A stretch of 64,000 nucleotides of DNA, taken from sequence record NC_031043.1; one strand, written 5' to 3'. The position numbers and the translations under genes were made by a program. The notes under the pieces are model-generated. The model did not search any database, was not told where the DNA came from, and saw only the letters and a program-made list of their open reading frames with translations. Shown here piece after piece: positions 1 to 64,000 of the stretch (the first letter of the stretch is position 1; the number at the start of each line of letters is the position of its first letter).

Positions 1-1
1 C

Positions 2-1426
2 CGAGACACGTTAAAGGTCTTACAAGAGCGTGTAGGGCCTCTGGATGAACAGATTGTGGCAGTTACAAATCACATCGTTCGTTTAGAGCGTTTATTGGGT
101 GAAGACCAGACCATGTTGCAGCATCTCCGTGACACGGATGAGGTTAGCTGTCCGAATTGTACACACACCTTTAAACCGGGCGTGGGTAAACTCACCGAAG
201 CGGACTTACTGCAACGTATTGATGCCGGTACTAAGCACAAAGCTGCCAAGACCCTTGAACTTGACGATGCGAAACGTGTTCGGGGTGAAATCTTAGAAGA
301 GATGAAACGTCTGCAGACCATTCGTGAATTGGTACTGACGTATTCCCGTGACCCGATTCTGAGTCACCTCTTTAAGAAGCTCTCCGAAGAAGATGCGTTC
401 CGTGTTAACCGTCAACGTTTCGGTGCATTGATTCAGGCCTTCTTTGAAGAGATTACCGATGCTACGGTTTATGCTCGTACTGCTCAACAACTGCAGAAGG
501 CGGAGAAAGAGTGGGAAGAGCTGGCTCGGGCGAAGGGTAACATTGACACCACCTTAGCAGACCGTGTGGCTGTTCAACGTGAAGCGGTTGATGAAGCTCT
601 GCGTGAGAAGTACCGTATCGAGAATGAACTCAGTGAAGCGAAGACTCGTTTGGACAAGCACATGCAGGTGGATGCGGCCAGTAAACGTTTCGTGGAGTTG
701 GAGAAGAAGCTGACTAACGCGGTACGCTTACACGCAAACAACCTTGCCGTGAAGCAAGTGGAAGACCATCGTGCGATGCGTTGGGACCAGTATTCAGTTG
801 CCCGTGAACGTTTCCGTATCATGCAACAGGAACTGGACAAGCTGTTGGAGATGGAGAAGGAGTTAGAACGACTGGTCTCCCATCAGCACAATGCTAAGTT
901 AATGGTACAAAGCTTCTCTCCTGAAAAGGGTGTGTTGCGTCGTTACTTCTTTAACTCAATTGCACGTGTGACTGAGATGATGTCCAAGTACATTGAACAC
1001 GTCTGGTCTTATCCAATGAAGGTCTTGCCGTGCGACATGTCCGAAGGTGAACTGGACTATCGTTTCCCGTACACTCTGAAAGACAACCCAGAACCGGTAT
1101 TCGATATCTGTAAAGGGTCAGCAGCACAGCGCGATATCTTTGACTTGGCGTTTCGTCTGACTGGTTACCGTGCTTTAGGCCTCGAACAGTTTCCTTTATT
1201 ACTCGATGAGCCGGGTGCCACGTTTGATGAACACCACCGTAATGAACTGGTTGACTTTGTGAAGATGCTGTTGAACTCCGGACAGTTCTCACAAATCATT
1301 GTCATCTCTCACAACTCAGAAGTTCACTCGAAGTTATCTGGGGCGGACTACTGCGTATTAGAGTCTGACGGGATTACCCCTCCGCCGGTTTATAATCAAC
1401 ATGTGAAGGTGACTTACAATGAGTAG
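2..1426 (+). CDS. sbcC: SbcC/Rad50-like ABC-ATPase (DNA repair nuclease ATPase subunit), 5'-truncated by window edge
   Basis: Frame open from base 2. CPNC zinc-hook, long coiled coil, signature-like KGSAAQRD, Walker B/D-loop PLLLDEPGATFD, H-loop VISHN. Confidence 0.9.
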   Translation, partial: RDTLKVLQERVGPLDEQIVAVTNHIVRLERLLGEDQTMLQHLRDTDEVSCPNCTHTFKPGVGKLTEADLLQRIDAGTKHKAAKTLELDDAKRVRGEILEEMKRLQTIRELVLTYSRDPILSHLFKKLSEEDAFRVNRQRFGALIQAFFEEITDATVYARTAQQLQKAEKEWEELARAKGNIDTTLADRVAVQREAVDEALREKYRIENELSEAKTRLDKHMQVDAASKRFVELEKKLTNAVRLHANNLAVKQVEDHRAMRWDQYSVARERFRIMQQELDKLLEMEKELERLVSHQHNAKLMVQSFSPEKGVLRRYFFNSIARVTEMMSKYIEHVWSYPMKVLPCDMSEGELDYRFPYTLKDNPEPVFDICKGSAAQRDIFDLAFRLTGYRALGLEQFPLLLDEPGATFDEHHRNELVDFVKMLLNSGQFSQIIVISHNSEVHSKLSGADYCVLESDGITPPPVYNQHVKVTYNE

Positions 1427-1610
1427 TGTTGCTACCACAGCGGCAGTCTCTGGAATGAATGCAACCATCATTTCCAACAACATGATGCAATCCGCAGGCG
1501 GTGGGGATGAAGTTATATCCGTACTCGTCCTGTACGTGGTATTGATTATTGTGACGGCTGTCATTTTTGTTGTGGAGATACTTTTAATGATAATGGCGGC
1601 GAACTCGTAA
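1419..1610 (+). CDS. Small single-TM membrane protein
   Basis: Overlaps the sbcC stop (coupled). Hydrophobic stretch VISVLVLYVVLIIVTAVIFVVEILLMIM. Confidence 0.6.
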   Translation: MSSVATTAAVSGMNATIISNNMMQSAGGGDEVISVLVLYVVLIIVTAVIFVVEILLMIMAANS

Positions 1611-1712
1611 ATGAATATCATGACGTTAATCGGCAGAGTGTTGAAGTTTATTTTCATGTCTATGTTCAGAAAGAAGAAAGACGACAAAGGCCAACCAAAA
1701 GATTTTGAATAA
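1611..1712 (+). CDS. 33-aa peptide, not in ORF track (MNIMTLIGRVLKFIFMSMFRKKKDDKGQPKDFE)
   Basis: ATG directly follows the previous TAA. Amphipathic N-terminus with a basic tail. Fills the gap before the promoter motif. Confidence 0.4.
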   Translation: MNIMTLIGRVLKFIFMSMFRKKKDDKGQPKDFE

Positions 1713-1726
1713 ACCGCGGTAGATTA

Positions 1727-1752
1727 ATTTTGAGATATATATCATCTTCATG
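1727..1752 (+). promoter_or_regulatory. Class-A phage promoter motif (T-tract, ATATATATCAT, N4, ATG)
   Basis: Matches the motif repeated at about 10 intergenic sites and resembles the phiKZ early TATATTAC core. Confidence 0.6.
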
Positions 1753-1777
1753 CTAATCAATCCATTTGGAGCTAATC

Positions 1778-2506
1778 ATGTCTTATTCTTTTCTCGAGCG
1801 GTATGAAGATGAATTGAATGACTCAAACCGTAGTAGCTGGGACGACCAATATCGCCAGTTCTTTTCGGCGAAAGTTGTTAACGGTAACTATTACTTTGCG
1901 GTAATGTGTGACCTGAAAATCAAAGACCGAATGATGCGGGCTTTGGATATGTGGCATCAGCGTTGGGGGCATGGGGAAAACCCAACATCCAGATATGTCG
2001 CAACGTGGGATGAGCATCGCATGCGTGAACTGTACGAGAAAGCGCTCATGCATAATCCGTTCGATGAGGTATTATTTCTGGATGCGCTACAACATCACCT
2101 CAACGGCAACTTAAGGTTCTCGAAGGTAGCTCTGCCTGCTTGGAAGGTATCCCCTGATGGGCACTATTGGGACATGCCTAATAAACTCATGGCTATTATG
2201 CGTGAAATTTGGGATGGTGAGCGCTCCCGCAAAATAGATTTGTGGCACGATAAACTCCACACGTCCTTCCGTTTCCACCGCTGCCATTATTTCATCTATC
2301 AACCCGAACCTAAGCTGTGGTTTGAGTTAATTCAACGCGCTATTCCTTCTTACGTCAAAGGCCGTTTGTATGCATACCTCAAACATCGAGACATGAGCGT
2401 ACTGCAAGAGCCCGCGATGCGCGAAACATTAAACGCGCTAGTGTCAAACCGTAAACCTGGAAAAGCGAGTGCACTAAAACAATGGAAGGCTATACAGCAG
2501 AAATAG
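1778..2506 (+). CDS. Hypothetical protein (probably early)
   Basis: GGAG RBS before ATG 1778. No recognised motif. Confidence 0.8.
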   Translation: MSYSFLERYEDELNDSNRSSWDDQYRQFFSAKVVNGNYYFAVMCDLKIKDRMMRALDMWHQRWGHGENPTSRYVATWDEHRMRELYEKALMHNPFDEVLFLDALQHHLNGNLRFSKVALPAWKVSPDGHYWDMPNKLMAIMREIWDGERSRKIDLWHDKLHTSFRFHRCHYFIYQPEPKLWFELIQRAIPSYVKGRLYAYLKHRDMSVLQEPAMRETLNALVSNRKPGKASALKQWKAIQQK

Positions 2507-2604
2507 TTGGGAGCGTGTTATTCATCGCGCTGTCTTTTACTTTTATGTACATTATTCATCGACGTGATAAAAAGAAACGAGGTAAGAATCGTGAGAAACC
2601 CTAA
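2482..2604 (+). CDS. 40-aa single-TM peptide, not in ORF track (MEGYTAEIVGSVLFIALSFTFMYIIHRRDKKKRGKNREKP)
   Basis: TM segment followed by a positive-inside basic tail. RBS is weak. Confidence 0.4.
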   Translation: MEGYTAEIVGSVLFIALSFTFMYIIHRRDKKKRGKNREKP

Positions 2605-2731
2605 GATTATTTTTGGTGTGGTGATGCTCGCCTTATTCCTGATGAAACAGTGGTGGCTGTTCCTGCCGATGTTCGGCTTTGCGTTAGGCTACTCTCTGCG
2701 TCGAGAAATCGACCGCGAGGATAAACAGTGA
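2591..2731 (+). CDS. Small membrane protein (46 aa)
   Basis: GAGG RBS then GTG at 2591. Hydrophobic IIFGVVMLALFLMKQWWLFLPMFGFALGY. Confidence 0.55.
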   Translation: MRNPKIIFGVVMLALFLMKQWWLFLPMFGFALGYSLRREIDREDKQ

Positions 2732-3030
2732 ACCCGCAGTTTACGCCGGTGAAAAACCCGGCATTATTGCCCGTCGTCATTAGACGTCCACAGCTGCCTT
2801 CTGCGGACTTTGATGGGGATTCTCCGTCCATACCGTTCCGTACCTCTTACCGTGACCGTTTGGTTGCTTTCGCAAGGACACTGTATCCCGCGATAGTCGT
2901 TATAGCTAGAGCGTACCGAGATATAACTAACAACCCGGCCTTTATTCGTGCTGTGCATATTGCGCACAAAAAGAAACGGCTGAAAAATCAAAGACGACGT
3001 CGCAAAACTAAAGCGATGCGTAAAAAGTAA
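2728..3030 (+). CDS. Hypothetical basic protein with KRLKNQRRRR tail
   Basis: GTGA overlap with the upstream gene. C-terminal tail is shared with the next gene. Confidence 0.7.
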   Translation: MNPQFTPVKNPALLPVVIRRPQLPSADFDGDSPSIPFRTSYRDRLVAFARTLYPAIVVIARAYRDITNNPAFIRAVHIAHKKKRLKNQRRRRKTKAMRKK

Positions 3031-3075
3031 TAATCCAAAAGACATATCTATCAATCATACCGTGGAGTATTTAAA

Positions 3076-3687
3076 ATGAACGATGAAAAGAAAGAATCCT
3101 TATCTGCAGCTGCGTCTTTAATGCAACCTAGAACGCCGGAAGAGCAGAAGAACTGGTGGTCTGAACGCAAACGCGGTGTCGAAGTCGTGATTACACCGGA
3201 ACTTGCTAATGACCCGAAAGCAGCGAAGATGATTAAATTGATGGAAGCTACAGGTGCTACTATCCATATCGGATGTTCTGAAACCATGGACATTGACGGT
3301 AACATTGCTCAAGCGGTTACGCAGAAGCAGCTTAGCGATATCCGCATGCTAATGCATAACGGCGTGGCCGGAGCTTTCCGTTCCTCAGACCAGTCAGAGC
3401 CGGTACGGTGGCGGGGCGAGACTGAACTTTCACGTTTCGATTTAAACAGCGGAATCTATGAGCGTTCCCCGATGGTTAAAACCGGGGCAATCGATTTTGA
3501 TGCGCTGTTAGACCCGCAAGGTATTCTGGCTAAAACTTCCCCGGCGCGTGAACGGATGTGTGGCCAGTACGGCAATGCATTCCACCACTATACTCCTGAG
3601 TATCTACGTGAGCGAGCCATGACTCGTAAAGCTAAACGTCTTAAGAACCAGCGCCGTCGTCGTAACGCGAAGGCACGGAGAAAATAA
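3076..3687 (+). CDS. Hypothetical protein with KRLKNQRRRR tail
   Basis: GGAG RBS. Arg/Lys-rich C-terminus. Confidence 0.8.
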   Translation: MNDEKKESLSAAASLMQPRTPEEQKNWWSERKRGVEVVITPELANDPKAAKMIKLMEATGATIHIGCSETMDIDGNIAQAVTQKQLSDIRMLMHNGVAGAFRSSDQSEPVRWRGETELSRFDLNSGIYERSPMVKTGAIDFDALLDPQGILAKTSPARERMCGQYGNAFHHYTPEYLRERAMTRKAKRLKNQRRRRNAKARRK

Positions 3688-3863
3688 TGGAAAAGGAATT
3701 TCAGCTACAGCCGATACCGTTTATCGTACGTCCTCCCGAGGAAGAAGCTGTTCTCCGTTATCGCACTGTCGTTAAGATAGGCGATAAAGATTACATCATG
3801 TATACGCCGGGTCCTCAAGACTCCACGTCGACGCTGGTTAAGGTGAAAGTAAATGACTGCTGA
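3687..3863 (+). CDS. 58-aa hypothetical protein, not in ORF track (MEKEFQLQPIPFIVRPPEEE...KVKVNDC)
   Basis: GGAG at 3677-3680, TAATG stop/start overlap, fills the gap exactly. Confidence 0.65.
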   Translation: MEKEFQLQPIPFIVRPPEEEAVLRYRTVVKIGDKDYIMYTPGPQDSTSTLVKVKVNDC

Positions 3864-4050
3864 TACGATTATCTTGTTTCAAAAGTTTCTGTGCGTCTTA
3901 AGCATAGGCGTTGCATTAATTGTACTGGCACTTGCGGTCGTGGTGCTGATTGATAAACTCCGTAACAAACCGGCAGATGTAGAGGAAGAGGGTTCTAGCG
4001 ATGACAATGACGTGGCACACGAAGCACGAACATTACCACACTCTGAATAA
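3853..4050 (+). CDS. Small single-TM protein with acidic tail
   Basis: TM segment FLCVLSIGVALIVLALAVVVLI followed by KLRNK. Confidence 0.6.
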   Translation: MTADTIILFQKFLCVLSIGVALIVLALAVVVLIDKLRNKPADVEEEGSSDDNDVAHEARTLPHSE

Positions 4051-4318
4051 TGAAATTGCTGAGTGGGCAAAAACGCATGTCGGTGAGCGTTGGGATTTAG
4101 AAACCACTTACACTTTTATTTGGTTTGATGGTGAGGAACATCTGTTCCGTGAAGATGTACGTGAGAAGATACTGAAGAAGATGGCGGGACACCCACCTAT
4201 TCCGGCTACCCACCGTCGTCTTTACAACCTGTATCAAAACTACAATCACGCACCGGCGAAAACGTACTTCACGTACATTGATGTACCGGCCGAAGACTGT
4301 TATCAGAAAGAGCGTTAA
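4001..4318 (+). CDS. Hypothetical protein
   Basis: Purine-rich RBS. In line with the operon. Confidence 0.65.
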   Translation: MTMTWHTKHEHYHTLNNEIAEWAKTHVGERWDLETTYTFIWFDGEEHLFREDVREKILKKMAGHPPIPATHRRLYNLYQNYNHAPAKTYFTYIDVPAEDCYQKER

Positions 4319-4320
4319 TC

Positions 4321-4818
4321 ATGTCTTCATTAAAGTTTCTTCGCGAAACCGATATTGGTGGGGATTTGTTCAATGCACCAGAAACGTATAAAGTCGTGAC
4401 GGTGAATCAGGTAGGTGCAATGGGTCGGGGCATTGCACTAGCCTGTAAAGAACGATACCCTATCGTATATCAGAAGTACCGCAAGGCCTGTCGTGAGAAA
4501 CTTTATTTCCCCGACCGTGTGATGACGTTCCCTGATGAAAAGGTTATCCTACTTGCCACAAAGAACGATTGGAAAGACGCCTCAACTGTGGAGATTCTTT
4601 ATCGGAGTCTCCATGGATTGAGAAACGAACTCCCGTCGTTAAACGCCTCCGTTGCCCTTCCGCCTTTAGGAATGGTTAACGGGTGGCTGAAGAAATCTCA
4701 GCGTGCTGAGGTTTTTTCTTTGCTCGTTGAGCTATTCCATCGACAAGAATGTGAGGTCCGTATGTACTTGCCAGACGTTTTGTATGAGGAGGTACATGCG
4801 CTTTATCAATCCAAATAG
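4321..4818 (+). CDS. Macrodomain protein, DarG/TARG1(Poa1p)-like ADP-ribosyl hydrolase
   Basis: VVTVNQVGAMGRGIALACKERYP, LLATKNDWK and SVALPPLGMVNGWL match the DarG macro pattern (VNTVGVMGKGIALQFK / NFPTKxHWR / SIAIPPLGxGxGGL). Confidence 0.85.
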   Translation: MSSLKFLRETDIGGDLFNAPETYKVVTVNQVGAMGRGIALACKERYPIVYQKYRKACREKLYFPDRVMTFPDEKVILLATKNDWKDASTVEILYRSLHGLRNELPSLNASVALPPLGMVNGWLKKSQRAEVFSLLVELFHRQECEVRMYLPDVLYEEVHALYQSK

Positions 4819-4822
4819 GCAT

Positions 4823-4843
4823 GGATATATATTCTCTTGGTGA
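4823..4843 (+). promoter_or_regulatory. Class-A-like promoter core (ATATATATTCT, N4, GTG), no T-tract
   Basis: Partial match to the repeated motif. Followed by palindrome GACTAAT-AG-ATTAGTC at 4842-4857. Confidence 0.4.
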
Positions 4844-4968
4844 CTAATAGATTAGTCCGAGAACAACAATTTTAACTCCGCAGGAGGCTGACTTACTTAC
4901 AACCCGCCATTGGGGTAGTTGCATGACTACAAACCAGCGTTATTAAATTCAACAAGGATAACCTTACC

Positions 4969-5820
4969 ATGAAACGTTTTCTCTTGGGCGTCGCACTCCT
5001 GCTGACCAGCCTGACTGTTTTTGCATCTACGTCTACGAGCGTACACTGGGACCGCCATAAGCAGACTGTTGTTAAGGCTGCTAATAAAGTTGGGGTCTCT
5101 CCTAAGTTAGCCACCGCAGTTGCTGGACGAGAGTCTGGCGGAAATGCACAGGCCAAAAATCAATTCTCGTCGGCCTCGGGCTTGATGGGTATCACGCGTC
5201 CGACCGCCCGGGCGATGTTACGTAAGTACGGTGCCGAACTTGGCTTACCGCGAAACGCGAACATCATGAACCCAAAGGTGAACGCGCTGTTAGGGACTGT
5301 CTATTTGAGAGAAGTCCGTCAGGAAATGAATCAACGCTTGCATCGCCCAGCCCGGGACCACGAAGTGTATCTTGCTTATCACTTCTCACCCGCAAAAGCT
5401 GAGCGTATTATTAAAGCGCGTCCTTCAAAACGTATGGTTGACATTTACCCAGCTGCGGCACGCGGTAACAAGCCATGGTATTACCACAAAGGTGGAAAAG
5501 CTAAATCAGCCTCAGATGTTATTCTGATGGCTCAAGCAAAAGTCGGCAAACAGTCGAAGTATGGTCACGAAGCTGTGTCAATAGCCAAAGTACAGAAGGC
5601 TAAAGCCACTCCTAAACGTATAGCGAGTATGGCTACCACCACCCCTGTCTGCATGACAGATTTGGTTGCAGAGTCGTCTCAGCCTCGTGAACACCCTTTA
5701 ACGGTGAAAGGGAAAAGCGGTACCAGCGTTATGTCACGCTGTCGCGATTCAGTCACCCCTGACCTGGAGTTCGATACTGCGATGGTGCAGTTCTCCTTAA
5801 AAGACCAATACCTACACTAG
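4969..5820 (+). CDS. Soluble lytic transglycosylase (SLT) with Sec signal peptide; endolysin-like
   Basis: Signal MKRFLLGVALLLTSLTVFA. Catalytic motif AGRESGGN, SSASGLMGIT, NALLGTVYL and VYLAYH. Confidence 0.85.
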   Translation: MKRFLLGVALLLTSLTVFASTSTSVHWDRHKQTVVKAANKVGVSPKLATAVAGRESGGNAQAKNQFSSASGLMGITRPTARAMLRKYGAELGLPRNANIMNPKVNALLGTVYLREVRQEMNQRLHRPARDHEVYLAYHFSPAKAERIIKARPSKRMVDIYPAAARGNKPWYYHKGGKAKSASDVILMAQAKVGKQSKYGHEAVSIAKVQKAKATPKRIASMATTTPVCMTDLVAESSQPREHPLTVKGKSGTSVMSRCRDSVTPDLEFDTAMVQFSLKDQYLH

Positions 5821-5826
5821 GAGTGA

Positions 5827-6303
5827 ATGGTGGATATAAAAGAAATGCCGTTTTATCGACCAACCGCAGAGGCATTGCGTTTGAAGTCGAAGGAAATCGT
5901 AAGCATGATAATCAGCATCAACTTCGGGGTAAAGAGTAGCTTCCATCGGGTACACGATTGTCAGCAAACTCTGCATCAAGCTACCGAACGTCGCAAGTTT
6001 GATTTTGATACTGCTTACGGTTTGCTCTATCTGGCGGGTTTTCGCCCTCAGGTGTTAGAAACCGCGGACGGGTTTGTTTTTCTTCTTCTGCCATCAGGCA
6101 CGTATGACAAGACCATCACCTTGGAAGTGGCCATGCAAGAAGCGCGGGTGTATTTAGCTCGTTTGCTGAAAGTTGACGAGAACATCAAATCGCCATTGAA
6201 AATGCTGGCTGTCTTCCGTGGCGATATGAATGTCACACGTGGCCAGCACGTTCCCCGTGATAAAATCCTCTTTGAGTTTAAACGCCATGAAAACGTTGCT
6301 TGA
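5827..6303 (+). CDS. Hypothetical protein
   Basis: AGGAG RBS. No motif recognised. Confidence 0.75.
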   Translation: MVDIKEMPFYRPTAEALRLKSKEIVSMIISINFGVKSSFHRVHDCQQTLHQATERRKFDFDTAYGLLYLAGFRPQVLETADGFVFLLLPSGTYDKTITLEVAMQEARVYLARLLKVDENIKSPLKMLAVFRGDMNVTRGQHVPRDKILFEFKRHENVA

Positions 6304-6796
6304 CCTTGCCCGCTTTTACAATCAACCGGATGCACACGAGTGGTTAACGATGGCTATGCCGGTTCTGGTTGAAGCCGCTCGGTTAGATGCAGCTGCTATC
6401 AAAGGCGAGTATCTGCAAACGGCGATGACCGATTACGACGTAGACCTGTTCACCTCTGCGCCTCAGTTGGTCTTCCCTCGCCCTATGCGGATTGTTATTG
6501 CACCAAGCGAACAAGCAGTTTACTTTACTGCCGAACCAACCACGCTACTGGGAGACCCGTTAGAAGGTACCGTACGAGCGGTGCAGTTCTTCCGTCCTGG
6601 TGTAGGAATGGGTTATCGTAGTTGGGCGCTGGCTTCGTGGGAAGACGGTAGCGATGAAATCACAGTGTTGGCCGCACTGACTGATTCGCCACTGACTCCG
6701 ACGGTTGTGAAAGTCACCGATGTGGAAGAGACTACCGATGCAGCAATCATCACGCGCAGTGTTTGCTATATTCGTGTAGATGCCCCGATGCAATAA
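6287..6796 (+). CDS. Hypothetical protein
   Basis: Start moved to ATG 6287, overlapping the previous gene end. Ends at the bidirectional terminator. Confidence 0.7.
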   Translation: MKTLLDLARFYNQPDAHEWLTMAMPVLVEAARLDAAAIKGEYLQTAMTDYDVDLFTSAPQLVFPRPMRIVIAPSEQAVYFTAEPTTLLGDPLEGTVRAVQFFRPGVGMGYRSWALASWEDGSDEITVLAALTDSPLTPTVVKVTDVEETTDAAIITRSVCYIRVDAPMQ

Positions 6797-6849
6797 AAAA
6801 GAAACGTCCCCGTACCCCAAAAGGGTACGGAGGCGCTCTTTATTTTTTT
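6794..6849. terminator. Bidirectional intrinsic terminator
   Basis: CCGTACCC-caaaa-GGGTACGG with an A-run on the left and a T-run on the right, between convergent genes. Confidence 0.85.
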
Positions 6850-7465
6850 ATGGCTTAGTTTTATCGTTCGCTACCTGAATCAACTTCTCATTGAGCGAAG
6901 TCAATTCCTGATTGCGTGTTTCCAGTGTCGCAATCTGTTCCTCGTAAGGAACCGTATCACGAATGTTCATTTTCCGCTTGTTCTCCATTTCGACATGTTG
7001 GTCATTATCTACCTGACCTTCATAGCGCATGGTGGAAATATACGGAACTGGCACAATCCCCAAACGAGACTTCACGTAGTTGGCAAAGTCACCAACAAAC
7101 GCTTGAGCATCCACATAGTCCGGCAACAGTGCCAAGTCTACCACTAACACATTGCGGTTGTACGTAAGCCCACTCAGTCCAGGATATGAAACGAGGTAAG
7201 TGTTTGGCACATACCGCACTTCCCCATCGCTGGCCTTCAGAACGAGAATAGACGCCTTAACAGCGACATCCGCGTTGTAGTCTGCCTTCGTGATGTTATG
7301 GGGTGCGTAATAGGTATCATATACCGGCTTGTTTCCACGCTCTAATTCCGGGAAGGTACGAATAGCTTGTAAGCTATAGATGACCCCATTGGGTAATTCG
7401 AACGGTGACAGGCAAGTAAATGACCCCTCGGTGTTAATGGGTGGTGATAATGGTGTACGTGCCAT
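6848..7465 (-). CDS. Probable virion structural protein (phiKZ-like conserved)
   Basis: Co-transcribed with the 444-aa gene. C-terminal coiled coil. Assignment from synteny only. Confidence 0.55.
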   Translation of the reverse strand: MARTPLSPPINTEGSFTCLSPFELPNGVIYSLQAIRTFPELERGNKPVYDTYYAPHNITKADYNADVAVKASILVLKASDGEVRYVPNTYLVSYPGLSGLTYNRNVLVVDLALLPDYVDAQAFVGDFANYVKSRLGIVPVPYISTMRYEGQVDNDQHVEMENKRKMNIRDTVPYEEQIATLETRNQELTSLNEKLIQVANDKTKP

Positions 7466-7473
7466 TCATCCTC

Positions 7474-8808
7474 CTAGACGGTTGGCCAAACCGAAGTACG
7501 GCTCAGTACGCGGTACTCTACGTTTTCATGTTCGAAGACATAGAACGCCAAGTCTGGGTTGTTTTCGTCAACCACTTTCACCACGTCAGTCGTACCGGAA
7601 TACGGGTGGTACTCTTCCGCCGCAATCAGTGCCTGAATGTATAAACGAATCCATTCAGTCGTCAACTTAGATACCCGCGAAATCTCACTGGAAGAAGTTG
7701 AGATTAAAGCATAGTCAGGAATGACTTCATGCAGGGTCTTTTTGTTGTCGATGTTTTCAGGCCCACTAATACAGACCGCACTCAATGACTTATACTGTGC
7801 AGGAATAACGCACACGTCGGTCGTTGGCAGTTTGTGTGGGTGGTCTTCACTGATAGCCGTAGCATCCCATTCACCGAACGCGTCAATCGTGTTCAGAATG
7901 AAATCGTATGGGAGCATGGGTGAGTAAAGAGATGCGATATCTTCCATATTCGGGATACCGCGCACTTTCCAACCCGGAACCATCGTAAAGCGAGTTGTAG
8001 AGAACAGGTCAGGGAATACCTTCGACCAATCAATACGACCATAGCCCGATTGTGACAGAACAGCGTTTTGATACGCTTCTTTGACATACGTCGGGTTGCG
8101 GCCTTGAGGGCCGTAGATAATACAGGAAAAGACAATATTCGGAATCGTTGAGTCGTAGTTCTCACGGTCATGCCAGGTGTAGTAGTTTGTCTGGATGGTC
8201 GTGAACGGGAATTTGTTTGCTGCCTCGTTCACCTTTTCGTGGTGAGCCGGTAAGCTCCATCCCTCCAACGCTTTCTCCACCACCGTCTTCACAGACTGGA
8301 AGGTGTCGATAGGATTCAACATCAAAATGACTTCGATGTCAAAACCGCGGTAGTCTTTCGCGAAATCCACATCGGAGAACCAGAGGCGAATTTCGTTCTC
8401 TTCTTGCCCTTCGAGTTTGTAGGAAATCCAGCGGGGGAACCAATTCCCGTTGCCTTCAATCATCGCACCAGTGGCAACTTTAGAAATGGTAGATGAAAAC
8501 TGTCCGACCAGCAGACGTTGAAACTCGACCTCGTCGTTTTTCAGCACGCCGTTAATCGCTTGGGAATAAATCCACTGCGTAACTGTTAATACGTTATCGG
8601 AGAACGACGACGGAACAGTAATGGCTACCTTATCTCGTTTCGAGGTGAAGGCAACCAGTTCCACCTGCATGTTAGCTTTACGAAAGCCTTGTTTATCCTT
8701 GGCAAAGCTGGTAGAATACTCCGAGAGCTCCCCTACAGGAGCTGTTACACCGCCGGGTGTATTATCTTTCAGCGGTCCAATATTGATAAACCCTTGTAAA
8801 TCGTACAT
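7474..8808 (-). CDS. Probable virion structural protein
   Basis: 444 aa, GGAG RBS. Minus-strand late-type gene pair typical of phiKZ-like phages. Confidence 0.6.
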   Translation of the reverse strand: MYDLQGFINIGPLKDNTPGGVTAPVGELSEYSTSFAKDKQGFRKANMQVELVAFTSKRDKVAITVPSSFSDNVLTVTQWIYSQAINGVLKNDEVEFQRLLVGQFSSTISKVATGAMIEGNGNWFPRWISYKLEGQEENEIRLWFSDVDFAKDYRGFDIEVILMLNPIDTFQSVKTVVEKALEGWSLPAHHEKVNEAANKFPFTTIQTNYYTWHDRENYDSTIPNIVFSCIIYGPQGRNPTYVKEAYQNAVLSQSGYGRIDWSKVFPDLFSTTRFTMVPGWKVRGIPNMEDIASLYSPMLPYDFILNTIDAFGEWDATAISEDHPHKLPTTDVCVIPAQYKSLSAVCISGPENIDNKKTLHEVIPDYALISTSSSEISRVSKLTTEWIRLYIQALIAAEEYHPYSGTTDVVKVVDENNPDLAFYVFEHENVEYRVLSRTSVWPTV

Positions 8809-8832
8809 ATAACAACTCCGAGGTAAGTAATA

Positions 8833-9357
8833 ATGGTAGCAGTAGCCCTCAAGCTGATACCACTATTGCAGTTTCTGCTGGAAGTATTCAAATCTGATGA
8901 TGGTAAGCTCACGGCGAAGGTTAAAGCCGCATGTCTGGCTTTTGTGGCCTTGCTCATTTTTTCCGCCTACGTCTCCTACGCATACGTTCAGCAGTTTCAC
9001 GCATTAGTGGAATTGAAAGCACATCAACAGTATCTGGTTAAATCGGAAGTCGACGCCACGGGGCGCTCTCTCAGACTCGAGAGCCGTGTCGCCGCATTGG
9101 AAAACAAGCTCGACTTGTGTCGGCGTGGGCCTGAGCCATATGAAGGTACGTCGCCAAAGCCGATGCCGCAACCGACAGCTCCCGAAAAGGCGGTTAGCGT
9201 ATTGAAGGAAACGCAACCGGTTGATAAGCGGATTCCGTCACCCACCCCCTTCCCTAAACACGTCCAGCTTCCTGTTGCGGTAATCCCGTCACGGGAAGAG
9301 GTCGAGAAAGCGCTCTCTGACCGCATGGACAGAATCTCAAGACACATAAATAACTAA
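8833..9357 (+). CDS. Inner-membrane protein; i-spanin candidate
   Basis: TM segment ACLAFVALLIFSAYVSYAYV, then a predicted coiled coil, one Cys and a Pro-rich linker. Confidence 0.5.
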   Translation: MVAVALKLIPLLQFLLEVFKSDDGKLTAKVKAACLAFVALLIFSAYVSYAYVQQFHALVELKAHQQYLVKSEVDATGRSLRLESRVAALENKLDLCRRGPEPYEGTSPKPMPQPTAPEKAVSVLKETQPVDKRIPSPTPFPKHVQLPVAVIPSREEVEKALSDRMDRISRHINN

Positions 9358-9366
9358 GGAGCCGTT

Positions 9367-9813
9367 ATGCGTGTTGTAATATGGTTCTTTATATTCTTGC
9401 TGTGCAGCTGTACCCAGTTCGGGGCAGTACGTAATGGGTCGGTCGGGCCCATGCGTGACGGACCAGAATTAACGGACTACCGTGACATCGATAATAACGA
9501 TGCTATACTACGGGACTACGTTACCGAAGTCAATCTGTACGCATTTTATGTCTTTAACTACACGAAAGCCCTGAATGAGTATGCCATGAAACACGGGTGG
9601 CATCAACTTCCAATGTCGCCGTTGTGTGAACAGTATGCGATGCCAGGTCTAATGGATATCCCAGACTTTGCATTCCGTCATAGCGTGCATTCTAACGATG
9701 AAGTGGATATGGCTTTGGCTGATTACATTCGGCGTCTTCGAATACGCATGGATGAAAATGCCAAACGTGTTAGCAATGCGTTTGCTAAACACCGCGATGC
9801 GTGCATGTACTAA
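9367..9813 (+). CDS. Lipoprotein; o-spanin candidate
   Basis: MRVVIWFFIFLLCS-C lipobox-like signal with no Asp at +2. Extra Cys residues. Adjacent to a TM/coiled-coil gene. Confidence 0.55.
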   Translation: MRVVIWFFIFLLCSCTQFGAVRNGSVGPMRDGPELTDYRDIDNNDAILRDYVTEVNLYAFYVFNYTKALNEYAMKHGWHQLPMSPLCEQYAMPGLMDIPDFAFRHSVHSNDEVDMALADYIRRLRIRMDENAKRVSNAFAKHRDACMY

Positions 9814-9818
9814 TAAGG

Positions 9819-9856
9819 TAACTGCCTGAAAGGGCAGTTACATCTTTTACTTTTTT
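9819..9856 (+). terminator. Intrinsic terminator
   Basis: TAACTGCC...GGCAGTTA followed by a T-rich tail. Confidence 0.75.
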
Positions 9857-9877
9857 ACGCTACACCCACTTACTGTG
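9852..9877 (+). promoter_or_regulatory. Class-B promoter motif TTTTTACGC-N13-TGTG
   Basis: Same 13-nt spacing as four other sites. Confidence 0.5.
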
Positions 9878-9897
9878 TATATAACAGGAGACTCAGC

Positions 9898-10629
9898 ATG
9901 GCACATTACATTCCAAAAATTCCGGTAATCGTTCATGGGTTCGATGCCGAAACCAAAGCACTGCGTCCCGACGCCTATATCCTGAGCATGGGTATGGCCA
10001 CCTTTGATATCGCAACATTAACGCTGCTTGGTTGCTCGTACGTAGCCGTTGACCCGAACGACCCAGAGGCCAATGAGATTTTCCATACCGACCCCGGTAC
10101 GTTAGAGTGGTGGGAAGGTAAAGGCAACCCTGATTATGCCCCCTCGCCCGAAGCCCGTAAAGCGGCATTCTCGGGCACGACCAAAATGCCTGATGCGCTA
10201 CGCATTATGGTGAACTACGTCGAACAGTTTAAGAAGTTCGATTCTGTCATCGTCAGTCGCGGCCCTGAATTCGATATTCCGATTGTCTGTAATGCACTGG
10301 TGCGTTGTAACCAGTACCAAGGTTTGTTCCGTCGCTTCTCAGCTAACGATTCTGACCGTACGGTTGAGCGTCTGATGCTGGCTATGGGTCTGGAGATGGA
10401 CCAAGACACAGAACAGCACAACTGGTTACGCGGCGGTGGTGAGTGGGTTGAGCACCATCCGGGCTTTGACTCTGCCCGCAGTGCTTATCGTACGGCACGT
10501 GCCTATCATTTAGCGCACATCGCCAAGAACTACGGCTTTGAGCAGATGCTCGTTGCTCATAAAGCATTACGCGCTGGGAACTACAACCCGCCGTTAGGAT
10601 TCAAAGGGGAATTCAATGGAGCAAGTTGA
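9898..10629 (+). CDS. 3'-5' exonuclease, DEDDh (DexA/ExoVIII-like)
   Basis: Exo I FDAET, Exo II SRGPEFDIPI, Exo III EHHPGFDSA. Confidence 0.8.
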   Translation: MAHYIPKIPVIVHGFDAETKALRPDAYILSMGMATFDIATLTLLGCSYVAVDPNDPEANEIFHTDPGTLEWWEGKGNPDYAPSPEARKAAFSGTTKMPDALRIMVNYVEQFKKFDSVIVSRGPEFDIPIVCNALVRCNQYQGLFRRFSANDSDRTVERLMLAMGLEMDQDTEQHNWLRGGGEWVEHHPGFDSARSAYRTARAYHLAHIAKNYGFEQMLVAHKALRAGNYNPPLGFKGEFNGAS

Positions 10630-12151
10630 AGTAGCCGTGTTGTACAGTGACGGTAGCCACTTTCCTGACCCTCACGGGTCAGGTGCGGGTATCTTCGCGT
10701 ACACCATCGACAAATTAGATGAAGGGTTTCTGGGAGGCTACAGCTTTCCGGGAGTCCCGGATGCTATTACGTCGGAAGGCTTTAAACCAATGACGTTATC
10801 TGACCCAAAACCAATGCTACCGGTTGGTCGTGTGAAGTTTTGGGAGTCAGTCATTCCAGTACGTCCTTCTTCGGCACAAGTCGGGGAACTGACAGCGTTC
10901 ATTGCGGTATTCGATAAGACCCCATTCAAAGCCAAGAAATACATCATTTATGCTGACTCAACGTATATGATTAATACGGTCACCGACTGGATTTGGGGTT
11001 GGGAACGTAATGGCTGGCGTCGTGCAGACGGAACACCGTGTGCCAATCTGGATATCCTGAAACGTATTCTGGCGATTCTGAAATCTATAAAGGAAGAAGG
11101 GATTACCCTGATAGTGCGTAAGATTAAAGCGCACGCAGGACACTATGGAAACGAGATGGCGGATAAACTCGCGAAGCAAGGGGCAGCGGCTTCTGCTTTG
11201 ACTAACGAGCATAACTTCCAACCCTTCTGGCGTGAGGTGTTTAACGATGAGGAAACGCCGGAGGAGTCGATGTTTATCGAGCCGGAGAAACCGGGCGCGG
11301 GCATGGACATTACGTCGTTACCAAGCATCATGTCCCACAAGTGGCATTACATGCTGGGTGATGAACCGACCCCTTCCCTTACGCTGGCCAATGGCGAGAA
11401 GTGGGAATACGTTATGTCTGGCCACCATGCTAAGGATAAGAACGACTTAGTGTTGGTGGGTAAGTTCTTGCCTGACGCCATGTTCTCTGTGACTCTGCAT
11501 CGTAAAGCGCCGGAGAACTTGAAGTTCGTTGCGGATGAACATGCTAAGCAAGCATGGGAAGGCGTTCCGGCGATGAAGCAGTACAGTGCCATTACCATGG
11601 TCAACGGTGACCACCTCAGACGTAAGAAGTTTGTGGAAGCGGCGAAGAACGGTTTGCCATTGTCCGAGATGGAATTCAAGTCAGACGGTAATGCGTGGAT
11701 GTTTGGTGATACCTGCATCAGTTACATGTTACGTCCGGCACTGTTGTCGTATCGTGTATTGGAAATTCGTGATGAACTGGCGACGATGTTGAAAGACGTG
11801 GTTGATGGCCATCACTCAGTAACCTTTAACGATATCACGCTGAAGTTCTTTGACGAGGAAGGCAAGCCACGTAAAGACTATTACCGTAACGTTGACCGTA
11901 GCATTAAGTTACCGGTGAACTTCCCGGGCAGTGATAAACAGATTGACGTTATCCTGTCTCGTGGTATTGACATGCCGGGCCGTACTGAGCTGAACCGTAT
12001 CATGGAACCGGGCGGTAAATTCGGGATTGCCACATGGCGTCGTGATAAGCAACTGGTGCAATACGCCTTGGTGTATCTGGGTGCTCAATCACACGGGCTG
12101 TGGATGGGTTATTACAGTGCTAAGCGCATCCTGACGGCCGAACAAATTTAA
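10616..12151 (+). CDS. rnhA: Ribonuclease HI with long C-terminal extension (phiKZ gp155-like)
   Basis: LYSDGS, AQVGELTAF, YADSTY, WGWERNGWRRADG and KAHAGHYGNEMADKLAKQGA. Confidence 0.92.
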   Translation: MEQVEVAVLYSDGSHFPDPHGSGAGIFAYTIDKLDEGFLGGYSFPGVPDAITSEGFKPMTLSDPKPMLPVGRVKFWESVIPVRPSSAQVGELTAFIAVFDKTPFKAKKYIIYADSTYMINTVTDWIWGWERNGWRRADGTPCANLDILKRILAILKSIKEEGITLIVRKIKAHAGHYGNEMADKLAKQGAAASALTNEHNFQPFWREVFNDEETPEESMFIEPEKPGAGMDITSLPSIMSHKWHYMLGDEPTPSLTLANGEKWEYVMSGHHAKDKNDLVLVGKFLPDAMFSVTLHRKAPENLKFVADEHAKQAWEGVPAMKQYSAITMVNGDHLRRKKFVEAAKNGLPLSEMEFKSDGNAWMFGDTCISYMLRPALLSYRVLEIRDELATMLKDVVDGHHSVTFNDITLKFFDEEGKPRKDYYRNVDRSIKLPVNFPGSDKQIDVILSRGIDMPGRTELNRIMEPGGKFGIATWRRDKQLVQYALVYLGAQSHGLWMGYYSAKRILTAEQI

Positions 12152-12169
12152 AATATATGTTATCGCGTG
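12147..12169 (+). promoter_or_regulatory. Class-A promoter motif (ATATATGTTAT, N3, GTG)
   Basis: Exact core match at 12153-12163. Confidence 0.65.
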
Positions 12170-12193
12170 ATACTAAATTGAGGAGTATGTCAC

Positions 12194-12970
12194 ATGCGAG
12201 TTATTGCATCGTATAAAATGTCGAGGCTGAATATTCCATTTCGCAATCGTTTAATGGAATACCTCATCACGCGATACTTTGAAGAGAATAAGATTCCAGA
12301 TACGTGGGCGGAGGAAACCGACACTATCAAAGAAGAGCTGGACATTCCGGCTCAACTTATTATCTCTCGTTTATTCGGGGGTTGGTTAGACGCGGTGGTT
12401 AACCACGTCAATCAGGGGACGCCATTGACCGAAGAGGAGTTAGTCGAGTATCCACACCAGATGGATGACTTATACGACTCCTACAGTTTCGAAAGCGATA
12501 AAGAATACCACCGTGACTTCTCCGGTTACATGGACCAGACCGCTTGGGAGTTTATGTCTAAAGCGGCCGAGTACCTGACCGAAGATGAGATGCTGGCAAC
12601 CATCTGGCAGACCTTGTCTGATATTGGGGCGGAGGTCTACGGGACGTTGAAAGTGCTTCAGCCGGGCGGGGCGGTAGGGCTGTGGCATTCACTGGAAAAC
12701 TACGAGCAGCAGATTTGGCAGGGTAAGATGGCGTTATTCGCTATCGACTCGGGCGATTACGAAGTGCTGTACAAAGGGCCGAAAGCGGAAGAGTTCTCTG
12801 GGTCAGAAGAAGCTAAAGCGACCGCCGGTAACGGGGAGTTCTTCTTCATCTGGAACGGGAAACTCATTACTTACGGCAACCGTATCGTAACCATCCCTAC
12901 GGGGGATATCATTGAAGCCTGCGAGCTGAATGGTGATATCGTCTCGTCTATCGAGAGGGCTTCAGAATGA
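12194..12970 (+). CDS. Acidic hypothetical protein
   Basis: AGGAG 8 nt upstream. Probable paralog of the next gene. Confidence 0.8.
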   Translation: MRVIASYKMSRLNIPFRNRLMEYLITRYFEENKIPDTWAEETDTIKEELDIPAQLIISRLFGGWLDAVVNHVNQGTPLTEEELVEYPHQMDDLYDSYSFESDKEYHRDFSGYMDQTAWEFMSKAAEYLTEDEMLATIWQTLSDIGAEVYGTLKVLQPGGAVGLWHSLENYEQQIWQGKMALFAIDSGDYEVLYKGPKAEEFSGSEEAKATAGNGEFFFIWNGKLITYGNRIVTIPTGDIIEACELNGDIVSSIERASE

Positions 12971-13761
12971 AGAAGGTCATCAGTGGTGTTTTAACTTCGC
13001 TTAACACCTCCATTCTTTACGAGTGGGATGACTGGTGGGAAAAGGAGTTCTCGGTCGGGGTGCCGGAAGAATGCAAACCGGTTATCTTCGATTTGGTACT
13101 GGAAGGGGAACTGGACAAAACCGCCCCTAACTACCACAGCCGTTTAATGTTACGCACCGCAGTCACCCTTTTTAAGGCGCGTCTTTATCACCAGTTAATT
13201 ACGACGTACAACAACAACCCGGTCTACCAACCCGAAGAGTTTAATGAGCGGGTCAAGCTTGCTTATGACGAATCGTGGTGGGAAGGCTTCCGCGATGAAG
13301 TCCAGCGTTGCGACGGTGACAGTGACGACAGTTGTAACATGCTCACCATGAACATGTTAGAAACCTTCATTAACCAGCTCATTGAAATCATGACCTCGGA
13401 ATGGGCTGAGAAGTTCTACACGGCCTTCTACGACGAGCTGGGGAACATCATGAACGGTTTGCAGTGCGTGGGAGTGTGGTTGAACGAGTTCATGACTCGT
13501 CGACTGGCTGAAGACCCGCAGTGCCGTCTGTACGTGCTGGAAACCGACGATGTGAAATTCATTGCTTCTAAGAAGTGGGATGAATCTCCGGAAGTCGTGG
13601 AATGGTTAGACCAACAAATGTCCAACGCCACTATTCTGCCAATGCTGTGGGTAGTGAACGGTATTATCGTGGCAGACATGGCGCATCACACGTTAAACCG
13701 TGGTGATGTGATTAAACGTTACTCTATTAAACCTGAGGTTCTGAATGCAATTAATCATTGA
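12967..13761 (+). CDS. Acidic hypothetical protein
   Basis: ATGA overlap. C-terminal similarity to the preceding gene. Confidence 0.8.
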   Translation: MKKVISGVLTSLNTSILYEWDDWWEKEFSVGVPEECKPVIFDLVLEGELDKTAPNYHSRLMLRTAVTLFKARLYHQLITTYNNNPVYQPEEFNERVKLAYDESWWEGFRDEVQRCDGDSDDSCNMLTMNMLETFINQLIEIMTSEWAEKFYTAFYDELGNIMNGLQCVGVWLNEFMTRRLAEDPQCRLYVLETDDVKFIASKKWDESPEVVEWLDQQMSNATILPMLWVVNGIIVADMAHHTLNRGDVIKRYSIKPEVLNAINH

Positions 13762-14278
13762 TTTCCGTAATCATGACGTCTCTGAGGCGTTACGCAATTT
13801 ATCAAACGGCATGAAAACTAACATCGTCATGCAGATTGAAGAAGCGCTGGGAATGACGGAAATCAAACTGTCCGTAGACACCGGTAATGACCATGTGTTT
13901 ATCAATAACGCGAAGTTAGGCGACCTTGTTGATGATGTTATCACTCGTGAACTGCAGCGCATGTTCGGGCAGGTGGTTACCATTAATACCGGCAACTTCC
14001 AAAACGTGGGTGAGTTCCTTGACCTCGTCTCAAATCGCTTTGGTGAAATCTTTACGCGTCTGATTACCGAAGCACAAGCGACGGAACTGACTGCGAAGAT
14101 GTTGGTGGATGGACAGACCGCAGGCGACTACAAAGAGACCTTAACCAATCTCGTACCGGGCGATGTCTGGCAATCGATTGAGAAAGAACTCAATGGTGGT
14201 CGTCAGCAAGCACTGCGTATTATGCGTACTGCATTAGAAAGCATGCAGGCGTCTATTGAACCCGGTTCAGTAATGTAA
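13745..14278 (+). CDS. Hypothetical protein
   Basis: GAGG RBS. Ends before the bidirectional terminator. Confidence 0.75.
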   Translation: MQLIIDFRNHDVSEALRNLSNGMKTNIVMQIEEALGMTEIKLSVDTGNDHVFINNAKLGDLVDDVITRELQRMFGQVVTINTGNFQNVGEFLDLVSNRFGEIFTRLITEAQATELTAKMLVDGQTAGDYKETLTNLVPGDVWQSIEKELNGGRQQALRIMRTALESMQASIEPGSVM

Positions 14279-14280
14279 CA

Positions 14281-14326
14281 AAAAATAAATAAGTCCCTGC
14301 TACCCGATGGGTAGCAGGAGGCTTTT
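14281..14326. terminator. Bidirectional intrinsic terminator
   Basis: CCTGCTACCC-gat-GGGTAGCAGG between convergent genes. Confidence 0.85.
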
Positions 14327-15086
14327 AACGCTTATCTTTTTTTGCCAACATCTTGAATTGTTCAGCAGTGGCATTCAGACAGTTGGTCAGCTCATCGGTC
14401 TGACGCATGAACAGGCCAAGTAACTGCACCCATGCATCCGCCATGTCAACCAGCTTCACTAACTCTTTACCCACGTTCGGGTTAATCGAGGAGTCAGAAA
14501 TAATCTGCACCGATTCAGCGATAGACTCCACCAGATTCTGGGTGTCTTTACGTACCGCTTTACTGATAGCATCACGCAGGGCGCTGGCACGGTGGAACGC
14601 TGCTTCCAGTTCAGAAGCCGAACGGTACGCCTTTTCGAACGGGCGCTGGTCAATCGCAGACGCAACGTAGTTCTTTGACAGCTTCTTCGTGAGGTCATCG
14701 GCATTGACGTTAGACAATGGGTATTTGAACCCTGCCATACGGAACGCAACCGGGACAGTCAGCATAGCAGGGGAGTTAGCCAAACCTGCCAGTTCGAGGT
14801 TAACTGGTTTCAGTACCCCGTCAACGATTCCGTCCAATACTTTCCAGACGTCTTCCAGTTGTTTGAGGTGGTCAAACACGAAGGCATCGAAACCCGGTGG
14901 GACTGGTACAAGCATCCCGACAAAGTTGCCATACTGTTCGCGTTTAATCCATTTGGTTACTTCGTCAACATCGTTGTAAGTGGCCAGTACAACATCATCT
15001 TTTGTACCACCAAAGAAACGCGGGACGACGGTGGTCAAGTTACTGACCATGGTGGCCATAGCAGGCCCGATGTCGCGGATGTTCAT
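14325..15086 (-). CDS. Probable virion (internal head) protein
   Basis: Helical 253-aa protein. Position between rnh and uvsX as in phiKZ-like genomes (synteny only). Confidence 0.5.
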   Translation of the reverse strand: MNIRDIGPAMATMVSNLTTVVPRFFGGTKDDVVLATYNDVDEVTKWIKREQYGNFVGMLVPVPPGFDAFVFDHLKQLEDVWKVLDGIVDGVLKPVNLELAGLANSPAMLTVPVAFRMAGFKYPLSNVNADDLTKKLSKNYVASAIDQRPFEKAYRSASELEAAFHRASALRDAISKAVRKDTQNLVESIAESVQIISDSSINPNVGKELVKLVDMADAWVQLLGLFMRQTDELTNCLNATAEQFKMLAKKDKR

Positions 15087-15128
15087 TAGAGTTCCTTACG
15101 GTTAAGGGATTAATCATAGTATTGATAC

Positions 15129-15154
15129 TTTTTACATAACATTCCTAAACTATG
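15129..15154 (+). promoter_or_regulatory. Class-B promoter motif TTTTTACAT-N13-TATG
   Basis: Fixed-spacing motif upstream of uvsX. Confidence 0.6.
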
Positions 15155-15195
15155 TATACCCTAAACCACCGAATATTTTGAAATGGAGCATTACG

Positions 15196-16674
15196 ATGGC
15201 AGGTCCTAAGAAGGCGACACAAGGTGAAGCGATTCGTCCGCGTTTTAACGTCTGGACTATTTTCGACCACGCGTTGGGTGAGTACGTAAAAGGGGACGAT
15301 AACCTCTGGTACCTCAACGGTGGCTTTGGCCACATCATGGGTTTTGCAGGTCGAGGCAACACCTTTAAATCGTTCTTGCTCGATTATTGCATTGCAACTA
15401 TTCTGCTGCGCTACCGTGCAGAATGGGCATCGAAGTACGATACTGAAGTTTCCGCACAGCTTTCCCGTATGCAGACAGTAGTGCGCTGTGTCTGTATTGC
15501 CAACGGCTGGGATTACGATTACGCCGAGCATGCGGTTGAAGTATTAATGGAGAAAGGTTGCTTTAACATGCAATCCTCCGAACTGGTACCGGGTGAACAG
15601 TGGTGGGCGGACTACATTCGTGATGAAGTAGAAGACCGCTACAAACAGTACATGGGTCGTAAGAACCTGCGTGAAACTCCGTTCCCTGACCCTATCCGCA
15701 AAGAAAACAAAAAGATGCTCAACCCGTGGCTGTACGGGTGTGACTCTTTGTCAGAGTGGAAAACTTCCAAAATGGAAGATGCCCGTGATGACTCTAACGT
15801 GGGTGACTCCGAGCAGAACGCCTTGGCGGCACAGGATGCGAAACAGAAGTCTGACATGATGGGGCGCTGGCCGAATGCGTTGGCTCGCGGACACTTCTAC
15901 ATGGGCTTTGTGGTTCACATCACTGACAACATGCAGATGGGACGTATTGAGCCGGGTAAGAAGCTCGATGAGTTCAAAGGTAACATCAAGTTCGCTAACG
16001 TGCCGGGGCGTGCCGTTACCTTCCTGACTAACTCCTTATTAGTGGCCACGCACTCAGGCGACTGTAAGCAGCCGGGTACCTTTAACTCGAAGACCGGTGT
16101 TGAAGACCCAATGTTCCCGTCAGCGAAGTCGAAGGGGATGAGTTCGTCGGTCAACGACTTGAAGATTATCCGTTACACTCAGTTCCGTGCCAAGTCAGGC
16201 CCGACTGGTGTGAAGATGGACATGATCTACTCACAGGAGCTGGGCTTTATGCCGCACCTGTCCTTGTGGTATTACCTGAAAGAAACCATTACGGGCGATT
16301 ATGGGTTTAACCGCTCTGGACATTTCTATGAGCTTCAAATCCTGCCGGGAGTGAAATTCGGTCGTACCACTATCTTTGACATGGCGTTGGAAAACCGTCG
16401 TTTACAGCGTGCATTAGAAATTACCGCAGGGCTGGCGTATATCCAGAACAACTGGTTCCGTTTGGAGCCTGAGTATCATATCACGCCGCAAGAGCTTTAC
16501 GACAAGGTGAAGGAAGCTGGTTTTGACTGGGATGAAATCTTAGACAATACCGTAGAATATTGGCAGTTCAAAGACCAAGAGACGAAAGGCTCTAAACGTT
16601 GTGTGACCGTGAAGACATTACTCGACATGGCACTCAAGGGTCTGAAGCCAAAATTCCTCACTGTGAAAAAATAA
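15196..16674 (+). CDS. uvsX: UvsX/RecA-like recombinase (phiKZ gp152-like)
   Basis: Walker A variant GFAGRGNTFKS, YDTE, Walker B region YGCDSLSEW, RAKSGPTG. GGAG RBS before ATG 15196. Confidence 0.85.
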   Translation: MAGPKKATQGEAIRPRFNVWTIFDHALGEYVKGDDNLWYLNGGFGHIMGFAGRGNTFKSFLLDYCIATILLRYRAEWASKYDTEVSAQLSRMQTVVRCVCIANGWDYDYAEHAVEVLMEKGCFNMQSSELVPGEQWWADYIRDEVEDRYKQYMGRKNLRETPFPDPIRKENKKMLNPWLYGCDSLSEWKTSKMEDARDDSNVGDSEQNALAAQDAKQKSDMMGRWPNALARGHFYMGFVVHITDNMQMGRIEPGKKLDEFKGNIKFANVPGRAVTFLTNSLLVATHSGDCKQPGTFNSKTGVEDPMFPSAKSKGMSSSVNDLKIIRYTQFRAKSGPTGVKMDMIYSQELGFMPHLSLWYYLKETITGDYGFNRSGHFYELQILPGVKFGRTTIFDMALENRRLQRALEITAGLAYIQNNWFRLEPEYHITPQELYDKVKEAGFDWDEILDNTVEYWQFKDQETKGSKRCVTVKTLLDMALKGLKPKFLTVKK

Positions 16675-16683
16675 CTTTTGTCC

Positions 16684-16705
16684 GGGTAGGGGGAAACCCC
16701 TACCC
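16684..16705 (+). other. GAAA-capped hairpin without U-tract
   Basis: GGGTAGGGG-GAAA-CCCCTACCC between co-directional genes. Confidence 0.6.
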
Positions 16706-16720
16706 TAAAGGATTTTAAAA

Positions 16721-17032
16721 ATGCGTTATCAATCCCTAATTATTGAGCGTATTCGCCAAGGGTTGGTTGCAATCAGCCCACAAGTTGCGGAAACCTTTGT
16801 TCAAACCTGTTCCCCACCGATTAACGACCTGCCTACCTTTGTACGTCAAGTGAATGCCCATTTCGTGGGTCTGCTGGCAAGTCATGGGGTGACAGTTGGT
16901 AAACGTGGTTTCGATATCCCAGAAGATGATGAAGCTATTCCGTATTGGGTTGAAGACTTAGAACGGCGTGTTCACCCTGTATTGAAAGCGGCAAAGGAGA
17001 AACAAGATGGCTCTGAATCAGCAGTTGCGTAA
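16721..17032 (+). CDS. Hypothetical protein
   Basis: AAGGA RBS. Conserved position before the RNAP beta-C gene. Confidence 0.75.
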   Translation: MRYQSLIIERIRQGLVAISPQVAETFVQTCSPPINDLPTFVRQVNAHFVGLLASHGVTVGKRGFDIPEDDEAIPYWVEDLERRVHPVLKAAKEKQDGSESAVA

Positions 17033-17678
17033 AAAGGCTGAAGCGTACATCATCTCCGTGCTGGATGCGGTTGACCCGTCGGGGATTAACTCCAAGATAG
17101 CCAAGGAAAGTCTGCCGCAAATGAAAGACGATGAATTCGTCGCCATGGCCAAGCAAGGCATTCCAATGTATCAGCCGGTGGGCGGTAAGACGAAAATCGA
17201 TTACCGTAACAACATCAAAGTCGCCGAGAAGATGGGGATTCCCTTATCTGAAAAGGTGTGGTTGACCGAACCGAAGACGGGCATTACCCATCTGACACGG
17301 CATCCCCATTTGATTCTGTTGCTGCCGATTCGTCGTCAGACGCAGATGCTCGAGAAAAAGATGTCGGTAGCGAAACACGACAAAGTGCGTGATAAGCTGA
17401 CCGGTCAAGTTACGGGCCCATCAAAAGCATCGGGTATTTCGTTCCCTGAAGCTTACATTATCTTTTCTGACCAACTTGATGAGTCATTGCAAGAGTTCCT
17501 GCATGCGCGTGGTGGTAACGAGGCCCTTAACCGTGCCTTCTACCAAGCCCTGCGTTTAACAGGACGTGGCCGTATTCACATTCCCGGTGCTGAGCGTACT
17601 TCTGCGAAGTCTACTCGTACTTGGGGCGCCTATTATAAAGCAATGCACATCGGTAGCAACTTAGGACACCCGCAATGA
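17007..17678 (+). CDS. rpoB: Virion RNA polymerase beta C-terminal subunit (phiKZ gp149-like)
   Basis: RRQTQMLEKKMSV...KLTGQVTGPSK...ISFPEAYI corresponds to RpoB LHHMVDDKIH...VTQQPLGG...FGEMEVWAL. Confidence 0.85.
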   Translation: MALNQQLRKKAEAYIISVLDAVDPSGINSKIAKESLPQMKDDEFVAMAKQGIPMYQPVGGKTKIDYRNNIKVAEKMGIPLSEKVWLTEPKTGITHLTRHPHLILLLPIRRQTQMLEKKMSVAKHDKVRDKLTGQVTGPSKASGISFPEAYIIFSDQLDESLQEFLHARGGNEALNRAFYQALRLTGRGRIHIPGAERTSAKSTRTWGAYYKAMHIGSNLGHPQ

Positions 17679-18397
17679 TATTCACGCGTCGGAGCTTAAT
17701 CGATATTAGTTGTTTAGTGGATGACCGCTTAGGATTAGTCGAAGCCCGTTATCCGCATCTGTTGGATAAGTTGGAGCTGGCTGCATTCTATACCCGCATA
17801 ACCGAAGTGTGGGCTAGTATTATCGGCATCCCAGACTTTTACACTGAATACGCCAACCGCGACGTTGCTGTGTTGAAAGCCTCCCGCCCGACGCAGTTTA
17901 TTAACGTGTTCCGTGAAAAGCTTCAGGAAGACTTGCTGGCCATCAAACTGTCTGCGCCTATTGAGCGTCCGCAGGTCACCATTAACTTCTATCCGTACAC
18001 GGACTTATCGCAACTCGAACGTAAAGAGTTTGAGACGGTCTTCCGTGAACTGTTCCCCGGTGTAGAAATCAATACCGTGTGTATTCCCTTGAAAGTGCTG
18101 ACGCCTGAGTTCCTCAGAGGGCAGTGGGACGCATGGTTTACGTACGACTATTACGACTGGATGGAACTGCAAAGCAAAAATCTGGCCACGCGTATCCCAC
18201 GGTTTGTGTTACACCGTCCGGGTATCTTGACCAAAGAGCTGACACCGGAAACGGTCGAAGTCATTAAGCGGGATGGTGTGAATCCATTCGACGAGTCAAA
18301 AAAATTCCTTGCCGAGTACATCACAGTAGAAACACTCAAAGTGTCTCTGTTCTGTCATGTACCCGACCTGGACATTACTCCGCCACCGCCTGTTTAA
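17675..18397 (+). CDS. Conserved hypothetical protein
   Basis: ATGA overlap with the RNAP subunit gene. N-terminal LIDISCLVDDRLG. Confidence 0.75.
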   Translation: MIFTRRSLIDISCLVDDRLGLVEARYPHLLDKLELAAFYTRITEVWASIIGIPDFYTEYANRDVAVLKASRPTQFINVFREKLQEDLLAIKLSAPIERPQVTINFYPYTDLSQLERKEFETVFRELFPGVEINTVCIPLKVLTPEFLRGQWDAWFTYDYYDWMELQSKNLATRIPRFVLHRPGILTKELTPETVEVIKRDGVNPFDESKKFLAEYITVETLKVSLFCHVPDLDITPPPPV

Positions 18398-18842
18398 CCT
18401 TGTCGAACTCGTTCGCCATGATTTCTTCAACGTCGATAGTCTCTCCAACCGAAGAGAGCTCGCCATCGATGTGCGTAACGGATGGGATTTCTGGAATGAC
18501 TGGGGACCAATCACCTTCGACGGCTTCGTCGTCATCGTGGCGTTGAATCTTCGCACCCAGTCTTTCAGTCAATACCTGATTAATAGCATTTGCCAAATCG
18601 CCCATTTTCTCGGCTGATTTGTCCTGCGCAGCGATACGACGACGGTTGGTGACTTGCGCATCAATCCCGCTGAGCATTTTGTTCAGGCTATTGATTTCGT
18701 CCTTATCCAGTGCTGCTGCAGGCTTGGACATGATGCCGTCTGCCACCGTAATACGTATCTGTTGCGTATGGCGTTCAATGGCTACGTCATCACTTACATC
18801 ACCAGCAAATTTTTGATGAGTCAGCTTCACTTCTTCGCTCAT
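18375..18842 (-). CDS. Hypothetical helical protein
   Basis: GAGG RBS on the minus strand. Its 3' end overlaps the convergent gene by 23 nt. Confidence 0.75.
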   Translation of the reverse strand: MSEEVKLTHQKFAGDVSDDVAIERHTQQIRITVADGIMSKPAAALDKDEINSLNKMLSGIDAQVTNRRRIAAQDKSAEKMGDLANAINQVLTERLGAKIQRHDDDEAVEGDWSPVIPEIPSVTHIDGELSSVGETIDVEEIMANEFDKVKQAVAE

Positions 18843-18867
18843 ACAAGTACCTCTCTAAAAAGGAAAC

Positions 18868-18887
18868 GGATATATGTTATCAATGTG
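18868..18887 (+). promoter_or_regulatory. Class-A promoter core (ATATATGTTAT, N4, GTG)
   Basis: Exact core match, but it lacks the T-tract and overlaps ATG 18874. Confidence 0.45.
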
Positions 18888-19395
18888 CATGGAGTGGATT
18901 AGAAAGCATCTCTATAATCGTCGTAGAGAGCAGCTAGTCGCCACGTTTCATAAGAACAGTAACAATGTCTACCTGCACGTCGTAACCGGCTTAGAACTGA
19001 TTACAGAGCCTCTAGAATATAAATCCGGGAACTACGCTCCTATCTCTCTGTTTGGTCAAATTGAGAGTGTGGTGCCAGTCTTCGGAATCTTAGTCGACAG
19101 ACTCCGTTTTCATTTAACGAACTTCGAGAATCAACTCGGTGGAGGCAAAGCACGAGAAATCCCCGATAACCTGTCACGCAAGAACGATGTAGTTCTGCTA
19201 CGCTGGAAAGATATCTACTTTCAGACCACCAGTCCTGATACAGTCCGTCAGCAGCTAGCAGTCATTCGGCAGCTTTTGGTTCAATACGAGCATGTGTTTA
19301 CAACACCGGCATCGGGAACCGAAGAAGATGTGTTGTGGCGTAATACGCAACCTATCTTACGCGAGTTAGAGGTCATAGTGGAACACTACCTCTAA
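18874..19395 (+). CDS. Hypothetical protein
   Basis: Start is either 18874 (AAGGA RBS) or 18889 (near-leaderless). Confidence 0.75.
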   Translation: MLSMCMEWIRKHLYNRRREQLVATFHKNSNNVYLHVVTGLELITEPLEYKSGNYAPISLFGQIESVVPVFGILVDRLRFHLTNFENQLGGGKAREIPDNLSRKNDVVLLRWKDIYFQTTSPDTVRQQLAVIRQLLVQYEHVFTTPASGTEEDVLWRNTQPILRELEVIVEHYL

Positions 19396-19426
19396 CATTA
19401 TACCAACCTTGGAGCAAGGATGGAAA

Positions 19427-20257
19427 ATGGACGAGCCAGAAAAGTCACTTACTGAAGGTGAGACGCCGCAAGACCCGCCATCGGGTAATTATCTACGATG
19501 GGTTTATTGGGAACTTGCTAAAGCAATGGAGGTCGGCCCGAAACTCTGGGTGCCTTTGATTCACGAGTATGCAAATAACCCTGACTACCTCGGACGCTCT
19601 TCTGCATTACCTGAAGAACGGGCACAGCGACTCACTATCGCACTAACCGGTGGTAACATCGTGGGTTTGCAACCTGACCTCACGTGGAAGCGTTTTAATG
19701 AAGGTCTGGTAATCCTCAAGATACAGTCACTGAAAGTCACCGTCACTGCAAAGCGCGGGAACTGGAGTGATAAGCAAACGGTCTGGGCGTATACCCGTCC
19801 GCAAAGCGACCACTTGAGGACAATTAATAAAGAGGATGAAGAGCAGTTACGGGAGTCAGTTGGTCGTACCTTAGACCGCTATTTCGAGAACACCGCCCAT
19901 ACCGCGACCCGCGTGATGGACCACATCCTACTCAAACTGTTCTGGCAACTCATCAATAAGTACAAGATAGATAATGTGGCATGGAAGCGGTTACTGGTGG
20001 CTTACGTCAATAACCCTGAGAACTGCCCCCAGCTGAAGAGTCGGCGTAACGATGCCCGACATAACCTTCAACAATCTGTTCGTCGAACCAAAAAGCTGAC
20101 ATGGCGTTTCTTCTTAAAGGCCCTGAAAGCGATTGATGTCCGTGGTATTGATATTGCGTTTCTCTTCACCACCGAGAGTGAGAAGGAAATCGAAATTGCC
20201 ACGAGTATTGATTTGACGAAACACACGTTTAAGAGTGGGAAAGACAAAGATGAGTAA
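19427..20257 (+). CDS. Hypothetical protein with an internally duplicated ~100-aa domain
   Basis: Two copies of W..L...Y.NNP...R..L......LTW..F...L. Confidence 0.8.
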   Translation: MDEPEKSLTEGETPQDPPSGNYLRWVYWELAKAMEVGPKLWVPLIHEYANNPDYLGRSSALPEERAQRLTIALTGGNIVGLQPDLTWKRFNEGLVILKIQSLKVTVTAKRGNWSDKQTVWAYTRPQSDHLRTINKEDEEQLRESVGRTLDRYFENTAHTATRVMDHILLKLFWQLINKYKIDNVAWKRLLVAYVNNPENCPQLKSRRNDARHNLQQSVRRTKKLTWRFFLKALKAIDVRGIDIAFLFTTESEKEIEIATSIDLTKHTFKSGKDKDE

Positions 20258-21446
20258 TATCGTAAAACCCGATGCGCGGTTAGTCGCTGCCCTCGACGGT
20301 ATGGAACAGCAGATGGATAAACTGTTGGCAACGCAAGCCGCCGCCTCAGTCCGTGGTGCAGGTGGTGGTACCGGTCCAACGACACGTGCCACTATTTTCG
20401 AAACCGACCCCACTGGTCTTCTTCCTAACTTTGACCCATTACTGCGCCAAGTTGCTTCCCCGTTTGAAGGGATAGATAAACTGGGCAGTGATGTGCTGAG
20501 TTATTTAGACCCGTCAGGTAAACTGGGGAACCTGGCCAAGAAAGCCGTTTCTGCTCTCCCGAGTGAGTTGAAGGAAGCCGGTACCAAACTCGCCCGTGGT
20601 GATATCGTTGATGCTGCGAAGGGTATTACCGGTTTGCAGAGCTTCCGTGACGTCAGTACCCTGGTGACCACCAAGGACGGTAAGTTCGGCCTGGACTTTA
20701 ATTCGGTCAAAGGTCGTATTGAGCGTTCGTTCGGTATTAACGGTGCGCTGGGTCAACTCTCCCCTGAAGTACAGAACCTCATCGGTAAAGCATCTACCGA
20801 GTTCTACGGCGATGAGATGGGTACCATCTTCAACAACGTGGTCGGTGCGGTTACCTCTGCAGACTTTAATTCGGTCTCCAGTGTGACGGATGTGATTAAC
20901 CGTATCGCTGGTCAATCTAAACTGTGGGATGTGTTCGACTTAAGTGCGGGTGCCGCATTGATTTACGGGTTGTCTGATAAGCTCGTTGAATGGGGCGCTC
21001 CAGACATGCTGGACGACGTACTGGATAAAATCACCGACGTCAAAGCCCAGAAAGCAATGATGGATGAGTTGGCTATCCGTGCCTCTGCCAGTGGTTCCCT
21101 CCAATCGACCGAACACTACGTTGACCGTTTGGATGCTAACCGCCGCCCAGCGATTGCCGACCTCGTTATCAGTAACATGATGCGCAGTGTCAGCTTCTGG
21201 GGTTCTGACCGTACCGATGCCTCGTACGGCAGCTACGGCGCGCGCATGATTGCGCTGTTCGAGAAGCTTGACCCTAACTGGGATAAAGACCCTTACGACC
21301 ACACGTCATACAGCTGCTATTATTTCACGCTGATGAATGACACGGCCTACAAAGCCTTACTGACTACTGCAAAGCGTCCGTTCTGTGCAGTGTTTGGTAT
21401 CGTGCGTCGTGATGATGTCGACACCATTATCTCGAACAACTTTTAG
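20250..21446 (+). CDS. Probable virion structural protein
   Basis: About 398 aa, helical, Gly/Ala-rich N-terminus. Assignment from synteny. Confidence 0.55.
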   Translation: MSNIVKPDARLVAALDGMEQQMDKLLATQAAASVRGAGGGTGPTTRATIFETDPTGLLPNFDPLLRQVASPFEGIDKLGSDVLSYLDPSGKLGNLAKKAVSALPSELKEAGTKLARGDIVDAAKGITGLQSFRDVSTLVTTKDGKFGLDFNSVKGRIERSFGINGALGQLSPEVQNLIGKASTEFYGDEMGTIFNNVVGAVTSADFNSVSSVTDVINRIAGQSKLWDVFDLSAGAALIYGLSDKLVEWGAPDMLDDVLDKITDVKAQKAMMDELAIRASASGSLQSTEHYVDRLDANRRPAIADLVISNMMRSVSFWGSDRTDASYGSYGARMIALFEKLDPNWDKDPYDHTSYSCYYFTLMNDTAYKALLTTAKRPFCAVFGIVRRDDVDTIISNNF

Positions 21447-21457
21447 TGGGGAAACAC

Positions 21458-22450
21458 ATGGTTACGATTGACCCGAAGGTTGTACCGCTCACTCGATTGA
21501 TGGGACTCATCAGCACGATTAAAGGCGGTAATCGATACGGTATCCCAGACGCAGAACGTGAACTGGTGATATCTCGTATTCAGCACGACGTGCGGTTAGG
21601 GATTGTGTACCCGAGAGTATTCCGGGAAGACATGATGGAACCCGAATTATTAGAACCTTATCGAACGGGGAAACACGACGACGAGTACGGTGTGGCGATG
21701 GCGTTGGAACACGGTATGAACTTACCGCTTGCAAATGCTAAGCAATATAACCCGCTGAAATACACCCATCGTGAAGGCAAGTGGCTACGTGATACTAGCT
21801 ACTACATGCATTTGCGTGGTATTGGTGCGGCGGCAATATTCAGTCATGTGGGCGATGACACCGATGGACTGAACCACATCAACATCTATTCCGATGCCAA
21901 AACGTTTGTCGGGGCATGTGCCAGTAACTTTACCGAGGCTCACCATGAGACTCGTGATGGTACCTTCCGTACGTTGGAAGGTTATTATCACTGGTTGCGT
22001 ATTCGTGATTGGATGCGGGCGACGAATCAACCGTTCGCTAATATGGCGGAAATGGAAGAGAAGTATCCGGGTATTCATCGTTTGCGTAATCAGTCAGGGC
22101 CTGAAGCAATTCGTGACGGTCGCAAGCTGAAGTCTAACTTGTACGGCGGCACTACTTACAAAGTGGCCGGGTTCTCAGAGGAAGCGACACAGGACTTTAA
22201 GTGGGCGTTGGCATACAAGCTACATGCTTTGCACTTCAATAATGTGACGCTAGGTAATTATTTGTCGTGTCTGGTGTACAGCGGATTCCCTTTGAAGCAC
22301 TACTACGTGTATCAGGGAAAAGCGAAGTTCCCAGCGTACAATGAATGGCTACCTAATATCTTGACTGCGCTGTTGGAGCATATTGACCCTAACGGTGCGG
22401 ACTTTGATCTCGAAGCCTTACAGGCCAAAATCATTGAGGGTTCCGTATGA
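21458..22450 (+). CDS. NADAR-family (T4 gp30.3-like) domain protein with N-terminal extra domain
   Basis: GACASNFTEAHHETRDGTFRTLEGYYHWLR and QSGPEAIRDGRKL match NADAR SNF...DG..F..LEG and SG..A...GR motifs. Confidence 0.7.
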   Translation: MVTIDPKVVPLTRLMGLISTIKGGNRYGIPDAERELVISRIQHDVRLGIVYPRVFREDMMEPELLEPYRTGKHDDEYGVAMALEHGMNLPLANAKQYNPLKYTHREGKWLRDTSYYMHLRGIGAAAIFSHVGDDTDGLNHINIYSDAKTFVGACASNFTEAHHETRDGTFRTLEGYYHWLRIRDWMRATNQPFANMAEMEEKYPGIHRLRNQSGPEAIRDGRKLKSNLYGGTTYKVAGFSEEATQDFKWALAYKLHALHFNNVTLGNYLSCLVYSGFPLKHYYVYQGKAKFPAYNEWLPNILTALLEHIDPNGADFDLEALQAKIIEGSV

Positions 22451-23106
22451 GTCTTTCAGCATTACTGCAAGGGATTGACAACGACAAAGAGTGGGGTCAC
22501 CAGCAAGCGGCTCAAGAATCTATCTCGACTGAGAAAGAGAAAGAGTATTGCCTGTGGGTGAAACCAACGTCGGCGGGGTGGCAGTGGTTGGGTGAGCAAC
22601 AGAGCACCCCAACACTGGATATCCTGATGCCGATTGAAGGTGCACGTCGTCGCTGTCGTATTCGTCCTGATGGTGCGAAGCTTACCTTAAAGCAACGCAT
22701 CAATAATGAAACAGTAGAAGAGAACAGCGATATCGGTTTCGGTATGGCCTTATCTTTCTACGCTGACGGTTTCAATGCCCATCTGTTCCGTCGCATCCAT
22801 TTGGAAGCGGCACCTGAACTGATGCAGCAGGGCGCGAAACACTGGGACATCGATATTTTCCATATCGTACAATCCCATCCGGTACTGCCAGACATCGGTG
22901 CATTAAACGACCTGTCTGACACACTGCGTCAGGGCACAGCTTACGGCGACTTGGTGAAAGTCGAGCTGGAAGTGGATAAGTTCTTCATTGACAGCATCCG
23001 TGAACTGATACCGTTCGAAGTGGAAGAGATTTACGCGTCCCGTCCAAAAGACGAAGAGACGCAGGTTATGATTGCCGATTACTGGGACAATGTCACCAGC
23101 ATCTAA
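22447..23106 (+). CDS. CYTH / triphosphate-tunnel metalloenzyme fold protein
   Basis: EKEKEY (ExExK-like), RCRIR, LTLKQ, VEEN, WDIDIF and VELEV occur in CYTH order. Confidence 0.75.
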   Translation: MSLSALLQGIDNDKEWGHQQAAQESISTEKEKEYCLWVKPTSAGWQWLGEQQSTPTLDILMPIEGARRRCRIRPDGAKLTLKQRINNETVEENSDIGFGMALSFYADGFNAHLFRRIHLEAAPELMQQGAKHWDIDIFHIVQSHPVLPDIGALNDLSDTLRQGTAYGDLVKVELEVDKFFIDSIRELIPFEVEEIYASRPKDEETQVMIADYWDNVTSI

Positions 23107-23108
23107 GT

Positions 23109-23145
23109 AAGTCCCAGTCCTTCGGGGCTGGGCTTCTTTTATTTT
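23109..23145 (+). terminator. Intrinsic terminator (UUCG loop)
   Basis: CCCAGTCC-TTCG-GGGCTGGG followed by a T-run. Confidence 0.85.
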
Positions 23146-23160
23146 CTAAGGAAAAGACGA

Positions 23161-23529
23161 ATGTTAAACGTTAAGGTTAGTAGAGAAGATGTGTTGACCA
23201 TCAACGGTCTTGAAGTACCGGGCGGGAACGCACCCCGCTTTACCTCTCTGTTCCGTCACGTCACCCCAAAAGCGAAAATGATTATCGGTGAACCTGAGGG
23301 TCACACGGTCAAGCACCCTAGCCCACAGACGCACTACGTGGCGCTGGTACGCACTGACCAAGAGATGTTTGACATGCTCAAGCAATTCGTCCACGACGGT
23401 CCGGTAGATATGGAAACCGAAGAGGTGGTTATCATTCGTGATGACGGTCTATTCAATGGTAAGCGTTACGCTGAGATTTACCATGTAATTAAACGACCAG
23501 AACGTAAGGCGCAATACGACGACGAGTAA
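23161..23529 (+). CDS. Hypothetical protein
   Basis: AAGGA RBS. Confidence 0.75.
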   Translation: MLNVKVSREDVLTINGLEVPGGNAPRFTSLFRHVTPKAKMIIGEPEGHTVKHPSPQTHYVALVRTDQEMFDMLKQFVHDGPVDMETEEVVIIRDDGLFNGKRYAEIYHVIKRPERKAQYDDE

Positions 23530-23555
23530 TTTTTACATTTCGGTATTACCTTATG
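23530..23555 (+). promoter_or_regulatory. Class-B promoter motif TTTTTACAT-N13-TATG
   Basis: Fixed-spacing motif. The spacer contains TATTAC. Confidence 0.6.
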
Positions 23556-23594
23556 CTGAAGTTCTGTTCTTTTAGTGTCGAGGCACATGCGTAA

Positions 23595-23741
23595 ATGCGT
23601 AAACGATTTTGGCGTTCGGTATTGACCACATTAGTAGTTATGGCTGTTATTGGTTACGGGTGCGCAACCGTACAACTCATGATGTGGAAAGGTGTATTAC
23701 GAACGTCCCTATATTCTCCTGTTAGAGGTGCCAATGAATAA
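23595..23741 (+). CDS. 48-aa membrane/lipoprotein-like peptide, not in ORF track (MRKRFWRSVLTTLVVMAVIGYGCATVQ...)
   Basis: Basic N-region, hydrophobic H-region, then G-C. Stop overlaps the next start. Confidence 0.5.
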   Translation: MRKRFWRSVLTTLVVMAVIGYGCATVQLMMWKGVLRTSLYSPVRGANE

Positions 23742-24177
23742 GCTCGATTTCGAAGACCCGTTTTTCACGTTGAATGGAATGACCACCGAAGTCCCTTCAC
23801 CGGAAATGAAAGCACTGCTTACTCGCGTTCGCGCGTGGTGTAAAGACCATCCGATTAATATCGTACTGACCACCAATCCGTTGGTGTCTAAGCCGGTTAC
23901 CGATGAAGACGGTTTGCATCTCCCGATTATTGAAGACCTCGAGCCGAAGTTAGCCGACTTCATCTTCAATTACGCCGAGCTGCACAACGACGTCGATGGT
24001 GACTACGGTATGATTTGTCTGAAAAGCCGTGTACCACAAACCAAAGACTGGAAGGTCGTGGACAATACCCGCTTCTCTCCAAACGTGGGTGCAACGGTAT
24101 TGACCTTTATCCCGCCGGTCGAAGAAGGCGGTGAGCCACGTACCACGATTCAGTTCTGGGAGAAACCTGATGAATAA
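23734..24177 (+). CDS. Hypothetical protein
   Basis: GAGG RBS before ATG 23734 (track GTG 23692 is unlikely). Confidence 0.75.
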   Translation: MNKLDFEDPFFTLNGMTTEVPSPEMKALLTRVRAWCKDHPINIVLTTNPLVSKPVTDEDGLHLPIIEDLEPKLADFIFNYAELHNDVDGDYGMICLKSRVPQTKDWKVVDNTRFSPNVGATVLTFIPPVEEGGEPRTTIQFWEKPDE

Positions 24178-24568
24178 ATTAGCGCTGGACGATACCGGTG
24201 TCGTCATTAACGACAAGCCGGTCGGTAACCTGAACTTAGACCGTTGGGTTCACCACGAGCTGGAAGAACTGTTCGGGAACCGTGAGTTTTACATTACGCT
24301 GGTTTCCGAAGCGCCGACTACCGAAGGGTGGTTGAACCGTATGCCGCTGATGCGTGATGTTACCGAAGATGTGTTTGTCTCGGTTTATCGCGCAGCCACT
24401 ATCCGCGGTTGGGTCATTCACACTGAGTCGGCAGCTAACCTGTCACAGCTGGCCCAGAAAGCGGTACCGTTCGCGGCTGGTAAAGTACCTGCTGGTGCAG
24501 ACGACCTGCTGCTGTGGGTAGACTTCGACCCTCAAACCAAACAAACCAAATACGCTATCGTTTACTAA
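24170..24568 (+). CDS. Hypothetical protein
   Basis: GGAG RBS before ATG 24170. Confidence 0.75.
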   Translation: MNKLALDDTGVVINDKPVGNLNLDRWVHHELEELFGNREFYITLVSEAPTTEGWLNRMPLMRDVTEDVFVSVYRAATIRGWVIHTESAANLSQLAQKAVPFAAGKVPAGADDLLLWVDFDPQTKQTKYAIVY

Positions 24569-24580
24569 TTGGGAAATGTC

Positions 24581-25018
24581 ATGCAAGAGAATATGCTTAA
24601 TACGCTGGAACACACCGACGGCGATTTGTACGTTAATAACCTGACCATCGTGTTGGACAAAATGGATGCGGCGTATCTGGATGCGCTGGTTGCCCGGTTC
24701 CCGAATCCGGTGCCGATGGTATTGGTTGACAGTCATGCGTCTATCCCGATGGAAATGAACGTGGACGTGCTGGAAGTGAAAGCCATCGCGCCGTACGAAG
24801 CATCGGGTGTAATTAACTCCTCGTCTGACTACTCGCTTATTACTAACGAGACGTTGAAGAAAGCCATCTGTAAAGAACTGATTGGTTCCCTTCATCCTAT
24901 GGTTATGGAAGCACCAGTACCTCCGGCGGATTTTGATTACTCAGAAGCGTTATTCATTCTGTGCCTTGAAGACCTTCATGGTGCGGTGAACTACTCGCTC
25001 GCTTATATCAAAAAGTAA
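24581..25018 (+). CDS. Hypothetical acidic protein
   Basis: In-operon ORF ending at a terminator. Confidence 0.7.
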   Translation: MQENMLNTLEHTDGDLYVNNLTIVLDKMDAAYLDALVARFPNPVPMVLVDSHASIPMEMNVDVLEVKAIAPYEASGVINSSSDYSLITNETLKKAICKELIGSLHPMVMEAPVPPADFDYSEALFILCLEDLHGAVNYSLAYIKK

Positions 25019-25025
25019 ATAAACT

Positions 25026-25061
25026 GGTGTCTCTTCGGGGACACCGTTTGTTATTATTTTT
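25026..25061 (+). terminator. Intrinsic terminator (UUCG loop)
   Basis: GGTGTCTC-TTCG-GGGACACC followed by a T-rich tail. Confidence 0.8.
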
Positions 25062-25082
25062 CGTGTATATATTACCTTAATG
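25057..25082 (+). promoter_or_regulatory. Class-A promoter (T5, GTATATATTAC, N4, ATG)
   Basis: Contains the exact phiKZ early core TATATTAC at 25068-25075. Confidence 0.7.
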
Positions 25083-25108
25083 TACCTAACTCCTTAAAGG
25101 ATTACACC

Positions 25109-25492
25109 ATGTTAAAACGTATGCTTATTGTACTCGCCCTGTCCGTTGCGTACTTCTCTTTCCCTGCCCACGCACTGACGTTCAAAGAAGCGGCCGAGTG
25201 GCCTGAACCAATCCGTCCGACCTTTAGCACCGTGGTCGGTATGGGTGACAACAAAGTCGTAATGCACAGTGGCGACTTTATGTTGATTCGTGCCTTTGCA
25301 GGCGATGCCTGTCCTGCGGGTCAATATTTCTTGGCCAACCTTGCGAACAAAACCATCGAGTCGGTTAACATCGGTACCTGTGATGAAGAAGAGCTGACCT
25401 TTGGTACTCAGTCCCCTACCGTTAAGCACGCCGGTAAGTCGATTGATGTCTACAGTCATGGCGAGCTGATAGCCCGTATGCCTGTGTACTAA
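25109..25492 (+). CDS. Secreted/periplasmic protein with Sec signal and a Cys pair
   Basis: Signal MLKRMLIVLALSVAYFSFPAHA. Motifs AGDACPAG and IGTCDE. Confidence 0.8.
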   Translation: MLKRMLIVLALSVAYFSFPAHALTFKEAAEWPEPIRPTFSTVVGMGDNKVVMHSGDFMLIRAFAGDACPAGQYFLANLANKTIESVNIGTCDEEELTFGTQSPTVKHAGKSIDVYSHGELIARMPVY

Positions 25493-25538
25493 AAAATAAT
25501 AAAGGTACACCCCCAACCGGGGGTGTATTCTTTTTTTT
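25491..25538. terminator. Bidirectional intrinsic terminator
   Basis: TACACCCCC-aacc-GGGGGTGTA with A-run and T-run flanks. Confidence 0.85.
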
Positions 25539-25540
25539 GT

Positions 25541-27733
25541 TTACAGTCGGCTTGGGCCGCCCATGAAGGCTGCCACCACACGCGCAGGCGGTGTATCCAT
25601 TACCGCATTCACGATGTTACTGACCGACGCTGCAGACTTCCAGCTCATTGTCCATTTGTTCCAGTTCAACATCATCATCTCCACGCCCTTGACGCGCTGA
25701 TGCAAAGAGGCTGCACCTAACGTTGCCATGAAGTCAGAGAATTTGTTGTCATCATCGAACACACCTGGGTCAGTAACAATCGGCATGTGCATCACACGGG
25801 ACATGTCTTTAATGGTAATGTTAATATCTACCCCTAACGGCACACCATCGCGACGCCAACCTAAGTTACCCACACCAAATGTCATGCTGACGTTGGTCAC
25901 CATGGCGTTACGCATCGAGAAACGTCCCCGCGAGTAACACTCCAGATAGAACGGATGGATGTACGTCTGTTTACCGGTTGATAGCGGAGCGACCGCTGCA
26001 ATCCAGAACGCTACCGGGATAATGATTTCCTGCATCACATCCAAATCGTTACCCGACCAGCAACGTAGAGGGATGTTCAGGGAAATGTCATCGCCTGAGG
26101 TATCAGAGGAATCCCACACTTCAGGGAAGTCCACCACAGACTGGCTGTACAATGCCGCTAAGCCCGTTAAGTGTAACGCATCGAGTGCACCACCCATTGC
26201 CGACTTAACGCCTTCCATCGCGGAGTCAACAAAATCAGCACCGGTTTTCCCGCCTGAGGTGTTGACATCCAAACTACGTGCCGCCGAGGTCAGGCTGTTC
26301 ACCTTGCCCGAGATTTCCGGTTCTTTGGTGGTATTTGACCAACTGCGGGAAGTAGTATCACGTCCATCTATACGCCATGTAACCCACTGTGCGCCGTCCT
26401 GCAATTCAGACATAGCTTGAGTCGTTACACGGTTCGCTAATGACTTCACGGCCTTCTCAGCGCCATCTACGAAGTCACCCATGACATCACCGAACGATTT
26501 GCCCCCGGTTTCGTCATTATACTTCTGAATTTCTTCATCAGACAGACCACCGGTCGCCAGTTTCTCCACACCGGAACTGGTCATGGTAGGGGTTGGGTCA
26601 GCCTGCGCACCATCTTCACCGGTTGAGGCGGGCTGGTTGTAGTTTGACCGTAACTGATTTAACGTTGCTTCGGCTTCAGATTCCTTCGCATCGTCAATCC
26701 CCAAATAACCGGCGTTCTCTTTGTGGTACATCTCCATATCAGCCAGTGAGATTTCATACTGCTGAGCGGACTGACGAACCTGGTCAGTGAAACGGGCATT
26801 GCGGTAGAACCGTTCTAACTTCGCTTCCATGTCGGAGTTGTCGGAGGCATCGTTGTAAATCTGCTCCAGCATCTTCGCCTGATAGTTAGCCAACGTCTGG
26901 TAACGGTTAATCATGCGGTAGATGTCAAACTCACCGTTGGACTTCCAAATCCCCGGCAGGAGTTTGTACAGCTCTTCACGGTCGTTGAAATACTTATTAC
27001 CCGGGTCATCAATCCCTTTCATTTTTGCCTGTTCACGTTTGTCATCATAAACGTTCCACTGGCCTAAGGACTGAATCGGGACAAGTTTGCGGTACAGCAG
27101 CTGGGTATTGACAATGTTCTGCACAGCACGCAGGTAAAGGTGCATGGTAGGCTTCACGTAGTAATACTTCGAGGACTGCTTGTTCAGTACCGCTTTAATA
27201 ATGCGAGGGATAACCAGTATCGCGCCAAACGCTACCGTCCCGACCGCGGCCCAGATAGCGGCAGCAGCAACGTACGAGGACAGCGTACGAATGATACGGG
27301 TGTAATCCCCGGTACGTGCTAAGTACGCAAGGTTCGAGTCATACATGTTCGCAAAGAACGCGACGACCCCAAGGTACTTGGGTTTACCGTAACGACAATG
27401 GATATAAAAGGCATTGTCCTCGATAGACTCTTGATAATAGGTGCCAAGGCAATATGACCCCGCCTCAGTTTGCGCCTGGAGCTTTTCTTGTTGGTCACCC
27501 CGATTGTAGTTCAAAGGGTTAGCAAAAAGACCACCGGAAGATGGGTCGGCAAACCGGGTAAACTGGGGAGGTGCGTTCAGTGCTTGGTTACCACCCATCG
27601 TCGTGTCAGAGAACGATAAGGACGCTTCACTGTACATTCGCAGATTGCGCAAACGCGCATCAGCCATCTGCGGGGCCAATCCAAATACTGAACGTACCCA
27701 CGATTGGTCGGAAGTTCTTTCTGAAATAGCCAT
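25541..27733 (-). CDS. Tail/baseplate structural protein (phiKZ gp182-like)
   Basis: Directly downstream of the tape-measure gene. GGAG RBS before ATG 27733. Beta-rich C-terminal region. Confidence 0.65.
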   Translation of the reverse strand: MAISERTSDQSWVRSVFGLAPQMADARLRNLRMYSEASLSFSDTTMGGNQALNAPPQFTRFADPSSGGLFANPLNYNRGDQQEKLQAQTEAGSYCLGTYYQESIEDNAFYIHCRYGKPKYLGVVAFFANMYDSNLAYLARTGDYTRIIRTLSSYVAAAAIWAAVGTVAFGAILVIPRIIKAVLNKQSSKYYYVKPTMHLYLRAVQNIVNTQLLYRKLVPIQSLGQWNVYDDKREQAKMKGIDDPGNKYFNDREELYKLLPGIWKSNGEFDIYRMINRYQTLANYQAKMLEQIYNDASDNSDMEAKLERFYRNARFTDQVRQSAQQYEISLADMEMYHKENAGYLGIDDAKESEAEATLNQLRSNYNQPASTGEDGAQADPTPTMTSSGVEKLATGGLSDEEIQKYNDETGGKSFGDVMGDFVDGAEKAVKSLANRVTTQAMSELQDGAQWVTWRIDGRDTTSRSWSNTTKEPEISGKVNSLTSAARSLDVNTSGGKTGADFVDSAMEGVKSAMGGALDALHLTGLAALYSQSVVDFPEVWDSSDTSGDDISLNIPLRCWSGNDLDVMQEIIIPVAFWIAAVAPLSTGKQTYIHPFYLECYSRGRFSMRNAMVTNVSMTFGVGNLGWRRDGVPLGVDINITIKDMSRVMHMPIVTDPGVFDDDNKFSDFMATLGAASLHQRVKGVEMMMLNWNKWTMSWKSAASVSNIVNAVMDTPPARVVAAFMGGPSRL

Positions 27734-27749
27734 GATAAGCTCCAATGAA

Positions 27750-27769
27750 GGGGGTGGTTGCCCACCCCC
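27750..27769 (-). other. GCAA-capped hairpin without U-tract
   Basis: GGGGGTGG-ttgc-CCACCCCC; the loop reads GCAA on the coding strand. Confidence 0.55.
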
Positions 27770-27775
27770 GTGTTA

Positions 27776-30700
27776 CTACTGGGTTACTATACGTGCGGTG
27801 TTAATGGTTGGTGCGCCATGCGTCACAGTGGCTGCCGGTGCACTGGCAGTTGTGCTCGCGGCACTACGGTCGCCCACGAGTGAGCTACCACCTTTCATCA
27901 TTTCCACAATACTCATCAGCTGGTTCAACATCTTACGCTGAACATCCAACGAAGCTTTCGCCAGTGACAGGGTATTGTTCGGTGTATCAGCCGGGGCATC
28001 CGAACTGGTGGCGACTGGAGCGTCTGCTGCAACGGCAACTTGACTTGCGGCATTAGCATACTTCTCTTTCTGCTCAGGAGAGACGGTCGGATACGACTGT
28101 TCTACTCCATCCGCAGCCGTGGACATTGGACTGCTCATATCCGGTGGGGCAGAGGTGTCCTTCACCCCAGCAGGGTTAGGGAGTGCACTCGTACCTGCAC
28201 CTTCTTGAATGGCTGTACCGTCACGGGCACCTTTCTGTTCGATGACCTCATCCCGACGGGCTTCGTTATCGCCCGGGAGGTTAGTCAGGTCTGTTCCGGA
28301 AATAGAACCGGCCGGGGCAAACTGTTTCACGTTCGACTCAGCAGCCGAGACTTTCTGACGCATCAGATTGTACACTTGGCCGAGGCTACGTTCTTGCCCT
28401 GATTTGGTGTAGAAGATGTTGTTGTTGGCTTTTGCTGCTTCAGGCATCATTCGAGCGGCAGAGGCGTTCGGGTCACGACGCATCGCGTTGATGAACTTCG
28501 ATACGCCACCGGCACCTAAGAAGTGGTGCATGTAGATTGCCGTAGCAGACGGGTCTGTTCCGGTTTTCTTCTTGACCACCTCGTACCCTTCTTTCAGGTA
28601 CAGCGCACCCAATATAGAGTTCGCGACTGGGTCGGTTGGCGACGTCCCAGCTGGAATCCCGTACTGGTTAGCGTAACGCTTCATCATGTCATTCCACGTT
28701 CCCTTAGTAAACTGGAACAAGCCCGTTGCACTGGAGCCTTTCGCCTTGATACTCGGGTTCATACCAGACTCAATCATCGAAATGGTCAAGCCCAGCATTG
28801 GCGGAACACCGATAAGACGGCAAGCTGCAGTAATGATATCCTGAACGGATTTGGCGGTACCACGGATGGAGGCATAATCGCCATCCCCGCCTTTGCCCAT
28901 AGACAGCCCTGCATCGCGCATGAACGCTCCGCTAGCCACCGATAGGTTATCCCCACCCTTCACACCACCGTCGCCGCTAATACCGGTTCCAGAGGCTGAG
29001 AGGGTGACATTGTTGCGCAACACATCACTAGAGCCACCGGTCATGTCCGAATTGTACAAACTGCTGTCCAATCGGTCTTTATCAGTGCCTCCGTTATCGT
29101 ACACTTTACCGTGCTTCGACCCCATACGTTTCGCAAGCGATTTCGCATCGAGGACATTACGCACGACAGCATCCGATTTCTTCGACAGTTCTTTCAGGGT
29201 TGCCAGTTCGTTATCGATACTGCCCGCATCAGTGTTGGCTTCTCCGCCAAACGGGTTAATCGCAATGGTCCAAACAGACTCTTTGAAGCCATTACGTTCC
29301 GCTTGAGCACGAGAGGTCATTAAGGCCACCTCGTACAGATAGCCGCCACTGAGTACCAGACGGTTCGGGTTAGCCGCAGGCGCATAACGCGCAATGGCCA
29401 ACACGTAGGTCACGTACGCCGGTAAGAAACGGTTAGCAAACCACGTCCGCACCTCATTGGCGCGTGCGGTTTTAGAGACGCCCGGAATCAGGCTGTCGAG
29501 TAACGAGTCGATACCTTGTTTCGCTTCGAATTTCCCGCTACGTTTATCAAGACACGGCAGCACCGCATCTTCAAACAGTTGCAGGGATTTCACTGTCGCC
29601 CCTTCGAGCTTAATTAAGCCGTAGGTTTTCAAGCGGACAGCTTGCAAGGCATCCAAGTCAGTTTTACGTGCTTGGACGGTTTCTACTTGTAACTCGATGA
29701 TGTCAGTGGATTTAGTATCGCCTCCCTTGACTTCATTCTCTTTGCGTTTCGCATCTTCTGCATTAATCACAGCAAACTGTTCTGCCACGGCAGTCGACTC
29801 TTTGACGAACACCTCTTTGTTGTTGAGGGCTTTGATACGGTCAGCACGTCTGACACGCAGACGACGAATGTCATTACCCACCTCTTTCTGCACTCCCATC
29901 ACCTCGTCAGCTGATAGTAGGTCAGGGTCTGTAAAGGTTACCGCGTCCCAAGCTTTCGTCATCCAACCCCGGTCAACATTACGAGGGTCAGTGAGCGTGC
30001 GTAGATACGGTGAATCTTTATCCAGAGTTAATTTCCCGAACAGGGTTTGCATCTCCTCTTTCGGTACTTTCTTCGGGTCACCTAAGTCTTCCAACTTCGG
30101 AGCCGATGGTAATGAACGAATCGCTGTTAACCATTTCAAGTAGATAGGGATAAAGCGTTGCTGAGCAAAGGCGTGGAACGCAATCAATTCACCTTTGTTC
30201 TCTTTATCAATACCGAACCCTACCGCCATCTTCTCGGCTTCCATGGCACTGAGGCCACGCAAGGACGCCTCACCGGTGCCAGCGAACGTAACGAACCCTT
30301 TCAACTGGTCTTCAAGATAGCGGGCTTTTGCACCGTCATCCGATGACCACAAATCGTAGTCACGGAAACCGTACTGAGCCAAACGCATTTTATCGAGGTA
30401 GTTTGCAGTGGTACGGGTCGCCAGTTTGTAAGCACCGTATGCTGTTAGAGCGATAGCCGCCCCAATTGCAATAGCAGGCCAACCTACCGCAGTCACCACA
30501 GCAGAACCGGCTGCAAGCGCAGCACGCCCTAACCAAGCCACTGGGGAGAGTAATGCCCCCGCGGCTTTACCGGCCAGTTTCAACCCACCCATGACACCGA
30601 ACTTACCAATGAACTTGGTTAAGCCCCACACCCCTTTGCCGAGCAGGCTAATCGCGCCCCAGAGTCCGGACAGTACGGTGGTCAGCAGTCCGCCTTTCCC

Positions 30701-33700
30701 GTCCCCGTCTTTCTTCCCGAAGCCAAACCAACCTTTCTTCTTCGGCTCACCTTCCGCATGTTCGTCCGGCTTACGACGGAACCAACGCAGGTAATCGCGT
30801 TTCTCCCCATCCTTATTAAACTGTACACGGCGAGCGAACTTATTGTACATACCTCGCAGCATCCCCTCAGGCATTCCTGCATCCGCTGAGGATTGGCGCA
30901 TGGTGTTAAACCATTGAACCTCAGACAGGTCTACCAGTCGGGACAGTTTATCCATGACGGTTTCTTGGCGCTTCGGTCCCACAAACTCATCTGAGCGTGA
31001 ATGACGGAAAGCATCGAAACGTCCTTTGACATTAGACAACCCATTACCCAAACGGTCACGGAGTGGTTGTCCACGCTGTGCTAACCCACGCAGTATCGAG
31101 TGAGTCTGACGACGCGGCCCCATGAACTCGTCGGAGCCTTCATAGCGCATTGCCCCGAAGCGACCACTGAACCGACGGGCGAGGTCGGACAGGTCTTCAT
31201 CGAGGTCGGCACGAATTAAGCTCGGGTCGATTTTCCCTTTGGCCATTAAGCGTTGACGATAATAGTTGGCGACTTCATCATCACGCCCTTCCAGATGGGC
31301 TAATATCTTCTCTTTCGTGGCGTCATCAAAACGGTCAGGACGATAAGAGTCCACAAGGTCTTTCCCACGTTGTCGCAGGTCGGCACCTTTACCGCTGAGT
31401 TTACCCCACAAAGAAGAACCTTGGACTTTGTTCCGGAATCCCATCCCTGCACGTTGGGCACGACGGCGTGCAATACGAGCCAGTCGAAGTTGGCGCTTCG
31501 CTGTATCCCGCAGAGACTTCGCCCCACCACCGGTGTCACCCATCTCTTTAATCCAGTCCTCGCTTTCCGGGTCACCGGCCATGCGTTTGTTCAGAAGCTG
31601 GTAGATGCGAATCAGGATGTGATTGGTTTTCTTCGATGCCCCACCACCAAACATGGTGTTGTCACGGAACCACCCGTTGTTGTCTCCCGTACCTCCTTCC
31701 TTATTCAACCAGCGAGTAATGAAGTTGTCACCGAGTTTGTTCTTGGCGCCTGTCACCCACTTGGAGTTACGGATGCGGTTGTTCATTCCCCGGAGTGTAG
31801 CTGGAATCTTACTTAACTTGTCCATCCCAAAACGGGCAAGTCCGGTTATCCGTCCAGTCATGCGGCCTAATGGCGTTTTGACAGCACGTCCCCAACGGTC
31901 AACCAGTTTGAAGTTTGGATTCGCAACTTCATCATCACTGATAATCACTTCACCACGACTGTTAACCACAGCCCCGGTAATGTCATCAGGACGGAATATC
32001 GGACGACCCCCTTTCTGTAAGCGGTATTCCCCTTCGCGCATTAAGTTCGCGCGCAGACGAGGATTCTGCTCAGACCCCACGTACATATCCGGGAAGTTCG
32101 TGAACCAGTCTTTGGCACGCTTAGTCATATTCCCCAAGCTGCCTAACCCGTTCGTCACCCCAGTAAAGGCTTTGTTAACCAGTCCTCCGGCTTTCGAACC
32201 TAACACCTCGGTGATTTTCCACCACCGGCCAGATTTGTAATACGTGAGTTCTCCACCCGCGGCTAACGCCTGTTTGGTAACCACGACATTCCCTGCGGCG
32301 TCGTAGATGTTTCCATTCAGGTTAATGTCATCAATGGTGTGGACAGCTTTCGTAACATTATTAATCTTCTGGAAGTATTGGCCATTCTTCAGCTTATTCC
32401 CTTCCAGTACCACATCCCCATTGGAGTTGTAGATGTCCCGTGCACCGATGGCGGATTTGGCGAATGCGCTGATGCCACGGAATCCTGACAGTGCTCCATC
32501 TTTGGCCCAACCTAACCCTTTAGAGAAGATACCCGGGCCGTCACCCCCGAACAACTTGCCCCGGAGTTTCCCAAGGCCTCTGTAAGCGCCTCTAATGCCC
32601 TTCCCTACGCCTTCAATCCCTTTGCCAGCCGTTTCCCCCATTAACCCGAACCATTGGCTGATAAGGCCGCCTGTGCGGTTTAACGTGATACGACGACGGG
32701 CAGCCCGACGACGGGCACGGTTGCGACGTGAGTTACGGTCAGCAGCACCCTCTCCTTCTTCACCCGGTTCTGGCGGACCCATGGTGTCAGGCTCACCGGT
32801 GTTAATCAGAATGCCCTGTTCGTCCATCGCCTTCACGTGTTCGAGAATACGTGCAGCAAGGTCTTTGCAGGAGTTCATTCGGATAGCTTCTACAATCGCA
32901 TCACTGCGAGAAGCCCCGGTACTTGAGTCTTGGCTTAAGGAGTGTTCACGGAACAGGGTTGGGAAGTTGGTACGCTCTTGGCCGTACAACACGCCAGACA
33001 GCTCGCGGATAGACATCCCACGACCACCCTTCCCACCACGACCCCCACCACCTTTCGGTTTTGGCGGTTCACCGGCTCCTGCCCCCGCACCTAAGTCCTC
33101 ACCGGCATCACCGAAACGACGACGCAGTAAATCACCCAGTGCAGAACCATTCCCCATCTTGCGAGCAATTTCCTGCTCGCGGGTCAGAGCACGTCCGGAT
33201 TTCTTCTTGCCTTCTTGCAATGACCCAAAGGTCGTATACAGGTCGGTCAAGTCCCCGTCAGGGATAATCTGGTCGGTCTTCGGGTCATAACGGAATAACC
33301 CAGAGTCCAGCAAGGCACGGTCACCATAAATGGCGCGTGCTTCCTCTACCCGTTTCTGGTAAGAGTTGGCTGACCCACGTAAGCCCCGGAGCTCGGAGTT
33401 AATCTTGTTAGAGAACTCTGCAGCCCCGCCGGTACCTGACGAATGTTTCGTCATCAGGTCTTTGACTTTCATGGTACCGTTAGCACCCATGAATTGGTTC
33501 AACAGGTTATCGTTCTTTAACAGGTGCTCAGCATTGAACTCTTTGGCACCGGAGACACGGTCTTCTAAGAAAGCGCCCAGACGTTGACGTTCTTCATTCG
33601 ACATGGTTTTGTCCGTATCGAACATATCCACGACTTCATTCAGACGACTACGCATCCTTTCACGCTGGCCATCGGCGGCCACATGCTTACGCACACGGTT

Positions 33701-35188
33701 ACCGACCACTTTCTTATCCACGAACCCACGTGTCGCGAGGTCGTAGGTTTGATTGACAGACTCTCCGTAACCCCAACGGATAGAGCGGTTGATTTCGCCT
33801 AACCATGCTGGGATGACTTCGTTCAGCGACAGCCATGACCGTTTATCGAATTTCGCAATCCCTGCCAGCATCTCCCCATCACGAGCCCCAATGTCAATCT
33901 TCTCACGTTTGTACCCCGGGGCAATCCCGAGTTCATTCATGACTTTAAAGACATTGCCTAAACCTGACTCACGCTCACCGGCAATTGCTGAGTTCGCAAT
34001 CATTGGCAGGTTCATGAAGTTGTAGGCTAACCGGTTGGCGCCGGTATTGGCTCTGGTGTTGCCTTCTAAGTGAGTACGGAGCTTGGCGAGCCCTTTATCA
34101 CGAAGTGGGTTAATGTAGCGTTTGGCGAGCATTCCAACGCCGAGTCCGACTCCTTTCTGAGCCAGGTTACCGCGTTGTTTATCCGGTGACAGTTCTGACT
34201 GGTCATCCAAGTCCATGTCATCTTCAATCATCCCACCCATCAACATGTCAGACAGACCACGACCCTCAGTGAGGACGTTGGTAATCTTTTTCTTCATGTT
34301 GTCACGGATTTGCTCAATGAACGATTCTGCGTAACGGGCAGGAGAAATCCATTCTGCCACTTTACGTTTCATCAGAGCGCCGGTGATTTCCCCGAACTCT
34401 TCTTTGGCGTAATCCGGTAAGGCGGTATTCTTGACAATCGCTTCGAGTGCTGGCGTGTTACGGTCAAACTCGGACTGCTTTAATTTCGCGATGTCTTGTA
34501 AGGCAAAGAGCTGACGATACGACAGTTCCAGCTGTTTACGCTGGACGTTAATCATCACCCCTTTTTGGAGGTTGGTTGTCAGGCGAACATCACGAGCCAT
34601 TTGAATGAGGATGCTTTGTGTGGCCTCCCCTTTCAAATCCTGAATCGTGTTACGCAGTTTATCTTCAACTACTCCTTCGACCTGTTCCCGTTGCTCAGCC
34701 TGTGAGGACGGGCCACCGTCACCCCCGAAGACATCTGCCATCCCACGGTCAATCATTGCCTGTTGTGGGTCGTAGTTATCACGCTGACCTAAGTCAACAT
34801 TCTTCGACCATTTATCAACCGGATTGACTAACGCTTTTGGCAGATACTTGCGCAGGGTTGGAACCATCTGACGCGTCTGAATTTTCAGCGCGCGCTCAGT
34901 CTTGACCAGCTCCTCTTTTGTATGAGAGAAGACGTCCGACATAGCGTCCGAGACGTCTTTATAGCCATCATACGCATCCGCAGTAGCCTTCGGCATCCCT
35001 TTCAGAATTATCTGGTCACGTTTGCCACGCGGAAACACCGTATCTAAGGCCGACTTCCTTGCCGTCCGCGCTGTCTCCAGCACAGGGTTACGACTCTTGG
35101 AATTCCCGGGACGGGGCGGCTCGTCGAAATCATCGAAGTCGTCCATGCTGTCCAGGTCAAGGTCATCGATATCATTTTTCTTTGCCAT
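27776..35188 (-). CDS. Tail tape-measure protein with C-terminal lytic transglycosylase domain (phiKZ gp181-like)
   Basis: 2470 aa, helical/basic. SLT motifs MIESGMNP, SSATGLFQF, ANSILGALYL and IYMHHFLGAGG. Confidence 0.9.
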   Translation of the reverse strand: MAKKNDIDDLDLDSMDDFDDFDEPPRPGNSKSRNPVLETARTARKSALDTVFPRGKRDQIILKGMPKATADAYDGYKDVSDAMSDVFSHTKEELVKTERALKIQTRQMVPTLRKYLPKALVNPVDKWSKNVDLGQRDNYDPQQAMIDRGMADVFGGDGGPSSQAEQREQVEGVVEDKLRNTIQDLKGEATQSILIQMARDVRLTTNLQKGVMINVQRKQLELSYRQLFALQDIAKLKQSEFDRNTPALEAIVKNTALPDYAKEEFGEITGALMKRKVAEWISPARYAESFIEQIRDNMKKKITNVLTEGRGLSDMLMGGMIEDDMDLDDQSELSPDKQRGNLAQKGVGLGVGMLAKRYINPLRDKGLAKLRTHLEGNTRANTGANRLAYNFMNLPMIANSAIAGERESGLGNVFKVMNELGIAPGYKREKIDIGARDGEMLAGIAKFDKRSWLSLNEVIPAWLGEINRSIRWGYGESVNQTYDLATRGFVDKKVVGNRVRKHVAADGQRERMRSRLNEVVDMFDTDKTMSNEERQRLGAFLEDRVSGAKEFNAEHLLKNDNLLNQFMGANGTMKVKDLMTKHSSGTGGAAEFSNKINSELRGLRGSANSYQKRVEEARAIYGDRALLDSGLFRYDPKTDQIIPDGDLTDLYTTFGSLQEGKKKSGRALTREQEIARKMGNGSALGDLLRRRFGDAGEDLGAGAGAGEPPKPKGGGGRGGKGGRGMSIRELSGVLYGQERTNFPTLFREHSLSQDSSTGASRSDAIVEAIRMNSCKDLAARILEHVKAMDEQGILINTGEPDTMGPPEPGEEGEGAADRNSRRNRARRRAARRRITLNRTGGLISQWFGLMGETAGKGIEGVGKGIRGAYRGLGKLRGKLFGGDGPGIFSKGLGWAKDGALSGFRGISAFAKSAIGARDIYNSNGDVVLEGNKLKNGQYFQKINNVTKAVHTIDDINLNGNIYDAAGNVVVTKQALAAGGELTYYKSGRWWKITEVLGSKAGGLVNKAFTGVTNGLGSLGNMTKRAKDWFTNFPDMYVGSEQNPRLRANLMREGEYRLQKGGRPIFRPDDITGAVVNSRGEVIISDDEVANPNFKLVDRWGRAVKTPLGRMTGRITGLARFGMDKLSKIPATLRGMNNRIRNSKWVTGAKNKLGDNFITRWLNKEGGTGDNNGWFRDNTMFGGGASKKTNHILIRIYQLLNKRMAGDPESEDWIKEMGDTGGGAKSLRDTAKRQLRLARIARRRAQRAGMGFRNKVQGSSLWGKLSGKGADLRQRGKDLVDSYRPDRFDDATKEKILAHLEGRDDEVANYYRQRLMAKGKIDPSLIRADLDEDLSDLARRFSGRFGAMRYEGSDEFMGPRRQTHSILRGLAQRGQPLRDRLGNGLSNVKGRFDAFRHSRSDEFVGPKRQETVMDKLSRLVDLSEVQWFNTMRQSSADAGMPEGMLRGMYNKFARRVQFNKDGEKRDYLRWFRRKPDEHAEGEPKKKGWFGFGKKDGDGKGGLLTTVLSGLWGAISLLGKGVWGLTKFIGKFGVMGGLKLAGKAAGALLSPVAWLGRAALAAGSAVVTAVGWPAIAIGAAIALTAYGAYKLATRTTANYLDKMRLAQYGFRDYDLWSSDDGAKARYLEDQLKGFVTFAGTGEASLRGLSAMEAEKMAVGFGIDKENKGELIAFHAFAQQRFIPIYLKWLTAIRSLPSAPKLEDLGDPKKVPKEEMQTLFGKLTLDKDSPYLRTLTDPRNVDRGWMTKAWDAVTFTDPDLLSADEVMGVQKEVGNDIRRLRVRRADRIKALNNKEVFVKESTAVAEQFAVINAEDAKRKENEVKGGDTKSTDIIELQVETVQARKTDLDALQAVRLKTYGLIKLEGATVKSLQLFEDAVLPCLDKRSGKFEAKQGIDSLLDSLIPGVSKTARANEVRTWFANRFLPAYVTYVLAIARYAPAANPNRLVLSGGYLYEVALMTSRAQAERNGFKESVWTIAINPFGGEANTDAGSIDNELATLKELSKKSDAVVRNVLDAKSLAKRMGSKHGKVYDNGGTDKDRLDSSLYNSDMTGGSSDVLRNNVTLSASGTGISGDGGVKGGDNLSVASGAFMRDAGLSMGKGGDGDYASIRGTAKSVQDIITAACRLIGVPPMLGLTISMIESGMNPSIKAKGSSATGLFQFTKGTWNDMMKRYANQYGIPAGTSPTDPVANSILGALYLKEGYEVVKKKTGTDPSATAIYMHHFLGAGGVSKFINAMRRDPNASAARMMPEAAKANNNIFYTKSGQERSLGQVYNLMRQKVSAAESNVKQFAPAGSISGTDLTNLPGDNEARRDEVIEQKGARDGTAIQEGAGTSALPNPAGVKDTSAPPDMSSPMSTAADGVEQSYPTVSPEQKEKYANAASQVAVAADAPVATSSDAPADTPNNTLSLAKASLDVQRKMLNQLMSIVEMMKGGSSLVGDRSAASTTASAPAATVTHGAPTINTARIVTQ

Positions 35189-35213
35189 AACGATTTTCCG
35201 TGGAGTAAACAGA

Positions 35214-36845
35214 GTGAGAAAGCTTAATTGGGTAGACTTTTATTTACTTAACGTAAACAAAGGCTTGGTATCGACCCTAAAACCGATAACCACCACCGAT
35301 ACCTTTGCAGGTATGACCAAGAACTTTCACCCTGAGGGATTGTATTCGACCGAAATATTCGGGCCTGTGGGAAAAGAAGAGCGTGATGCCACATTTGCAT
35401 ACATCGATGTTAAGCTGGAGATAATCTCTCCCACGGTTGCGCTGGCACTCTTCGGTCTAAAACAACTTTATGAAGAAATCTGTTCGGGTCGTCGTTATGC
35501 GACGTGGAACGAAAAAGAAAAGGACTTTGAGCCTGCCCTGCCAACTGATGCAGGCGCGGAAACAGGCTACACGTTTTTCATAAAGCACTACAACGAATTG
35601 AATCCGGCACGCAATACGTCCTTACGACGTGATGACACGCTGGACTTCTTTTTTAAATTTCGTCCTTTCTCTGTCAGTCGTTACGCACTGGTATTACCGG
35701 CCGGTTTACGTGACTTAATGATTCGTCAAGACGGACGTGACCAAGAAGAAGAGATTGCTCCCATCTACCGCCGGTTGATTACACTTGCCCGTGCGGTGCC
35801 TGAGCGTGCTCAAGCCTCGACCATTACCGACCCAGTACGTTGGAAACTGCAGCAGACCTTTAATGAAATCTGGGAATACTTCTTCAATCTGATGGACGGT
35901 AAACGCGGGTACGCTCGCTCTAAAGTTACCAGCCGTAAGATTGTGAACGGGACACGTAACGTTCTGTCTTCCGCTCAGGTGGGTTCCATTGAAATGGGCC
36001 GTCCTGACCAGATTCGTGCAACCGATACCCGACAGGGTTTGTTGCAGACCTTAAAGGCATTACTGCCAGTCGCACAGTACAACGTCCGCGAACGTTACTT
36101 ATCGAACATTCGTGCGGGTGATGGCAATCTGTACGGGGTCAACGTTAAAACGCTCAAGCGTGAGTTCTTGGAAGTGTCGGGTAAGGTTTACGACCAATAC
36201 GCCACCGATGATGGCGTAGAGAAGTTGATTAACCGTCTCGAAGACCGTGCCTCACGACACCAAAAACTTTACATCGACAAAGACCATTACGTGGCCCTGA
36301 TTTATCAGGACGATAACGTATTCAAAGTCTTTTATGATATCGACGAATTACCAGCAGGCTTTAAGCGCGAGAATGTGGACGGCATTACGCTCGTCGAATT
36401 ACTCTACTTGTCAGGGTACGACTTGTGGAACGATTACTTTACTTTCGTTACCCGTTATCCCGTTGCAGGACGTGGCTCGACCTACAGCTCGACCATAAGA
36501 TTGGAAACCACTACCCCTTCTACCATGAAGTACGAACTTGCCGATGATTGGGAAACACAGAAACCCAAACCGGCCATCTCTTTCCCAATTAGGGGGGTGG
36601 ATGCGTTCGTCGAATCCATGGCCGTACACCCCTCACGCTTAGGCGGGTTGGGCGGGGACTACGATGGTGACATGACGTCCAGTAACGCCGTAATGAGTGA
36701 GGAAGCTCTGGAAGAAAACCGCGCATGGGTTAACAGCCGTGAATACTGGTTTGATACCGGGGGTCGTTTCAAGATGAACCCGACGAATGATGTAATTGAC
36801 CGAACACTTGCAGCCTTATTGAAGCCCGCGGTCAAAAGGACCTAA
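35214..36845 (+). CDS. rpoC: Virion RNA polymerase beta' N-terminal/catalytic subunit (phiKZ gp180-like)
   Basis: GLYSTEIFG, GKRGYARSK, VTRYP and catalytic GGDYDGD. Start moved to GTG 35214 after GGAG. Confidence 0.92.
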   Translation: MRKLNWVDFYLLNVNKGLVSTLKPITTTDTFAGMTKNFHPEGLYSTEIFGPVGKEERDATFAYIDVKLEIISPTVALALFGLKQLYEEICSGRRYATWNEKEKDFEPALPTDAGAETGYTFFIKHYNELNPARNTSLRRDDTLDFFFKFRPFSVSRYALVLPAGLRDLMIRQDGRDQEEEIAPIYRRLITLARAVPERAQASTITDPVRWKLQQTFNEIWEYFFNLMDGKRGYARSKVTSRKIVNGTRNVLSSAQVGSIEMGRPDQIRATDTRQGLLQTLKALLPVAQYNVRERYLSNIRAGDGNLYGVNVKTLKREFLEVSGKVYDQYATDDGVEKLINRLEDRASRHQKLYIDKDHYVALIYQDDNVFKVFYDIDELPAGFKRENVDGITLVELLYLSGYDLWNDYFTFVTRYPVAGRGSTYSSTIRLETTTPSTMKYELADDWETQKPKPAISFPIRGVDAFVESMAVHPSRLGGLGGDYDGDMTSSNAVMSEEALEENRAWVNSREYWFDTGGRFKMNPTNDVIDRTLAALLKPAVKRT

Positions 36846-36847
36846 CC

Positions 36848-39800
36848 ATGTTGCTGATTAAACAGTTTAACCGTTTATTCTCGGTGCGTATGCTACAGGA
36901 ATACGGTGCGCCGCGAATTATCCCACTGGACAAACTGAAGATACCCCGTGGGTCAATCTACCACAGCTTTGACATGTCGGGGGAGATTGCTCCTCCGCAA
37001 ACGTTGCCGATTTTAGAATTAGAGAAACCGGCACAAATCCGTCACCATGCTAAGCTGGCCAGCGAAGGGCTGGTCGGCCGTCCAATCCCTGTGCCTGTAC
37101 AAGGTCAGGAACGTCAGATTCTGCAGTATCATCGTAACAACCGTCAGATGCGTCGCATGAAGTCCGAAGAGGTCATCATGAAAGACCTGCGTACGTTGCT
37201 CGTTGAGAACTACGCACCGATTCTGCCGCGTTACCGCTACGCTGACACCATCTTGGCATGGTACGACCGTCTGCGTAACCTGATGATTACTTTCCGTGAC
37301 CAGTTGGTGGCGGATGCAGATAAGTTCCCTCGTCAGAACTACGTTATCTTGGAAGTGGGTGATGTGATGCCTGCTTTCAACCGTTTCCGCAATACTTACG
37401 GCGACCGTGCGAATAAAGGTAAGATTGAGAAGTTCCAGTCTTGGTCTTTGCTGTGGTTGCTGGAATTGTTTGCGTGGGCAGACGGTGATCGTGATAACTC
37501 GTTGTTTGGTCAGATGGACATGACCCAGCTGTCACGTATCAATATCATCTTAACCCACAACCAAGCGTTTACCACCATTAACCTTGGCATGTTAGAACGT
37601 CTGCGTGACGGTGAGAATGGTAAACTGTCTGACGACCAAATGGCCCGTCGCCTGTACCGTACCGTTCAAGCGGTAATGACACAACCTCCGATTCAGAACA
37701 TCGATACAGAGTTTGTAACACCACACGGGGATGAAGTGCATCTGGAACGGCACGACCCAGTTGAGGATGTGACCCCAATTCAGGACTTGGATGACTCTGA
37801 GTTACAAGCCGAGATTGCCCGCTTCGATGAACTGGACTTTGATAAGGAAGAAGAAGTCAAGGCCAGCAAGCCGAAGGAAGATGTCAAGCCAACGACGATT
37901 GTTGTTGAGAAGGCCATCGACCACGGGGCAATTATTCAGCGTGAATTAGACAAGTTGGCGGAAGCCGGTCGTCTGTCTGCGAAAGCGTATCAGGTCTTGA
38001 AAGAAGCGCCTGATAAACTGAAAGCCATGCCTAACCCGTATAATCCGAAAGAGACTTACGGCGACGGTTTGGTGGTGACGCCGGAAGAGTTGGAAGTGCA
38101 GCCTGAAGTGTTGCTCAAAGACCTAACCCTGCCAGAAGAGTCATGGACGCAGAACAGTACCGATGTCATGGTACGTCGTTACAACCAGAAAATCCTGCCG
38201 AAGGATATCTTGGGGGCGGTTGCCTCTGCACAGCGTATGGGCTTGGTGATTCATGACCACCGAGTTGAGAAGACGCGTGCGGTAACCGGTAACGTCGAAC
38301 ACCATACCCTGCGTATCCAGCCAATTGGTGGTGAACCGACGACTGTTCACTTCACCATGCCGTCTCTGGACCGTGATGGTAACTGGCGTGCGAACGGCGT
38401 GGATTACACCATGCGCCGTCAGCGCATTGACGTTCCTATCCGTAAGGTTAACTTTAATACCGTGGCCCTGACTACCGCGTACGGCAAGAACTTTGTCAGT
38501 CGCAGTGAGAAAGTGGTTAACGATTATGGCCGTTGGTTGGCGAATGAGATTGTGGTGCGGGCGATTAACCCGAAAGACACGCACATCTCTGATGCCCGTA
38601 TGGCTGACGTATTCGACCCGTCAGTGGTCTTGCCGAAACAGTACACCATGGTATCGCGACGTATTGCGTCCTTTAACTCCATGGGGTATATGTGGAACTT
38701 CGATGTCAGTAAGACGGATGAGTTCTTCGGTAAAGATGTACTGGCTGCAATGGAGAAAAAGAAACTCACTCCAGTGGCGAAGGGCAAGGGTGGTCATCTG
38801 GCCATGGACTCCCATTCGCAGGTCTACAACATCAAAGGCGACAAAGTCGAAGCGTTGGGTACGCTCTCGGATATGTTGGGACTCGATGCCGCAAAAGCGC
38901 CACGCGAGTTAACCGAACTGTCCTTGATGGGCAAGTCTATCTCGCTTGGCTTTATCTTCTCCTACTACCTTGGCCTAACCGGAATGCTCAAGCACTTCGG
39001 GGTTCGCTATGAGGTGCTCCCGCCGGGACAGCGACTTGATAAATCGCAGTACGACATGATTATTCGTCTGGTAGATGCCAAGATTGTGGTCATGTGTGAT
39101 AACGACCAGCAGCGTATGGTCGTCAACGGCTTGGATAAATACCTCAAGCATATGGTTACCTACACCGAGTCGGAAATGGAACGTGAGGACGTTTACCTGA
39201 ACCTGCTCGTGGACAGCGATAAGCTGACCGCCCGTTACATCAAAGAACTGAATCAAATGCGTACCGGTTTTGTCGATGACATGCATGCGCGTATCTTGCG
39301 CCGTATGGGTGAACCGGAAACGTTCATTGGGTTACTGGAACGGTCGAATGAGATGTTAATCAACGACCACAGTAAACCAGAAATCAACGCCGACGAAATG
39401 ATGTTCGTGGGTAACCAACGACTGGCGTACCATCTGTACGGTGCCTTCGTTCGTGCTAACCGTAACTACAATAACGCGCCAGAATCTTCTCGCCGCTTTG
39501 AGCTGCCGGATGAACTGGTGTGGGGAGCAATCAACAGTGACCCATCTGTGTTGGTAACACAGGGGGCGAACCCAATCCAATCGATTAAAGAGAAAGACGT
39601 TGTGACCATGGGTGGTACCGGCGGCCGTGACCGTAAGACCATGGTGAAACACACCCGTGCCTTCACTGAGTCTGACCTGGGTGTGGTGTCCGGGGACACC
39701 GTCGATAACGGCGACGTAGGGATAACCTCCTTCTTGTCAGCGAACCCACAGTTCGCTACGGTGGATGGTATAACGAAGCAACGAGATTTGCAGGGGCAAC

Positions 39801-41005
39801 CCATCGGGAGTCTGATGTCGTTTTGTGTCGGGTTGGCGCCTGACTCACTCATCGACGACGATAAACGATGGAACTTCGTCAACATTCAAATGGGTTCTGC
39901 GCAGTCAGCAGAAGGACACGCGGTTACACCTTACCAAACTGGCGTAGGTAAGTTAGTGGCACACCGCACGTCCACCAAGCATGCACGTGTTATCGACCAA
40001 GAAGCGACTGTGTTAGACGTAACAGAGGACAGCATCAAGGTTCGCTATGCAGACAAGACTGAAGAGACGTTCCCGCTAGGACGCTGGTATGGGGCGCACG
40101 AAGGTCAGCTGTATCCACACGACATGCAAACCCGTTGGAAGAAAGGCGATAAGCTTCCGGCTAAATCCGTAGTGACGTATAACAGCAAACACTTTGCAGT
40201 GGACTACTATAACCCGACGCAAGTCAACTGGAAGAACGGCGCTTTGGCGACCGTCGTTCTGATAGAGGGTGAAGAGACGTTCGAAGACTCCAACGCAATT
40301 GATGATACGATTGCGAAGGCGTTAATTGCAGAGACCACCAAACCAAAAGAAGTGGTGATTAACTTTAACCAAAACATTCTGGAGGTCATTAAAGAAGGCA
40401 GTGAGGTGGATATCGAAACCATCCTATGCACCTTTAGCGACAACCTGTCCGGCGATATGGAGAACTTCTCTAAGGAAGCGGCTGATACGCTGCATGACTT
40501 AAGTTCCTTCGCACCCCGTGCCGGTGTTCGTGGACGGGTCGATAAAATTGAAGTGGTCTTCCATGGTGAAATCGAGGAGATGTCTCCGTCGGTTGCCGAA
40601 CTGGTGAAGAAACTGGAGCGAGTACGTAAACGTGAAGCGACAGCCTCTAACGAGGACTTGTCACCGACTGGCGAGGTGGATGGCGACTACCGCGTGGAAG
40701 GGGTTCCGTTAGCGTATAAATCTATCTGTGTGAAATTCTACATCTCTCACTTTACAGAGATGGGCGCAGGGGATAAAGCCGTTATCGCAAACCAGTTGAA
40801 GACCACGACTCAGTATCGCATGGTTGGAGTGAATGAAACGTTCTCTGGTACACCCATTAACGTATACTTCGGTCGTAACTCGGTCGAAGCACGTATCGTA
40901 GGTTCTCTTTACAACATCGGCACTTCAAACTTTATTGCAATTGCTGCAGGGAAGAATGTGCTGAAGATTCTCGACGGTGAAACCATTCCGTTGCTGAGAA
41001 TGTAA
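36848..41005 (+). CDS. rpoB: Virion RNA polymerase beta (N/main) subunit (phiKZ gp178-like)
   Basis: ANGVDYTMRRQR, TMGGTGGR, DTVDNGDVG, NIQMGSAQ, TFEDSN, GAGDKAVIANQLK. Adjacent to the beta' gene. Confidence 0.9.
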   Translation: MLLIKQFNRLFSVRMLQEYGAPRIIPLDKLKIPRGSIYHSFDMSGEIAPPQTLPILELEKPAQIRHHAKLASEGLVGRPIPVPVQGQERQILQYHRNNRQMRRMKSEEVIMKDLRTLLVENYAPILPRYRYADTILAWYDRLRNLMITFRDQLVADADKFPRQNYVILEVGDVMPAFNRFRNTYGDRANKGKIEKFQSWSLLWLLELFAWADGDRDNSLFGQMDMTQLSRINIILTHNQAFTTINLGMLERLRDGENGKLSDDQMARRLYRTVQAVMTQPPIQNIDTEFVTPHGDEVHLERHDPVEDVTPIQDLDDSELQAEIARFDELDFDKEEEVKASKPKEDVKPTTIVVEKAIDHGAIIQRELDKLAEAGRLSAKAYQVLKEAPDKLKAMPNPYNPKETYGDGLVVTPEELEVQPEVLLKDLTLPEESWTQNSTDVMVRRYNQKILPKDILGAVASAQRMGLVIHDHRVEKTRAVTGNVEHHTLRIQPIGGEPTTVHFTMPSLDRDGNWRANGVDYTMRRQRIDVPIRKVNFNTVALTTAYGKNFVSRSEKVVNDYGRWLANEIVVRAINPKDTHISDARMADVFDPSVVLPKQYTMVSRRIASFNSMGYMWNFDVSKTDEFFGKDVLAAMEKKKLTPVAKGKGGHLAMDSHSQVYNIKGDKVEALGTLSDMLGLDAAKAPRELTELSLMGKSISLGFIFSYYLGLTGMLKHFGVRYEVLPPGQRLDKSQYDMIIRLVDAKIVVMCDNDQQRMVVNGLDKYLKHMVTYTESEMEREDVYLNLLVDSDKLTARYIKELNQMRTGFVDDMHARILRRMGEPETFIGLLERSNEMLINDHSKPEINADEMMFVGNQRLAYHLYGAFVRANRNYNNAPESSRRFELPDELVWGAINSDPSVLVTQGANPIQSIKEKDVVTMGGTGGRDRKTMVKHTRAFTESDLGVVSGDTVDNGDVGITSFLSANPQFATVDGITKQRDLQGQPIGSLMSFCVGLAPDSLIDDDKRWNFVNIQMGSAQSAEGHAVTPYQTGVGKLVAHRTSTKHARVIDQEATVLDVTEDSIKVRYADKTEETFPLGRWYGAHEGQLYPHDMQTRWKKGDKLPAKSVVTYNSKHFAVDYYNPTQVNWKNGALATVVLIEGEETFEDSNAIDDTIAKALIAETTKPKEVVINFNQNILEVIKEGSEVDIETILCTFSDNLSGDMENFSKEAADTLHDLSSFAPRAGVRGRVDKIEVVFHGEIEEMSPSVAELVKKLERVRKREATASNEDLSPTGEVDGDYRVEGVPLAYKSICVKFYISHFTEMGAGDKAVIANQLKTTTQYRMVGVNETFSGTPINVYFGRNSVEARIVGSLYNIGTSNFIAIAAGKNVLKILDGETIPLLRM

Positions 41006-41009
41006 TCCT

Positions 41010-41032
41010 CCCACCGGGTCGCTCCCGGTGGG
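41010..41032 (+). other. Intergenic hairpin without U-tract
   Basis: CCCACCGGG-tcgct-CCCGGTGGG. Confidence 0.55.
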
Positions 41033-41055
41033 TTATCCAACTTCCGGAGTTAATA

Positions 41056-41340
41056 ATGGACATTATTGAACAGATTAAAATGCGTTCGGGGCAGTCTGCG
41101 CGACAGCCTCAGCAGAACACCGAAACTGCGAGCTACTCACCTGTCCTGCGTCTGAACTATCTGACCATGGCAAACGCAGTGGAGTTGACCACGGAAATCG
41201 TGGCCTCGGTTATCAAAGGCAAGAATGGCGTAAGCGGCGAAGTTGACGGTGCGCGTCTTTTGAAACGTGATATCGCTGACATGGTTGGTGCGCGTTTAGC
41301 GACGCGTCTGGCTGAAGCAGCTGAAACCAAAGGGGAATAG
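41056..41340 (+). CDS. Small hypothetical (probable head-associated) protein
   Basis: GGAG RBS. Lies within the RNAP-protease operon. Confidence 0.7.
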   Translation: MDIIEQIKMRSGQSARQPQQNTETASYSPVLRLNYLTMANAVELTTEIVASVIKGKNGVSGEVDGARLLKRDIADMVGARLATRLAEAAETKGE

Positions 41341-41345
41341 TAAGA

Positions 41346-42788
41346 ATGATTAACGTCTACTCTTTTAATGCGGTCACTCAGGCAATGGAAATTACCAAAG
41401 CCAAGCGTCTGAAAGTTGTGACCTGTAATGACAGCCCTGTTGACCTGTTGAACCGTGCTGCCTCTGGCCCGTCTGTTCTTAATGCCGCGATTACAGATGA
41501 TGAGTTCTACCATCGTCTGCCGGAAGAGCTGAAGATTGGTGCTATCCTGGGTGAAGCGAAAGAAGTGGCCTTCGTTAAAGACGGTGCTGCAACTTCGCTG
41601 GTCCCGTTGAGCGAACATGAAATGACGTTGAGCGAACTGGTGAAACTGGCAACAAGCCGTATCGCTGGTCTGCTTGACTTCTCTCGTAACGTAGCACAGC
41701 CGTTTGTGCGTACTGTGATTGAGCAGTTGAATGACCCTGCTCGTGAAGAAGTCACTGAAGAGTGGGCACTGGTGCCAGTTGCACTTGACCCGCTGTTTGA
41801 TGCCCCAGTCGTGCAAGGCCTGCTGCGTACTGTGGCCGACCCGTCTCGTCTCTCGTACGAGTACGAACGTCTGGAAGGAATGAACGTTCCTGAAGACCTG
41901 CCTGTGCCAGTAACCGGTTCTAAAGCTTTCGATGATGTACTGGCAACCCTGCTGAACGATTTGCAGACGACCCCAGCACAGTTGATGCGTTCTGCGGTTG
42001 AAGGTACTGGTGTGAACCCGTATCGTCCTGAAGCATTCCGTACCGTCAAAGAGCACGTAGCGACCCTGCTGCTGTCCGCGTTCTATGCAGAGAACCCATG
42101 GGGTGACTCGGGCATCAGTTCTACGAAGTGGGACTTGTACCTGCAGCGTATGAACGGTGGTCAGATTGCCTGGCTGATGAGCTACCTGACGCAGCTGAAT
42201 ACCCGTATTCAAGCTGGCAACACTGTGCTGTCTATTGACGGTAACAGCATGAGCGCCTTCGTCTGTCAAGAAGTCTTCTCTACTTACGTGGAGAAAGGCG
42301 GCTGTGCAGAAGCATTGCTGGGTGCTATCTACCTGCAAGAAGCGCAGGATGGTGGTGAAGTCTCTACCAACATCGAATACCTGCTGACCAACCAAGACAC
42401 ACTGGTCGGTGCATGGTCACGTCGCAGCGCCGTGCAGAAAGCAGCTCTGGATACCGACTGGGTGAATACCCACCGTGTGAATCTGAAGAACTCTTTCTAT
42501 CAGCAAATCAACACAATTGATGCCGCCCTGCTGGGACGTCCTCAAGAAGAAGCGCGTAAGATGGCTGCAGAAGCTATTGACAAGTGCTTCGGTCGTCAGG
42601 TCGAAGACATCACTGCCTTCGTCATTGACATCGCTTCGAAAGAAGTGTTTAACGATGCTACCGTGGGTCGTATCCTGATGGCTATCCATCGTGGTATGAA
42701 AGACGGTGTTGAGCCTGAAGTGGCTGCCCGTGATGAACTGGTCGAGTATGTACTTGACTGGGTACTGGGTAGCCTTATCGTAGAATAA
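41346..42788 (+). CDS. Probable virion head protein
   Basis: 480 aa with strongly optimised codons, between the RNAP and protease genes. Confidence 0.6.
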   Translation: MINVYSFNAVTQAMEITKAKRLKVVTCNDSPVDLLNRAASGPSVLNAAITDDEFYHRLPEELKIGAILGEAKEVAFVKDGAATSLVPLSEHEMTLSELVKLATSRIAGLLDFSRNVAQPFVRTVIEQLNDPAREEVTEEWALVPVALDPLFDAPVVQGLLRTVADPSRLSYEYERLEGMNVPEDLPVPVTGSKAFDDVLATLLNDLQTTPAQLMRSAVEGTGVNPYRPEAFRTVKEHVATLLLSAFYAENPWGDSGISSTKWDLYLQRMNGGQIAWLMSYLTQLNTRIQAGNTVLSIDGNSMSAFVCQEVFSTYVEKGGCAEALLGAIYLQEAQDGGEVSTNIEYLLTNQDTLVGAWSRRSAVQKAALDTDWVNTHRVNLKNSFYQQINTIDAALLGRPQEEARKMAAEAIDKCFGRQVEDITAFVIDIASKEVFNDATVGRILMAIHRGMKDGVEPEVAARDELVEYVLDWVLGSLIVE

Positions 42789-42798
42789 GGAAGAGTGA

Positions 42799-43521
42799 AT
42801 GAACGCCATTGAAACTGCACTGCGTGACCCGAAAAAGGTCCATGCTGATTTAGTCGACCAGGATACCATGACTATCACCAAAGGTGGTTGTTACATGTAT
42901 GTCCCTGTGGGTTTCTGCTCGAAGGAGATGGCGTTCATCTCTTCTGAAGTTCTCATCATGGGGATGTTTGCCATCTCCACGGACCGCAAGACGTACGGCG
43001 TATCGAACGTTACCACGTTGATTGAAGTTACCCCCACCACGTTTGAAGAGGTGGAGATATTTGGGGAGCCGTACTACGAGTTTCGATTTGACCCGGGCAC
43101 TGTGGTGTTCCCGAACCGGATGCTTTCCTGCTTACCCGGCCACGTGTACAACATTGTCTCGTATCTGTACGACTACGGGAATGTGCCTTTTTGGATGAAT
43201 GCTGTCGACCACGCAGAATTACTTGCAGATGTTCAGAAGTGGAATACCTTCCGAGTATTTAATGACCAAATTGACCGTGATGTCTATGCGGCCCACATCC
43301 AACGTAATCCTAAGAACGTTCGTGAGTTTTTCCGCGCCAGTCTGAAAAAGGATAGCGACTTATATAACCCGGTACAATTCATTCCTCTACGTGACGGTTC
43401 TTTGAACAAAACGTCTCGGCTTGCCAAGATTACGGATACCGAACTGCGTCGCGGTATTCGTTCGGCGTTAACCAACGACCCAGTGCGGGCTGAGCCGCTC
43501 GAAGACATCTTTATGAGATAA
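42799..43521 (+). CDS. Virion RNA polymerase beta' C-terminal subunit (phiKZ gp176 / SPN3US gp244-like)
   Basis: PLRDGSLNKTSRLAKITDTELRRGIRSAL...EPLE resembles RpoC [29 protein letters not shown]...GLKE. Position just before the protease. Confidence 0.75.
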   Translation: MNAIETALRDPKKVHADLVDQDTMTITKGGCYMYVPVGFCSKEMAFISSEVLIMGMFAISTDRKTYGVSNVTTLIEVTPTTFEEVEIFGEPYYEFRFDPGTVVFPNRMLSCLPGHVYNIVSYLYDYGNVPFWMNAVDHAELLADVQKWNTFRVFNDQIDRDVYAAHIQRNPKNVREFFRASLKKDSDLYNPVQFIPLRDGSLNKTSRLAKITDTELRRGIRSALTNDPVRAEPLEDIFMR

Positions 43522-43537
43522 TATTTGGAGGATTGCA

Positions 43538-44344
43538 ATGGAAAACATGACGTTGCGTTATAACTGCGTCGCGCTCGCAGGGGTTAACCAACCCGCAGAG
43601 ATTCAGAAAGACGGCCGTGGCTATCGCCGCATGCTGTTAGGCGCATTGAACGTGTTCAACTCAGAGAACATTTTCTACGCTTACAATGAATCAAAGCATG
43701 TCTTCGAACGTTCTAACATTTTCATGCGCAAAGTGGCGGCCGGTAACCTGTACGGTGAACGCGACCACCCGGCGTGGGAAAAGAACATGACTGAGGCGGA
43801 GTTTATAGACCGCAACGAGTGGATTGAGATTACCAACACCGCATTCCATGTGCGTGATGTGGAAGTCATCGTCACCAGCGAAGTCTGTAACGGGTTACCT
43901 GTGGTTGAAATCTGGGGTTGGATTAAACCAGAAGACAACGAACTCGGCCGTCAGTTAGAAGCTGCTTTGAATAACCCTGACCAGAACGTCTGCTTCTCGC
44001 TCCGTGCGATTGTGCGACAAGGTGTTGTGGGTGGTGTACGTCAGCGTCGTATTGATAAACTGGTCACCTTCGACTGGGTTATTGAAGACGGCCTGCGTAT
44101 CTGTAACAAATATTCCGCCATGGTTCGTGGTTCTAAGGTGGCTCAAGAATCAACCCGCACTTACCTTGACCGTCCGGTCTCGCGTGAAGCCTGCGAAGAG
44201 ATTATCCGCTCTGGCGCTCGCCAGTTGTCGGTGGCTACCGAATCACGTCGTCGTCAAGTGGTTGACTCAGCTCGTGACATGCTCACGAAGATTGACAGTC
44301 GTCCACAGATGACCCGTGCTGGTTTGGGAGCGAGGGCTTGGTAA
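43538..44344 (+). CDS. Prohead serine protease (phiKZ gp175 / SPN3US gp245-like)
   Basis: His motif YGERDHP, Ser motif CFSLRA, Asp motif TFDWV. C-terminal AQE-204 and ATE-235 self-cleavage-type sites. Confidence 0.88.
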   Translation: MENMTLRYNCVALAGVNQPAEIQKDGRGYRRMLLGALNVFNSENIFYAYNESKHVFERSNIFMRKVAAGNLYGERDHPAWEKNMTEAEFIDRNEWIEITNTAFHVRDVEVIVTSEVCNGLPVVEIWGWIKPEDNELGRQLEAALNNPDQNVCFSLRAIVRQGVVGGVRQRRIDKLVTFDWVIEDGLRICNKYSAMVRGSKVAQESTRTYLDRPVSREACEEIIRSGARQLSVATESRRRQVVDSARDMLTKIDSRPQMTRAGLGARAW

Positions 44345-44959
44345 ATGGTAGCGCTAGGTTCGTTAGAAACATGGCGTAATAGTCAGAATCCCAAGCTGTT
44401 TACTCGTTTGCGCCCTCGTGGGATTGAGAGCGCGCCATTGCACGTAAGTGCAAATCCTATTCGTAAGTTTATTCCCCGTATTCCGTTATCCTGTGCACCG
44501 GGCGAAGACCAGACTGTGGCTCGCGTCTGCTGTGCTATTTCTTTGGAAAACTGTTTCAAGGGTGCAGCCTGGAATTTCAAGGAGAATACCCCCACGAAAT
44601 TTCACGTGTACGGTTTTGATGAGCGTGCGGTCATTGACCCGACTACCACGTTAACTCAAGAACCGTCTCGGAACGGCGAGGTTTGGATCGTGCCTCATCG
44701 TTTGTCGAACTGGGATTTAACACCAGAGAGTGTGGGACAGATGCGTCTGGTTTCGCACACAGAAGATAAGCTTCGTTATACGTACGTTTTACAAAACTAC
44801 ACGGATGTGGTTTTAAATGACGGGACAACGCTGGAGGCCGGTTGGTGGGAAATTGAAATACGTGTGAACACACGTAATGAACTTTCTTTACAGCTGCTGG
44901 GTGAATCCAACAGCAATACTTTTGGTAACGCGGCAAATGTGTATTCGGTTATTAGCTAG
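44345..44959 (+). CDS. Probable virion head protein
   Basis: Immediately follows the protease. N-terminal GSLE. Confidence 0.55.
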   Translation: MVALGSLETWRNSQNPKLFTRLRPRGIESAPLHVSANPIRKFIPRIPLSCAPGEDQTVARVCCAISLENCFKGAAWNFKENTPTKFHVYGFDERAVIDPTTTLTQEPSRNGEVWIVPHRLSNWDLTPESVGQMRLVSHTEDKLRYTYVLQNYTDVVLNDGTTLEAGWWEIEIRVNTRNELSLQLLGESNSNTFGNAANVYSVIS

Positions 44960-45012
44960 ATTCGTCTGGAGAGGTATTCGCGGTCTGCACCCCTTGAGTA
45001 CAGGAGACCTCC

Positions 45013-45309
45013 ATGAAAACAGTAAACATCGAGATTCCTCCAACGCTGCGTTCACTCACGACCTTTGAACTGGAAAAGCTCGTCATTTACACTGTAAATG
45101 GCCGCGCCGGGAAAACTGTGCTGAGTGAAATTTTGGGTGACCGTTTCGATACGAAACGTAAAGTCAACTCAGCGGTTAATCGCCTGACACAAGACGAACT
45201 GATGCAGTTCTATTGTGACGTTCAGGCCGCCTCGGCGAAGATTGATTTCTCCCAAGGCTATTTGTTGTTGACCGAGCCGCACCGGAGTTTCTTTGCTATC
45301 AAGCAATAA
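45013..45309 (+). CDS. Hypothetical protein
   Basis: AGGAG RBS. Confidence 0.75.
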   Translation: MKTVNIEIPPTLRSLTTFELEKLVIYTVNGRAGKTVLSEILGDRFDTKRKVNSAVNRLTQDELMQFYCDVQAASAKIDFSQGYLLLTEPHRSFFAIKQ

Positions 45310-45314
45310 GTGAG

Positions 45315-45349
45315 TACCCTCCTTCGGGAGGGTATTTATTTTATTTTTT
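45315..45349 (+). terminator. Intrinsic terminator (UUCG loop)
   Basis: TACCCTCC-TTCG-GGAGGGTA followed by a T-run. Confidence 0.85.
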
Positions 45350-45371
45350 CACATTCATTATCTTAGGTATG
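45346..45371 (+). promoter_or_regulatory. Class-B promoter motif TTTTCACAT-N13-TATG
   Basis: Fixed-spacing motif. Confidence 0.6.
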
Positions 45372-45404
45372 TAGACTACACCCGATTAAAGGATTGATGT
45401 TAAA

Positions 45405-45953
45405 ATGATACAGCTAGATAGTGACGGTGTTTTAGCCGATTGGCGTTGGTACATGGAGAAGCACCACTTTAAAGGTTTTACTGTCCCCGAATTCAATGCG
45501 ATGGACCCGTGTCGTCGTAGTAGTATCCTGCAAGAGATTTATCGCAAAGACCCTGACTTGTTTGAGAAGCTGCCACGCATCCGTGAAATGGGGCGTGTGA
45601 TTCAGTATCTTAACCGTAGCGGGGAACCTTGGGGCGTGATTACCTCTGCCGGTGAAGACCATCCCGACTTTGAGTATGCAGCGGTTTCCAAGAAGAACTG
45701 GCTGCTGAAGAACTTCGACATTGAACCGCATCGTGTTATCGTAACCGAAAGCTCTTCTGACAAAGCGCAACATGCCGGGCCTGACACCTTGCTAATAGAT
45801 GACTTCGGTCGTAACTGTCGTGAGTGGTGTGCAGCAGGCGGTAAGGCTATCTGGGTTCACACCGGTAAGCCCGATGTTGATGCTATCCTTCAGGCGATTG
45901 AAGATTTCATTAATGGCAAGGCCCTATTCCAAGAACCATTGATTAGTGTCTGA
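45405..45953 (+). CDS. HAD-superfamily 5'(3')-deoxyribonucleotidase (NT5C-like)
   Basis: Motif I LDSDGVLADW, VITS, SKKNWL, motif IV LLIDDFGRNCREWCAAGG. Confidence 0.88.
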   Translation: MIQLDSDGVLADWRWYMEKHHFKGFTVPEFNAMDPCRRSSILQEIYRKDPDLFEKLPRIREMGRVIQYLNRSGEPWGVITSAGEDHPDFEYAAVSKKNWLLKNFDIEPHRVIVTESSSDKAQHAGPDTLLIDDFGRNCREWCAAGGKAIWVHTGKPDVDAILQAIEDFINGKALFQEPLISV

Positions 45954-45957
45954 TTCT

Positions 45958-45995
45958 AGTGCCTACGTTTCGGCGTAGGTGCTCTATTCTTTTTT
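45958..45995 (+). terminator. Intrinsic terminator (UUCG loop)
   Basis: AGTGCCTACGT-TTCG-GCGTAGGTGCT followed by a T-run. Confidence 0.8.
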
Positions 45996-46016
45996 ACGTA
46001 TATGTTACCCTTTATG
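45991..46016 (+). promoter_or_regulatory. Hybrid class A/B promoter TTTTTACGT-ATATGTTACCCTT-TATG
   Basis: Satisfies both the N13 spacing and the TATGTTAC core. Confidence 0.65.
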
Positions 46017-46043
46017 ACTACACCCATTAAAACAGGAAGAAGG

Positions 46044-46691
46044 ATGGACGGTTTACAAGAACGCATTCTTGAAGATGTTGCTGAGTATTATAAGCACACT
46101 GACCCCGCACATCGCATTGACCACATTGAAAAGACGATGGCTAATGCTGACGTTATTATCGACCGCTTAAACTTACGCAGTAATAAGTCGCTGGTTAAGA
46201 AGGTGATGATTGCCGTTGGTTATCATGACGTTTGGTCGCAACACCGTAAGTACCATCATGTTGACTCTTACTTAGAAGTGTGTAAGAAGCAACGCCATTT
46301 ACAACAACGCTACGATATCTCGCAAGAAGATGTCTGGAGGATTGCCCATGCCTGCTTGGAACATCGCGCGTCGTTCCGCGGGACGTACGACTCGATTGTC
46401 TCGGAAATCGTTGCGGCGGCTGACCGCGGCATCCCGAGCGCTGACGTCGCTGGTCTCTTCTACCGCTCGTACGTCTACGCCCGTGGCGTAGGTAAAATCC
46501 GCGAGTTGGCTAAAGTCCACTGTGTCGAACACATCAAAGAGAAATTCGGGTTCCGTGGTTACGGGGCGGTACCTAACTGGTACAACGATATCTTTGCTGT
46601 TGAGCTGACCGGTCGCAAAGAAAAGATTATGTCTTTTACTGTGGCCGACTTAGACGATGATAAGCTGACTGCTTTGGATGCGCTCTGCTAA
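46044..46691 (+). CDS. HD-domain metal-dependent phosphohydrolase
   Basis: AHRIDH...GYHDV...YHH...EHRAS...AAADRG. AGGA RBS before ATG 46044. Confidence 0.88.
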   Translation: MDGLQERILEDVAEYYKHTDPAHRIDHIEKTMANADVIIDRLNLRSNKSLVKKVMIAVGYHDVWSQHRKYHHVDSYLEVCKKQRHLQQRYDISQEDVWRIAHACLEHRASFRGTYDSIVSEIVAAADRGIPSADVAGLFYRSYVYARGVGKIRELAKVHCVEHIKEKFGFRGYGAVPNWYNDIFAVELTGRKEKIMSFTVADLDDDKLTALDALC

Positions 46692-46704
46692 TAGCGATTC
46701 CAAA

Positions 46705-46731
46705 TAATTTCAGCAATATATTATCATTGTG
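46705..46731 (+). promoter_or_regulatory. Class-A-like promoter (AATATATTATC, N3, TGTG)
   Basis: Partial match to the core. Confidence 0.5.
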
Positions 46732-46770
46732 AACATTAACGTTAATGTCATTTAAATCAATTAAAATCCA

Positions 46771-47259
46771 ATGGAGAAAGACATGTCTAACAAATCCCGC
46801 GAAGACCTGCTGATTGAAAAACTGTTCGGTACCTTTGAGCTGAACAGCGATAACAAACTGGAGCAGGCTCCTATCGTTCAGGTGTACGAAACGGCACTGG
46901 GCGAAGACGAACGCGTTAAGCACATCACTATGGAAGATGTGAAGAACCTGGGCGAATTCAACAAAGACTTCCTCGGCGCATTCGGTGCGGTGGGTAGCGA
47001 ATTCATTCTGAATCAAGCGAAGGCTGATGACGACCTGGGCGCAATGGACCTGACTGCTGATATCGGCGGCAACCTGTTCAGCGTAACCTTCTCCCGTCCG
47101 ACCGGTGACAGCCCGACCGAAAACGACTGGGCCTCTTCGATTGGTCTGGGTCTGGGCATTCCAAAACCGACCTCTTTCGAATCGCAGCTGCGCGACAAAG
47201 TGCGCGATGCATTCTTCTCTGACGACGAAGACGAAATCGTTGCAGGTGATGACGAGTAA
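46771..47259 (+). CDS. Highly acidic hypothetical protein
   Basis: D/E-rich, ends SDDEDEIVAGDDE, strong optimal-codon usage. Start may be ATG 46783. Confidence 0.8.
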   Translation: MEKDMSNKSREDLLIEKLFGTFELNSDNKLEQAPIVQVYETALGEDERVKHITMEDVKNLGEFNKDFLGAFGAVGSEFILNQAKADDDLGAMDLTADIGGNLFSVTFSRPTGDSPTENDWASSIGLGLGIPKPTSFESQLRDKVRDAFFSDDEDEIVAGDDE

Positions 47260-47274
47260 TCGGTAATTCTAATC

Positions 47275-47301
47275 AAGGGGCCTCGTGCCCCTTATTTTTT
47301 T
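47275..47301 (+). terminator. Intrinsic terminator
   Basis: AAGGGGC-ctcgt-GCCCCTT followed by a T-run. Confidence 0.75.
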
Positions 47302-47314
47302 GTTTGAGGGTACC

Positions 47315-47830
47315 ATGATAAACGAATCACTCTCGCTTGAACAGCGTGACTTCATTGTTGAGCACATGAAAGTTATCCTGAATCCGTTGTACTTACAAGT
47401 GCACACGGTACTGGTTGATGAAGGCTCATTCGAACGTTTGTGTCAGGAGTCACAAGAAGCTATCCTGACTACCCCGAACGGCTACGAGCGCTTTGTCCGT
47501 GACCTACAGAACAACGACCGTAAAGGTGGTTCTATTCTGGCGGTTATCAGTAACTTCAAATCGGCTATCATTCTGCAGTTCGGGCGTACGGTATTAAGTG
47601 AGTTAGAACGTGACTTGTTCCGTTTCAGTGTGCGTCCAAGTGACTTGGAGAATGGGCCAGCGTTGAATGCGTTCCCAATGTCCAGTAACTACAACACGGA
47701 ACAGCAGGGGCAGTATCAACAGTTCGATGCCTTAGCCGCTTACTTCTTCCTCCACTTCCTCAAGTTCTACGTTTACAACTTGAAGCCCGACCCGCGTAAG
47801 TTTACCGGGCAGGATGAAGATAAAAAATAA
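47315..47830 (+). CDS. Hypothetical protein
   Basis: GAGG RBS before ATG 47315. Confidence 0.75.
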   Translation: MINESLSLEQRDFIVEHMKVILNPLYLQVHTVLVDEGSFERLCQESQEAILTTPNGYERFVRDLQNNDRKGGSILAVISNFKSAIILQFGRTVLSELERDLFRFSVRPSDLENGPALNAFPMSSNYNTEQQGQYQQFDALAAYFFLHFLKFYVYNLKPDPRKFTGQDEDKK

Positions 47831-47876
47831 AAAAGGCCAACCGACCCCGATGGGGGTCGGAAGGCTTTCTTTTTTT
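47822..47876. terminator. Bidirectional intrinsic terminator
   Basis: CCGACCCC-gatg-GGGGTCGG with A-run and T-run flanks. Confidence 0.85.
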
Positions 47877-47879
47877 GGC

Positions 47880-48758
47880 TTAAACCATCTGGTTGCTGAG
47901 GAACTCGTCGGCAACGGTACGGTAGCCGCCAACAGTTGCATCAACATCCGGGTTAATACCATCGGTTTGCTGCGAAGGAGTCGCCCACATTTTGCGGGTC
48001 ATCGGACGCAGGCCGTTGAGCTTCATGCGGAGCAACTCTTGCTGAGCCGCCTGCATTACACCCCAACCGGTTTGCTGCTGACTGGTGAAGCTGATGGACA
48101 GCTCATTCGTCTGCGGACCGGAGTTAGGGTCACGCTCACCGATATCCGGGCCGTTAGACTCAGGAGCCATGTTAGTACACCACCAGGCGTTAACAACTTT
48201 ACGTTGGTAAGCATCTGGTTCGAGGTACAACACAGTCATTGAGTACATGTCCGGCAGGAAGTCGGGTACGTTCGGGTTAATAGCGCCAATCCCCGGGTGA
48301 CCGGTTTGTGGATCACATACCCCGTAAATCAGCCACGCTGACAGCATGTTCTGGAAGACCTTACCGTCTTTATCCACACCGGTGTGTGTAATAGAAGACT
48401 GCGCTTCGGTAACCAGGCCTGCTTCAGATTGCTGACGGTTGTTACGACCCTGTTGGGTCTGCACGTATTCAGCAGTCAGACCTTTATCAAGACCCGTAAA
48501 GGTAGTGTGTACCTCAATGAAAGTCTTGATAGCCTGACGCCAAACCGCCGGGTTCGGCATGTAGTCGACCCAACGCGGGAACTCCATCACGCGAGCGATG
48601 AGGTTACGACGCAGACGGCTGGCGTTCGTTACGAATTTACCAGTCTGGTTAACGGGGCCTTGCATCCCCGACCCGAATGGGTTAACCATCTGATAATCGC
48701 CGCCATCAATGTGCAGACCGTCGGCAGGGAGAATTAAGCGTTCAGAAATTCCGGCCAT
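47880..48758 (-). CDS. Tail tube protein (phiKZ gp30-like)
   Basis: 292 aa, immediately downstream of the sheath gene. TVLYLEPD...WWCTNMAP pattern. Confidence 0.75.
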   Translation of the reverse strand: MAGISERLILPADGLHIDGGDYQMVNPFGSGMQGPVNQTGKFVTNASRLRRNLIARVMEFPRWVDYMPNPAVWRQAIKTFIEVHTTFTGLDKGLTAEYVQTQQGRNNRQQSEAGLVTEAQSSITHTGVDKDGKVFQNMLSAWLIYGVCDPQTGHPGIGAINPNVPDFLPDMYSMTVLYLEPDAYQRKVVNAWWCTNMAPESNGPDIGERDPNSGPQTNELSISFTSQQQTGWGVMQAAQQELLRMKLNGLRPMTRKMWATPSQQTDGINPDVDATVGGYRTVADEFLSNQMV

Positions 48759-48764
48759 GTCTCA

Positions 48765-50804
48765 TTACTCCTGACGGTATACGCGAATGGTGGTGTTGAA
48801 CTGAGTCAACAGAGTACCGCCTTCACAACGCAGGTCAACAGTCACGGAGTTACCGGAACTGATGTCTTCGTCAGTGAAGCGCGCCGTTGGGATGATGTTC
48901 GCGTTACCATCCAGACGGTTAGCGAGGCGGGCGATGATATTACGTTCAATATCTTTCGCTGCTTCTTCGCGGGTCATGCCGCTCAGACCGGTGGTGTCTG
49001 CCCATACGCGGTCCGTTACACGGTACGCATAGGTCATCAGGAAGTTGAACAGTGCGTTGTTCAGCACGGAACGCTCTTCCGGATAGATAGACTGAATCGC
49101 CGGGATGAACACACGGTAGTAGTCGTAGCTGCGGGCAGAGATAAGTGATACGTCCCAGTCGGAAGCGTAGACTTCATTCCCTTTCCACGGCATAGACACA
49201 TCGGTGACATCTTCGATGACCGTCTTCGAACCACGGTTGAACTTGTATTCCGGTTTGCAATAACCGTCTTTCGCACCCATGTACTTCGAGAAGAAGTTAG
49301 CGATTGAGTAAATCAATGGCACCGCTTCTTTATAGGAGCTATTACGGATTTTACCGGTCTGGCCCATGATGAGGCCACGGGCAGCTGGAGTGCCGAAGCG
49401 ATCAGATTCAGGAACGGCCGAAACCATTTCCATTACTGCCACTTTTGCCGACTCTTCTGCTTGCAGGTCGTTGCGTCCTTCGTTGTATACGTGAGTACAC
49501 AGGCCGAGGAACGTGTTACGACTGCGCCCGATGAAGTTACACAGCGCTTCTTTGGTTTCGAAGCTGAAGCCCGAATCCCAGAAGCAGCCGAGCGAGTATT
49601 TCAGCTCGTTATCGTAACGCACTTTACCATCTTCAGGGAACAGTGTCATCTCACGACGCACCAGTTCATCATACACATCGTTGCTCAATGTGCCGTCAAA
49701 ACCACCGTTCAAATAATGAACGTGTTGACCGCTGAAAGTGGCTTTACCCGTGACAGTAGCCGGGTTAACGACCAAACCATCATATGGGTTTCCGTTGAGA
49801 TCAAGCCCGTTGAAAATATCAATCAGGTATGGATCTGCCGGAGCGTTGGTGATTAAACCAGCGACCTGGTCCAGGATGGACTTAAGGTTTGCATGGTAAA
49901 CATGGAAATCTTCGAACGGACCGTAGTCCGGCAACGCACCGATTTCAGGGATGGTGTTACGCCATGCCGCTGGAACAATGCTGTCGAAGTCCAGGTCAGT
50001 GGCCATTGGCTCGTAGTAAGCGTCAGGCTTGAAGCTGAAGTTCAGAGTAGTCATGCCCTTCAGGGTTTTCCAGATAACTGGAGACGATACGCCAGCAAGC
50101 GTTTCGAACCACTGCAAGGTGTAAACACGACCACCGACTTTCTGCTGATATGCCGCAGACAGTGCTGGTTGTGATTTGGCAGTCGGAACTACCAGTTTGT
50201 AGCCGAAGCCGTTCACATCGCCAGAAGCGTACGGACCTTTGATATCCCACAGTGGGATAATCATCGATTTTTCGCCTGCAGAACCTGTAAGGGTACCCTG
50301 CATTTGCTTACCGTTCGCAAAAAGCCCGTTCGCGTCATTGATTTCAATTTCGCGGAAGACAATCTGGATACCGGGGATTTGTTCTTTTACCGTCGGTTGC
50401 CCTGCGTTGTCGTACTTGATGCTACCATCGGTATTGCGTTCGTAGCTCGGCACTTCTGTCAGCAAGACTTCTGCTGTCATACGGTGTGTTGCAACTTCAG
50501 CGTCATCAGGACGTACGACCTGAACCATCATTTCATTACCATTGGTATTGAACATGTTCAGGAACGGGGTGTTGAACGTAGCGTACTTACTGCGATAATC
50601 GACGACATCACGACCCAGCAAAGAAAGCAGGTTATCGCCCGAAAGCGGGAAGGCCTCGTTATCGACGCAACGTCCAGCGAAAGTAAAGATTAGCGGCTTG
50701 TGAATTGGGTCGCCAATCGGGGCCCGCACAAGTTCAGGAACGGAGTTATCCTGCCATCCCTGCTTGTTGTTCAGCGGCGAGCTGTTTCGTGGGATATAAG
50801 TCAT
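48765..50804 (-). CDS. Contractile tail sheath protein (phiKZ gp29-like)
   Basis: 679 aa. YLNGGFDG, FWDSGFSFETK, IPAIQSIYP and a typical sheath C-terminal domain. Confidence 0.85.
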   Translation of the reverse strand: MTYIPRNSSPLNNKQGWQDNSVPELVRAPIGDPIHKPLIFTFAGRCVDNEAFPLSGDNLLSLLGRDVVDYRSKYATFNTPFLNMFNTNGNEMMVQVVRPDDAEVATHRMTAEVLLTEVPSYERNTDGSIKYDNAGQPTVKEQIPGIQIVFREIEINDANGLFANGKQMQGTLTGSAGEKSMIIPLWDIKGPYASGDVNGFGYKLVVPTAKSQPALSAAYQQKVGGRVYTLQWFETLAGVSSPVIWKTLKGMTTLNFSFKPDAYYEPMATDLDFDSIVPAAWRNTIPEIGALPDYGPFEDFHVYHANLKSILDQVAGLITNAPADPYLIDIFNGLDLNGNPYDGLVVNPATVTGKATFSGQHVHYLNGGFDGTLSNDVYDELVRREMTLFPEDGKVRYDNELKYSLGCFWDSGFSFETKEALCNFIGRSRNTFLGLCTHVYNEGRNDLQAEESAKVAVMEMVSAVPESDRFGTPAARGLIMGQTGKIRNSSYKEAVPLIYSIANFFSKYMGAKDGYCKPEYKFNRGSKTVIEDVTDVSMPWKGNEVYASDWDVSLISARSYDYYRVFIPAIQSIYPEERSVLNNALFNFLMTYAYRVTDRVWADTTGLSGMTREEAAKDIERNIIARLANRLDGNANIIPTARFTDEDISSGNSVTVDLRCEGGTLLTQFNTTIRVYRQE

Positions 50805-50863
50805 GGATCAAAGTCTCCATACATTGTTTTGAAAGACCAGTTGGTCATACTAAGGAATTTCTC

Positions 50864-51778
50864 ATGGCACTTGAAAACGCATATAAGGGCTACCATTTCA
50901 CCAGCTTTAATCTCGAAAAGATAAAAGCGGATCTTGACTTAGCCCGTGTCCAGAACCAAACGATCGCAATGTCGGAGCAGATTCACTACGTCATTGAGAC
51001 GGCGACGGTCGCCGGATTTCCCTTACCGATTCTTCACGATGGTCTTGTATACGTCGATGCTCGCTCGTTTACTAAACTTGACCGTGAAGGTAAACTGCAG
51101 ATTCGTGACGTAGTAGAACACGCCCTTCGGCTGGATGAAGCGCGGTGGGAGCTGGTCTGGACAAACCCAGCCGTTAACCGCCAATCGCTCATGACACAGT
51201 TCCCTTACTACCATGAGATTTTTAGTACGTGGGTGGCAGATGCTATCTCCCACACCTACGGACTAACCCCATATCAAAGTAACCAGATACAAGCATTGGC
51301 TGCTTTGTTCAGTATTGGCCACTTCTATAGTGGTGTTGCCGATGAGTTAACTGCCTACCGCTTGCAAGAGATGGTAGGAAACGAGCTTTATTTAAAGCCT
51401 CAGATTTTCGAGTCTGTTACTGGGCGCACTGACTACTTTATCCCACGGGATGCAGAAGAGTTTGTGGCGATGGTACTGGCGGCGGATATTACCCCACGTC
51501 TGGCTAACTTCAATATTGAAGCGCTGATGCAAGGGCTGTCTGGGGCGTTCTTTAATGTGTCGTTTGCCAAGCAGTTGACCAGTTCAGCGATTGAGTACCC
51601 ACCGAGCCTGTTAGTGATTATGAAGACCTGTCTTGAAAATAATCAGTTTAACCGTACTCGTCTGGGCACTGTGATTAAGAAGTCGAAAGCGTCGAAGATG
51701 CATGACAAGTTTGTGCGTTCGTACGAAATCACGTTGAACGAGCACACCAAGCCGCCGGTAAACTATAAGGAGTTCTAA
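50864..51778 (+). CDS. Virion structural protein (phiKZ gp28-like)
   Basis: AAGGA RBS before ATG 50864. Sits in the conserved sheath-to-terminase block. Confidence 0.65.
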   Translation: MALENAYKGYHFTSFNLEKIKADLDLARVQNQTIAMSEQIHYVIETATVAGFPLPILHDGLVYVDARSFTKLDREGKLQIRDVVEHALRLDEARWELVWTNPAVNRQSLMTQFPYYHEIFSTWVADAISHTYGLTPYQSNQIQALAALFSIGHFYSGVADELTAYRLQEMVGNELYLKPQIFESVTGRTDYFIPRDAEEFVAMVLAADITPRLANFNIEALMQGLSGAFFNVSFAKQLTSSAIEYPPSLLVIMKTCLENNQFNRTRLGTVIKKSKASKMHDKFVRSYEITLNEHTKPPVNYKEF

Positions 51779-54288
51779 TGGATAACTGGCTTGTAGCCCA
51801 TGCACAACAGTATGCATGGCAACGTCCGGGTGCGGATGGCACGCTGATTATCGCCCCACACAAAATCACGCAACCTACTGGGGCTATAGGCCATGTCCGT
51901 GACGGGCTCACTGATATTCCACTGCCGGGTTCAGGGTGGTGGCACGTCTACCACCTTGGTAAGCTGCATGTGCGGGAAGGTAACCTCAATATCCCGCCGG
52001 GTATCTGGTATAAAGTCTCAACCGTAATTAACGAGTTGGATGGCTTTATCCTTATATACAATGAACAGGGGTTCAGTCTGCCGACCACCAATGCGTATTT
52101 CTACCGTGACCGTAACGGGGCAATACTGTTGGGGATGCCACAGACCGCGAAGTATCCGTGGCCTGAGAAAGACACCCTGTTTATCAAATTCTACCCAGGC
52201 TGGAACGGTGGGGATTTAGCCCCGACTATCCCAGCGACCACAACCGAATACATGACCGTGCCGAATCTGGTGAGTCGCCAAGCTGTTATCGATCGCATTC
52301 GTGATTTGAAAGCTCAGCGCAAAGGCTATGTGGCGGTTTGGGTAAATGGTGAGTTACGCGACAACCTCAAAGTTGACGACCTTGCCATGTGGGACGATAT
52401 CGAAATGCGTGTGGATGGGCGAGTACGCCGGGTAGTGGATTTCCCACTCAAAGATGTCTCCTCCTTTACCTCCACGCTCGATAACAAACGTAAGTATTTG
52501 CTGCATCTGCCGAAAGGCGAAAAGATGTGGACGTTTAACGATGACTTAGAGATTCATGTGTTCTATCGGAACCGGGGCCGCTACTATCATCACCACCGCA
52601 GTGAAGCTATCCGCAACCTGACGTACAACGATATCAGTATTCCAACCGAGCGCGTGAAAGATTTACGTGTCAGTTGGGGTCAGATTACCAACATCGATGA
52701 AATCGTGGTACGCGTGTTAATCCGTGATGATTACATGGAACAGGAAGCACTCTTTAACAGTGACCGGTTGTTTGACCTGTACCGGTTAGATGATGAAGAG
52801 ATTGTCAGCGCTATGGTGGGGGTCAACGCTAACGTCGTAGAATGGCAAGCCGCAAACTTAGAACAGTCTGCTGCCAACCGTTTAGCCGCGGCAAAGCCGA
52901 GAAACATTACTCGTCAACTTTGTACCGACGCCTACGGCTATAATGCTGTCTCGCATTACGCGGCTGATACGCCGCAGAAACTCGAGCAGGATTCACGAGG
53001 ATGGTTCTGTCGCTTACCGGATTTACTGGCACGGCGCTCTACCGTGTATGAGTACGATGTGAATGGGCAGTTGCTGGGCTCGTACAGCCACAACGATGAT
53101 GCGTTCTACTACGCGGTCAATCCAACATGCCGTATGGTAGAAGCTTTGGTCAGTGAAGCCAGCGACGCCATGGATGTGATTAATAATGCATCTGACTTCC
53201 AGCGGGAAGGGGGAGTAAACTATTCCTTCTATCTGCAGAAACTGAAGTCAGGTTTGCCGACTGGGGAATATCTGACGGCGGTGAAGGATACGGACTACAC
53301 AGAAACCGATGGCTACATCGAGTGGAAGGTTGACCGTACTCGTCGCTCACCAACCGTGATTTCGGATAAGAAGCATCTTTTCATTACAGAAACATTTGTG
53401 GTGGAAGAAGGCGAGATACGTCTGGGGGTGATGTCGCGAGACGAGACTGGGCAAGTTAAACCTTTGTTTGTGCCTATGGAAACCGTAGAGGTGTGGTTAA
53501 ACAAACACCCTATCGTTCACGGTATTGATTTTACCGTGCAATGGCCGACGATTACCGTGGTTAATAAAGTATTCATTAACGACGGTGAAGTCAACGAAGT
53601 GTGCGTCCGTGCTCGTGGCGTCACCGGTGCCCTGCGTGTGCCGGAAAATGGGTTTGTCACCAGTGGCGTGCTGTCGAACAACAGCCGCTATGACGTGCGT
53701 GAAGATAAAGTGATTCGTATTGTCGCCGGTGGGCGGCTGGTGCATAGAAGCGACGTGGTCTTCCGTGAAGACAGCGCTGTGGGTGTTGCGAGCGTGCCGG
53801 ATGGAGTTCCTTACTCTGTCGACGACCCAACCATCCCGCTTCGAACACTGGTAGAGGGTAACTCGTATGACCTGCGTGATAAAGCACGCGACTTGGATGA
53901 ACGTATTGAAGATTATCTGAGTGTCTGGTTCCCTACTCCGCCCCCGGCTGCGGTCGTACCACTTCCCTCTTGGTACCATCTGTACAGCCCCGTGTTAAAT
54001 AAGGTCATGTGGGATATTCTGCGTGGACGTTTGACTGTGGTAGAAGACGATGTGGAAAAACGCATCTCAACTACTCAGTTAGATGAAATCATGGAAGGCT
54101 ACAAAGACCTGTTAGTGTTTGACCCCGCGTATTACGGGTTTGACCGACGGTTTGTGCGCGTACACCCTCACCTGCGTTATGTAGTGGTCGACGTGCCGGA
54201 GTTAACCTTTGCTTTACTCGACCGTATCAATGCGCGCTATTTGAATAACGCGGTAACGCTCAATCAGTATTTGAAAATTAAGGGTTGA
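51778..54288 (+). CDS. Virion structural protein (phiKZ gp27-like; tail/baseplate)
   Basis: 836 aa, beta-rich, conserved synteny. Confidence 0.65.
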   Translation: MDNWLVAHAQQYAWQRPGADGTLIIAPHKITQPTGAIGHVRDGLTDIPLPGSGWWHVYHLGKLHVREGNLNIPPGIWYKVSTVINELDGFILIYNEQGFSLPTTNAYFYRDRNGAILLGMPQTAKYPWPEKDTLFIKFYPGWNGGDLAPTIPATTTEYMTVPNLVSRQAVIDRIRDLKAQRKGYVAVWVNGELRDNLKVDDLAMWDDIEMRVDGRVRRVVDFPLKDVSSFTSTLDNKRKYLLHLPKGEKMWTFNDDLEIHVFYRNRGRYYHHHRSEAIRNLTYNDISIPTERVKDLRVSWGQITNIDEIVVRVLIRDDYMEQEALFNSDRLFDLYRLDDEEIVSAMVGVNANVVEWQAANLEQSAANRLAAAKPRNITRQLCTDAYGYNAVSHYAADTPQKLEQDSRGWFCRLPDLLARRSTVYEYDVNGQLLGSYSHNDDAFYYAVNPTCRMVEALVSEASDAMDVINNASDFQREGGVNYSFYLQKLKSGLPTGEYLTAVKDTDYTETDGYIEWKVDRTRRSPTVISDKKHLFITETFVVEEGEIRLGVMSRDETGQVKPLFVPMETVEVWLNKHPIVHGIDFTVQWPTITVVNKVFINDGEVNEVCVRARGVTGALRVPENGFVTSGVLSNNSRYDVREDKVIRIVAGGRLVHRSDVVFREDSAVGVASVPDGVPYSVDDPTIPLRTLVEGNSYDLRDKARDLDERIEDYLSVWFPTPPPAAVVPLPSWYHLYSPVLNKVMWDILRGRLTVVEDDVEKRISTTQLDEIMEGYKDLLVFDPAYYGFDRRFVRVHPHLRYVVVDVPELTFALLDRINARYLNNAVTLNQYLKIKG

Positions 54289-54290
54289 CA

Positions 54291-55937
54291 ATGGCGACGA
54301 CTATCACAACCGCTATTGTGGATAAAGACCGCGGCTTCCGAGTCTGGGAGCCCGGTGAACTCTACAATGCGGAGACAGGTACCGGGTTCATGCCCAACAA
54401 TGGCGACTTGGTAAAGAACAACGTCTACCGGATGTTGTTTGAAATCTACGACGTGGACTACAGTCTGTACACGTACAAGTCTAAGCCATACGGTACTGTG
54501 CAGATTTATAACGATACGGAACGCTTAGGCGGTCACTACCCGTTGAAGTCTGATAAGTACCGCATCTATGTGGACAGCAGCAAGCATCCTGCCACCATGG
54601 ACTTCCATGACCACCTGACCTTTAACGGGCCAGACGTCTTGGGCGTGCGGGTGTTCCGTGGGATTGACATCAGTGACTCAGCAGAAGTGTTATCCGGCTT
54701 TTACAAGAACGGTAAACTGAACGAGTCCTTGCTGCCAGTTCGTCCAGTGCAAAACGAGGGGGAAGACACCCAGATTAATACCGTGTTGCCGGGTTACTGT
54801 ATTGCAGAAGTTAACGATGGTGAGCAAGTGACCTTCGTGGCTTATGCCGATAACGACCGGGTGATTCTTACGGGTGTGGCCTACATCATCAAAACCAATC
54901 TGGTGATGGCAGCAGAGACCCCGGCACGAACGGTACTGGATGTTAAACTGGAATCCCCGTTTATTCTTGACAGTGACTCGAAAGTGCTGACGCTCCCTAT
55001 CAACATCCCGATTGAAGACATTCCGCTCAATGCGCTGATTGTTTATACGGATGGGGTGAAGCGTTTGCCTATCGATAACAGTCGTGTCATGTTAAACGGT
55101 CTGCGCAACGCAGGGAGCCATGATACCTATTACATCGCCTCGAATGCCGGGCAGGAATTACCACTGGTACTGAGCTATCGCTTGGCCAAGGGTGAGTCCT
55201 ACGCAGGGGACGGGTATGTCAATGGGGCTATCGTTCGTGACTATACCGCAGCGACCGAAGCAGTGGATGGGGGTTACTCCATGAAACTGTTTGTGGTGCC
55301 GACGTGGTTGGACGTGAACCGTGGCATGCGTTTGAGCTTCTTCTTGTACAACCTGACCCGTGGACAAGTCTACGATGCTTCGGCATTTGTGGAGTACACG
55401 GCGAACACGGTGTTTGACCCACTGCTGTACGGGGTGAAGCAACGTCTGAACGTGCAAGTCGATGTGAGCAAAGTGAACCCAGCTTACCGGGCGTTTGTTC
55501 ATGCGCAGTCGTTCCACATTACCCTGATTAATCCGGGCAACGAACTGGACACCAACTTCTATTTGGAATACGTTCAAGACGGCCTGCGTTATGGTGAAGA
55601 TGTTTACGCGAAGTTCAAATACTCGAACGTCTCGTTCTCTGACATCGATATCTCTTGCGGCATGGTAACCCAAGCCCAGTGGATTGAGAAGCTTTACCGT
55701 AACAGCTATCCGTTGTATGACCGTCGTACTGAAGGTACGGCACCTGAACCAACCCACTTCGAATTGCATGTGGGCGGACAGGTACAAACCTTTGCGGTGG
55801 GTGAATGGCTAAACAAACTGACTGTCCCTTACAAAGTACCGGAAGGTGGCACAGTGGTCATTCGTTGGTTGGCACGCACGCCTACTGACACGTTACAATT
55901 GGGTCTGTCTCCAATGCTTGCACATTTAACCACATAA
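54291..55937 (+). CDS. Virion structural protein (phiKZ gp26-like)
   Basis: About 548 aa, beta-rich, directly upstream of the terminase. Confidence 0.65.
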   Translation: MATTITTAIVDKDRGFRVWEPGELYNAETGTGFMPNNGDLVKNNVYRMLFEIYDVDYSLYTYKSKPYGTVQIYNDTERLGGHYPLKSDKYRIYVDSSKHPATMDFHDHLTFNGPDVLGVRVFRGIDISDSAEVLSGFYKNGKLNESLLPVRPVQNEGEDTQINTVLPGYCIAEVNDGEQVTFVAYADNDRVILTGVAYIIKTNLVMAAETPARTVLDVKLESPFILDSDSKVLTLPINIPIEDIPLNALIVYTDGVKRLPIDNSRVMLNGLRNAGSHDTYYIASNAGQELPLVLSYRLAKGESYAGDGYVNGAIVRDYTAATEAVDGGYSMKLFVVPTWLDVNRGMRLSFFLYNLTRGQVYDASAFVEYTANTVFDPLLYGVKQRLNVQVDVSKVNPAYRAFVHAQSFHITLINPGNELDTNFYLEYVQDGLRYGEDVYAKFKYSNVSFSDIDISCGMVTQAQWIEKLYRNSYPLYDRRTEGTAPEPTHFELHVGGQVQTFAVGEWLNKLTVPYKVPEGGTVVIRWLARTPTDTLQLGLSPMLAHLTT

Positions 55938-55947
55938 TCTCGTTACG

Positions 55948-55969
55948 GGTCTAGGGGCAACCCTAGACC
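55948..55969 (+). other. GCAA-capped hairpin without U-tract
   Basis: GGTCTAGGG-GCAA-CCCTAGACC, about 10 nt before the terL RBS. Confidence 0.6.
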
Positions 55970-55983
55970 TACGACCGGGAGGT

Positions 55984-58098
55984 ATGGCAAATATGATTTT
56001 ACGTAAAGGTGACTGGAAGCGATACCCTGGGGCGCTCATCCACAATACCACCCGCAATAAACACTTTCTTAAATTCGCCGATACCCTGCGCAAGCTGGGT
56101 GTCGAACACTGGTATGTGCACCTTGCACTCCACAACCCGTTACTGGAGAATGTCGACCCGTTCGACCCGATGTTAACGGTGAAAGAACAAATCATGGTGA
56201 CGGAAGAATGCGCCGTTAACCCATGGTACTACTTCCGTGAATGCGTAAGAATCCCGGCAGATGGTTCAAACGGTGTACCGTTCCGTATCGACCGTGGTAA
56301 CTTTGCGATGTATTGGATTTTCTTCAATAACATCGACTCCGGGGTAGAGTTCCTTCGTCAGCACGGTAAGACTATCGGTCTGTGCGGGTTAGAGAGTTGG
56401 TTGATTCGCTTCTTAGAGAACTCCCGTACCATTCACGTTACTCGTGGCCCTATCCTGCGTGAAGAGACCATCGTTACCTTAAAGCGTATCCGTGATAACT
56501 TACCGGCTTATCTGTGGCCGCACCATCCGGATGACCCAGACAACAAAGAATCCTTTGCTTGTTTGGCGCAAGGTAACAAACTGATTACCGCTATCGGTCA
56601 GAACGACATTCCTTCTGCTAACGGCGTGGGTCGTGGACTTACTGCCGGTCGTCTGATTAGCGATGAAGGCCCCTTCACCAACAACATCCACCACATTCTA
56701 CCTGCCGCCTTTGGTTCGGGTACCGCGGCACGTCGTATCAACGAAGAGCATGGGGTTCCTTACGGTAACGTAATTGCAACTACGCCGGGAGACCTTGCGA
56801 CAGAAGAAGGTGTCTATATTCACAACCTGATGACATCGGGTATTGTATGGGACGAGCGTTATATTGATATCCCATCTCGGAAGATGTTGATTGACCTTAT
56901 CATCCGTAATGCTGCCTGCGACCAACCGCGTCTGATATTCTACGTTAAGTTGAACCATCGGCAGTTGGGTACCTCGGATGCAGAGTTAGCAGGGATGATA
57001 TCGAACGCCACAGGTACACGCGACCAGATTCTCCGTGACTACGGTGGTACGTGGACTACAGGCGGGCTCAACAAGCCGTACAGCGAAGAGGATGCGCGTC
57101 GGATGACGCAATCGAGGATGTCTCCGGCATTCAAAGAAATCTCTTCGTCCGGTTACGTGTTAGATTGGTTCTATAAAGAATCCGAACATGCTGGGAAAAT
57201 GCGGACCAGGCACATCATCGGTCTTGATACATCTGAAGCGGTAGGGCGTGATGCCATCGGCTTTACGATGATAAACTCAGAGACTGCTGAGACAGCCGCG
57301 AAACTTAACGTCAAAGAAACCAACGTTATCGGTTTCGCCAACTGGCTGGCGGGCTTCATGGAAAAATACCCGCACACTGTGCTAATCCTTGAAAGGCGTT
57401 CAACAGGTTCTTCTGTAGCCGATGCACTATTACTTGTGCTGCAGAACAAAGTCCGTGACCTGCACCGCCGTATATTTGTCAGGATTACCCAAGACTCTTC
57501 ACGCTACGATGACTTATTTAATGAATTCCGGCGTGGACCGGGAGCTGTCCCTGAGAGATTCTGGGATAAGTTCCGTAAATACATTGGGTTTTCTACTGAC
57601 CAAGACAAACGCCGTAAACTTTACGGTGAAGTCTTTACCATGGCTCTACGTATTTCAGCACACCTTATTCGGTCGGGGGAATTAATCGACCAGATACTGG
57701 GACTGGTAGAGCGCGGTGGCCGTATTGACCACGTACGTTCGGGACACGATGACTTGGTTATCTCTTGGCTGCTGGCCATGTGGCTTTTAATCTTCGGCAA
57801 GAATCTCGGCCATTATGAAATCTCTAACCACCGTGTGATGATACGTCATCAGAACATGATTAGTGGGAAGAAGGAAGATGATGAAGAGAAACAAGTGCGG
57901 GAAGAGCAAGAGCAACGTGAGTTGATGCAGCAGATTGAAGCCCTGTCTCGTGATATTCAAGCAACTCGGTGCCCAGTTAAAACAATGGCTCTGCGGTCAC
58001 GTTTGCAGTCGTTGGTTGGGGACCTTAACACTGACCTTCAGAATGTTGCTACGATGGAGTCTTTGAAGGAGCTCCTCGTTCGACAGAGGATGAAATAA
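55984..58098 (+). CDS. terL: Terminase large subunit (phiKZ gp25-like)
   Basis: NPWYYFRE, Walker A LRQHGKT, GRGLT, Walker B LISDEG, coupling IATTPG, nuclease IIGLDTS and HDDLVISW. Confidence 0.93.
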   Translation: MANMILRKGDWKRYPGALIHNTTRNKHFLKFADTLRKLGVEHWYVHLALHNPLLENVDPFDPMLTVKEQIMVTEECAVNPWYYFRECVRIPADGSNGVPFRIDRGNFAMYWIFFNNIDSGVEFLRQHGKTIGLCGLESWLIRFLENSRTIHVTRGPILREETIVTLKRIRDNLPAYLWPHHPDDPDNKESFACLAQGNKLITAIGQNDIPSANGVGRGLTAGRLISDEGPFTNNIHHILPAAFGSGTAARRINEEHGVPYGNVIATTPGDLATEEGVYIHNLMTSGIVWDERYIDIPSRKMLIDLIIRNAACDQPRLIFYVKLNHRQLGTSDAELAGMISNATGTRDQILRDYGGTWTTGGLNKPYSEEDARRMTQSRMSPAFKEISSSGYVLDWFYKESEHAGKMRTRHIIGLDTSEAVGRDAIGFTMINSETAETAAKLNVKETNVIGFANWLAGFMEKYPHTVLILERRSTGSSVADALLLVLQNKVRDLHRRIFVRITQDSSRYDDLFNEFRRGPGAVPERFWDKFRKYIGFSTDQDKRRKLYGEVFTMALRISAHLIRSGELIDQILGLVERGGRIDHVRSGHDDLVISWLLAMWLLIFGKNLGHYEISNHRVMIRHQNMISGKKEDDEEKQVREEQEQRELMQQIEALSRDIQATRCPVKTMALRSRLQSLVGDLNTDLQNVATMESLKELLVRQRMK

Positions 58099-58340
58099 TG
58101 ACTACAGCCTATGTAACTGCGATAGTAGCGATATGGCTATGTGTTGCCTTCGGGTTACGCCACTCGGTTGCTATCATCAAATCGGGTGCGTTCCTTGCGG
58201 GCGACACACGTACGCAGCTTAATCGCAAAGCTATGATGTTAGTCGTTTTTACCATTAGTACCAGTGCGGGAATGACTTACGTCATGACCCAAATTTACTT
58301 GCTCCATCAAGTCACAATGCAGTTGGCCAGTAACTTGTAA
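58098..58340 (+). CDS. Small two-TM membrane protein
   Basis: TAATG overlap with terL. Two hydrophobic segments with a basic loop. Confidence 0.65.
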   Translation: MTTAYVTAIVAIWLCVAFGLRHSVAIIKSGAFLAGDTRTQLNRKAMMLVVFTISTSAGMTYVMTQIYLLHQVTMQLASNL

Positions 58341-58575
58341 AACTGTTTAAAAACAACAGGTTCCTCTAGTATGGAGGAACAACAAATGTTACTGTTATTG
58401 AGCGCCTTGTTTTGGCTGCGGTACACTTTGGTGTTACCGTGGCTAGGGCTGGCCTTAACTACTGACATGGTGAAGCCCACACCGCCTCCGATTAACTGGC
58501 AACGCTATGGCGAAACCATCCGGAGAAAAAGAACCGCGCGCTTCTGGTGTGCGTATGGACTTGTGGGCACTAAGG

Positions 58576-58613
58576 GAGAGGGCTTCGGCCCTCTCTTCTT
58601 ATTTTATTTTTTT
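58576..58613 (+). terminator. Intrinsic terminator (UUCG loop)
   Basis: GAGAGGGC-TTCG-GCCCTCTC followed by a long T-rich tail. Confidence 0.85.
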
Positions 58614-58635
58614 ACGGATATATGTTACTGGTATG
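58609..58635 (+). promoter_or_regulatory. Class-A promoter (T5, GGATATATGTTAC, N4, ATG)
   Basis: Exact core match. Confidence 0.7.
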
Positions 58636-58661
58636 ATGAATTACATTTACTGGAGATAATC

Positions 58662-59255
58662 ATGCTGGTCAAAATTTATGATACTGTTGCAAAGTTAGAG
58701 CGTTGTGGGTTCGCAAAAAAGGCGGAAGGGTATGCTGAGGAAGTGAGGTTCGGCATTGAAAAAGCGAAGGGTTACACGCCAGGCCACCCCCACCAGTTTT
58801 GGTGTGCTTTCATTAAGCCGGGCGGTGTACAACTCAGTCATTTCTTGTTAACCAAGAGTCGAGTATTTGTTGTGAGAGGCACGATAAAGGACAACGTGCA
58901 GATTAAACCCTTCTGCGACGCACTCGAAGCGATGTATCCCGGGTACCCTGTCAAAATCATTAAGCAGCCTGATTTCTTCGACCACAAACGTGACTCGCTT
59001 TTGTATCGTTTTAGTAACTGGTACACCACGAAAGAATACCAGCGACAGCAACGCATGCCGGTTCTACCCATGCATCACATCACAGAAGACACCTTCGGTG
59101 ATAAGTGGAATGAGTTAATGGAACTCGAAGGTAGTTATAAACTCGAGATGCCTGCGACGTTAGCGGGTCGTGAAGATGTCATGGAATACTTAGACAAGCA
59201 CGGCTTTATTGCCTATGAAGAAACTCTACCTATAACCCTGAGGAGCTTTGGATGA
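58662..59255 (+). CDS. Hypothetical protein (probably early)
   Basis: GGAG RBS before ATG 58662, downstream of the promoter. The frame is open back to 58371. Confidence 0.75.
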   Translation: MLVKIYDTVAKLERCGFAKKAEGYAEEVRFGIEKAKGYTPGHPHQFWCAFIKPGGVQLSHFLLTKSRVFVVRGTIKDNVQIKPFCDALEAMYPGYPVKIIKQPDFFDHKRDSLLYRFSNWYTTKEYQRQQRMPVLPMHHITEDTFGDKWNELMELEGSYKLEMPATLAGREDVMEYLDKHGFIAYEETLPITLRSFG

Positions 59256-59818
59256 GTTATGTGCATTTTAAAGATGTGGACGAACTCATCGGCAGCGAGT
59301 TCGATATTCGAAAGGCGGTTAACTGGGAAGTGATTAACCGGAACAATCCGTTTACGCAAAGCCCAGGGATTAAGCATCAATACCTACTGGGTTGTCGTAA
59401 AGACGGGCGCAGTGAAATCATCCCGTTTGTCTACGGCGCTGACCGTTTCTACTTAAACCTTAATGCGCGTCTCCATGACATGTATGCGGTGGTCGCCTCA
59501 TTGCAGTTAGCAGTGCCGGGCGCCGTTGTAGAAATCTACCATCCGGTGGACACCACACCTGAAGGTTACACCATCGACCGGCAAGAGTTCACTAACGAGC
59601 ATTGGATGGATATCTTGGCGGATGAACCACCAACCTATTTGTTTGTGCGTACCGATACGTGGATGTCTGACACGTTGGTTGTGTTGCGTGACTGTCGTAA
59701 GAAACATGTCCGGGTAGTGGTGGACGGTGAATTGACTTATGGCGACACCGCGACGATTAACATGTTAGACCGGCAGGGGTTTGTTGGTCGGCGTAACATC
59801 TGCGTGATACAACTGTAA
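59252..59818 (+). CDS. Hypothetical protein
   Basis: ATGA overlap. Contains YLLGCRKDGRS. Confidence 0.75.
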   Translation: MSYVHFKDVDELIGSEFDIRKAVNWEVINRNNPFTQSPGIKHQYLLGCRKDGRSEIIPFVYGADRFYLNLNARLHDMYAVVASLQLAVPGAVVEIYHPVDTTPEGYTIDRQEFTNEHWMDILADEPPTYLFVRTDTWMSDTLVVLRDCRKKHVRVVVDGELTYGDTATINMLDRQGFVGRRNICVIQL

Positions 59819-59819
59819 T

Positions 59820-59847
59820 AACGGGGCTTCGGCCCCGTTATTTTTTT
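59820..59847 (+). terminator. Intrinsic terminator (UUCG loop)
   Basis: AACGGGGC-TTCG-GCCCCGTT followed by a T-run. Confidence 0.85.
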
Positions 59848-59852
59848 GCCTT

Positions 59853-59893
59853 AAAAAAAGAACAGTCCCTACCCCCGAAGGAGTAGGGCACTG
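59853..59893 (-). terminator. Intrinsic terminator (UUCG loop on minus strand)
   Basis: A7 run then a hairpin with a CGAA loop, just after the stop of the minus-strand gene. Confidence 0.8.
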
Positions 59894-59894
59894 C

Positions 59895-61217
59895 TTAGTT
59901 GTTAACGGAGGCTAATGCACGAATCATGAAGTACAACAGCAAAGCATTACGCAGGGCAGCCAAGTCAGCATCACGACGTAAGTGAGTGTGCTTCTTCGCC
60001 AGTTTCTCTACCCGTTCACGAAGCGTCAGAATGTAAGGGTCAGACGTTTTCGAGGCCATGTACAGCGCACGGAGTTTATTGAGGAGGAAAGCCGCGTCAG
60101 TAAAGTTCACCCGATTGGACGTCACGTACTCAAAAGCATGCGTTAACGTGTCAATCATGATTTCTTCGACGTAAGCACGGTCTTTCCCGTACGGTAGTCC
60201 GGTAATGTAAACGATAATCGCTTTTAAGGCGTTTGGGGAGGCCTTAGGGACGATTTCTAACACAACCCGAGCTAACTCCTCCTTATACATGCTGGAGAGC
60301 GACATGGAGGCTTCCAGGAGGTTTTGCTTAGCGGTGTTAAACGCTGACACCTTATCCCGCAGAATGGTTTCTCCGTTGATATCCACCATCGCCGACTGAA
60401 CCAACATACGCGAGTTATCCCGACGCACAATATCCAGTACCCCGTAGTAGTCTTTTACGGTTTGTTTGGTACGGGTGTTCAAGTCCGAAATGAAATAAAT
60501 AATCTTCGGGGTATCTTGGAAGCGTTTGATGTTGTCGTAATGCGGTGACTCCGTGGACACGAAATACTCGGCGCGGGAACGAATGTGCTTACCCCATGAA
60601 CCGACTTGTTTAATGTCGAACTTCATCGAGAGTGCGGCATACGTAGCTTCTGCTGCCGGTAAGTCTACAGGACGTTTGAAGAAGTGCGAGTAGATAGATG
60701 AGTAGAATTTGAACTGCAGTAACTCGACTAACGAAACGATGGCATCATATGCCAACTTATCCTTACTGATGAGTGGGAGATAGCGATGGACTAAGTAAAC
60801 GACTGTCAAGTTAAAGACGTCGCCAGTAACGTTCCACTCCATCACCATGTCAGAGAGCTTCTTATCGTTGAGCAGCTCCGTCAGGTAATCTTCGTCCACC
60901 TGAATCACTTCATCGAAGAAACGGTCACGGTCCGTGTCGTAAAAACGAATCGTGTGCACACCCAGCAAGGCAGAACCGAACCATTCAACGTTCGTATCGC
61001 GGTTGAACACCGAGGAGACGTAATGTTGGATACGCTTGTGTAACCGTACGTCTATTGTCACTTTACTAAACAGCTGGTCGTAGATTTTACGTACCGAGCT
61101 TGGCATTGCGGATTCTGTGCCTACTACACGGTTGGCGAGTTCGTACACGCCGGTACCGAAGTTATAGCGCAGAGGTTCTTCGTGGTTATCCCACGAAGGC
61201 GGGTCATAGGTACGCAT
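59895..61217 (-). CDS. Conserved phiKZ-like protein, probable head protein
   Basis: 440 aa, helical. GTE-S at residues 33-36 after a short N-terminal segment. Confidence 0.6.
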   Translation of the reverse strand: MRTYDPPSWDNHEEPLRYNFGTGVYELANRVVGTESAMPSSVRKIYDQLFSKVTIDVRLHKRIQHYVSSVFNRDTNVEWFGSALLGVHTIRFYDTDRDRFFDEVIQVDEDYLTELLNDKKLSDMVMEWNVTGDVFNLTVVYLVHRYLPLISKDKLAYDAIVSLVELLQFKFYSSIYSHFFKRPVDLPAAEATYAALSMKFDIKQVGSWGKHIRSRAEYFVSTESPHYDNIKRFQDTPKIIYFISDLNTRTKQTVKDYYGVLDIVRRDNSRMLVQSAMVDINGETILRDKVSAFNTAKQNLLEASMSLSSMYKEELARVVLEIVPKASPNALKAIIVYITGLPYGKDRAYVEEIMIDTLTHAFEYVTSNRVNFTDAAFLLNKLRALYMASKTSDPYILTLRERVEKLAKKHTHLRRDADLAALRNALLLYFMIRALASVNN

Positions 61218-61240
61218 AGCTTGCCCTTAATTGTGAAAAG

Positions 61241-61265
61241 TTTTTCGGATATATGTAATAACGTG
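61241..61265 (+). promoter_or_regulatory. Class-A promoter (T5, GGATATATGTAAT, N3, GTG)
   Basis: One mismatch to the core. Confidence 0.65.
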
Positions 61266-61288
61266 ACAATCAATTGGAGCTATTTATC

Positions 61289-62467
61289 ATGATTAGAGAT
61301 TACTTAAAGAAGTCAGACTGGTCGAGCCGCATTGGCCACATTATTCCAGAAAACGAACCTGTTGAAATGTGGGTTTATCCACACGGTTGTGTATGCACCG
61401 TTTCCCGCGTTGATGGCATCTCCGTAATTCAGAACGGGCACTACACTGCCGTGAACACGGTACTGGGCAATCTGTTACTGAATGCCGGTATCGAAGGGGA
61501 ATTCATTCTTTACTCAACAGAATCGATTCCACAAAATACATCCCGCTGGTTGACTTGGTGGTTAAGTCAGCAGCCTAACAGTCACGACCCACTGCTTTCG
61601 ACAATTCAAATCACGACGTTCGGTGCTGCACCGACGAAGCCCCTACCGTTCCAAGTTTCATCTATCCGTCCTCAGTTAATGCTGGCCAAAGATGTTATCC
61701 CAACCATGATGACCAAGTCACGTGACCATCGGGTGAGCATCTTCGTCGTGAAACGTGGCAATAAAGAATGCTACGAGCTGGAGCCATCGCGTCGTGTAGA
61801 GGCCAAGGTGCTTGCCTGTACCGATTATGGGTTCGTGGTACAGACATTGCCGGATAACTCAATCCTGCGCGTCCCACGCATCTCTCGACGGGTTATGGAA
61901 GCGTTGCAACAGCATCGCATCACGGCCAAGGACTTGTGTGGGCAGAACGTCACGGTGCAGTACACCATGAAGACGGAAGGCTTACGACTGGCCAGTTATA
62001 AATCGGCTTTACTGCTTCGGGCAAACTCCCTTGACGCGTTGGGGGAAGGCGACGAAACAGAAGTTGTCTCATACGAAAAACAATACCCGTTTATTCACGC
62101 CCCGACCATCAAGTCAGGTAGCTTGACACCGACCCGTTGCTCACGCACTTCTATCCGTTTTAACGACGGGGTTATGGAAGGGTACGAAGACGGAACCGAT
62201 ACCGTACTCTTCACACTGCGTCGTGGTTGTGAAGAAGGAACGTACGCGGCAAGCTTGCGTGCAGAACATGGGGAAGAGCTGTGGACGTTCAGTAGCGATT
62301 TTGCTATTGACAGCCTGAACCCGAAAGCGTTTGTTCGCTGTGTATCCAACACCATCTATCAGGCAACCGGATACACGATTGATTCATTAGGTTTGTATTA
62401 CTCGACGCCGGAAGGGGCCTGGTTAGGTTCCCGTTCACTGGCAAACACAGCAGCCGCTGTAGCTTAA
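61289..62467 (+). CDS. Hypothetical protein with possible degenerate ATP-dependent DNA-ligase fold
   Basis: GGAG RBS before ATG 61289. Ligase-like motifs III, V and VI are in order, but there is no KxDG. Confidence 0.6.
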   Translation: MIRDYLKKSDWSSRIGHIIPENEPVEMWVYPHGCVCTVSRVDGISVIQNGHYTAVNTVLGNLLLNAGIEGEFILYSTESIPQNTSRWLTWWLSQQPNSHDPLLSTIQITTFGAAPTKPLPFQVSSIRPQLMLAKDVIPTMMTKSRDHRVSIFVVKRGNKECYELEPSRRVEAKVLACTDYGFVVQTLPDNSILRVPRISRRVMEALQQHRITAKDLCGQNVTVQYTMKTEGLRLASYKSALLLRANSLDALGEGDETEVVSYEKQYPFIHAPTIKSGSLTPTRCSRTSIRFNDGVMEGYEDGTDTVLFTLRRGCEEGTYAASLRAEHGEELWTFSSDFAIDSLNPKAFVRCVSNTIYQATGYTIDSLGLYYSTPEGAWLGSRSLANTAAAVA

Positions 62468-62489
62468 CTTTAAACCACGAGGTATTATC

Positions 62490-62951
62490 ATGACTATCGC
62501 CCTAAGTGTTGGCCAAGAACACTTTCAATCAGATGCAGAAATCGTTTTCGACTTTAACCCTAACTGGCTGCTCTTTAACAGCCGTGCCACGCGTAATGCG
62601 GTGGTGCATAAGTTTGTTGAGGCTATCAAACAACCGGACTTTGTCATTGTAGAACGTACGATGGTTGTTGATGGTAAGTGTCAGAGTTGCTACTTTGTCT
62701 TTAATGGTGGCAAGATTGAAGACATCCCAAATCAGAAAGTTATCTTCTGGGACGAGACCAAGCAGCAGTATTGGGTGAACGGCATCTGGAACAGTGCCTC
62801 TAAGGAATTCAGTTACCGACTGAGGTACATCTCCAGTAATCGTGCGCAGAAGACTTTTACTCTACAACCTTTTGCAGGTGCTGCGTTTGTGGACACCGCA
62901 GTATTAGAGATTGTTAAAGAGTATCTGGTAGGTCGTAAAGATTACTGGTAA
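62490..62951 (+). CDS. Hypothetical protein
   Basis: GAGG RBS. Confidence 0.75.
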   Translation: MTIALSVGQEHFQSDAEIVFDFNPNWLLFNSRATRNAVVHKFVEAIKQPDFVIVERTMVVDGKCQSCYFVFNGGKIEDIPNQKVIFWDETKQQYWVNGIWNSASKEFSYRLRYISSNRAQKTFTLQPFAGAAFVDTAVLEIVKEYLVGRKDYW

Positions 62952-62967
62952 GGCGACAGTCAGGACG

Positions 62968-62997
62968 GGTACCCTTCGGGGTACCTTTCTTTTTTTT
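62968..62997 (+). terminator. Intrinsic terminator (UUCG loop)
   Basis: GGTACCC-TTCG-GGGTACC followed by a T-run. Confidence 0.85.
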
Positions 62998-63002
62998 GAT
63001 CT

Positions 63003-63041
63003 AAAAAAACAAAAGAGTCCTCCCCAATAGTAGGGAGGACT
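63003..63041 (-). terminator. Minus-strand intrinsic terminator with no annotated gene upstream of it
   Basis: A-run, then AGTCCTCCC-caatagta-GGGAGGACT. Confidence 0.7.
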
Positions 63042-63243
63042 TGGTTCCACTTGGCGCGGTACCTTGAAAAAGACATATCTCAGAGAAAACCTGCTGCTAC
63101 AGGATTACTCCTTTACCGGCGTTGAGCAACGCAACTCTTCGCATAATAACGAGTACAGTTGTAAAAAAGTTTCTGGGGTTGACCTCAGTGGAGCTCAGGA
63201 GACTCATTCCTCTCTTTTTTTACAACCCCTAGATATACTTTGG

Positions 63244-63415
63244 AAGGGGGGATCAAGGGGGGATGGATAATTTAGTTATTAGTTAGATAGATAATGAGAT
63301 TGAAATGAATGTCTAATTGATTGTATCAATTAAGAATGAATGTAAATCGAAATTAGATAGATAACTAATACCATACGTACTCGGTAGGCTAGTTAGGTAT
63401 CCCACCAAGGGATAC
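63244..63415. repeat. Cluster of short direct and inverted repeats in an AT-rich non-coding tract
   Basis: AAGGGGGGAT x2, TTAGATAGATAA x2, AATGAATGT x2, palindrome TAATTGAT-tgt-ATCAATTA, hairpin GGTATCCC-accaa-GGGATACC. Confidence 0.75.
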
Positions 63416-63427
63416 CACTAATATATA

Positions 63428-63454
63428 TTTTTTTAGATATATATTACTTAGGTG
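63428..63454 (+). promoter_or_regulatory. Class-A promoter (T7, AGATATATATTAC, N4, GTG)
   Basis: Contains TATATTAC. Confidence 0.7.
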
Positions 63455-63502
63455 AGGATGCTAGTCAATCCTCTACTATCACTTACAGAGGAGTTTACAA
63501 TT

Positions 63503-63952
63503 ATGATGTTACACTTAGTTGAAATGAATGGTACTAAGAATGAGTACCTTTTAAATGCCGGTCTTTACATTCCGGTTAGCGTTTCCCCTGCAGAGGTCAA
63601 TCCCCGTAGGGAGAGTTTACTCGACAGTTTAAAGCGTGTCGGGATTCCACATTCCACTCGCGAGGTGTTCCTGCTGGAGCACCGTTACGAAGACAGAAAC
63701 GCCATTCGCTGCTGGTTGTTCGTTCCAGAGCCGGGCCGTACAGATATCGTCGAAGTTGATGCTGACCGTACTTACGCAGCAATCAAAGATGTAGTGCAGT
63801 GGACGAAGGGGGATGAGAACCCTAACAGTCGCCTGTTCAGTCTTTACAAACTCCGTACCACTAATGAAATTACGTGGAAAGGTTACGGGGAAGCAGCAGG
63901 GGCGGAACCTGCCCGTCAGTGGTTCTTAGATATCATCAACCAAGTTTGGTAA
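63503..63952 (+). CDS. Hypothetical protein (probably early)
   Basis: GAGGAG RBS before ATG 63503/63506. Confidence 0.75.
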   Translation: MMLHLVEMNGTKNEYLLNAGLYIPVSVSPAEVNPRRESLLDSLKRVGIPHSTREVFLLEHRYEDRNAIRCWLFVPEPGRTDIVEVDADRTYAAIKDVVQWTKGDENPNSRLFSLYKLRTTNEITWKGYGEAAGAEPARQWFLDIINQVW

Positions 63953-64000
63953 TCCCTTGGGGTAGTGATACCCCTTTATACAACACCGTGGAGCAATTAA

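Follow-up and report, generated by a model that had tools for sequence, protein, structure and literature searches.

Phobos gp214, an ortholog of the cleaved SPN3US head protein gp225, is predicted to be a head-packaged, divergent member of the CYTH/TTM family

The stretch of DNA analysed here (the window) comprises the last 64 kb (64,000 nucleotides) of the genome of Erwinia jumbo phage vB_EamM_Phobos (NC_031043; 229,501 bp; genus Derbicusvirus), with which it is 100% identical. All positions are window positions, which equal the record position minus 165,501. The following genes and features are relevant for the description of gp214 and its surroundings:

20250..21446, + strand: gp212, ortholog of SPN3US gp223
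21446..22450, + strand: gp213, with a NADAR fold at residues ~113-334 and an N-terminal helical extension; ortholog of SPN3US gp224; translationally coupled to gp214
22447..23106, + strand: gp214 CDS, 219 aa plus stop; annotated as hypothetical; ortholog of SPN3US gp225; predicted precursor of a head-packaged TTM protein
23113..23142, + strand: terminator-like element consisting of a hairpin (23113-23132) and a T-run; closes the gp211-gp214 string
43538..44344, + strand: gp227, prohead (head maturation) protease; predicted autocleavage V-A-Q-E204/S at 44141..44149

Gene gp214 is the last of the tightly packed string gp211-gp212-gp213-gp214. The overlap between gp212 and gp213 is 1 nt, and the stop codon of gp213 and the start codon of gp214 share the sequence ATGA at 22447-22450 (4-nt overlap). 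On the 3' side of the terminator-like hairpin lie the small hypothetical genes gp215 to gp218 (23161-25018), none of which has a Pfam match; gp215 belongs to phrog_37149, a PHROGs family without assigned function.

The first-pass annotation had described a leader ending in A-Q-E and followed by S at the N-terminus of gp214, had pointed to the same junction in the phage protease, and had proposed that the leader is a prohead-protease propeptide. Inspection of both sequences bore out the two observations: codons 22-25 of gp214 encode A-Q-E-S, residues 29-34 are EKEKEY, and gp227 carries V-A-Q-E204/S. The proposal that the leader is a propeptide whose product resides in the head likewise holds, and it rests on the ortholog gp225, which is cut at ARE-24 and present in purified heads. 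The predicted processing of gp214 is as follows:

22447..22518, + strand: predicted gp214 propeptide, 24 residues, N-terminal; low-confidence helix in the structural model; similar to a capsid-targeting leader
22510..22521, + strand: predicted prohead-protease site A22-Q23-E24/S25 (P3-P1'), assigned by the gp245 logo V/A-A-x-E/S and by homology to ARE-24 of gp225
22519..23103, + strand: predicted mature gp214, S25-I219, ~22 kDa; one TTM/CYTH β-barrel domain

Proteins gp214 and SPN3US_0225 (gp225) both consist of 219 aa and are 48.6% identical over 100% of their length. The order gp223-224-225 in SPN3US matches gp212-gp213-gp214 in Phobos, and the SPN3US sequence V-A-R-E/S-I-S-T-E-K-E is found at the position homologous to A-A-Q-E/S-I-S-T-E-K-E of Phobos. 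Scheuch et al. 2023 (PMC10052503) added gp225 to the substrates of the SPN3US prohead protease gp245, with an N-terminal propeptide of 24 residues that is cut at ARE-24, which reduces the mass from 25.1 to 22.3 kDa. In the same work gp225 was classed as "Head, low abundance" (341 PSM in virions, 265 in tailless heads), was given no function and was not listed among the ejection proteins. In the logo derived for gp245, A-x-E is preceded by Val (or Ala) at P4 and followed by Ser at P1'; the protease cleaves itself at AQE-203, and the other short propeptide is that of gp45, which is cut at ASE-20 (PMC10052503). The gp214 site A-A-Q-E24/S25 agrees with this logo in having A-x-E, Val/Ala at P4 and Ser at P1', and the cognate protease gp227 is encoded in the same genome, with AQE-204 in place of AQE-203 in gp245. 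Packaging and maturation are thus already known for the ortholog from the published mass spectrometry of gp225 (PMC10052503), and gp214 is very probably packaged and cleaved in Phobos as well.

Conservation of the site was determined in 33 gp214 homologs (down to 40% identity). Glu at P1 was present in all 33, Ala at P3 in 30, Val or Ala at P4 in 32 and Ser at P1' in 31, while the remainder of the leader was variable. Its length was 24-27 residues in 32 of the 33 proteins. The whole Phobos genome has 341 ORFs with a length of 100 aa or more; just three contain the pattern [VA]A.E[SA] at residues 11-45, and two of these three are the orthologs of the SPN3US short-propeptide substrates gp225 and gp45. 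Given the conservation in the family and the rarity in the genome, the AQE/S motif of gp214 stands above chance.

The ortholog of gp45 is a 447-aa protein encoded outside the window (G000:C1:42761-44104) with V-A-S-E/S at residue 20. It is predicted from its sequence to be a second head protein with a short propeptide, in agreement with the published ASE-20 cut in gp45. The third ORF with the motif (123 aa, + strand, around 92930 of G000:C1, also outside the window) has V-A-L-E/A at residue 32; it is a putative gene and a candidate protease substrate.

Some homologs depart from the common architecture at their N-terminus. Protein P0061 (L138:6001-7203), encoded on a metagenomic jumbo-phage contig, has 400 aa with an extra N-terminal region of ~180 residues. 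This extension, which has no homolog in Phobos, is followed by an internal V-A-Q-E/A and then by the TTM domain; cleavage, if it occurs, would make it either a long propeptide or a second product set free. The distant members P0069-P0072 (L139:2729-3331 and relatives), which look the most canonical and have a short β7-β8 turn, start with a short N-terminus devoid of an A-x-E leader. The leaderless proteins suggest that the propeptide, and packaging perhaps too, either arose or disappeared as the family diversified. In Salmonella phages SPFM7/8/9/12/20, the annotated proteins P0054-P0058 (166-206 aa) match gp214 in short pieces only (up to nine stretches), and a full-length homolog of 219 aa was found by tblastn in SPFM2, 3, 4, 11 and other SPFM phages. 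The pieces may reflect frameshifted or mis-called annotations; the five genomes concerned are not among the tblastn matches listed.

Further, the upstream neighbours were inspected. SPN3US gp223, the ortholog of gp212, is a tail protein according to proteomics (PMC10052503). For gp213, the predicted NADAR nature of the gene and its coupling to gp214 were both confirmed, by the NADAR fold of the protein and by the ATGA overlap; the Pfam NADAR model gave no match to gp213. The N-terminal ~110 residues of gp213 are helical and lack a clear structural match, and the motif 'NIYS...SNF...TLEGYYH.LR' is invariant in six homologs. A search for loci related to gp213 among viral contigs returned nothing. 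The first-pass annotation had further considered joint action of gp214 with the NADAR protein at the start of infection. This joint action lacks support, and a partnership in the virion was rejected, on two grounds: gp224, the gp213 ortholog, is missing from the SPN3US virion protein table (PMC10052503), and in a distant relative the CYTH gene directly follows a gp212-like gene with no NADAR-like gene in between. The linkage of gp213 and gp214 looks like conserved core synteny, with no evidence of a functional pair in the virion.

Assignment of gp214 to a protein family by standard searches gave few leads. Neither gp214 nor its family profiles had a meaningful match among Pfam, NCBIfam or PDB sequences. 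With the Pfam CYTH model (PF01928; gathering threshold 23.2 bits), gp214 gave no match at E≤1 and the whole genome none at E≤10. In PHROGs, gp214 falls into a single family with unassigned function, and in the ESM Atlas the only lead was a weak match to CYTH, ranked 13th (score 0.87). A profile search against 1.84 billion cluster representatives retrieved only 31 relatives, nearly all of about 200-230 aa, and an alignment-based search of a database of 5.8 billion proteins retrieved no Pfam-labelled relatives. Two of the most distant relatives match PF01928 below threshold (E 0.002-0.004), and CYTH is the sole Pfam family matched by more than one member of the gp214 family.

Profile-profile comparison was done with hhalign. 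Against the single sequence of YgiF the probability was 2.7%; a search for YgiF homologs yielded only sequences with >76% identity, which were unusable for a profile. A reference alignment was assembled from 50 genuine CYTH domains, i.e. PF01928 matches in genomes of Pseudomonadota. The broad phage family (A2) aligned with this reference over 131 columns with a probability of 89.9% (E 1.7e-6), and with its standalone CYTH subset with a probability of 95.5% (E 1.4e-8). None of the controls, which were reversed alignments and 40 column-shuffled ones, scored above 20, compared with 46-57 for the real alignments.

The AlphaFold2 model of gp214 (pLDDT 90.3, pTM 0.82) is confident for residues 25-219, with residues 1-24 forming a low-confidence helix, and displays an eight-stranded antiparallel β-barrel tunnel. 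Top matches found by Foldseek in the PDB were NeuTTM, B. anthracis GBAA_1210, YgiF, SaTTM, AtTTM3, ThTPase and the vaccinia D1 triphosphatase; Mediator Med18/20 were also among the matches. The best matches in BFVD were CYTH proteins of the Ralstonia jumbo phages RP12, RSF1 and RSL2. The CYTH fold that had been proposed from the sequence is therefore backed by both structure comparison and profile-profile comparison, and gp214 almost certainly has the TTM fold.

The hhalign register paired residues of gp214 with the hallmarks of CYTH proteins, three of which are located as follows:

22537..22551, + strand: gp214 β1 motif E31-K-E33-Y-C35, corresponding to ExExK but with Cys in the place of Lys (hhalign register)
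22651..22659, + strand: gp214 R69-C-R71, RxR phosphate-binding pair aligned to CYTH 'RvR'; conserved in 35/35 proteins
22957..22971, + strand: gp214 β8 K171-V-E173-L-E175, metal-binding ExE after a family-invariant Lys

Besides E31-x-E33-x-C35 (ExExK) and R69-x-R71 (RxR), the aligned residues are T80-x-K82 (TxK), E91 (the β5 Glu), R116 (the β6 Arg), D134/D136 (the acidic pair of β7) and E173-x-E175 (the β8 ExE, 'ElELe'). In the broad family, which extends to about 20% identity, E31, E33, R69, R71, K82, E91 and K171 are each present in 35 of 35 proteins, R116 and E173 in 34, E175 in 33 and D136 in 33-34. A basic tunnel wall made up of RxR, a Lys on the next strand and K/RxR on β6 is found in gp214. 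The first residue of the β6 pair (position 114) is V/F in the Phobos group and Arg only in distant members.

The first-pass annotation had read the β1 motif as ExExE, which is out of register by two residues. The hallmark is E31-x-E33-x-C35, not E29-x-E31-x-E33, and both catalytic Glu are intact. Position 35 is occupied by C, S, V or T across the broad family, so that the Lys of ExExK is lacking. As E29 is conserved in the close group only, this fact and the profile register together indicate that Cys35 has taken the place of the hallmark Lys. Cluster 7 of PF01928 (AtTTM1/2) also lacks ExExK (PMC8233210); with this precedent, Cys35 marks a divergent branch, and membership in the superfamily stands. 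K171, two residues ahead of the β8 ExE, may stand in spatially for the lost Lys. Owing to the loss of this Lys and of the β6 basic residue, activity or substrate could differ from those of known TTMs.

Class IV cyclases are marked by an HF motif before ExExK, by the absence of the central Arg of RxR and by Ala in place of the second β8 Glu (Vogt et al. 2021, PMC8233210). None of these three marks is found in gp214, which therefore has the look of a two-metal phosphohydrolase; at the level of sequence motifs, its residue set is of the hydrolase type and not of the cyclase type. The substituted motif had raised the concern that the protein might be inactive. With the four metal-binding Glu and the core Arg and Lys residues invariant down to about 20% identity, this is unlikely, and the conserved residues make it probable that gp214 is a catalytically active hydrolase. 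PPPi or polyP, NTPs, 5'-ppp RNA and (p)ppGpp are candidate substrates, each of which, taken singly, is an unlikely guess at best.

From the combined data the following course of events is proposed. gp214 would be made as a 219-residue precursor and would most likely be brought into the prohead by its 24-residue leader. There gp227 would remove the leader after A-Q-E24 and yield a low-copy head protein of ~22 kDa, as measured for SPN3US gp225. The mature protein would be a single-domain TTM with E31/E33, E173/E175 and E91 and the phosphate-binding residues R69, R71, K82 and R116, and we infer that it is an active phosphohydrolase which depends on a divalent metal and whose substrate carries a triphosphate. 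It may then exit the capsid when the DNA and the virion RNA polymerase do, to act in the first minutes of infection. The proposal as a whole, i.e. a packaged, trimmed and active hydrolase that exits together with the DNA and acts early, we regard as moderately likely. The head location of gp225 alone does not prove ejection, and the chances that gp214 is ejected into the host appear evenly poised. By analogy, the leader is inferred to act like the capsid-targeting sequence of T4, where Alt and the internal proteins bear short N-terminal targeting peptides that are removed by the prohead protease before the proteins are ejected (PMC7411985). A more specific version, in which a few copies, ejected alongside the virion RNA polymerase, act on host triphosphates within minutes of infection, be it on 5'-ppp RNA or by destroying the stress signals PPPi, polyP or (p)ppGpp, is tentative and rather doubtful. 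If it were true, loss of the γ-phosphate from 5'-ppp RNA could push host transcripts into 5'-end-dependent decay, and no TTM effector delivered by a phage virion would have been described before gp214.

The most serious alternative is that gp214 is a pseudoenzyme or structural part of the head, with the barrel serving, without catalysis, as a phosphate- or DNA-binding module or as an assembly factor in the capsid. Such a role would accommodate the replacement of Lys by Cys35, the missing β6 basic residue in the close family and the failure of Pfam CYTH to detect gp214; non-catalytic barrels do exist (Mediator Med18/20), and the authors of the SPN3US study see conserved cleaved head proteins as likely factors of assembly and function (PMC10052503). 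It is at odds with the (near-)invariance, at about 20% identity, of the four metal-binding Glu, E91, R69, R71, K82, R116 and K171, as expected for a working active site. In addition, no other cleaved SPN3US head protein has as few homologs as gp225, for which phiKZ has none (PMC10052503); this fits an accessory better than a core structural protein. On balance, a non-catalytic role is unlikely.

Distinctly improbable is a TTM hydrolase whose activity is confined to the prohead or capsid, or to the late infected cell before packaging, with no role as an ejected effector. Head location and cleavage are indeed what the SPN3US data show for gp225. Yet most short-leader, protease-processed, low-copy internal head proteins of phiKZ-like phages and T4 are ejection proteins, and a DNA-filled capsid contains no evident substrate for a triphosphatase. 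A class IV (CyaB-like) cyclase that, once delivered, would synthesise cAMP or a different cyclic nucleotide in the host was rejected as highly improbable, since S27/T28 and not HF stand four residues before ExE, R69 and R71 are both kept, and E175 is not replaced by Ala. Equally remote is the idea that gp214 is not packaged or not cleaved in Phobos and that AQE/S is an inherited relic: the motif is strongly conserved in the family, conservation extends to the protease and its autocleavage site, and CR5, a close relative of Phobos, has homologs of all nine processed SPN3US proteins (PMC10052503, Table 3).

Heads of phiKZ/SPN3US-like jumbo phages contain about 50 proteins, most of which have no known function. 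With the present analysis the anonymous head protein gp225/gp214 gains a testable enzymatic function, predicted from its sequence as that of a divergent TTM with a complete set of hydrolase-type residues. Few enzymes are on record as pre-packaged by phages for the start of infection, and gp214 is a candidate addition to them; the analysis also documents a branch of CYTH proteins missed by Pfam with ExExC in place of ExExK. Some members of the family already bear automatic CYTH labels (for example the Wellington homolog in UniRef, and one protein name at JGI). CYTH triphosphatases of jumbo phages are mentioned in general terms in PMC7824862. In the literature searched, neither the link between the cleaved head protein and a TTM enzyme nor a description of the ExExC/K171 variant was found.

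Compared with known systems, gp214 is set apart from the viral TTM RNA triphosphatases (mimivirus, vaccinia D1, baculovirus LEF-4 and yeast Cet1), which are parts of capping enzymes and are structurally less similar to gp214 than bacterial TTMs are; in the present case no capping machinery is evident. Standalone bacterial and archaeal TTMs (NeuTTM 2FBL/3TYP, SaTTM 7NS9, B. halodurans BH2851 2GFG and YgiF 5A60) are 12-16% identical to gp214. Unlike these, gp214 has Cys35 for the Lys of ExExK, an additional invariant K171, an insert of ~30 residues between β7 and β8 that forms helix 150-161, an N-terminal propeptide and a predicted location in the virion, and it is not detected by Pfam. SPN3US gp225 shares with gp214 the 24-residue leader ending in A-x-E/S-I-S-T-E and the same neighbours, and differs from it at P2 (Arg versus Gln) and P4 (Val versus Ala). 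The proteins Alt and IPI-III of T4 and their protease family are unrelated to those of Phobos, but a short leader cut by the prohead protease after Glu is common to Alt/IPI-III and, as predicted, gp214. In T4 an enzyme or effector is in this way stored in the head and delivered with the DNA, and gp214 may be delivered likewise.
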